Shown here: one piece after another, positions 1 through 5,447 of the stretch
How positions within the stretch are numbered: position 1 is the first letter of the stretch
How the letters are laid out: each line of letters begins with the position of its first letter
IMG/VR virus record: IMGVR_UViG_2737471848_000024
Length of the DNA stretch: 5,447 bases
Source of the DNA: a virus
Lineage: Duplodnaviria; Heunggongvirae; Uroviricota; Caudoviricetes
Direction: 5' to 3' (one strand)
Notes under the pieces: model-generated
Database searches by the model: none
What the model was told of the DNA's origin: nothing
Seen by the model: the letters and a program-made list of their open reading frames with translations, nothing else
Translations under genes and position numbers: made by a program

Positions 1-138
1 GAAGTGGAACTGGCCACACTCACGTGGGTGGACTGGTATAACAATCGACGATTGCTGGAAAGGCTGGGCCATACTCCTCCGGCAGAAGCAGAAAAAGCTT
101 ATTATGCTTCCATCGGAAACGATGATCTGGCAGCCTGA
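1..138 (+). mobile_element. 3' end of a transposase ORF (rve/DDE integrase-core C-terminus, IS3-family-like); 5' part lies outside the window
   Basis: Frame 1 is open from the window edge to TGA at 136-138 and translates to EVELATLTWVDWYNNRRLLERLGHTPPAEAEKAYYASIGNDDLAA. The W-x-D-W-Y-N-x-R-R-L ... P-P-x-E-x-E-x-x-Y-Y tail is typical of the C-terminus of IS3-family OrfB transposases. The exact IS and its terminal inverted repeat (expected within about 139-185) could not be identified by eye. Confidence 0.55.
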
Positions 139-185
139 GTTCACAGATAAAACACTCTCCAGGAAACCCGGGGCGGTTCACGATA

Positions 186-374
186 ATGAAAACGTTATTA
201 CCAAACGTTAATACGTCTGAAGGTTGTTTTGAAATTGGTGTCACTATCAGTAACCCTGTATTTACTGAAGATGCCATTAACAAGAGAAAACACGAACGGG
301 AGTTATTAAATAAAATATGCATTCTTTCAATGCTGGCCCGTTTACGTCCGATACAAAAAGGATGCTGGCAATGA
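186..374 (+). CDS. dicB: Cell-division inhibitor DicB (62 aa), prophage-encoded MinC-targeting protein
   Basis: The 62-aa translation MKTLLPNVNTSEGCFEIGVTISNPVFTEDAINKRKHERELLNKICILSMLARLRPIQKGCWQ matches, from memory, E. coli K-12 Qin DicB (also 62 aa, MKTLLPNVNTSEGCFEIGVTISNPVFTEDAINKRK...) with a few substitutions near the C-terminus. Identification rests on recall, not a search. Confidence 0.75.
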   Translation: MKTLLPNVNTSEGCFEIGVTISNPVFTEDAINKRKHERELLNKICILSMLARLRPIQKGCWQ

Positions 375-562
375 ATACAGCATTTGCACTTGTTCTGACA
401 GTTTTTCTTGTTTCCGGAGAGCCAGTTGATATTGCAGTCAGTGTTCACAGGACAATGCAGGAGTGTATGACTGCAGCAACCGAACAGAAAATTCCCGGTA
501 ACTGTTACCCGGTCGATAAAGTTATTCACCAGGATAATATCGAAATCCCGGCAGGTCTTTAA
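371..562 (+). CDS. ydfD: YdfD-like small prophage protein (63 aa) with an N-terminal hydrophobic segment; Qin YdfD is described as a lysis protein
   Basis: ATG at 371 overlaps the dicB stop (ATGA, 371-374) and is preceded by AAGGA at 358-362 with 8-nt spacing. The translation MNTAFALVLTVFLVSGEPVD...NCYPVDKVIHQDNIEIPAGL has a hydrophobic N-terminus and two Cys. Length (63 aa) and position directly after dicB match K-12 ydfD. The ORF track start at 317 has no comparable RBS. Confidence 0.6.
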   Translation: MNTAFALVLTVFLVSGEPVDIAVSVHRTMQECMTAATEQKIPGNCYPVDKVIHQDNIEIPAGL

Positions 563-655
563 AACAGTTCCGTAATAAATATCCGGTTTCATTCTTATAT
601 GCCAGCAATGGCAGGGATTTGTTCATCCTTAAATCTGTCATGAGGTTAAAACAAA

Positions 656-3127
656 ATGAGTAAAGTCTTTATTTGCGCCGCCATTCCTGACGAACTGGCA
701 ACAAGGGAAGAAGGCGCTGTGGCTGTAGCCACAGCTATTGAAGCTGGCGACGAACGCCGTGCTCGAGCAAAATTTCACTGGCAATTCCTGGAACATTATC
801 CGGCTGCTCAGGACTGCGCTTATAAATTTATTATCTGCGAGGATAAACCTGGCATACCCCGCCCTGCCCTCGATTCATGGGATGCTGAATATATGCAGGA
901 AAACCGCTGGGATGAGGATTCTGCTTCTTTTGTCCCGGTTGAGACTGAATCCGATCTGATGAACGTCACTTTTGACAAGCTGGCCCCTGAAGTACAGAAC
1001 GCTCTCATGGTTAAGTTCGACACATGTGAAAACATCACCGTTGATATGGTTATTAGCGCACAGGAATTGTTGCAGGAAGACATGGCAACATTCAACGGAC
1101 ATATCGTTGAAGCGTTGATGAAAATGCCAGAAGTTAACGCCATGTATCCGGAGCTTAAGCTGCATGCCATCGGGTGGGTTAAGCATAAATGTAAGCCTGG
1201 TGCCAAATGGCCCGAAATTCAGGCAGAGATGCGCATCTGGAAAAAACGTCGCGAAGGTGAACGCAAGGAAACCGGAAAATACACGTCTGTTGTTGATCTC
1301 GCCCGCGCCAGAGTCAATCAACAGCACACTGAAAATTCAACAGGAAAAATCAGCCTGGTCATTGCTGCCATTCATCGCGAATACAAACAGACATGGAAAA
1401 CACTGGATGACGAACTGGCCTACGCTCTCTGGCCTGGTGATGTGGATGCCGGAAACATTGACGGCAGCATCCATCGCTGGGCAAAAAATGAAGTTATCGA
1501 CAACGACCGCGAAGACTGGAAGCGTATCTCGGCATCAATGCGCAAACAGCCTGATGCCCTTCGCTACGACCGCCAGACTATTTTTGGCCTTGTCCGTGAA
1601 CGTCCGATCGACATTCACAAAGACCCTGTGGCACTGAACAAATACATTACTGAATACCTGACTACAAAGGGCGTGTTTGAAGATGAAGGAACAAATCAGA
1701 GCGCAACTGACACTCTCTCGTCGCCAGTACCAGAAACTGATGCAGTGGAAACGGCAATTCCGGACAACGAAAAAACCGAATGCAAAGTGGAAGTCGAACC
1801 ATCTGTAGAGCGTGAGGGGCCGTTCTACTTCCTCTTCACCGACAAGGATGGCGAAAAATACGGTCGCGCAAACAAACTTTCTGGTCTGGATAAGGCACTG
1901 GCTGCCGGGGCTACTGAAATCACGAAAGAAGAATATTTCGCCCGCAAAAACGGTACATACTCAGGTTCACAACAAAATACTGGTGCATCTGACACGACCG
2001 CACAACCAGAGCCGGTAAAAGTTACCGCTGACGAAGTAAACAAAATTATGCAGGCAGCCAATATCAGCCAGCCTGACGCCGATAAGTTGCTTGCTGCCTC
2101 TCGCGGAGAATTTGTTGCAGGGATTAGCGACCCGAATGATCCGAAATGGGTTAAGGGGATCCAGACCCGCGATTCTGTAAACCAGAACCAGCATGAATCG
2201 GAACGGAACTACCAAAAAGCGGAACAAAACAGCCCAAATGCGTTACAAAACGAGCCAGAAACGAAACAGCCTGAACCAGTGGCGCAACAGGAAGTGGAAA
2301 AAGTCTGCACCGCCTGCGGTCAGACCGGCGGCGGCAACTGCCCTGATTGTGGCGCGGTGATGGGCGACGCAACATACCAGGAAACATTCGATGAAGAGTA
2401 TCAGGTTGAAGTTCAGGAAGATGATCCGGAGAAAATGGAAGGCGCTGAACATCCACACAAGGAGAACACTGGCGGCAATCAGCATCACGATAGCGATAAT
2501 GAAACTGGCGAGACGGCAGATCACTCAATTAAGGTGAACGGTCATCAAGAAATCACATCCACCAGCAGGACGTGTGACCATCTAATGATCGACCTTGAAA
2601 CCATGGGAAAAAATCCTGATGCCCCGATCATCTCAATAGGTGCAATATTTTTCGATCCGCAAACCGGAGATATGGGACCGGAATTTAGTAAGACTATCGA
2701 TCTGGAAACTGCTGGCGGAGTCATTGATCGGGACACCATTAAATGGTGGCTTAAGCAATCACGCGAAGCGCAATCTGCCATTATGACCGATGAAATCCAG
2801 TTAGATGATGCACTGTTACAATTGCGGGAATTTATCGACGAAAACTCCGGTGAATTTTTTGTTCAGGTCTGGGGAAATGGAGCCAACTTCGACAACACGA
2901 TTTTGCGCCGTTCATACGAACGGCAGGGGATCCCCTGCCCGTGGCGTTACTACAACGATCGCGATGTACGCACAATCGTTGAGCTGGGGAAAGCCATAGA
3001 CTTCGATGCCAGAACGGCTATTCCATTCGAAGGTGAGCGCCATAATGCACTTGATGACGCCCGTTACCAGGCAAAATACGTTTCAGCTATCTGGCAAAAA
3101 CTGATCCCGAGTCAGGCTGATTTTTAA
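656..3127 (+). CDS. Prophage exonuclease, 823 aa (annotated in enterobacterial prophages as exodeoxyribonuclease VIII-like / YdfE-like), with a C-terminal DEDDh 3'-5' exonuclease domain
   Basis: Long ORF with GAGG 10 nt upstream of the ATG. The C-terminal ~185 aa carries the three DnaQ-like motifs: MIDLETMG (Asp 2591-2593, Glu 2597-2599), WGNGANFD (Asp 2891-2893) and HNALDDARY (His 3041-3043, Asp 3056-3058). The middle ~290 aa are acidic and Gln/Asn/Thr-rich, and contain a DKLLAASRGEFVAGISDPNDPKWVKGIQTRD patch that I recall as shared with RecE-family proteins (uncertain). It occupies the position of ydfE in K-12 Qin. Confidence 0.85.
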   Translation: MSKVFICAAIPDELATREEGAVAVATAIEAGDERRARAKFHWQFLEHYPAAQDCAYKFIICEDKPGIPRPALDSWDAEYMQENRWDEDSASFVPVETESDLMNVTFDKLAPEVQNALMVKFDTCENITVDMVISAQELLQEDMATFNGHIVEALMKMPEVNAMYPELKLHAIGWVKHKCKPGAKWPEIQAEMRIWKKRREGERKETGKYTSVVDLARARVNQQHTENSTGKISLVIAAIHREYKQTWKTLDDELAYALWPGDVDAGNIDGSIHRWAKNEVIDNDREDWKRISASMRKQPDALRYDRQTIFGLVRERPIDIHKDPVALNKYITEYLTTKGVFEDEGTNQSATDTLSSPVPETDAVETAIPDNEKTECKVEVEPSVEREGPFYFLFTDKDGEKYGRANKLSGLDKALAAGATEITKEEYFARKNGTYSGSQQNTGASDTTAQPEPVKVTADEVNKIMQAANISQPDADKLLAASRGEFVAGISDPNDPKWVKGIQTRDSVNQNQHESERNYQKAEQNSPNALQNEPETKQPEPVAQQEVEKVCTACGQTGGGNCPDCGAVMGDATYQETFDEEYQVEVQEDDPEKMEGAEHPHKENTGGNQHHDSDNETGETADHSIKVNGHQEITSTSRTCDHLMIDLETMGKNPDAPIISIGAIFFDPQTGDMGPEFSKTIDLETAGGVIDRDTIKWWLKQSREAQSAIMTDEIQLDDALLQLREFIDENSGEFFVQVWGNGANFDNTILRRSYERQGIPCPWRYYNDRDVRTIVELGKAIDFDARTAIPFEGERHNALDDARYQAKYVSAIWQKLIPSQADF

Positions 3128-3140
3128 TGTTCAACCCTGA

Positions 3141-3170
3141 TCGCCGCTAACCACATATAGTTAGCGGCGG
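3141..3170 (+). other. Perfect inverted repeat (stem-loop) in the exo-xis intergenic region; function unknown
   Basis: CGCCGCTAA (3142-3150) pairs with TTAGCGGCG (3161-3169), with a possible extra T:G pair at 3141/3170 and a 10-nt loop CCACATATAG. No U-tract follows, so it is not a canonical intrinsic terminator. Confidence 0.35.
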
Positions 3171-3185
3171 TTATGAGATATAGCT

Positions 3186-3389
3186 ATGAGCAGCTTATTT
3201 TTAACCGAAGATGAATTGCTAATATTAACGGGCTGCAAATATGCAAGCCACCAGCGAAAATGGTTAATGGAAAACGGGCTTCCGTTCTATACCAATCGTA
3301 GTGGCAAACCGATTGTCAGCCGGGATCTATTTACCTGCAATAAAACTTTACCACCACGCGAGGTAGAGCCGAATTTTGGTGCGATCTGA
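3186..3389 (+). CDS. Small excisionase-like protein (putative recombination directionality factor), 67 aa
   Basis: Small ORF directly upstream of the integrase; its stop TGA (3387-3389) overlaps the int ATG (3389-3391) by 1 nt, suggesting translational coupling. Size and position are typical of xis in lambdoid int-xis modules. The call is mainly positional; the sequence (MSSLFLTEDELLILTGCKYASHQRKWLMENGLPFY...) resembles DUF4224-type small proteins from memory only. Confidence 0.55.
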   Translation: MSSLFLTEDELLILTGCKYASHQRKWLMENGLPFYTNRSGKPIVSRDLFTCNKTLPPREVEPNFGAI

Positions 3390-4414
3390 TGGGAAGACGA
3401 AGGAAAAATCCTGAACACGAAAAATTACCTCCAAATGTATACCCAAATAAATATAGTTATGTATGGAAACCAACATCCAGAGAATCTGTAACACTAACCG
3501 CCATCAAGGATGGTTTAGCTGCTTTATGGAAAAAGTATGAGGAAACTGTAAATAATCGCGATCGTGCAATGACATTCGGTCGCTTGTGGGAAAAATTCCT
3601 CGCCAGCGCCTGTTACAGTGACCTTAGCCCAAGAACACAAAAAGATTATCTGCAACATCAAAAAAAGTTGCTTGCCGTATTCGGTAAGGTACCAGCGGAT
3701 TCCATAAAACCAGAACACATCCGTCGATACATGGACAAAAGAGGGGAACAGAGCAAAACGCAAGCCAACCATGAAAAAAGCAGTATGTCCCGCGTTTACA
3801 GTTGGGGATATGAGCGAGGGTACGTGAAGGCTAACCCATGTGCAGGTGTAAGTAAATTCAAGGCCAAAAACCGCGAACGATATGTAACCGACAAAGAATA
3901 CCAGGCAGTATTAAGCGTTGCACCTCTTCCTGTTTTTATCGCAATGGAAATTGCCTATCTGTGTGCAGCGAGGGTTTCCGATGTGTTATCGCTGAAATGG
4001 GAGCAGATTGGAAACGACGGGATCTTTATCCAGCAAGGGAAAACAGGGAAAAAACAGATAAAAGCATGGAGTCCACGATTACAGGCGGCGATCGAAAAAG
4101 CAAAACAGTTACCAACATCCGCCTATGTAATCAGCAATCAATACGGCAACCGATATATGTACAAAGGCTTTAACGAAATGTGGGTAGAAGCAAGAAATCG
4201 CGCAGGCAAAATTTCAGGTATTTTAACCGACTTCACCTTTCATGATCTGAAGGCGAAAGGAATTTCAGACTATGAAGGAAGCAGTCGGGATAAGCAACTT
4301 TTCTCTGGTCACAAAACCGAGGGGCAAGTGCTAATCTATGACAGGAAGGTTAAAGTTTCACCGACACTTGATGTCCCGTTACCTGAAAATATTCCAAGAA
4401 AATATTCCAAGTAA
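3389..4414 (+). CDS. int: Lambda-family tyrosine integrase (site-specific recombinase), 341 aa
   Basis: N-terminus MGRRRKNPEHEKLPPNVYPN parallels the lambda Int arm-binding N-terminus MGRRRSHERRDLPPNLYIR. Catalytic region: box I Arg in AARVSDVLSLKW; box II TFHDLKAKG (lambda TFHELRSL); GHKTEGQVLIYDR (lambda GHKSDTMASQYRDDR) with the nucleophilic Tyr. It ends 52 bp before the tRNA 3' end. Confidence 0.9.
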   Translation: MGRRRKNPEHEKLPPNVYPNKYSYVWKPTSRESVTLTAIKDGLAALWKKYEETVNNRDRAMTFGRLWEKFLASACYSDLSPRTQKDYLQHQKKLLAVFGKVPADSIKPEHIRRYMDKRGEQSKTQANHEKSSMSRVYSWGYERGYVKANPCAGVSKFKAKNRERYVTDKEYQAVLSVAPLPVFIAMEIAYLCAARVSDVLSLKWEQIGNDGIFIQQGKTGKKQIKAWSPRLQAAIEKAKQLPTSAYVISNQYGNRYMYKGFNEMWVEARNRAGKISGILTDFTFHDLKAKGISDYEGSSRDKQLFSGHKTEGQVLIYDRKVKVSPTLDVPLPENIPRKYSK

Positions 4415-4421
4415 TTCCAAG
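4386..4421. repeat. Tandem direct repeats: 2 x 13 bp AAAATATTCCAAG plus a third partial copy TAATTCCAAG, spanning the int stop codon
   Basis: Read directly: 4386-4398 and 4399-4411 are identical; 4412-4421 repeats the ATTCCAAG core. The copies are read in different codon phases (NIPR vs KYSK), so the repetition is at the DNA level. Confidence 0.8.
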
Positions 4422-4466
4422 TGTGATTTTTGTCACTGACTTAATGATGTATAAGTGATTGAATTT

Positions 4467-4556
4467 TGGCGGAGAGAGGGGGATTTGAACCCCCGGTGGA
4501 GTTGCCCCCACTCCGGTTTTCGAGACCGGTCCGTTCAGCCGCTCCGGCATCTCTCC
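4467..4556 (-). tRNA. serU: tRNA-Ser (anticodon CGA), 90 nt including CCA, with a long variable arm
   Basis: Reverse complement reads GGAGAGATGCCGGAGCGGCTGAACGGACCGGTCTCGAAAACCGGAGTGGGGGCAACTCCACCGGGGGTTCAAATCCCCCTCTCTCCGCCA. It has a 7-bp acceptor stem, anticodon loop CUCGAAA (anticodon CGA) and a T-arm GGTTCAAATCC. It closely resembles E. coli serU as recalled, and mtfA is adjacent as in K-12. Confidence 0.9.
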
Positions 4557-4649
4557 GTTCAGATGGTTGCCATGATGCCAGGAAATTTGGCATTTTAACA
4601 GTCCCTGTCCGTGCAATTTTGTTCAAGTGACGAGTTTGCGAGCAAAACG

Positions 4650-5447
4650 ATGATTAAGTGGCCCTGGAAAGTACAAGAATCAGCACATCAAACTGCCCTT
4701 CCCTGGCAGGAAGCACTATCGATCCCCCTTTTAACGTGTCTGACAGAACAGGAACAAAGCAAATTGGTCGCTCTTGCCGAACGTTTTTTACAGCAAAAAC
4801 GGCTTGTTCCTTTACAGGGCTTTGAGCTGAATTCATTAAGAAGCTGCCGGATAGCACTTCTATTTTGCCTGCCCGTTCTGGAGTTAGGACTGGAATGGCT
4901 GGATGGTTTTCATGAAGTCTTAATTTATCCTGCGCCATTTGTGGTCGATGATGAATGGGAAGACGATATCGGTCTGGTGCATAACCAACGTATTGTTCAG
5001 TCAGGTCAGAGCTGGCAGCAAGGGCCTATCGTTTTGAACTGGTTGGATATACAAGATTCTTTTGATGCTTCTGGTTTTAACCTGATTATTCATGAAGTCG
5101 CTCATAAGCTGGACACCCGTAACGGCGATCGCGCCAGCGGAGTTCCCTTTATTTCGTTGCGTGAGGTTGCTGGCTGGGAACACGATCTTCATGCTGCAAT
5201 GAACAACATTCAGGAAGAAATCGAATTAGTTGGTGAGAATGCGGCGAGCATTGATGCTTATGCTGCCAGTGATCCTGCTGAATGTTTTGCCGTACTTTCT
5301 GAATATTTCTTTAGCGCCCCAGAACTTTTTGCTCCTCGTTTCCCTTCATTGTGGCAACGTTTCTGTCAATTTTATCAACAAGATCCTTTGCAGAGACTGC
5401 ATCACGCTAATGATACAGACTCGTTTTCGGCGACGAATGTTCATTAA
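4650..5447 (+). CDS. mtfA: MtfA (Mlc titration factor A / zinc-dependent peptidase), 265 aa
   Basis: Translation from ATG 4650 ([28 protein letters not shown]...) matches E. coli MtfA/YeeI as recalled, including the HEVAH zinc-binding motif ([10 protein letters not shown]), and gives the K-12 length of 265 aa. The ORF track start at 4611 adds 13 residues not present in the recalled protein. Confidence 0.9.

Follow-up and report, generated by a model that had tools for sequence, protein, structure and literature searches.

A probable IS629/IS1203-type insertion between dicF and dicB in a lambdoid prophage of Escherichia coli

In the stretch of DNA analysed here (5447 nt, called the window), dicB is preceded by the right end of an insertion sequence (IS). 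Comparison with a nearly identical genome and with IS-free relatives indicates that this element has very probably transposed into the spacer between dicF and dicB, with duplication of the trinucleotide CGA. Its right end is 5 nt away from the dicB ATG, and it reads in the direction of the operon. The host unit is a dicBF-type early-left operon of a lambdoid prophage other than Qin. The event itself is an ordinary, recent and strain-specific IS629-type insertion, and the public genome record already lists it as an IS3-family transposase. As its likeliest consequence we infer an attenuation of DicB and YdfD by polarity, with residual expression by read-through.

The window corresponds to NZ_AP042519.1, the genome of E. 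coli OkiPb01684, an isolate from bovine faeces in Okinawa. Over the 5447 nt a single mismatch is present, which is synonymous and located at position 78. The locus of this genome that bears the same junction is referred to as L001. Two prophages without the IS served as references, namely those of the O39:NM strain F8704-2 (L002) and of strain B19374 (L006). The latter occupies the same tRNA-Ser/mtfA site as the window and is 99.8% identical over positions 181-5447. The features of the window, together with three other insertions discussed below, are listed in Table 1.

Table 1. Features of the window and IS insertions near dicB in other E. coli genomes. Coordinates refer to the window unless a locus is named.
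Feature	Coordinates	Strand	Evidence or remarks
orfB 3' end (IS3 family, probably IS629/IS1203-type)	1-138	+	last 45 codons and TGA stop
IS non-coding right end	139-180	+	IRR ~156-180, ending ...CCCGGGGCGGTTCA
Target-site duplication CGA, right copy	181-183	.	left copy beyond the window, L001 4868-4870
dicB, 62 aa, intact	186-374	+	Pfam DicB match; WP_001358566.1
ydfD (DUF1482 lysis protein)	371-562	+	Pfam DUF1482, 92 bits; start overlaps dicB stop (ATGA)
Exonuclease gene, 823 aa, RecE/exodeoxyribonuclease VIII-like, partial match only	656-3127	+	NCBIfam PRK09709, 285 bits, under cut-off
DUF4224 small gene, xis position	3186-3389	+	ORF and annotation
Tyrosine integrase, 341 aa	3389-4414	+	13-bp tandem duplication 4385-4410; PGAP: frameshifted
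tRNA-Ser(CGA), attachment-site tRNA	4467-4556	-	Rfam scan
mtfA, chromosomal flank	4650-5447	+	annotation, L001 10650-11447
IS629, O157:H7 strain 1130	L003 1871-3180		dicF-dicB spacer; ATT duplication, 92 nt from ATG
IS629, E110019	L004 1871-3180		between ydfC and dicF; GGG duplication
IS600, O103-type strain 2015C-3163	L009 ~201-1464		dicF-dicB, opposite orientation; CCA duplication, 41 nt from ATG

At the left edge of the window, frame 1 is open up to a TGA stop at 136-138, and the 45 residues encoded there show a weak match to the C-terminal last third of Pfam rve_3 (E = 0.0039). The complete IS copy is found in L001, where it spans 4871-6180 and thus exactly 1310 bp, which is the length of IS629. 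The element has TG...CA ends (TGAACCGCCCCGGG...CCCGGGGCGGTTCA), and 23 of the first 25 positions agree between its left and right terminal repeats (IRL and IRR), the right one of which lies inside the window. We take these terminal sequences to be those of IS629. Within the IS, orfA (L001 4925-5251, 108 aa, HTH_Tnp_1) is overlapped by orfB (5248-6138, 296 aa); all of orfA, and all of orfB but its last 45 codons and stop, are located beyond the window. In the full-length orfB the Pfam domains HTH_21, rve (E = 5.7e-27) and rve_3 are present, and the NCBIfam IS3 equivalog NF033516 scores 310 bits against a cut-off of 160. Furthermore, Rfam recognises the frameshift pseudoknot ALIL in the L001 copy with 120.2 bits, and this two-ORF layout with its pseudoknot corresponds to the programmed -1 frameshift between orfA and orfB that is used as a criterion for the IS3 family.

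These Pfam and NCBIfam results, as well as the thousands of matching IS copies described below, rule out a native phage gene as the upstream ORF. An earlier note on this DNA had read the ORF as an IS transposase and not as a phage gene, running in the same direction as dicB; both points are confirmed, the two reading frames lying on the + strand. The element is 95.0% identical to the copy in O157:H7 strain 1130, which carries the PGAP label IS1203 family. Since a divergence of 4-5% has been reported between IS629 sub-types (PMC3271280), this identity fits a difference between sub-types. Taken as a whole, the sequence features indicate that positions 1-180 of the window are the right end of an IS3-family element, very probably a complete 1310-bp copy of the IS629/IS1203 type that is probably still active.

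The boundary between IS and prophage was located by a megablast search of positions 1-700 against 5426 complete E. coli genomes. Here, positions 1-180 match thousands of IS copies, while homologues without the IS align from position 181 onward only. This assigns 42 of the 47 spacer bases (139-180) to the IS and leaves 181-185 to the prophage. The distance of 47 bp that had been given between the transposase stop and dicB is correct as the length of the TGA-to-ATG spacer (139-185, 47 nt); as a position of the insertion it is not, since 139-180 is part of the IS and the element ends 5 nt from the ATG, these five bases being the CGA duplication followed by TA.

Extending the comparison upstream in L001, a check proposed in the earlier note, yielded the 1310-bp IS, the terminal repeats with 23 of 25 matching positions and the target duplication, with CGA on both sides. 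The junction on the left-hand side of the IS in L001 reads ...TTGAGGGCGCGA/TGAACC (the slash marks the IS boundary). The right-hand junction reads GGTTCA/CGATAATGAAAACG in L001 and in the window. The empty site in L002 and L006 reads GAGGGCGCGATAATG with a single CGA, and over the longer stretch TTGAGGGCGCGATAATGAAAACG of these uninterrupted sister prophages both flanks are identical to those of L001. CGA is thus present at both IS ends in L001, the right copy alone falling within the window, and its length is within the 3-4 bp described for IS629 target duplications (PMC3271280). The presence of CGA on both sides together with flanks equal to the empty sites argues for a simple transposition.

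For OkiPb01684, a deletion or recombination mediated by the IS at the junction was considered and rejected, the duplication being intact and the flanks matching the empty sites. The window begins within the IS, so that its own left junction is taken from a genome (L001) that differs at one base. One could therefore imagine that in the genome from which the window itself derives, the junction arose by IS-mediated recombination or by an adjacent deletion that removed dicF and the upstream genes. The left IS end is outside the window; in other genomes, IS629 copies close to dicB lack the immunity region on their upstream side, as at L005, where ydaT abuts the IS; and matching duplications were reported at just 21 of 47 IS629 sites (PMC3271280). 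However, the sole genome bearing the junction, with 1 mismatch in 5447 nt, shows CGA at either end of the IS, and its upstream operon is uninterrupted and includes dicF; this makes such a rearrangement extremely improbable and leaves simple transposition as the preferred reading.

The dicBF-type operon upstream of the IS is seen in L001. In the window as a whole, an Rfam scan with E values up to 1 detected no DicF, the tRNA being the one real match. This agrees with the earlier statement that 139-185 does not hold dicF, 139-180 being the IS end. This does not mean a loss of dicF, however: in the junction-bearing genome an intact, full-length DicF (RF00039, 76.7 bits) is located at L001 4647-4698, 172 nt upstream of the left end of the IS. 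At the empty site of L002, DicF is found at 3780-3831, 174 nt upstream of dicB. What the IS does, as had been proposed, is to separate dicB from dicF and from the rest of the operon. The gene order in L001 and in the IS-free relatives is minus-strand ydaT-like and HTH genes, racR, a DUF1391 (ydfA-like) gene, ydfB, ydfC and dicF, followed by the IS (in L001 only), dicB, ydfD, the 823-aa exonuclease gene, the DUF4224 gene, int, tRNA-Ser(CGA) and mtfA. Between racR and the DUF1391 gene, the pattern TTGACA-17-TATAGT is present at L001 3561-3589, a consensus-like pattern match only. For Qin, one polycistronic dicBF transcript from dicBp upstream of ydfA has been described, and no other promoter was found (PMC10448788).

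Downstream of the IS, the DicB protein is unchanged. It matches Pfam PF05358 over 62 of 62 positions with 126.9 bits, and the same accession (WP_001358566.1) is shared by L001, L002 and L006. In K-12, DicB acts through MinC to inhibit cell division as well as ManYZ (PMC6832061). A second, truncated dicB has been annotated by PGAP in L001 ('partial DicB, missing C-terminus', 4768-4872). This candidate was rejected, as the stretch is ordinary dicF-dicB spacer and is unchanged in L002. Starting from a GTG, it can be read without a stop in the frame of dicB, also in the IS-free genomes, and the call is probably an artefact that stems from reference DicB proteins with an extended N-terminus. The IS insertion accounts for this spurious pseudogene of the public record. 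A weak terminator-like hairpin, TGCCAGCAATGGCA and then GGGATTTGTT, was noted downstream of ydfD and ahead of the exonuclease gene, at window positions 600-613 (+), again a match at consensus level only.

With respect to known elements, the IS resembles the IS629/IS1203/IS3411 group, which is abundant in EHEC and Shigella, in its length of 1310 bp, its imperfect TG...CA repeats, the -1 frameshift between orfA and orfB, the 3-bp duplication and the location in a lambdoid prophage. No structural difference from this group was seen; it is the site that is strain-specific, being occupied in 1 of 5426 genomes. The location is a common one, as 62% of IS629 copies were in prophages when four O157:H7 genomes were examined (PMC3271280).

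The operon was likewise compared with dicBF of Qin (PMC10448788, PMC6832061). Both have the same order of repressor, promoter, ydfA-like gene, ydfB, ydfC, dicF, dicB, ydfD, exo and int; in the IS-free relatives ~174 nt separate dicF from the downstream dicB, and the 62-aa DicB shows a full Pfam match. In contrast to Qin, the prophage has a RacR-type repressor and YdaS/YdaT-like genes instead of DicA/DicC, it is located at tRNA-Ser(CGA)/mtfA, its sister genome has complete structural genes, and its operon is interrupted by the IS, with dicF on one side and dicB on the other. Qin, which the earlier note had used as the frame, is therefore not the appropriate one: the host prophage is lambdoid, measures ~47 kb, has a RacR-type repressor and is located at tRNA-Ser(CGA)/mtfA. 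The tRNA gene is presumably serU of the K-12 map. Opposite to it, at window positions 4470-4521 (+), Rfam gives a match to 'Plastid-psbl-rps4 3'UTR' with 38.6 bits, compared to a gathering threshold of 68; this is almost certainly the T-arm of the tRNA read in reverse and has no meaning.

Among 5426 complete E. coli genomes, 1 carries precisely this junction. This rarity, together with a DicB protein identical to that of the IS-free relatives, indicates that the insertion is recent. Ends of IS629 or IS600 near dicB were found in ~25 genomes; their positions are scattered, and either orientation is seen. Using chimeric queries, IS629 ends at most 850 bp upstream of this dicB type were detected in 8 genomes in the same orientation and in 8 in the opposite one, and IS600 ends upstream of this dicB type in 9 genomes. 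These raw genome counts from chimeric queries, with their scattered positions, give no sign of a hotspot, of selection or of an orientation bias. The IS600 junction with the CCA duplication has an end-to-end match in 4 genomes. At L005, an IS629 is present whose upstream immunity region appears to have been deleted, ydaT adjoining the IS. The insertions at L003 (IS629) and L009 (IS600) are, like that of the window, simple insertions with 3-bp duplications in the dicF-dicB spacer. They differ in that they are independent events at other positions and in other prophages or lineages, the IS600 being reversed, and in that they leave dicB its native Shine-Dalgarno sequence, which the window insertion removes. 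The IS629 copy between ydfC and dicF in E110019 (L004) likewise goes back to an event of its own. A literature search pairing IS629 with dicB found nothing.

It had also been proposed that the IS points to a rearranged or defective prophage. A clean IS insertion alone says nothing in this respect, and the features of the prophage that do deviate are unrelated to the IS. At the 3' end of int, a perfect 13-bp tandem duplication (gaaaatattccaa twice, at 4385-4397 and 4398-4410) shifts the frame, so that the protein ends in ...PENIPRKYSK; otherwise it would, by reading of the sequence, end in ...PENIPSNSKCDFCH with a stop at 4439. The residues altered lie past the presumed catalytic Tyr. PGAP calls int 'frameshifted' over the same 1051-bp span in L001, in the IS-free L006 and in a 96%-identical O103-type prophage (L009), and because of this common call the change is considered old and widespread.

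In the OkiPb01684 prophage itself, the complement of replication, lysis, head and tail genes is complete. The far end of this prophage adjoins tRNA-Ser(UGA) and hyaABCDEF (L007, that is NZ_AP042519.1 1443000-1490000, at 35607-38228), and the cargo found there is a partial EspV together with an EspF-repeat protein. In B19374, the sister prophage has nleB2, nleC, nleH and nleF as cargo and ends at yodB, the expected neighbour (L008 41313-42772). This suggests that in OkiPb01684 two lambdoid prophages have undergone a large inversion or an exchange, without relation to the IS, at sites that we take to be serT and serU of the K-12 map. The sister prophage of F8704-2 has lost its xis-int end to IS activity; here, a truncated excisionase gene and an IS66-type tnpA precede an IS3-family element, at whose 5' end an isrC match is located (Rfam, 150 bits, L002 7878-8000).

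Turning to expression, the insertion increases the distance between the 3' end of dicF and the dicB ATG from 174 nt to 1487 nt, and the native Shine-Dalgarno sequence GAGGG (-12 to -8) is displaced by 1.3 kb. A loss of the ribosome-binding site, which had been expected at first, is not borne out by the duplex calculation. The sequence GGGGCGG of the right IS end (-16 to -10) pairs with the 16S 3' end at a predicted -7.2 kcal/mol, compared to -6.1 kcal/mol for the native site, and the predicted accessibility around the AUG is 0.36 at the junction and 0.35 in the native context. As this anti-Shine-Dalgarno pairing is no weaker than the native one, a read-through transcript may still be translated. 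In silico scans of the + strand, covering the IS and the junction, found neither a sigma-70-like outward promoter nor an intrinsic terminator-like site.

On this basis, the IS would place 1.3 kb of largely untranslated RNA between the operon promoter and dicB. DicF, being encoded upstream of the IS, is expected to be unaffected and would still be made upon derepression of the prophage. The levels of DicB and of YdfD, which is translationally coupled to it, would by contrast be expected to fall sharply under these conditions, and transcription from the operon promoter into exo, xis and int would be attenuated. Without frameshifting orfB would mostly remain untranslated, which makes a Rho-dependent polarity plausible; any polarity would hinge on Rho, since the IS has no terminator-like site. 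The remaining dicB expression may come from read-through of the weak transposase transcript of the IS. A classical parallel is given by the polar insertions of IS1 and IS2 in gal and lac, where the IS likewise lies between the promoter and the distal genes and a loss of expression is expected. In contrast to these, the IS described here runs in the direction of the operon and lacks a recognisable intrinsic terminator, and its polarity is predicted.

The opposite outcome, that the IS activates dicB by read-out from the transposase promoter or from a hybrid promoter at its right end and thereby causes a low, constitutive and repressor-independent expression, is unlikely. The common orientation of dicB and the IS would allow it, and IS3-family elements have an outward -35 in the IRR, IS3 and IS2 being reported as mobile promoters. 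For a hybrid promoter, however, no sigma-70-like site is available on the + strand near the junction: the IS ends just 5 nt from the ATG, and the lone -10-like hexamer, GATAAT at 182-187, overlaps the start codon and has no acceptable -35 at 16-18 nt upstream. Read-out from inside the IS would meet no terminator-like site on the + strand and could make use of the anti-Shine-Dalgarno match in the IRR end (-7.2 kcal/mol), which is at a usable distance from the ATG. Against this stands that transposase promoters of the IS3 family are weak and that an orfB which is largely untranslated without frameshifting favours Rho termination.

More improbable still is a further reading, in which the operon has been rewired. 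Here, DicF would stay under control of the repressor, and dicB would receive only a weak, constitutive read-out transcription out of the IS, with translation relying on the G-rich IS end. The resulting low and non-toxic level of DicB would block ManYZ-dependent phages. The independent hits of IS629 and IS600 in the 174-nt spacer would then reflect selection to uncouple DicB from DicF and would not be neutral. Attenuation of DicB and YdfD by polarity remains the preferred reading.

Under this reading, the prophage copy is predicted to still produce DicF and to produce little DicB or YdfD when derepressed. Furthermore, less early-left transcription into exo, xis and int would, as a prediction, help to fix the prophage in place. 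Past this one strain the insertion matters little, and it represents another case of the IS629-driven micro-diversification of EHEC/EPEC-type prophages.

Follow-up and report, generated by a model that had tools for sequence, protein, structure and literature searches.

RecE, the exodeoxyribonuclease VIII of the Rac prophage, carries a C-terminal PD-(D/E)XK nuclease with 5'-3' polarity, and a review still gives no known function for its N-terminal 560-590 residues (PMC11611040), even though full-length RecE is used in linear-linear recombineering. T4 DexA, a DEDDh-type enzyme, acts on DNA as a 3'-5' exonuclease. EcD ('HREX'), a homologue from E. coli, is reported to degrade the DNA of T4 while leaving unmodified DNA intact, and to defend its host against this phage; the tetramer-forming Asp of DexA, D90, is Ala in EcD, and its loss defines the EcD-like dimeric state (PMC12153337). 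The dicBF operon, which includes ydfDE, is expressed as one transcript from a pL-like promoter under DicA repression; this transcript is heavily processed, and YdfE has been described as uncharacterised (PMC10448788).

In this study, we analyzed a viral stretch of 5,447 nucleotides (IMG/VR record IMGVR_UViG_2737471848_000024; the whole stretch is called the window below), in which a full-length YdfE gene lies between ydfD and an excisionase-integrase pair (Table 1). Literature queries on Rv2179c and phage, ydfE and exonuclease, RecE with DEDDh and prophage, and PF16473 returned no characterisation of this 823-aa protein.

Table 1. Features of the window, with residue ranges of the 823-aa protein where a row describes one of its parts
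Feature	Position	Strand	Evidence
dicB, 62 aa, cell-division inhibitor	186..374	+	Pfam DicB, E 2.3e-37; NCBIfam CellDivInhibDicB; RefSeq
ydfD, 63 aa, lysis protein, DUF1482	371..562	+	Pfam DUF1482, E 4.3e-26; RefSeq 'lysis protein YdfD'
Full-length YdfE-family exonuclease, 823 aa	656..3127	+	Single ATG-to-stop ORF; RefSeq WP_040061768.1 '3'-5' exonuclease'
YdfE-type N-terminal region, residues 1-260	656..1435	+	K-12 YdfE match; PHROG 5943
Conserved core common to nearly all scaffold relatives including RecE, residues 262-345	1439..1690	+	BLASTP match to RecE starts here
Small beta-hairpin plus helix domain, residues 385-438	1808..1969	+	AlphaFold2 pLDDT 74-85, best-modelled segment
RecE-like linker, residues 439-640	1970..2575	+	Near-identical to RecE 460-591
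DEDDh (DnaQ-like) exonuclease domain, Rv2179c/DexA type, residues 642-813	2579..3094	+	Pfam PF16473; catalytic D646, E648, D746, H796, D801
Excisionase-like gene (xis), DUF4224, 67 aa	3186..3389	+	Pfam DUF4224, E 1.9e-15; PHROG 1266 'excisionase'
Tyrosine integrase (int), 341-aa ORF	3389..4414	+	Pfam Phage_integrase; PHROG 1; RefSeq pseudogene flag (frameshifted)
tRNA-Ser(cga) (serU), prophage attachment site	4467..4556	-	ARAGORN; Rfam tRNA; RefSeq

An intact YdfE with a DEDDh exonuclease domain

The uninterrupted 823-aa reading frame proposed by the first-pass annotation was recovered with exactly its coordinates and strand. Its product is 100% identical to the copy in NZ_AP042519 and matched PHROG 2082 ('exonuclease') over residues 1-823 of 823 (E 0), that is, an end-to-end match to the YdfE family. 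Judged by its profile scores, an ORF of 823 codons cannot be of chance origin. The gene is an intact, full-length YdfE, and it is common, annotated and catalogued already: RefSeq names the full protein '3'-5' exonuclease', and many fragments are labelled '3'-5' exoribonuclease'. In K-12, ydfE of the Qin prophage is annotated as a pseudogene, in which residues 1-256 are retained at 96% identity and are followed by IS2E. Thus, the truncation that the first-pass annotation gave for K-12 is real: there, IS2 interrupts this same gene after residue 256. Its view of the intact copy as something special did not hold, since 3,533 of the 5,426 complete E. coli genomes (65%) carried a copy spanning at least 80% of its length, and viable phages, Tritos and mEp460 among them, have the gene as well, at 95% DNA identity. 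The ratio dN/dS was 0.30 overall; against Tritos it fell to 0.12 in the core (residues 262-345) and 0.04 in the small domain (385-438), these per-segment values coming from few substitutions in a mosaic gene. Both the spread and the dN/dS values suggest that the gene is maintained by selection.

Pfam analysis assigned residues 642-813 to the Rv2179c-like family PF16473 (E 2.6e-67; 226.4 bits, cut-off 27), the alignment running from position 2 to position 177 of the 177-position model, and RNase_T matched the same domain more weakly. All three exonuclease motifs are present: the Exo I D-x-E (D646 and E648 in MIDLETMG), the Exo II Asp (D746 in GANFDNT) and the Exo III H-x4-D (H796 and D801 in RHNALDDA). 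These five residues were invariant in an alignment of 16 sequences including T4 DexA, where they correspond to D7, E9, D119, H186 and D191. The DnaQ-like DEDDh domain and the five positions named in advance were therefore borne out: the C-terminal region falls in a nuclease family, and its acidic residues are conserved among homologues. The protein is also not a classical PD-(D/E)XK exonuclease, as had been claimed, because it lacked any DUF3799/PDDEXK match whereas K-12 RecE has one; PF12684, found at residues 614-849 of K-12 RecE, is absent here. From family membership we infer that the enzyme would act with 3'-5' polarity.

Among PDB sequences, the sole relative of the DEDDh domain was T4 DexA (8KEL, E 1.2e-6), and no Rv2179c chain was retrieved at E 0.01, even with a profile. 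Mycobacterium tuberculosis Rv2179c is the founder of PF16473, whose family match lies far over threshold; however, it is an exoribonuclease by Pfam description, and its genomic context is unrelated. DexA shares the DEDDh fold and all five catalytic residues, but identity is only 27-28% and the extra loops of DexA are absent from the 823-aa protein. Moreover, DexA and EcD each stand alone, with a length of about 190-227 aa; the DEDDh domain here sits behind a scaffold of 640 residues. The residues proposed for 5hmC recognition in DexA are not kept (W152 is replaced by Y766 and D169 by A780), an assignment that depends on the alignment at 27% identity. DexA D90 paired with D718 in both MAFFT and phmmer alignments, although a shift of one residue would give A719. 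Much closer are the standalone DEDDh exonucleases of enterobacterial prophages (180-190 aa, e.g., phage LLS gp34), which are 58-77% identical to residues 644-823 but have no scaffold; the 190-aa version of phage LLS lies directly upstream of xis-int. EcD is, by its description, a separate short protein starting with MIDTET, and no such start was seen among the retrieved standalone homologues. The single IMG/VR sequence matching the published reverse primer for EcD (HAK9828821.1) contained no exonuclease ORF and was discarded as a chance match. Homology to DexA is not new for the present protein and is in print already, as WP_040061768.1 is included among the bacterial DexA homologues in Table S3 of PMC12153337 (2025 NAR supplement).

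A RecE-like scaffold with alternative C-terminal domains

Like RecE, the 823-aa protein is encoded in the lambdoid early-left operon slot near xis-int and has a long non-catalytic N-terminal and central region. BLASTP aligned residues 262-625 with RecE 278-591 (E 7e-63, 40% identity overall); the match became near-identical from about residue 473 to the start of the RecE nuclease domain, and the alignment ended at RecE residue 591. In agreement, the NCBIfam exoVIII model (PRK09709) was matched at model positions 271-602 only, with 285 bits against a cut-off of 1269. On the other hand, the two proteins differ at both ends. The C-terminus is DEDDh rather than PD-(D/E)XK, for which 3'-5' instead of 5'-3' polarity is expected, and Pfam Exonuc_VIII (PF06630) bears no relation to the first 260 residues. 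A match of residues 1-340 to the enterobacterial exonuclease VIII family, which the first-pass annotation had put forward for checking, was not obtained: residues 1-641 matched no family in the local Pfam copy even at E 1, whereas the RecE N-terminus matched PF06630 at 6e-98. Residues 1-260 form a narrow family (167 clusters at 50% identity), and homologues carry the precomputed assignments PF27430/PF27432.

The part of the scaffold most widely shared is its core. Query residues 262-470 were matched by 60 of the 66 long relatives, mostly along 262-345, with many invariant columns between residues 289 and 325. The small domain (385-438) is absent from K-12 RecE and coincides with a gap in the RecE alignment. 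Within the linker there is a CxxC-x7-CxxC cluster (C551, C554, C562 and C565), and an acidic low-complexity tail ends at the point where the RecE nuclease domain would start. The cluster was considered as a conserved zinc ribbon of the family and rejected, because only one of the 66 long relatives, together with RecE, has it; by this distribution it is lineage-specific. AlphaFold2 modelling of residues 1-640 from a 31-sequence alignment, which was shallow because the homologue search gave almost only E. coli fragments at 72-98% identity, yielded a mean pLDDT of 41.9 and a pTM of 0.24. Confidence was moderate only at residues 141-210, 385-438 and about 547-571; the model of residues 1-260 was unreliable (pLDDT below 50 across most of it), and pLDDT in the linker was low except near the Cys cluster. 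In general, the scaffold is long and partly disordered, and its centre (262-625) is common with RecE.

Classification of the 66 long relatives by C-terminal domain revealed that 11 ended in a DEDDh domain and 14 in a RecE-type PD-(D/E)XK domain. A third C-terminal domain was present in 22 of all representative clusters and appears to be a Rad52-like annealase, since proteins homologous to it at E ~3e-38 exceed the Pfam Rad52_Rad22 threshold. Direct matches of the domain to Rad52_Rad22 stayed below threshold (8 of 20 members, E 0.017-0.12), neither a profile search of PDB sequences nor Foldseek against PDB gave a significant match, and hhalign produced no significant alignment with either RecT or ul36 Sak, though the one with Sak did cover the expected motif. 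The corresponding fusions (PHROG 2489, e.g., Pectobacterium phage ZF40 gp07) have a homologous N-terminal scaffold, as PHROG 2489 matches residues 3-356 of the 823-aa protein and P0251 showed 39% identity with residues 3-337 (E 9e-49), but end in the putative Rad52-like domain and a helical tail instead of a nuclease. The ZF40 gp07 fusion occupies the same operon position from cI to int, which also speaks for a Rad52-like annealase. A further combination was found in phage 689R5, integrated at the same serU site, whose protein consists of RecE 50-591 joined to the DEDDh domain of the 823-aa protein.

Operon context and the missing annealase

The gene dicB is the first of what remains of the early-left operon in the window. 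An IS element ends 5 bp before it, with a partial dicB duplicate upstream, and the source prophage is degraded. The 341-aa length of the integrase is annotated as intact in phage 689R5. At the attachment site, mtfA adjoins tRNA-Ser(cga). The viable phage Tritos shows the gene order cI, ydfABC, DicF, dicB, ydfD, exonuclease, xis and int. In a consensus scan, promoter-like sites were less frequent than in shuffled sequence, and the interval from ydfD to xis showed nothing conspicuous; an internal promoter or terminator isolating the exonuclease gene was therefore not retained as a candidate.

Unlike two-component recombinases (Red, RecET), the 823-aa gene has no adjacent annealase gene, and no recT follows it as in the case of RecE. 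Only 58 bases separate its stop codon from xis, which leaves no room for such a gene. Consistent with this, tblastn with RecT, Sak and Rad52-like queries found nothing in the window or in the 15 kb of upstream prophage, so that the first-pass statement that no recT/bet-like gene precedes xis stands for these queries. An annealase is annotated neither in the source prophage nor anywhere in the Tritos genome, and the Tritos early proteins lacking annotation had no annealase Pfam match. Phages of the Tritos type also lack Gam and any other annotated inhibitor of RecBCD.

Proposed role and its alternatives

Based on the observed domain identity, catalytic residues, architecture, genomic context and alternative domains of the scaffold, the reading we tentatively prefer, a little short of calling it probable, is that the 823-aa protein is a lytic-phase 3'-5' exonuclease acting on DNA ends, in which a DexA-type domain replaces the nuclease of RecE on a RecE-like scaffold. 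The gene encodes YdfE in intact form, and this modular protein belongs to the early-left operon (pL-type, dicBF) found in lambdoid phages of the Qin/Rac-like type. Two Mg2+ ions would be held by D646, E648, D746 and D801, with H796 as the general base, and nucleotides would be taken singly from a free 3'-OH end, with polarity opposite to that of RecE and lambda Exo. DNA is the most likely substrate because the closest solved relative, T4 DexA, is a DNA exonuclease, because the gene occupies the recE slot directly upstream of xis-int, and because sister scaffold proteins carry a PD-(D/E)XK nuclease or putative Rad52-like annealase domain. Co-transcription with dicB and ydfD only once the prophage repressor is lifted suggests action in lytic growth or induction. 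As these phages lack an annealase of their own, the exonuclease presumably shortens or destroys the 3' ends of linear DNA, working beside host recombination and repair functions. A simple pro-recombination role is nevertheless not evident, because a 3'-5' exonuclease would destroy the 3' tails used by annealases and RecA.

A broader proposal, which we regard as possible but doubtful, is that YdfE and RecE are members of a single family of phage recombination proteins with a modular design. Their shared scaffold (core about 262-345) would bring swappable effectors to DNA ends, namely an exonuclease, either PD-(D/E)XK with 5'-3' polarity or DEDDh with 3'-5' polarity, or else a Rad52-like annealase, and the DEDDh version, which most E. 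coli strains carry, would provide annealase-independent end processing of opposite polarity, used by lambdoid phages in place of Red or RecET.

Other explanations of the protein were also weighed. The likeliest of them, though still unlikely, is that the prophage uses the protein as an HREX-type nuclease for defence or superinfection exclusion, whose DEDDh domain, as in EcD, would selectively degrade the hydroxymethylcytosine DNA of incoming T-even phages. The selective attack of EcD on T4 DNA and its shielding of E. coli (PMC12153337) suggest this, as does the presence of WP_040061768.1 itself in the homologue list of that paper, and DicB, encoded in the same operon, is reported to protect against some phages (PMC6832061). 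However, the 5hmC-recognition residues are replaced, the Asp lost in EcD may be kept, as it pairs with D718 in our alignment, and EcD, compared by description, is a different and short protein. Furthermore, the operon is repressed in lysogens (PMC10448788), the PADLOC defence models recognised the isolated domain only generically, as DEDDh, and did not match the whole protein, and the 640-residue RecE-like scaffold would be left unexplained.

Quite unlikely, too, is a 3'-5' exoribonuclease that would process or degrade RNA of host or phage origin when the prophage is induced, such as the transcripts of its own operon, which undergo RNase processing. Such an activity would agree with the name of the best Pfam match ('3'-5' exoribonuclease Rv2179c-like domain'), with the RefSeq label on many fragments and with the heavy processing of the dicBF transcript (PMC10448788), whereas the DNA exonuclease DexA as sole solved sequence relative (with no Rv2179c structure at E 0.01, profile included), the DNA recombination domains at the C-terminus of other scaffold proteins and the recE position of the gene argue against it.

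An anti-defence or host-takeover factor, in which the nuclease would destroy an immune nucleic acid or signal or the scaffold would block a nuclease of the host, for instance RecBCD, in phages without Gam, seems improbable. Early-left operons of lambdoid phages often carry host-takeover genes, which counts for this explanation, as do the lack of Gam or another annotated RecBCD inhibitor in Tritos-type phages and the narrow, fast-shuffling family formed by the N-terminal region, but no likeness to a known anti-defence protein was found in Pfam, PHROGs or PADLOC.

Finally, although the prophage is degraded, with the IS end and partial duplicate at dicB and an integrase flagged as frameshifted, a functionless relic is extremely improbable in view of the intact ORF with 95% DNA identity to the gene of viable phages, the intact catalytic residues, the overall dN/dS of 0.30 and the wide occurrence of full-length copies.

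These results bear on the published claim that bacterial DexA homologues serve in anti-phage defence (PMC12153337). Two of the homologues listed there, the 823-aa protein and the phage 689R5 protein, are genes of lytic operons of lambdoid (pro)phages on a RecE-like scaffold, which that paper did not consider. If the lytic-phase DNA-end exonuclease that we prefer is correct, 65% of complete E. coli genomes would contain a natural 'polarity-swapped RecE', and recombineering could profit from a well-behaved 3'-5' exonuclease mounted on a RecE scaffold. One scaffold joined to three effector domains for DNA recombination or DNA ends, the Rad52-like one being putative, offers a comparative handle on what this scaffold does. 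If the modular-family proposal is true, the function of the N-terminal region of RecE would be the function of the scaffold.

Exonuclease gene and its prophage setting

The window matches E. coli strain OkiPb01684 at 100% identity and takes in the integrase-bearing end of a lambdoid prophage; the insertion site is tRNA-Ser(cga), with mtfA adjoining. ORF 4..138 encodes the transposase C-terminus of an IS3-family element, whose terminal inverted repeat stops at base 180, 5 bp ahead of the dicB ATG. In the source strain, dicB, ydfD and the exonuclease gene are thereby cut off from the operon promoter and DicF. Beyond the element lies a partial dicB (its N-terminal 105 bp), and the element may sit at a junction of two prophage segments. 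The integrase, flagged as frameshifted by RefSeq, contains an ORF of the same length as the integrase of phage vB_EcoS-689R5 (689R5); that integrase, at the same serU site, is annotated as intact.

Features discussed in the text, with window features in their order along the sequence
Feature	Window	Other sequence	Remark
IS3-family element end	1-180	L001 (source genome region) 13768-15180	window begins inside element
dicB			
ydfD			
Exonuclease gene	656..3127 (+)		
CxxC-x7-CxxC cluster	2306-2350		residues 551-565
DUF4224 excisionase-like gene			
Integrase	3389-4439		
Integrase ORF	3389..4414		341 aa
tRNA			
mtfA			
689R5 exonuclease variant		L009 3132-5573	813 aa
689R5 integrase		L009 5835-6860	
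Phage LLS exonuclease region		L008 2593-5564	
Phage ZF40 gp07		L010 2708-4873	
Phage LKA5 cluster		L011 2983-6541	

Analysis of the exonuclease gene (RefSeq WP_040061768.1, named "3'-5' exonuclease") revealed a single ATG-to-stop ORF of 823 codons, in agreement with the full-length protein claimed by the first-pass annotation. The five DEDDh residues it had named were all found in canonical motif contexts (D646 and E648 within MIDLETMG, D746 within GANFDNT, H796 and D801 within RHNALDDA), and did not vary when fourteen enterobacterial homologues and T4 DexA were aligned with the protein; the DexA counterparts are D7, E9, D119, H186 and D191. Residues 642-813 matched the whole model of the Pfam Rv2179c-like 3'-5' exonuclease family (E 2.6e-67; 226 bits, cut-off 27), and the sole solved relative by sequence was the DNA exonuclease DexA (PDB 8KEL). 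The gene product is a bona fide DEDDh exonuclease, intact and attached to a RecE-like scaffold (residues 1-640), without a phage annealase; the analysis shows both its enzyme class and its architecture. The gene is not new in kind but catalogued and very common: among 5,426 complete genomes of E. coli, 3,533 had copies spanning at least 80% of it, at up to ten places per genome. It also occurs in viable phages, and PHROG 2082 matched over the full length of the protein.

Relation to YdfE and RecE

In agreement with the first-pass annotation, ydfE of K-12 is truncated: it is an annotated pseudogene that corresponds to residues 1-256 at 96% identity and is then followed by IS2E. Homology to K-12 RecE was confined to residues 262-625 (RecE 278-591), with near-identity from approximately residue 473 that ended where the RecE nuclease domain starts. 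RecE matches Pfam Exonuc_VIII at its N-terminus and the PD-(D/E)XK family DUF3799 at its C-terminus, whereas the 823-aa protein matched neither, and thus the suggested assignment of residues 1-340 to the exonuclease VIII family fails. The NCBIfam exonuclease VIII model aligned only at positions 271-602, far under its cut-off.

The variant in 689R5, a prophage at the same serU/mtfA site in another strain, aligned with RecE 50-591 at 58% identity and then carried the same DEDDh domain; it is in effect a RecE whose nuclease has been replaced. Its first ~440 residues are of RecE type and highly divergent from the 823-aa protein, and from ~439 onward the two are nearly identical, which implies that a recombination breakpoint lies inside the gene. 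A CxxC-x7-CxxC cluster was common to the 823-aa protein and K-12 RecE (C517...) and was missing from 65 of 66 long scaffold relatives. Within a linker that is otherwise acidic and of low complexity, this cluster may form a small zinc knuckle specific to the lineage.

C-terminal domains carried by the scaffold

An exhaustive search of 1.84 billion representatives with residues 1-345 yielded only 167 clusters at 50% identity, of which 66 long representatives were sorted by local phmmer. These relatives had two N-terminal types, YdfE-type and RecE-type, and nearly all shared a conserved core at approximately residues 262-345. The C-terminus was DEDDh in 11 of the 66 and RecE-type PD-(D/E)XK in 14. 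A third domain of ~280 residues, present in 22 of all representative clusters (carriers include P0250, P0251, P0299, P0367 and gp07 of Pectobacterium phage ZF40), had no Pfam match. Its Rad52_Rad22 matches were recurrent and sub-threshold, and its homologues (E ~3e-38) included Rad52_Rad22 passes (26.1 and 28.7 bits; threshold 20.3). For this domain, nothing significant came from Foldseek, from hhalign against RecT or Sak, or from profile searching of the PDB. Its Rad52-like nature is well supported but not certain.

The third-class C-terminus appeared to be a Rad52-like annealase followed by a three-helix tail. In PHROGs such proteins, like their standalone counterparts (phrog_2489, phrog_7838), go under the name 'exonuclease', apparently through erroneous name transfer. 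The scaffold-Rad52-like fusion of ZF40 lies between cI and int, followed by a Sipho_Gp157 protein. In Pseudomonas phage LKA5, a standalone Rad52-like domain annotated as 'DNA repair protein' neighbors a weak DUF1351 match, an RNase_T-type DEDDh exonuclease and an SSB; this cluster may group an annealase with a 3'-5' exonuclease. Five other proteins (P0041, P0058, P0125, P0127 and P0207; 214-532 aa) joined the YdfE N-terminus straight to the DEDDh domain; they may reflect either deletions that occurred in nature or faulty assembly. Phage LLS has a standalone DnaQ-like exonuclease upstream of xis-int, in an operon with yfdP, yfdQ (DUF2303) and a putative 5'-nucleotidase. These genes resemble those of the K-12 CPS-53 prophage, and none is known to encode an annealase.

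Annealase search, selection and likely role

Consistent with the earlier claim that no recT/bet-like ORF lies between the exonuclease gene and xis, only 58 bases separate the exonuclease stop from the xis start, and the 15 kb of prophage upstream carry no annotated annealase. In Tritos, a viable temperate phage, the genes run cI, ydfABC, DicF, dicB, ydfD, exonuclease, xis, int; neither an annealase nor Gam was annotated in its complete 46-kb genome, and no annealase Pfam match was found among its unannotated early proteins. When RecT, ul36 Sak and three Rad52-like sequences (a set without Redbeta, Erf and Sak4) served as tblastn queries, only noise (E above 0.3) came back from Tritos, from the source prophage and from the window. 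With this query set, the case against an annealase is strong but incomplete.

Compared with the Tritos orthologue, overall dN/dS was 0.30; with few substitutions behind each value, it was 0.12 for the core, 0.04 for the small domain 385-438 and 0.67 for the 346-384 linker. In the same comparison dS varied along the gene between 0 and 0.6, which indicates a recombination mosaic. According to PMC10448788, ydfABC-dicF-dicB-ydfDE are transcribed together from a lambda pL-like promoter under DicA repression, and of their products only YdfD has been characterized besides DicF and DicB. Under such repression, the exonuclease gene should act after derepression.

Table S3 of PMC12153337 counts both WP_040061768.1 and URC08875.1, the protein of 689R5, as homologues of DexA; the same paper reported that EcD, a short homologue from E. 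coli, breaks down 5hmC DNA and confers protection from T4. In an alignment at 27% identity, on which these correspondences depend, the proposed 5hmC-recognition residues W152 and D169 of DexA were not kept (Y766 and A780), whereas D90 was kept as D718. The scaffold recurs in fusion with domains for DNA recombination or DNA ends, which is the main reason to prefer DNA over RNA as the DEDDh substrate. The interchangeable-cassette architecture of the scaffold family makes the protein of moderate interest. With regard to polarity, substrate and role, we infer that DNA 3' ends, in lytic growth, are the most likely target of the protein.

Follow-up and report, generated by a model that had tools for sequence, protein, structure and literature searches.

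A probable integrase-proximal prophage junction of the Sp14/CP-933U type at the tRNA gene serU of Escherichia coli

The window, by which we mean the whole 5,447-nt stretch of DNA that was analyzed, carries toward its right end a probable excisionase gene (xis), a tyrosine integrase gene (int), the tRNA-Ser(CGA) gene serU, and mtfA (Table 1). The stop codon of xis and the start of int share one base (TGATG), and int is transcribed toward the 3' end of the tRNA, its stop codon ending at 4414, 52 bp before that end at 4467. ARAGORN predicted a single tRNA in the window, a tRNA-Ser with the anticodon CGA on the minus strand, and the Rfam tRNA model scored it at 57 bits against a threshold of 29. 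The predicted cloverleaf (-42.6 kcal/mol) has the long variable arm, the CGA anticodon, and an encoded CCA. The mtfA gene encodes the Mlc titration factor (DgsA anti-repressor); it starts with an ATG at 4650, and its complete coding sequence closes on the last base of the window. The first-pass annotation had placed the int stop at 4414 and the tRNA CCA end at 4467, with int converging on the tRNA, and was accurate in all of these coordinates. Its description of a 93-bp spacer followed by mtfA, as in the K-12 core, was borne out by the identity of 4557-4649 to K-12. It had further called this spacer a divergent promoter region; between 4350 and 4720, a scan for the sigma-70 consensus returned no promoter-like site, which speaks neither for nor against that label, and a terminator scan of the junction gave nothing useful.

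When the window was aligned with K-12, homology began exactly at the tRNA 3' end (window 4467). The K-12 site consists of yodB, 570 bp, serU, and mtfA, with no integrase there, and where K-12 has the yodB-side flank, the window has the phage-derived stretch that separates int from the tRNA.

Table 1. Features of the window around serU
Feature	Position	Strand	Description and basis
Probable excisionase (Xis)	3186..3389	+	67 aa, DUF4224; Pfam DUF4224 1.9e-15; PHROG phrog_1266 'excisionase' 3e-21
Tyrosine integrase (Int)	3389..4414	+	341 aa; Sp14/CP-933U type; Pfam PF00589, PF22022, PF14659
Two tandem 13-bp units AAAATATTCCAAG	4386-4398 and 4399-4411	+	Sequence and translation
Three direct ATTCCAAG repeats	Starts 4391, 4404, 4414; span 4391..4421	+	Candidate arm-type sites, P' arm
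Spacer, int stop to tRNA 3' end	4415..4466		Phage-derived, rest of P' arm; homology to K-12 lost left of 4467
serU, tRNA-Ser(CGA)	4467..4556	-	Complete, regenerated, 90 nt; ARAGORN, Rfam 57 bits
att identity block	4467..4528	-	tRNA nt 29-90; direct repeat at yodB end in other strains
Marker pair, variable-arm stem	4498..4509	-	tRNA nt 48:59, G:C here, A:U in K-12; alignment and fold
Anticodon stem-loop	4513..4529	-	Stem 4513-4517/4525-4529, loop 4518-4524, anticodon 4520-4522
serU-mtfA spacer	4557..4649		Core, 93 bp, identical to K-12 (alignment)
mtfA	4650..5447	+	Core gene; NCBIfam equivalog NF011939 539 bits, full-length; Pfam Peptidase_M90

The Int open reading frame matched Pfam Phage_integrase (PF00589) at 43.6 bits (cut-off 27.1) as well as PHROG integrase families, with PF22022 and PF14659 representing the N-terminal and central domains. 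Alignment with lambda Int located Arg I (AARVSD), His (FHDL), the second His (GHK), and Tyr (LIYDR), and the catalytic Tyr is probably that in ...LIYDRK. Lambda Int likewise has an N-terminal arm-binding region and a catalytic domain, with xis upstream of int, but it is only 24% identical to the window Int, whose box II motif HDLK has Lys in place of Arg311, the canonical second Arg. We read this Lys as a family trait and not a lesion, because the same residue occurs in the Ints of Salmonella phage ST64B (NC_004313) and of a sister prophage that OkiPb01684, the source genome, carries at serT. The lambda attP is about 250 bp long, with repeated arm sites on both sides of the core and the 3' end of int near the P' arm; lambda's own integration site lies between gal and bio, not in a tRNA gene, and its core measures 15 bp.

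The three ATTCCAAG repeats run across the end of int, overlapping its last codons and the stop codon. Their 3 occurrences in the window compare with 0.30 expected, a number that none of 200 shuffles reached, and in about 130 kb of the Sp14 and B19374 loci every occurrence fell within an att arm. The ST64B Int is 59% identical to that of the window and also has a DUF4224-type excisionase upstream. The ST64B genome runs from int through three repeats and a 62-bp serU-like segment to a fourth repeat at about +103, so that in this relative a tRNA 3' segment is seen beside int in a phage genome. Its attP holds a spacer homologous to window 4415..4466, the repeat offsets are alike, and the 62-bp segment ends at the same GACCG base as the att block of the window. 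ST64B differs in its host, in its motif (TTTCTCA, not ATTCCAA), and in that int stops before the repeats and not inside them. The serT sister prophage (Int 56% identical; DUF4224 and 2,472-nt exonuclease genes shared) uses as its target the anticodon stem-loop of tRNA-Ser(UGA), which is almost identical to that of serU, has left a 60-bp tRNA repeat, and shares the arm geometry of the window, with the repeat motif ATACCAA (ATACCAAG). Unlike the window phage, it carries the attachment cassette inverted relative to int: its int adjoins the truncated tRNA copy by yccA, and its tail/cargo end adjoins the intact serT. We take it to be probably of the Sp4/CP-933M type. In the sister phages another motif occupies the same offsets, the register being conserved across the three phages, and the ATTCCAAG repeats, together with the matching far-arm copies, are most likely arm-type Int-binding sites.

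The two 13-bp units bear on whether int is a pseudogene. PGAP called it 'frameshifted' in OkiPb01684, B19374, and 2015C-3163 (pseudogene span 3389-4439), a label due to the second unit: with one copy, the open reading frame would be longer (345 aa) and end ...PENIPSNSKCDFCH* at 4439. Together with the Lys in place of the second catalytic Arg, this could mean that the integrase is a dead, frameshifted pseudogene and the junction the fossil of a degraded element in every carrier strain. We consider that unlikely, since the two-unit allele is the majority form, present in 1,052 genomes versus 45 with one copy (counted with allele-specific 40-mers, the two-copy allele matching a simpler one-copy probe at 32/40, exactly the 80% threshold). 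Both alleles occur within O157:H7. Only the last residues change (...PRKYSK vs ...PSNSKCDFCH), about 20 aa past the probable catalytic Tyr, and the Lys is shared with both relatives. The two-unit allele yields three repeats with the 13/10-bp spacing and tRNA distance of ST64B, and the serT-phage offsets agree within 1 bp (13/10 or 12/11 spacing). It is also the allele of Sp14 in O157:H7 Sakai, and circular Sp14 DNA was detected in that strain, at a low level, after mitomycin C (PMC2669165); according to Asadulghani et al. (PMC2669165), the Xis of Sp14 is probably non-functional, and circularization was only weak. The 'frameshifted' label is probably an annotation artefact of comparison with the rarer allele.

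The window is a 100% match to OkiPb01684, whose layout we took from one public assembly by walking the gene order against K-12 and inspecting every junction. The contiguous prophage in this genome ends at serT/hyaA and not at yodB, giving the order serU-prophage-serT. Elsewhere, yccA is followed by the 60-bp serT fragment and Int_T, and a third junction joins the small terminase gene, ISKpn26, and a zinT fragment, with yodB and the repeat missing. No serU repeat was found at the far end of the contiguous prophage, where serT stands instead, and the stretches of OkiPb01684 examined held no second copy of the 62-bp serU segment. One inversion, joining the serT and serU prophages, did not suffice to explain the layout, because nap/ccm lies at 2.70 Mb in the K-12 orientation; a second, IS1-bounded inversion (fliA/rihB) was needed and was confirmed, both fliA/IS1/rihB junctions being seen. 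The prophage thus recombined with its sister at serT, the IS1-bounded inversion coming afterwards, and its own far junction was lost through an IS-associated deletion.

The OkiPb01684 element is a hybrid bounded by serU and serT with two arms of the integrase-proximal type, and its junction is a stranded relic. Because its own far junction has been lost and both arms are of this type, the prophage should be unable to excise, and excision and circularization are predicted to be impossible in this genome. The gene set is complete and lambda-like from int to the tail fibres, as would be expected of one intact prophage still able to excise, but we regard that reading as very unlikely: the far end is a serT-phage arm (with ATACCAA repeats) abutting an intact serT, the 62-bp segment occurs only once in the stretches examined, the yodB side is deleted, and two integrase-proximal ends provide no P x P' pair.

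The first-pass annotation had proposed to check the junction by looking for a second, direct copy of the tRNA 3' segment at the distal boundary. In strains with the normal layout the repeat is present: in B19374, 62 bp of the tRNA 3' part recur in direct orientation at the far prophage end, adjoining yodB, and in O157 Sakai, Sp14 has a 61-bp direct repeat at the corresponding end by yodB. The prediction thus held in these two strains and failed in the source genome itself, where that end was relocated by inversion and then deleted. A naive repeat test on OkiPb01684 would give a false refutation, because the cognate yodB-side junction is gone. In EHEC-like genomes, a search for the att repeat where a contiguous prophage ends may come up empty, since recombination between prophages and IS activity can swap and delete the ends, as they did here.

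The att block takes in the anticodon stem-loop, the variable and T arms, the 3' strand of the acceptor, and CCA. Within it, the + strand of the window has C at 4509 and G at 4498, a compensatory double change relative to K-12 that keeps the 48:59 pairing. The far-end tRNA copies in B19374 and Sakai retain the host A/T at these positions. The two compensating differences show that the 3' part of the tRNA, from 4467 to at least 4509, was supplied by the phage. The G:C pair might instead be an ordinary host polymorphism with no link to the phage. Just two positions differ, and the association rests on marginal counts and samples, not on a genome-by-genome comparison. We nevertheless find this highly improbable, because in single lysogens the full gene is of the G:C type while the displaced far-end copy has A/T. 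In addition, the exact G:C-type tRNA is present in 1,179 genomes versus 1,150 with this int 3' end. The 42 empty sites that we sampled were 98.8-100% identical to K-12; 40 of them, at 99.4% or above, differ by at most one base and cannot carry both changes, and the one inspected of the two at 98.8% has both its differences in the flank. ST64B, finally, shows that phage copies of the tRNA segment diverge from the host gene.

The two markers also bracket the crossover, between 4510, just past the last phage-type marker, and 4527/4528, where the att identity ends; base-level cleavage positions can only be inferred. The anticodon stem-loop lies at this place and is a putative core site, in which inverted-repeat Int core sites would flank a 7-bp overlap.

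We then considered how the site is occupied across 5,426 complete E. coli genomes, using a 160-bp probe spanning the unoccupied site. Identity bands and a row sample were used with this probe, since the phage spacer happens to resemble the host flank over 16 bp, which confounds a count at 80% coverage. The empty yodB-serU-mtfA site was present at 99% identity or above in 3,939 genomes, and the same probe gave the prophage-type junction in 1,107; UC4224 also has an empty serU site. Some part of the window is matched in each of the 5,426 genomes, and only 811 hold at least 80% of it. The suggestion that the window captures an island at an integration hotspot is therefore upheld: this integrase neighbors serU in about 1,100-1,180 genomes, and the site is empty in K-12 and in about 3,900 of the complete genomes. 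Nor is the int-tRNA arrangement universal, as K-12 and the genomes with empty sites demonstrate. The serU gene has been documented as a site of prophages and integrative elements in STEC (PMC8767318). That int-serU-mtfA is the E. coli core arrangement and not an insertion junction is practically out of the question and already refuted by these counts and by the break in homology exactly at the tRNA 3' end of an integrase-free K-12 site, even though K-12 shares mtfA, the 93-bp spacer, and the tRNA 5' part without a difference and every genome matches some of the window.

We conclude, with a probability of about 0.92, that a lambda-like prophage of the Sp14/CP-933U type sits in serU, between yodB and mtfA, and that window 3186-4556 is its integrase-proximal junction (attL in lambda terms). 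Empty sites, far-end repeats, and phage-type markers agree with the initial proposal of a lambdoid prophage that integrates into a tRNA 3' end and regenerates it. The phage attachment site would carry its own copy of the last ~62 nt of the tRNA, from the anticodon stem-loop to the CCA, and Int, a lambda-Int-like tyrosine recombinase, would exchange strands within the anticodon stem-loop. After integration, the gene would be made of host tRNA nt 1 to about 30 followed by the 3' part from the phage, leaving the tRNA intact, and the displaced host 3' part remains as the 61-62-bp direct repeat at the other end of the prophage, adjoining yodB. The DUF4224 protein encoded upstream of int is the probable excisionase; we infer the activities of both Int and Xis. 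ON470580 and ON470583, which encode a 99% identical Int, were rejected as sources of a free-phage attP, being prophage predictions that include mtfA and asnT.

The element is of a known, ordinary kind and leaves the current understanding of phage integration unchanged. The annotated gene order is lambda-like (int-xis-recombination, immunity, replication, Q, lysis, terminase, head, tail, tail fibre), and the B19374 prophage has the same order. The nearest well-described counterpart is Sp14 of Sakai (CP-933U of EDL933), which the Sakai genome record annotates at serU and which lies at the same site, between yodB and serU-mtfA, with the same xis-int-tRNA layout. Its integrase, ECs_2773, is about 97% identical to the window Int, 8 substitutions and one 1-aa gap making up the 9 differences over 341 positions, and has an identical C-terminus and the same 13-bp repeat allele. 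The Sakai tRNA is likewise regenerated with the G:C pair, and its 61-bp far-end repeat has the host A/T. The two phages differ in immunity, replication genes, and cargo: Sp14 carries cI/cro, and espJ-tccP at its far end, whereas the window phage has RacR/YdaT-type immunity. In the window copy, unlike in Sp14, the original far end is gone and the element has become fused to a serT prophage.

Because the 13-bp unit determines how many arm repeats there are (three versus two) as well as how Int ends, slippage that adds or removes one unit might work in Sp14-type prophages as a heritable switch controlling how efficiently they excise and integrate. The serT and serU phages carry the attachment cassette in opposite orientations relative to int, so the prophages would be forced into inverted orientation and be prone to inversions spanning the terminus, of the kind that OkiPb01684 shows. 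We regard this combined scenario as speculative and rather unlikely.

The window marks the boundary between the core chromosome and a virulence-associated prophage type, the Sp14-type phages of other strains carrying type III effectors (EspJ/TccP or NleB2/NleH/NleF). Landmarks for serU junctions are position 4467, where host homology ends, the 62-bp att block, and the G:C pair, which flags a phage-rebuilt tRNA.

Gene and profile searches reproduced the coordinates assigned to int, the tRNA, the spacer and mtfA in the first-pass annotation. The description of the 93-bp spacer as a divergent promoter region gained no support, since a consensus promoter scan across the junction found nothing. The N-terminal ~640 residues of the exonuclease gave PHROG matches, mostly to families of exonuclease or unknown function, and matched no Pfam family. 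Its gene is the one known in work on O157 as "Exo VIII-type"; genes of identical length occur in Sp14, the O157 Sakai prophage at serU, and in a related prophage at serT.

Features of the junction (window coordinates) and rearrangement junctions in the source chromosome
Feature	Position	Strand	Remarks
tRNA-Ser(CGA) (serU)	4467-4556	minus	sole tRNA gene in window; Rfam 57 bits
Int ORF, 341 aa	3389-4414	+	Pfam Phage_integrase, phage-integrase central and SAM-like domains; PHROG integrase families
DUF4224 protein, 67 aa	directly upstream of int, 1-base overlap		PHROGs class: excisionase
Exonuclease, 823 aa	656-3127, upstream of DUF4224 gene		C-terminal Rv2179c-like 3'-5' exonuclease domain
mtfA	start ATG 4650		full-length NCBIfam equivalog
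serU-mtfA spacer	4557-4649		93 bp
yccA, 60-bp serT fragment, then serT-phage integrase	L016/L015, 1.023-1.062 Mb		junction
serT-phage early and lysis genes, truncated small-terminase gene, ISKpn26, zinT fragment	L016/L015, 1.023-1.062 Mb		junction
fliA(5')-IS1-rihB(3')	1.100 Mb (L019)		junction
fliA(3')-IS1-rihB(5')	2.659 Mb (L013)		junction

E. coli OkiPb01684 (NZ_AP042519.1), isolated from cattle in Okinawa, contains the window at 100% identity. K-12 has the order yodB, 570 bp, serU, mtfA, with no integrase, and its homology to the window begins in alignment exactly at 4467, the tRNA 3' end. When a 160-bp probe spanning the empty K-12 site was run on 5,426 complete E. coli genomes, 3,939 matched at ≥99% identity; another 1,107 fell in the 90-95% band of the prophage-type junction, and a smaller group had other elements adjoining serU. 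Since K-12 and these 3,939 genomes have the site empty, the int-serU arrangement is accessory, and the earlier interpretation of the region as an insertion junction is a correct reading of a junction of known kind; prophages at serU and serT are on record for STEC (PMC8767318). The detail added here (a marker pair, arm geometry, a reinterpreted frameshift label and a stranded state in OkiPb01684) refines that picture without describing a new kind of system. Among genomes with other elements at serU, similarity to the K-12 flank stopped exactly at the tRNA 3' end in three (H129-H131) and 16 bp before it in one (H115); the tRNA stays K-12-type in all four.

A direct repeat of the tRNA 3' segment had been predicted at the distal prophage end. 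It is present in other strains but absent, together with yodB, from the stretches of OkiPb01684 that were read. The B19374 prophage, which matches the window at 99.8% identity on the int side, is inserted between yodB and serU; at its far end 62 bp of the window (4467-4528) recur as a direct repeat, and a K-12-type yodB flank comes next. Sp14 occupies the same site with a 61-bp repeat, and its Int differs at 9 of 341 positions and shares the C-terminus. The repeat covers tRNA nucleotides 29/30-90, comprising the anticodon stem-loop, variable arm, T arm and acceptor 3' strand. The first ~180 bases of the window, missing from the B19374 prophage, are the end of an IS3-family element upstream of dicB (transposase CDS ending at 138); beyond the inserted element a partial dicB copy remains.

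In alignment the window tRNA differs from that of K-12 only at 4498 and 4509. These bases form variable-arm pair 48:59, which is G:C in the window and A:U in K-12; the two changes compensate each other, and the fold retains the stem. Both B19374 and Sakai carry G:C in the complete gene and the host A/T in the displaced far-end copy; the tRNA 3' end to at least 4509 is thus phage-supplied. On these sequences, the exchange point lies between 4510 and 4527/4528, an interval containing the anticodon stem-loop (4513-4529). Exact copies of the G:C-type tRNA occur in 1,179 genomes and the int 3' end in 1,150. All 42 empty sites sampled were 98.8-100% identical to K-12; 40 of them, at ≥99.4%, cannot hold both changes because at most one base differs, and in the one of the two 98.8% sites that was read, both differences lay in the flank.

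After int, the Salmonella phage ST64B, whose Int is 59% identical to that of the window, carries a diverged 62-bp version of the serU 3' segment, which ends at the same GACCG, and we infer that the attP of the window's phage was laid out likewise. All three window copies of ATTCCAAG (0.30 expected) fall within 4391-4421, and all remaining copies in ~130 kb of the Sp14 and B19374 loci belong to the far att arm, where an inverted one stands ~41-42 bp and a direct one ~105-106 bp beyond the core. Equivalent motifs, TTTCTCA in ST64B and ATACCAA in the serT phage, keep the window's offsets to ±1 bp: one copy sits at about +104, and three precede the tRNA 3' end by 76, 63 and 53 bp. The geometry is constant while the motif differs, a pattern expected of arm-type Int-binding sites, for which the repeats are candidates.

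PGAP labels int "frameshifted" because a 13-bp unit, AAAATATTCCAAG, is doubled at 4386-4411; with one copy the ORF would end in SNSKCDFCH and a stop at 4439. Despite this pseudogene label, we read the two-copy allele as the normal form, since it occurs in 1,052 genomes against 45 with one copy, gives the same three-site spacing as ST64B, and is the allele of Sp14, for which circular DNA was found after mitomycin C (PMC2669165). O157:H7 strains include both alleles, suggesting recurrent gain or loss of the unit. Residues 285-288 of Int are HDLK (codons 4241-4252), with Lys aligned to the second catalytic Arg (lambda R311); the same Lys is found in the Ints of ST64B and the serT phage and is therefore a subfamily trait.

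The serT phage of OkiPb01684 has an Int 56% identical to the window's and targets a nearly identical anticodon stem-loop. Relative to int, its att cassette points the opposite way from that of the window phage (L016 5283-5500, L002 23610-23801), so its int neighbours the truncated tRNA copy close to yccA, and its tail/cargo end, encoding an EspF-repeat protein and partial EspV, adjoins intact serT. When the OkiPb01684 chromosome was walked, the contiguous prophage ran from serU to intact serT beside hyaA (L001/L002, 1.433-1.481 Mb), where it bears the serT-phage arm. We read the remaining junctions (table); yodB and the serU repeat were absent at the ISKpn26/zinT-fragment junction. The window prophage is a hybrid with serU at one end and serT at the other, and all junctions fit one history. 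In the simplest version, homologous recombination between the serT and serU prophages, inverted because of the opposite att cassette, would have been followed by an IS1-bounded fliA/rihB inversion and then by an IS-associated deletion from the small-terminase gene to zinT, removing late genes, the cognate att repeat and yodB. Prophage-prophage inversions are well described (PMC8767318), and Sp14 and Sp4 have been described as near-twin lambdoid prophages (PMC2669165). Because both its arms are of the int-proximal type and a partner site is lacking, the element should be unable to excise.

Of the G:C-type genomes, at least YD786 (H174) has a single copy of the tRNA segment, and loss of the far junction is therefore not unique to OkiPb01684. 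The latter also carries, directly after mtfA, a yersiniabactin high-pathogenicity island at asnT (L001 25548-45447) that encodes an integrase of its own and a ybtS interrupted by an IS3-family element; two adjacent tRNA genes thus each bear an island.

Follow-up and report, generated by a model that had tools for sequence, protein, structure and literature searches.

Among more than 12,000 tyrosine recombinases, the position of the second catalytic arginine (Arg II) is occupied by arginine in 99.1% and by lysine in 0.5% of the sequences (Gibb et al., 2010; PMC2943603). The consequences of an arginine to lysine exchange at this position have been described for single mutants: Cre R292K is active in vivo as well as in vitro and accumulates the covalent intermediate, indicative of a ligation defect, while vaccinia TopIB R223K retains approximately 10% activity (PMC2943603). 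The activity of these two mutants demonstrates that lysine can serve at the Arg II position, while the ligation defect of Cre R292K demonstrates that a bare arginine to lysine swap is not neutral. Natural subgroups that depart from the RKHRH catalytic pentad have been described as well, such as the functional or conserved CTnDOT IntDOT and IntDes types, in which Arg I or His II is altered or the arginine is relocated; the pentad is considered to be 'otherwise strictly preserved' in this survey, with a lysine variant of Arg II unmentioned (Smyshlyaev et al., 2021; PMC8138268).

Described relatives of the integrase analysed here are Sb28 of Salmonella ST64B and the integrases of the E. coli O157:H7 Sakai prophages Sp14, a serU prophage, and Sp4, which is located at yccA (PMC8190617). 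The ST64B record itself notes the similarity of Sb28 to the integrases of CP-933U and CP-933M. Circular excised forms of Sp4 and Sp14 have been observed after treatment with mitomycin C (Asadulghani et al.; PMC2669165), and excision of ST64B has been quantified by attP qPCR, with a second integrase, IntA, argued to act on ST64B (PMC12455584). In principle, a further integrase present in the cell could have assisted the excision of all three elements. A literature search retrieved no explicit description of a clade of integrases with lysine at Arg II (Lys-II), and no purified or mutated lysine-type integrase or biochemistry on any clade member.

A lambda-like integrase locus facing serU

The window, that is the whole stretch of 5,447 nucleotides that was analysed, is 100% identical to the chromosome of E. 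coli strain OkiPb01684 (NZ_AP042519.1). It begins with the 3′ end of an IS3-family transposase gene (1–138), followed by a full copy of dicB (186–374; ORF list, Pfam and source record), the ydfD/DUF1482 gene, the gene for an 823 amino acid protein with a C-terminal Rv2179c-like 3′–5′ exonuclease domain (656–3127), the gene for a DUF4224 protein of 67 amino acids (3186–3389, plus strand) and the integrase gene int of the ST64B/Sakai Sp14 (CP-933U) type, which encodes a lambda-Int-like protein of 341 amino acids (3389–4414, plus strand). Downstream are three WATTCCAAG direct repeats (4390–4421, plus strand), the tRNA-Ser(CGA) gene serU as recognized by ARAGORN (4467–4556, minus strand), the 3′ end of which points towards int and holds the attL core, and mtfA (4650–5447). 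As the window contains int, the DUF4224 gene, serU and the dicB region, it is the end of a lambdoid prophage at serU that lies on the int side (attL). Genes for terminase, head, tail, lysis, replication and repressor functions are still present in the prophage, which has a size of approximately 47 kb and carries an IS3-family element in dicB.

With respect to the dicB region, where this IS3-family element is located with the end of its transposase gene at position 138 of the window, the source record shows a truncated dicB fragment beyond the element, while the full dicB is found at 186–374. Closely related strains, such as B19374 and A1, match the window only from position 181 onward, so the element is absent there. 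In the 823 amino acid protein, Pfam support covers the last approximately 180 residues (Rv2179c-like 3′–5′ exoribonuclease, E = 2.6e-67), with no Pfam match to the N-terminal approximately 640 residues; depending on the record, the protein is labelled 'exonuclease' or 'exodeoxyribonuclease VIII'.

The best match of the integrase in the PDB is lambda Int (PDB 1z1b, 1z1g, 5j0n), with E values of 6e-13 for the single sequence, 2.8e-25 for the profile and 2.9e-16 for the structure. The two proteins share the three-domain architecture and fold, the aligned catalytic residues R, D, K, H, H and Y and an N-terminus that reads MGRRR...LPPN in both, while the sequence identity is only approximately 22–24%. 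The AF2 model of the integrase has a pLDDT of 95.8, with full-length lambda Int as the best fold match and a Foldseek probability of 1.00 for lambda Int, Tn1549 Int, XerA, IntI and Cre. The Pfam profile PF00589 is matched with 43.6 bits at a cut-off of 27.1, and the further domains PF22022 and PF14659 are recognized. An N-terminal arm-binding domain is present, as the profile alignment spans residues 1–343 of lambda Int, and the N-terminal unit is predicted with high pLDDT to consist of three strands and a helix (residues 17–58).

As in lambda, where the gene concerned is xis, a putative excisionase-type gene is located directly upstream of int. While the partner in lambda is Xis, here it is the DUF4224 protein (Pfam PF13986, E = 1.9e-15), a putative excisionase according to its match to PHROG 1266 'excisionase' (E = 3e-21), the stop codon of its gene overlapping the start of int. 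Of 83 related loci, 52 have a homologous DUF4224 ORF directly in front of int, and a DUF4224 partner is equally found with the ST64B, Sp14 and Sp4 integrases. The Sp4 and Sp14 equivalents have been considered to be probably non-functional, with no DNA-binding motifs (Asadulghani et al.; PMC2669165). The targets of the two systems differ, as lambda uses the gal-bio attB site and the prophage of the window a tRNA gene.

The WATTCCAAG repeats are placed between int and the serU core, with three matches compared with 0.16 expected and none of 200 shuffles reaching three. In lambda, the P′1–P′3 arm sites adjoin int. Because their position mirrors this arrangement, the tandem repeats are likely P′ arm-type Int sites of attL, a candidate assignment by analogy. 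The stop codon of int falls within the span of the repeats, which also specify the conserved ...ENIPRKYSK tail of the protein.

Lysine 288 at the Arg II position

A preliminary description of this locus had pointed out that box II of the integrase reads H-D-L-K, that the box I arginine, both histidines and the tyrosine nucleophile are present and that there is no arginine within several residues of the lysine. These observations are borne out, and the peptides and coordinates reported (4210–4360) are correct. Arg I is R195 (AGG, 3971–3973), the equivalent of lambda R212, and the box I acidic residue is D198 (GAT, 3980–3982; lambda D215). The catalytic lysine of the beta-hairpin is K218 (AAA, 4040–4042; lambda K235), His II is H285 (CAT, 4241–4243; lambda H308), His III is H308 (CAC, 4310–4312; lambda H333) and the nucleophile is Y317 (TAT, 4337–4339; lambda Y342). 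At the position of Arg II, equivalent to lambda R311, Cre R292 and XerD R247, the codon AAG (4250–4252; like the other codons on the plus strand) specifies K288, located within a predicted helix (residues 285–294) of the AF2 model. The C-terminal catalytic stretch reads ...TDFTFH285DLK288AKGISDYEGSSRDKQLFSGH308KTEGQVLIY317DRK. The RKHRH pentad is incomplete, with K288 in place of Arg II and all other catalytic residues kept; on the basis of sequence homology, membership of the superfamily stands regardless.

The assignment of K288 to the Arg II column is reached by three independent alignments. A phmmer search against the PDB places TFHDLKAKG on TFHELRSLS of lambda Int (E = 6e-13, residues 1–313), MAFFT alignments with lambda Int again position K288 in the R311 column, and hhalign of the 52-sequence family profile with XerD superimposes H285/K288 on H244/R247; hhalign of this profile with Cre aligned the C-terminal 32 columns only (probability 0.3%), a segment that does not cover box II. 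An erroneous register with the true Arg II nearby has a very low probability. A different register that would put an arginine at the box II position, envisaged in the preliminary description, was found by none of the three methods, which are concordant for lambda Int and XerD, and His II stands three residues before K288, with His III and the tyrosine at the right spacing. The arginines closest to K288 are R270/R272 upstream and R300 12 residues downstream. R300 is not conserved within the family, as judged from the alignment of the best 150 50%-identity representatives described below. No support for a shifted register was found.

Extent, selection and activity of the Lys-II clade

Whether the lysine is family-wide or reflects a catalytically weakened enzyme that would fit a cryptic prophage had initially been left as two alternatives, with a broad alignment of homologues proposed as a check. 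Column 288 is lysine in 120 of the 120 nearest 90%-identity clusters (55–99% identity), which stand for thousands of sequences, some of the clusters having 1013 and 2068 members; R195, K218, H285 and Y317 are equally present in every one of the 120. An exhaustive HMMER search, covering 1.84 billion 50%-identity representatives, yielded 7116 hits, and among the best 150 of the 7116, which were aligned, 94 have lysine and 39 arginine in the Arg II column. The arginine-type relatives are more distant (approximately 30–40% identity) and differ in their C-terminal motif. In a neighbour-joining tree from which column 288 was left out, 76 of the 82 lysine sequences fall into one pure clade with approximately two changes by parsimony, and the integrase of the window groups with the lysine sequences. 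In the 52-sequence family alignment, K288, K218 and Y317 are invariant. The first of the two alternatives is the one that stands: the lysine is a family trait of a large gammaproteobacterial phage integrase clade and not a sign of decay.

The consensus of box II in the clade is HD[LI]KAKG[IV]SD, and a wider pattern combines HD[LI]KAKG[IVC][ST]D with a C-terminal SGHK...YDRK; the integrase of the window conforms to it with FHDLKAKGISD...SGHKTEGQVLIYDRK. The ST64B, Sp14 and Sp4 integrases, which belong to the same clade, have the box II HDLKAKGISD, and HDLK is found in ST64B Int (58.7% identical) and in the integrases of mEp390 and of Pectobacterium phage ZF40, the record of which names an induced lysogen as source. 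A pattern scan with one genome per species recovered 310 relatives, located in the Enterobacterales (Escherichia, Shigella, Citrobacter, Serratia, Yersinia, Xenorhabdus, Photorhabdus, Arsenophonus, Sodalis, Pantoea and Morganella) and beyond (Aeromonas, Shewanella, Idiomarina, Photobacterium and others). In complete E. coli genomes, the int gene is present in 1148 of 5426, nearly always as a single copy, so that this type of integrase, which is also that of Salmonella ST64B, occurs in about one fifth of these genomes, including the O157:H7 serU prophage. The integrase family and the existence of a minority lysine variant of the active site are both already known; what is added here is that the lysine variant is the mark of a clade that is large, under selection and biologically active.

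Sequence comparison places int under strong purifying selection (dN/dS approximately 0.05), with a dN/dS of 0.049 between the gene of the window and the O157:H7 allele and of 0.026 between it and another E. coli allele. Of 80 species' loci, 47 use AAA and 33 AAG for the lysine, all with ORFs of at least 300 amino acids; as this set was selected by a pattern that requires lysine, the figures describe synonymous codon turnover and not the frequency of lysine. A single transition would convert AAG to the arginine codon AGG, yet arginine was never found in close relatives.

These data bear on the second alternative, in which lysine disables or strongly weakens the enzyme and what remains is a decaying integrase in a cryptic, immobilized prophage. 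In its favour are the high conservation of Arg II among tyrosine recombinases, the ligation defect of the Cre arginine to lysine mutant, the IS3-family insertion and the non-cognate ends of the prophage (see below) and the annotation of int as a pseudogene by PGAP. The lysine, however, is invariant in the 120 clusters, within a clade distributed over many gammaproteobacterial genera, the gene shows a low dN/dS and synonymous turnover of AAA and AAG at the lysine codon, the other catalytic residues are all kept, the ORF is intact and relatives excise in vivo. Together with the intact junctions of int with tRNA genes, the purifying selection and the excision of relatives speak against the proposal of a weakened enzyme fitting a cryptic prophage, which we regard as highly improbable. 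With respect to annotation, the absence of a pentad arginine in the Lys-II clade should not be equated with loss of function or a dead prophage.

The PGAP/RefSeq annotation flags int as a 'frameshifted' pseudogene in the source strain as well as in O157:H7 strain 86-24. Despite this flag, the 341 amino acid ORF that ends at 4414 is uninterrupted and corresponds to the usual form; the PGAP coding sequence (window 3389–4439) is drawn to a TGA at 4437–4439 in another frame. Alleles with two repeats and a ...NSKCDFCH tail were considered as the source of the flag and rejected, as none was present among 269 retrieved proteins.

That all active close homologues carry the same lysine, named in the preliminary description as an observation that would speak against weakening, is essentially the case for Sp4 and Sp14 (PMC2669165) and ST64B (PMC12455584), with the reservation on a helper integrase made above. 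The phages vB_EcoM-606R7 and vB_EcoS-689R5, which possess a 99% identical integrase, were considered as proof of excision and rejected. The record of vB_EcoM-606R7, the one of the pair that was opened, includes host mtfA, asnT and ybtS DNA and is therefore a predicted prophage, not packaged phage DNA.

The allele at serU in O157:H7, which shares the integration site with the prophage of the window, is 94.6% identical to int on the nucleotide level. Along the gene (4001–5023 of the O157:H7 locus L005), dS is 0.65 in the first 450 nucleotides and 0.025 in the remaining 573 nucleotides, a mosaic pattern that indicates intragenic recombination. The diverged 450 nucleotides encode the arm-binding domain together with a portion of the core-binding domain. 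In O157:H7 strain 86-24, the integrase beside serU has 340 amino acids with HDLK kept; the O157 allele has lost Y24 through an in-frame 3 nucleotide deletion, while Tyr24 is invariant in five aligned integrases. Besides this allelic divergence in the 5′ 450 nucleotides, the ST64B, Sp14 and Sp4 prophages differ from the prophage of the window in their cargo.

Cumulatively, the integrase is very probably a functional lambda-like arm-binding tyrosine integrase of a clade in which lysine took the place of Arg II long ago. The clade includes Salmonella ST64B Int, the O157:H7 serU Int (Sakai Sp14) and the integrases of coliphage mEp390 and Pectobacterium phage ZF40, with a proposed active site of R-K-H-K-H plus Y within the motif HD[LI]KAKG[IV]SD. 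Lys288, the exact contacts of which we only infer, would take over the role of Arg II by providing a positive charge and a hydrogen bond to a non-bridging oxygen of the scissile phosphate, while R195, K218, H285, H308 and Y317 would perform the usual cleavage and ligation. Integrase, DUF4224 excisionase and arm-type sites would together mediate the integration and excision of a lambdoid prophage at the 3′ part of serU.

Several residues track the lysine. At residue 192 (window 3962–3964), which precedes Arg I by three positions, 88% of the lysine-type sequences have Cys, while 94% of the arginine-type relatives, and lambda, have Thr (TGxR motif). R230 is present in 81% of the lysine versus 15% of the arginine sequences, and K302 likewise follows the lysine. 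The co-variation of C192, R230 and K302 with the lysine is compatible with a possible co-adaptation of the active site, whereby these residues may tune the pocket.

The same co-variation can be cited for another arrangement, in which some other arginine comes to lie at the scissile phosphate in the folded protein and Lys288 is a bystander or helper, for which there is precedent in the IntCTnDOT and IntDes subgroups (PMC8138268). A bystander is, however, not expected to be 100% invariant as Lys288 is, R230 is located in the helix after the beta-hairpin and conserved to 81% only, and in the Cre and TopIB mutants lysine alone supports catalysis. A relocated arginine is considered improbable for these reasons, if less so than a weakened enzyme or a wrong register. 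IntDOT and IntDes are thus comparable as natural non-RKHRH subgroups, but unlike them the clade has its Arg II replaced by lysine in place.

The closest chemical comparison is with Cre R292K, vaccinia TopIB R223K and the XerC/D equivalents, in which Arg II is likewise exchanged for lysine and which show that lysine can sustain cleavage and recombination (PMC2943603). While these engineered proteins are impaired single mutants of arginine-optimized enzymes, the lysine of the clade is ancestral and selected, with presumably co-adapted surroundings and compensating changes presumably carried by the clade. The clade consequently represents a natural, selected Arg II to lysine site that can be set beside the impaired Cre, XerCD and TopIB mutants.

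Arg II normally stabilizes the tyrosine leaving group in ligation. On this ground it is conceivable, although rather unlikely, that the Lys-II clade has a naturally re-optimized active site and not a neutral variant, with a shifted balance of cleavage and ligation or an altered lifetime of the covalent intermediate, accompanied by the co-varying changes at Cys192, R230 and K302. If so, the clade would provide a natural system, so far unexploited, in which to study what Arg II does.

tRNA junctions and the far end of the prophage

In the window, serU is located 53 nucleotides downstream of int on the opposite strand. An opposing tRNA gene within approximately 60–160 nucleotides follows int in 40 of 60 species examined, encoding tRNA-Leu-UAA in 28 cases and tRNA-Ser-CGA and tRNA-Ser-UGA in six cases each. 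The sequence pattern of these junctions indicates repeated independent site-specific integrations with diversified target specificity. By locus, the targets correspond to serU for Ser-CGA, serT for Ser-UGA and the leuZ-cysT-glyW cluster for Leu-UAA.

In comparison with the yodB-serU-mtfA locus of MG1655, homology to the empty K-12 site begins at 4467/4468. Two differences between this serU and K-12 serU, G/A at 4498 and C/T at 4509, compensate each other, giving a G-C pair in one allele and an A-U pair in the other within the stem of the variable arm. The pattern is consistent with a phage-supplied tRNA 3′ portion of at least 43 nucleotides and a crossover 5′ of the variable arm; the differences could also be plain allelic variation.

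On the other hand, the far end of the prophage (23560–23801 of the far-end locus L007; NZ_AP042519.1 approximately 1480560–1480800) does not adjoin yodB, but a complete tRNA-Ser gene followed by hyaABCDEF. This is the serT locus, which in K-12 is approximately 1 Mb distant from serU. No second serU core was detected in the 67 kb examined. Recombination by Int through an att core common to serT and serU was considered and rejected, as the 3′ halves of the two genes differ, with only ...TCCGCCAAA common to both. The simplest reading suggests an inversion or rearrangement of approximately 1 Mb between the serU prophage and an element at yccA/serT, the site of Sp4. The resulting hybrid prophage with its non-cognate ends is probably unable to excise; if the rearrangement is read correctly, excision would be blocked whatever residue is present at position 288. 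The immobility of the prophage considered at the outset may consequently hold, due to its non-cognate ends, while K288 as its cause does not.

Beside the far-end serT, a triple repeat, TTGGTATA on the tRNA-sense strand, is found (L007 approximately 23600–23660), which is similar to the WATTCCAAG set at int. Its appearance is that of the arm for a related integrase that targets serT and of which the gene is gone, with a truncated espV found there instead.

Follow-up and report, generated by a model that had tools for sequence, protein, structure and literature searches.

Tandem repeats at the end of a serU prophage integrase gene as predicted arm-type sites of a lambda-like attP

The analysed stretch of DNA, a window of 5,447 nucleotides, constitutes the int-proximal right end of a lambdoid prophage residing in the tRNA-Ser(CGA) gene of E. 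coli. It contains, in this order, an exonuclease gene, a gene coding for a DUF4224 protein, the integrase gene, a short array of repeats, the tRNA-Ser(CGA) gene and the host gene mtfA. The exonuclease gene (656-3127) encodes a protein of 823 residues, whose match to Rv2179c-like 3'-5' exoribonucleases is confined to the last ~180 residues and whose first ~640 residues, which are partly acidic and of low complexity, are without a Pfam match. The DUF4224 protein (3186-3389, plus strand) is a probable excisionase (RDF), a function predicted by annotation from its match to PHROG 1266 'excisionase' (E 3e-21), and the stop codon of its gene overlaps the start codon of int. The latter (3389-4414, plus strand) encodes a tyrosine integrase of 341 residues resembling lambda Int over its full length. 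On the opposite strand, the serU gene for tRNA-Ser(CGA) (4467-4556, minus strand), which was rebuilt at an attR-type junction, directs its 3' end towards int.

Several complete E. coli chromosomes match the window with 100 % identity over a stretch that encompasses int, the repeats and the tRNA, and the region of int and repeats was found in about 1152-1155 of 5426 complete E. coli genomes, which amounts to about one fifth. Lambdoid prophages that carry effector genes are known to integrate at serU in Shiga-toxin-producing E. coli (PMC7067040). The prophage spans ~49 kb in one of the 100 % identical complete genomes, NZ_CP062871.1 (L003), whose coordinates equal those of the window plus 44847. 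At its other end, which carries the P arm of the attachment site, the type III effector genes nleF, nleH (frameshifted), a fragment of nleC and nleB2 (L003 1000-4160) adjoin tail-fibre genes, and the element belongs to the effector-exchange prophages of attaching-effacing E. coli.

The repeats at the 3' end of int share the octamer ATTCCAAG, which is located on the plus strand at 4391-4398, 4404-4411 and 4414-4421 with a spacing of 13 and then 10 bp, and a pattern search found no further exact copy in the window. The first two octamers are part of an exact tandem duplication of GAAAATATTCCAA (4385-4397 and 4398-4410), which in another register reads AAAATATTCCAAG (4386-4398 and 4399-4411), and the third belongs to a shortened copy, TAATTCCAAG (4412-4421), within which falls the stop codon TAA of int (4412-4414). 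Direct reading, repeat finding, TRF and pattern searches all confirm the 13-bp tandem repeats and degenerate third copy described in the original prediction, and the different codon phases in which these copies are read are evident from the translation (..PENIPRKYSK*). [quoted passage not shown] The entire 49.9-kb prophage locus contains seven copies of ATTCCAAG compared to 2.2 expected, five of which are found within ~130 bp of the two att junctions. This pattern is not a product of chance. In the following, the three copies at the end of int are treated as putative outer (P'3-like, 4391-4398), middle (P'2-like, 4404-4411) and inner (P'1-like, 4414-4421) P' arm-type sites, the last of which overlaps the stop codon.

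The comparison with an uninterrupted serU locus that had been suggested along with these sites allowed us to place the crossover. At the far end of the prophage, a copy of the 3' part of serU (L003 226-287) corresponds to positions 4467-4528 of the window with two mismatches, which defines a 62-bp block common to attP, attB, attL and attR. Relative to the empty site of strain DH1 (L016), the far-end copy is native (A..T) whereas the copy in the window is supplied by the phage (G at 4498 and C at 4509). Because native residues are found at the far end and those of the phage in the window, the crossover has to fall within 4510-4528. [quoted passage not shown] The crossover region consists of the anticodon stem-loop CCGGT-TTTCGAG-ACCG(G), in which two perfectly inverted arms enclose a loop of 7 nt. 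Such an inverted repeat around a 7-nt anticodon loop is the classic core of integrases that are aimed at anticodon loops. Based on the comparison of attB, attL and attR and on attP-type junctions, we predict a core at 4513-4529, in which the stem arms CCGGT and ACCGG would serve as inverted core-type sites and in which the 7-nt loop enclosed by them, TTTCGAG (4518-4524), is the likely overlap region. In seven IMG/VR contigs, P', core and P arm are contiguous and contain the phage-type G..C, and these contigs may represent either excised genomes or tandem prophages. Two phage records, ON470580 and ON470583, were discarded as a source of attP, both being prophage predictions with host flank (mtfA, asnT) that do not contain it. 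The substitutions at 4498 and 4509 form a compensatory pair in the variable arm of serU, and lysogens therefore express a slightly altered tRNA-Ser(CGA). [quoted passage not shown]

On the other side of the core, the P arm of L003 contains two exact copies of ATTCCAAG, an inverted one at 327-334 and a direct one at 392-399, each situated beyond a box matching the IHF consensus, and the copies at the opposite att arm that the original prediction had proposed to search for are thus present. In the 130 bp of the P arm ~0.006 copies would be expected and the presence of two corresponds by our own calculation to P ~2e-5, for a motif that had been defined from the P' side. Six different serU prophages, when aligned over their P arms, have diverged there apart from a few invariant blocks. 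These encompass TTGGAATAAAT with the inverted site, AGAATATTCCAAGC with the direct site and two AAAATCAA boxes that match the IHF consensus WATCAANNNNTTR. The similarity between the six arms ends a few bases past the outer site, as would be expected for the border of a functional attP. On the P' side, the SNPs distinguishing different alleles hit the GAAAA spacer and spare ATATTCCAAG. Another stretch of the P arm, AAATGTCTTAAAAACATACACG (L003 335-356), lies past the inverted site, ahead of the second IHF box, and is kept in five of the six diverged arms, where it may offer the only obvious room for excisionase sites in this compact region.

With offsets counted from the centre of the anticodon loop, the P' sites are centred at -103.5, -113.5 and -126.5 bp and are all direct. 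Between them and the core, a candidate H'-like IHF site, ATTCAATCACTTA (4452-4464, minus strand, offset -63), which is proposed from the consensus only, contains one mismatch to WATCAANNNNTTR. The P arm continues with an H2-like box at +31 bp, which is a perfect IHF consensus, the inverted inner P site at +50.5 bp, an H1-like box at +86 bp, which contains one mismatch here and is perfect in other alleles, and the direct outer P site at +115.5 bp. The resulting layout thus comprises P1 in direct orientation, H1, an inverted P2, H2, the core, H' and three direct P' sites reaching the stop codon of int. Compared to shuffled sequences, one perfect IHF consensus was found where 0.03 would be expected and four with at most one mismatch where 0.85 would be expected, numbers that describe matches to a consensus and not binding. 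A U-turn at -63 would place the P' sites at ~22, 12 and 0 bp from the core, compared to estimated values of ~17, 7 and -3 bp in lambda. The native attB flank carries a perfect IHF consensus, TAAGTCATTGATA, where the phage copy constituting the candidate H' site has one mismatch, and this candidate site may simply be host-derived flank. The interval separating the candidate H' site from the inner P' site contains a near-palindrome, GTGTGATTTTTGTCACTGAC (4422-4440), to which the excisionase or a different factor could bind.

The roles of arm-type and IHF sites in the attP of lambda have been described (PMC4880445). In the sequence of lambda itself, P1 and the three P' sites share the same orientation, P2 is opposite, IHF sites are found in between and the stop codon of int is located inside P'3. 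The three tandem P' sites on the int-proximal side, to which the repeats had initially been compared, are thus indeed adjacent to int. The serU attachment site resembles this arrangement in its five sites, three of which are tandem, direct and beside int, in a P' site that overlaps the stop codon of int (P'3 in lambda, the inner site here), in the inverted inner and direct outer site of the P arm, in the IHF consensus boxes between sites and core and in an xis gene that is upstream of and overlaps int. The repeated motif, with three copies on P' and two on P, is distant from and unlike the core CCGGT-TTTCGAG-ACCGG. Differences to lambda concern the motif itself, which is ATTCCAAG instead of CAGTCACTAT-like, and the core: lambda uses a common core of 15 bp at an intergenic site, the serU phage a tRNA anticodon stem-loop that is part of a 62-bp block of identity. 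Since the 3' half of the tRNA intervenes, the P' sites are found ~100-127 bp from the core, whereas this distance is ~55-80 bp in lambda, and their spacing is 10 and 13 bp in contrast to ~10-11 bp. Conversely, the P arm is tighter, with the inner site at +50 compared to about -106 in lambda, and leaves no space between H2 and P2 for lambda-like Xis and Fis sites.

The integrase contains the catalytic and core-binding domains of tyrosine recombinases (PF00589 and PF22022) and is ~20 % identical to lambda Int, to which it is homologous over the full length including the MGRRR..LPPN N-terminus (phmmer E 6e-13 over residues 1-313, aligned from residue 1). The best Foldseek matches of its AlphaFold model (pLDDT 84) are to full-length lambda Int (341 columns, E 3e-16). 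For residues 1-60 (encoded by 3389-3568, plus strand), a three-stranded sheet followed by a helix is predicted, which corresponds to the fold of an arm-binding domain, and the best match of this beta-beta-beta-alpha unit in the PDB is the arm-binding domain of lambda Int on P'2 DNA, although a Foldseek search with the N-terminal model alone gives an E of 0.3. At the level of sequence, the backing for an arm-binding domain is weak. Pfam did not detect such a domain in full-length Int, PF09003 (Arm-DNA-bind_1) scores below its cut-off on the N-terminal 70 residues (15.7 compared to 22 bits, E 0.016, profile positions 1-19), a precomputed PF09003 domain is found in 0 of 120 homologues and PDB sequence searches with the N-terminal domain by phmmer and by profile were not significant (profile E 1.9). 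An alignment with the N-terminal domain of lambda Int by hhalign yields a probability of 54 % (E 1.3e-4). The claim of a lambda-like N-terminal domain in the original prediction thus holds with respect to the fold and to the alignment with lambda Int from its first residue, whereas the Pfam signature stays below threshold.

We have identified 80 relatives of the integrase, one genome per species, which are 34-71 % identical and adjoin genes for tRNA-Ser(TGA), tRNA-Leu(TAA) or tRNA-Ser(CGA), whose 3' end is always directed towards int. Among the 39 loci with a neighbouring tRNA (relatives with 38-64 % identity), 34 contain an exact tandem 8-mer with 9-16 bp spacing at the 3' end of int, compared to 0.93 expected from shuffles, while among 117 control segments taken from within int only 4 have this feature. 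Successive copies are spaced 12-13 bp apart, as in the window, and a third copy, where there is one, follows at 10-11 bp. The motifs vary by lineage and include TATTCTAAG, ATATTAGGAA, CATCTTCGGA, ATATTATGAA, ATATTCTGAA, TATTCCCC, ATATTACCAAA, TATTCGGAA and GAGTTACC. Because the start of the array ranges from 63 bp before to 200 bp after the stop codon of int, it is not tied to the protein. Where P arms are visible, they contain IHF consensus boxes at +16..21 and +71..76, an inverted site at ~+40-52 and a direct site 61-66 bp further (L087, L044, L037 and L024; 45 bp in L019). Like sites in related prophages, a check that the original prediction had put forward, are thus found as tandem arrays whose motif recurs on the visible P arm, such as TTAGGAA on both arms in Serratia (L087) and ATATAG(C/T)GAAA on both arms in Arsenophonus (L044). 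Two loci combine TTACGAAA on P' with ATAGCGAAAA on the P arm (L037) and ATAGTGAAA on P' with TTACGAA on the P arm (L045), and this pair constitutes reciprocal hybrids of the kind that tandem prophages of two types produce. L037, L044 and L045 are contigs of Arsenophonus triatominarum with junctions ~150-330 bp past the stop codon of int at a tRNA-Leu(TAA) gene, and the hybrid junctions, which join two integrase types with different arm motifs, indicate tandem polylysogeny of related phages in this symbiont. Two further loci, L019 and L024, also contain unlike motifs on the two arms, and the motif of their P arm equals the one that another locus from Sodalis, L022, has on P'. With reference to the Arsenophonus hybrids, which form such junctions, we have read them, without proof, as places where tandem prophages of unlike type meet and have thus set them aside, not rigorously, as counter-examples to covariation. 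Across the family, the motif covaries with the integrase, with array and spacing conserved while the motif changes. A one-to-one covariation between residues of the N-terminal strands and bases of the motif (alignment A3) is suggestive only.

In light of these observations, we consider it likely that the three ATTCCAAG repeats are P' arm-type sites with predicted binding by Int, and that they belong to a lambda-like attP in which the anticodon stem-loop of serU provides the core. The proposal of candidate arm-type sites, from which the analysis had started, has thereby gained support from the copies on the other arm, the conserved islands and the arrays of the family. Instead of the N-terminal domain of Int, another protein of the recombination module might recognize the sites, such as a host factor or the DUF4224 excisionase. 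Excisionases such as lambda Xis likewise bind short direct repeats in att arms (PMC4880445), and no separate Xis sites have been identified here. However, the sites follow the pattern of the arm sites of lambda Int, with three direct P' sites and one inverted and one direct P site; in lambda, only the P arm contains Xis sites, whereas ATTCCAAG is found on both arms, Int has a domain with an arm-binding fold and the motif changes with the lineage of the integrase. Recognition by another protein is thus unlikely.

The 13-bp unit (4385-4410), which was identified by TRF as variable-number tandem repeat with two units in the window, is present in one (L008), three (L007 and L141) or four copies (L178) in other E. 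coli strains, whereas ~92 % of 1152 genomes match the two-unit form at an identity of at least 95 %. Unit counts by regular expression on IMG/VR loci were unreliable, with spacer SNPs breaking the pattern, and they were not used for frequencies. The reading frame is open in the alleles with one, two, three and four units, which encode integrases of 345, 341, 360 and 358 residues. Changes in unit number shift the frame of the tail and alter only residues after ..PENIP, while the conservation of the integrase family ends at about residue 330 and thus ahead of the repeats. The annotation by PGAP (NCBI) flags the commonest two-unit int as frameshifted pseudogene (window 3389-4439, L003 48236-49286), whereas alleles with one, three and four units and a divergent two-unit allele are annotated as intact. 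This label is probably an annotation artefact of the number of repeat units, and hundreds of genomes would thus probably carry a wrongly flagged integrase.

From the variation in unit number it is evident that slippage generates part of the array, and the original prediction had named a strain-specific slippage duplication as an outcome that would speak against it. A functionless duplication at the end of int, whose likeness to arm sites would be coincidental, is consistent with the presence of one to four units in otherwise near-identical E. coli prophages and with the unconserved tail that the repeats encode. It does not account for the one-unit allele, which still holds two ATTCCAAG sites, for the two further copies on the other arm in conserved islands, for the tandem arrays in 34 of 39 distant relatives or for a motif that covaries between arms. 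This reading, which we regard as extremely improbable, is already largely refuted; the strain-specific variation is real, but the arrays are family-wide with motifs that change along with the integrase. The array is thus a mildly unstable tandem repeat that probably serves as a set of functional DNA sites as well. In its exact 13-bp units, in their number of one to four among close strains and in the frame shift at each step it resembles variable-number tandem repeats found at gene ends, from which it differs in that there is no sign of rapid switching, with 92 % sharing one state, that the encoded peptide is unconserved and that the units carry a conserved DNA motif. A frame-shifting polymorphism in unit number among close strains, one feature of a phase-variable locus, is present; frequent on/off switching is not supported in the 1152 genomes, ~92 % of which are in one state, with an ORF that is always open.

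The same polymorphism would also be compatible with an array that acts mainly on the expression of int or the activity of its product, either by slippage as a switch of the tail or as 3' block or terminator, and not in intasome assembly. Each change in unit number shifts the frame of the tail, the modal allele is treated as frameshifted by PGAP and the C-terminal tail of lambda Int modulates its activity. In most relatives, however, the array is located downstream of the stop codon, by up to +200 bp, and since it is past this codon it cannot act through the protein. The family conservation ending before the repeats and a unit number shared by 92 % of the copies in E. coli, which does not resemble a fast switch, further contribute to making such an effect highly improbable. 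A related proposal, in which the 13-bp unit would serve as a tuning knob, with slippage giving two to five P' sites and rewriting the tail of Int, and thus leading to heritable differences in the efficiency of integration and excision between lineages, appears very improbable. If true, it would describe a contingency mechanism on intasome stoichiometry in a very common E. coli prophage.

For the predicted arm-type sites, we envisage, by analogy with lambda, a mechanism in which the small N-terminal domain of Int would bind the three P' sites together with their two counterparts on the P arm, while the C-terminal domains of the same molecules would bind the core at the serU anticodon stem-loop. 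Bends introduced by IHF at the candidate sites, whose offsets from the centre of the core are about -63, +31 and +86 bp, would unite arms and core, and the resulting intasome would perform integration and, together with the DUF4224 excisionase, excision. In this scheme, the binding by Int and by IHF, the points at which the DNA is cleaved and the way in which the sites are divided between integration and excision are inferred. A comparable organization is found in the integrase of the Yersinia HPI (arm-binding domain PDB 3jtz), which also targets a tRNA gene, the 3' part it displaces being replaced by a copy on the element, and has arm repeats far from the core. Further heterobivalent tyrosine integrases with a tRNA gene as target are those of P22, HP1 and L5 and IntS of KplE1/HK620. 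From all of these, the serU integrase differs in its lineage and its motif. The mechanism itself belongs to textbook knowledge. The individual sites and the architecture that covaries across the family appear not to have been described before, and the searchable literature contains no description of the arm sites of this serU/serT/leuZ-type integrase family.

Our analysis provides a complete and testable map of the attachment site, with a core, five arm sites and three candidate IHF sites, for prophages that include effector-carrying ones of Shiga-toxin-producing strains at serU. It describes an integrase family at tRNA-Ser and tRNA-Leu genes across Gammaproteobacteria that keeps the architecture of the lambda attP while swapping the arm motif, and which thus constitutes a ready natural data set on arm-site specificity.
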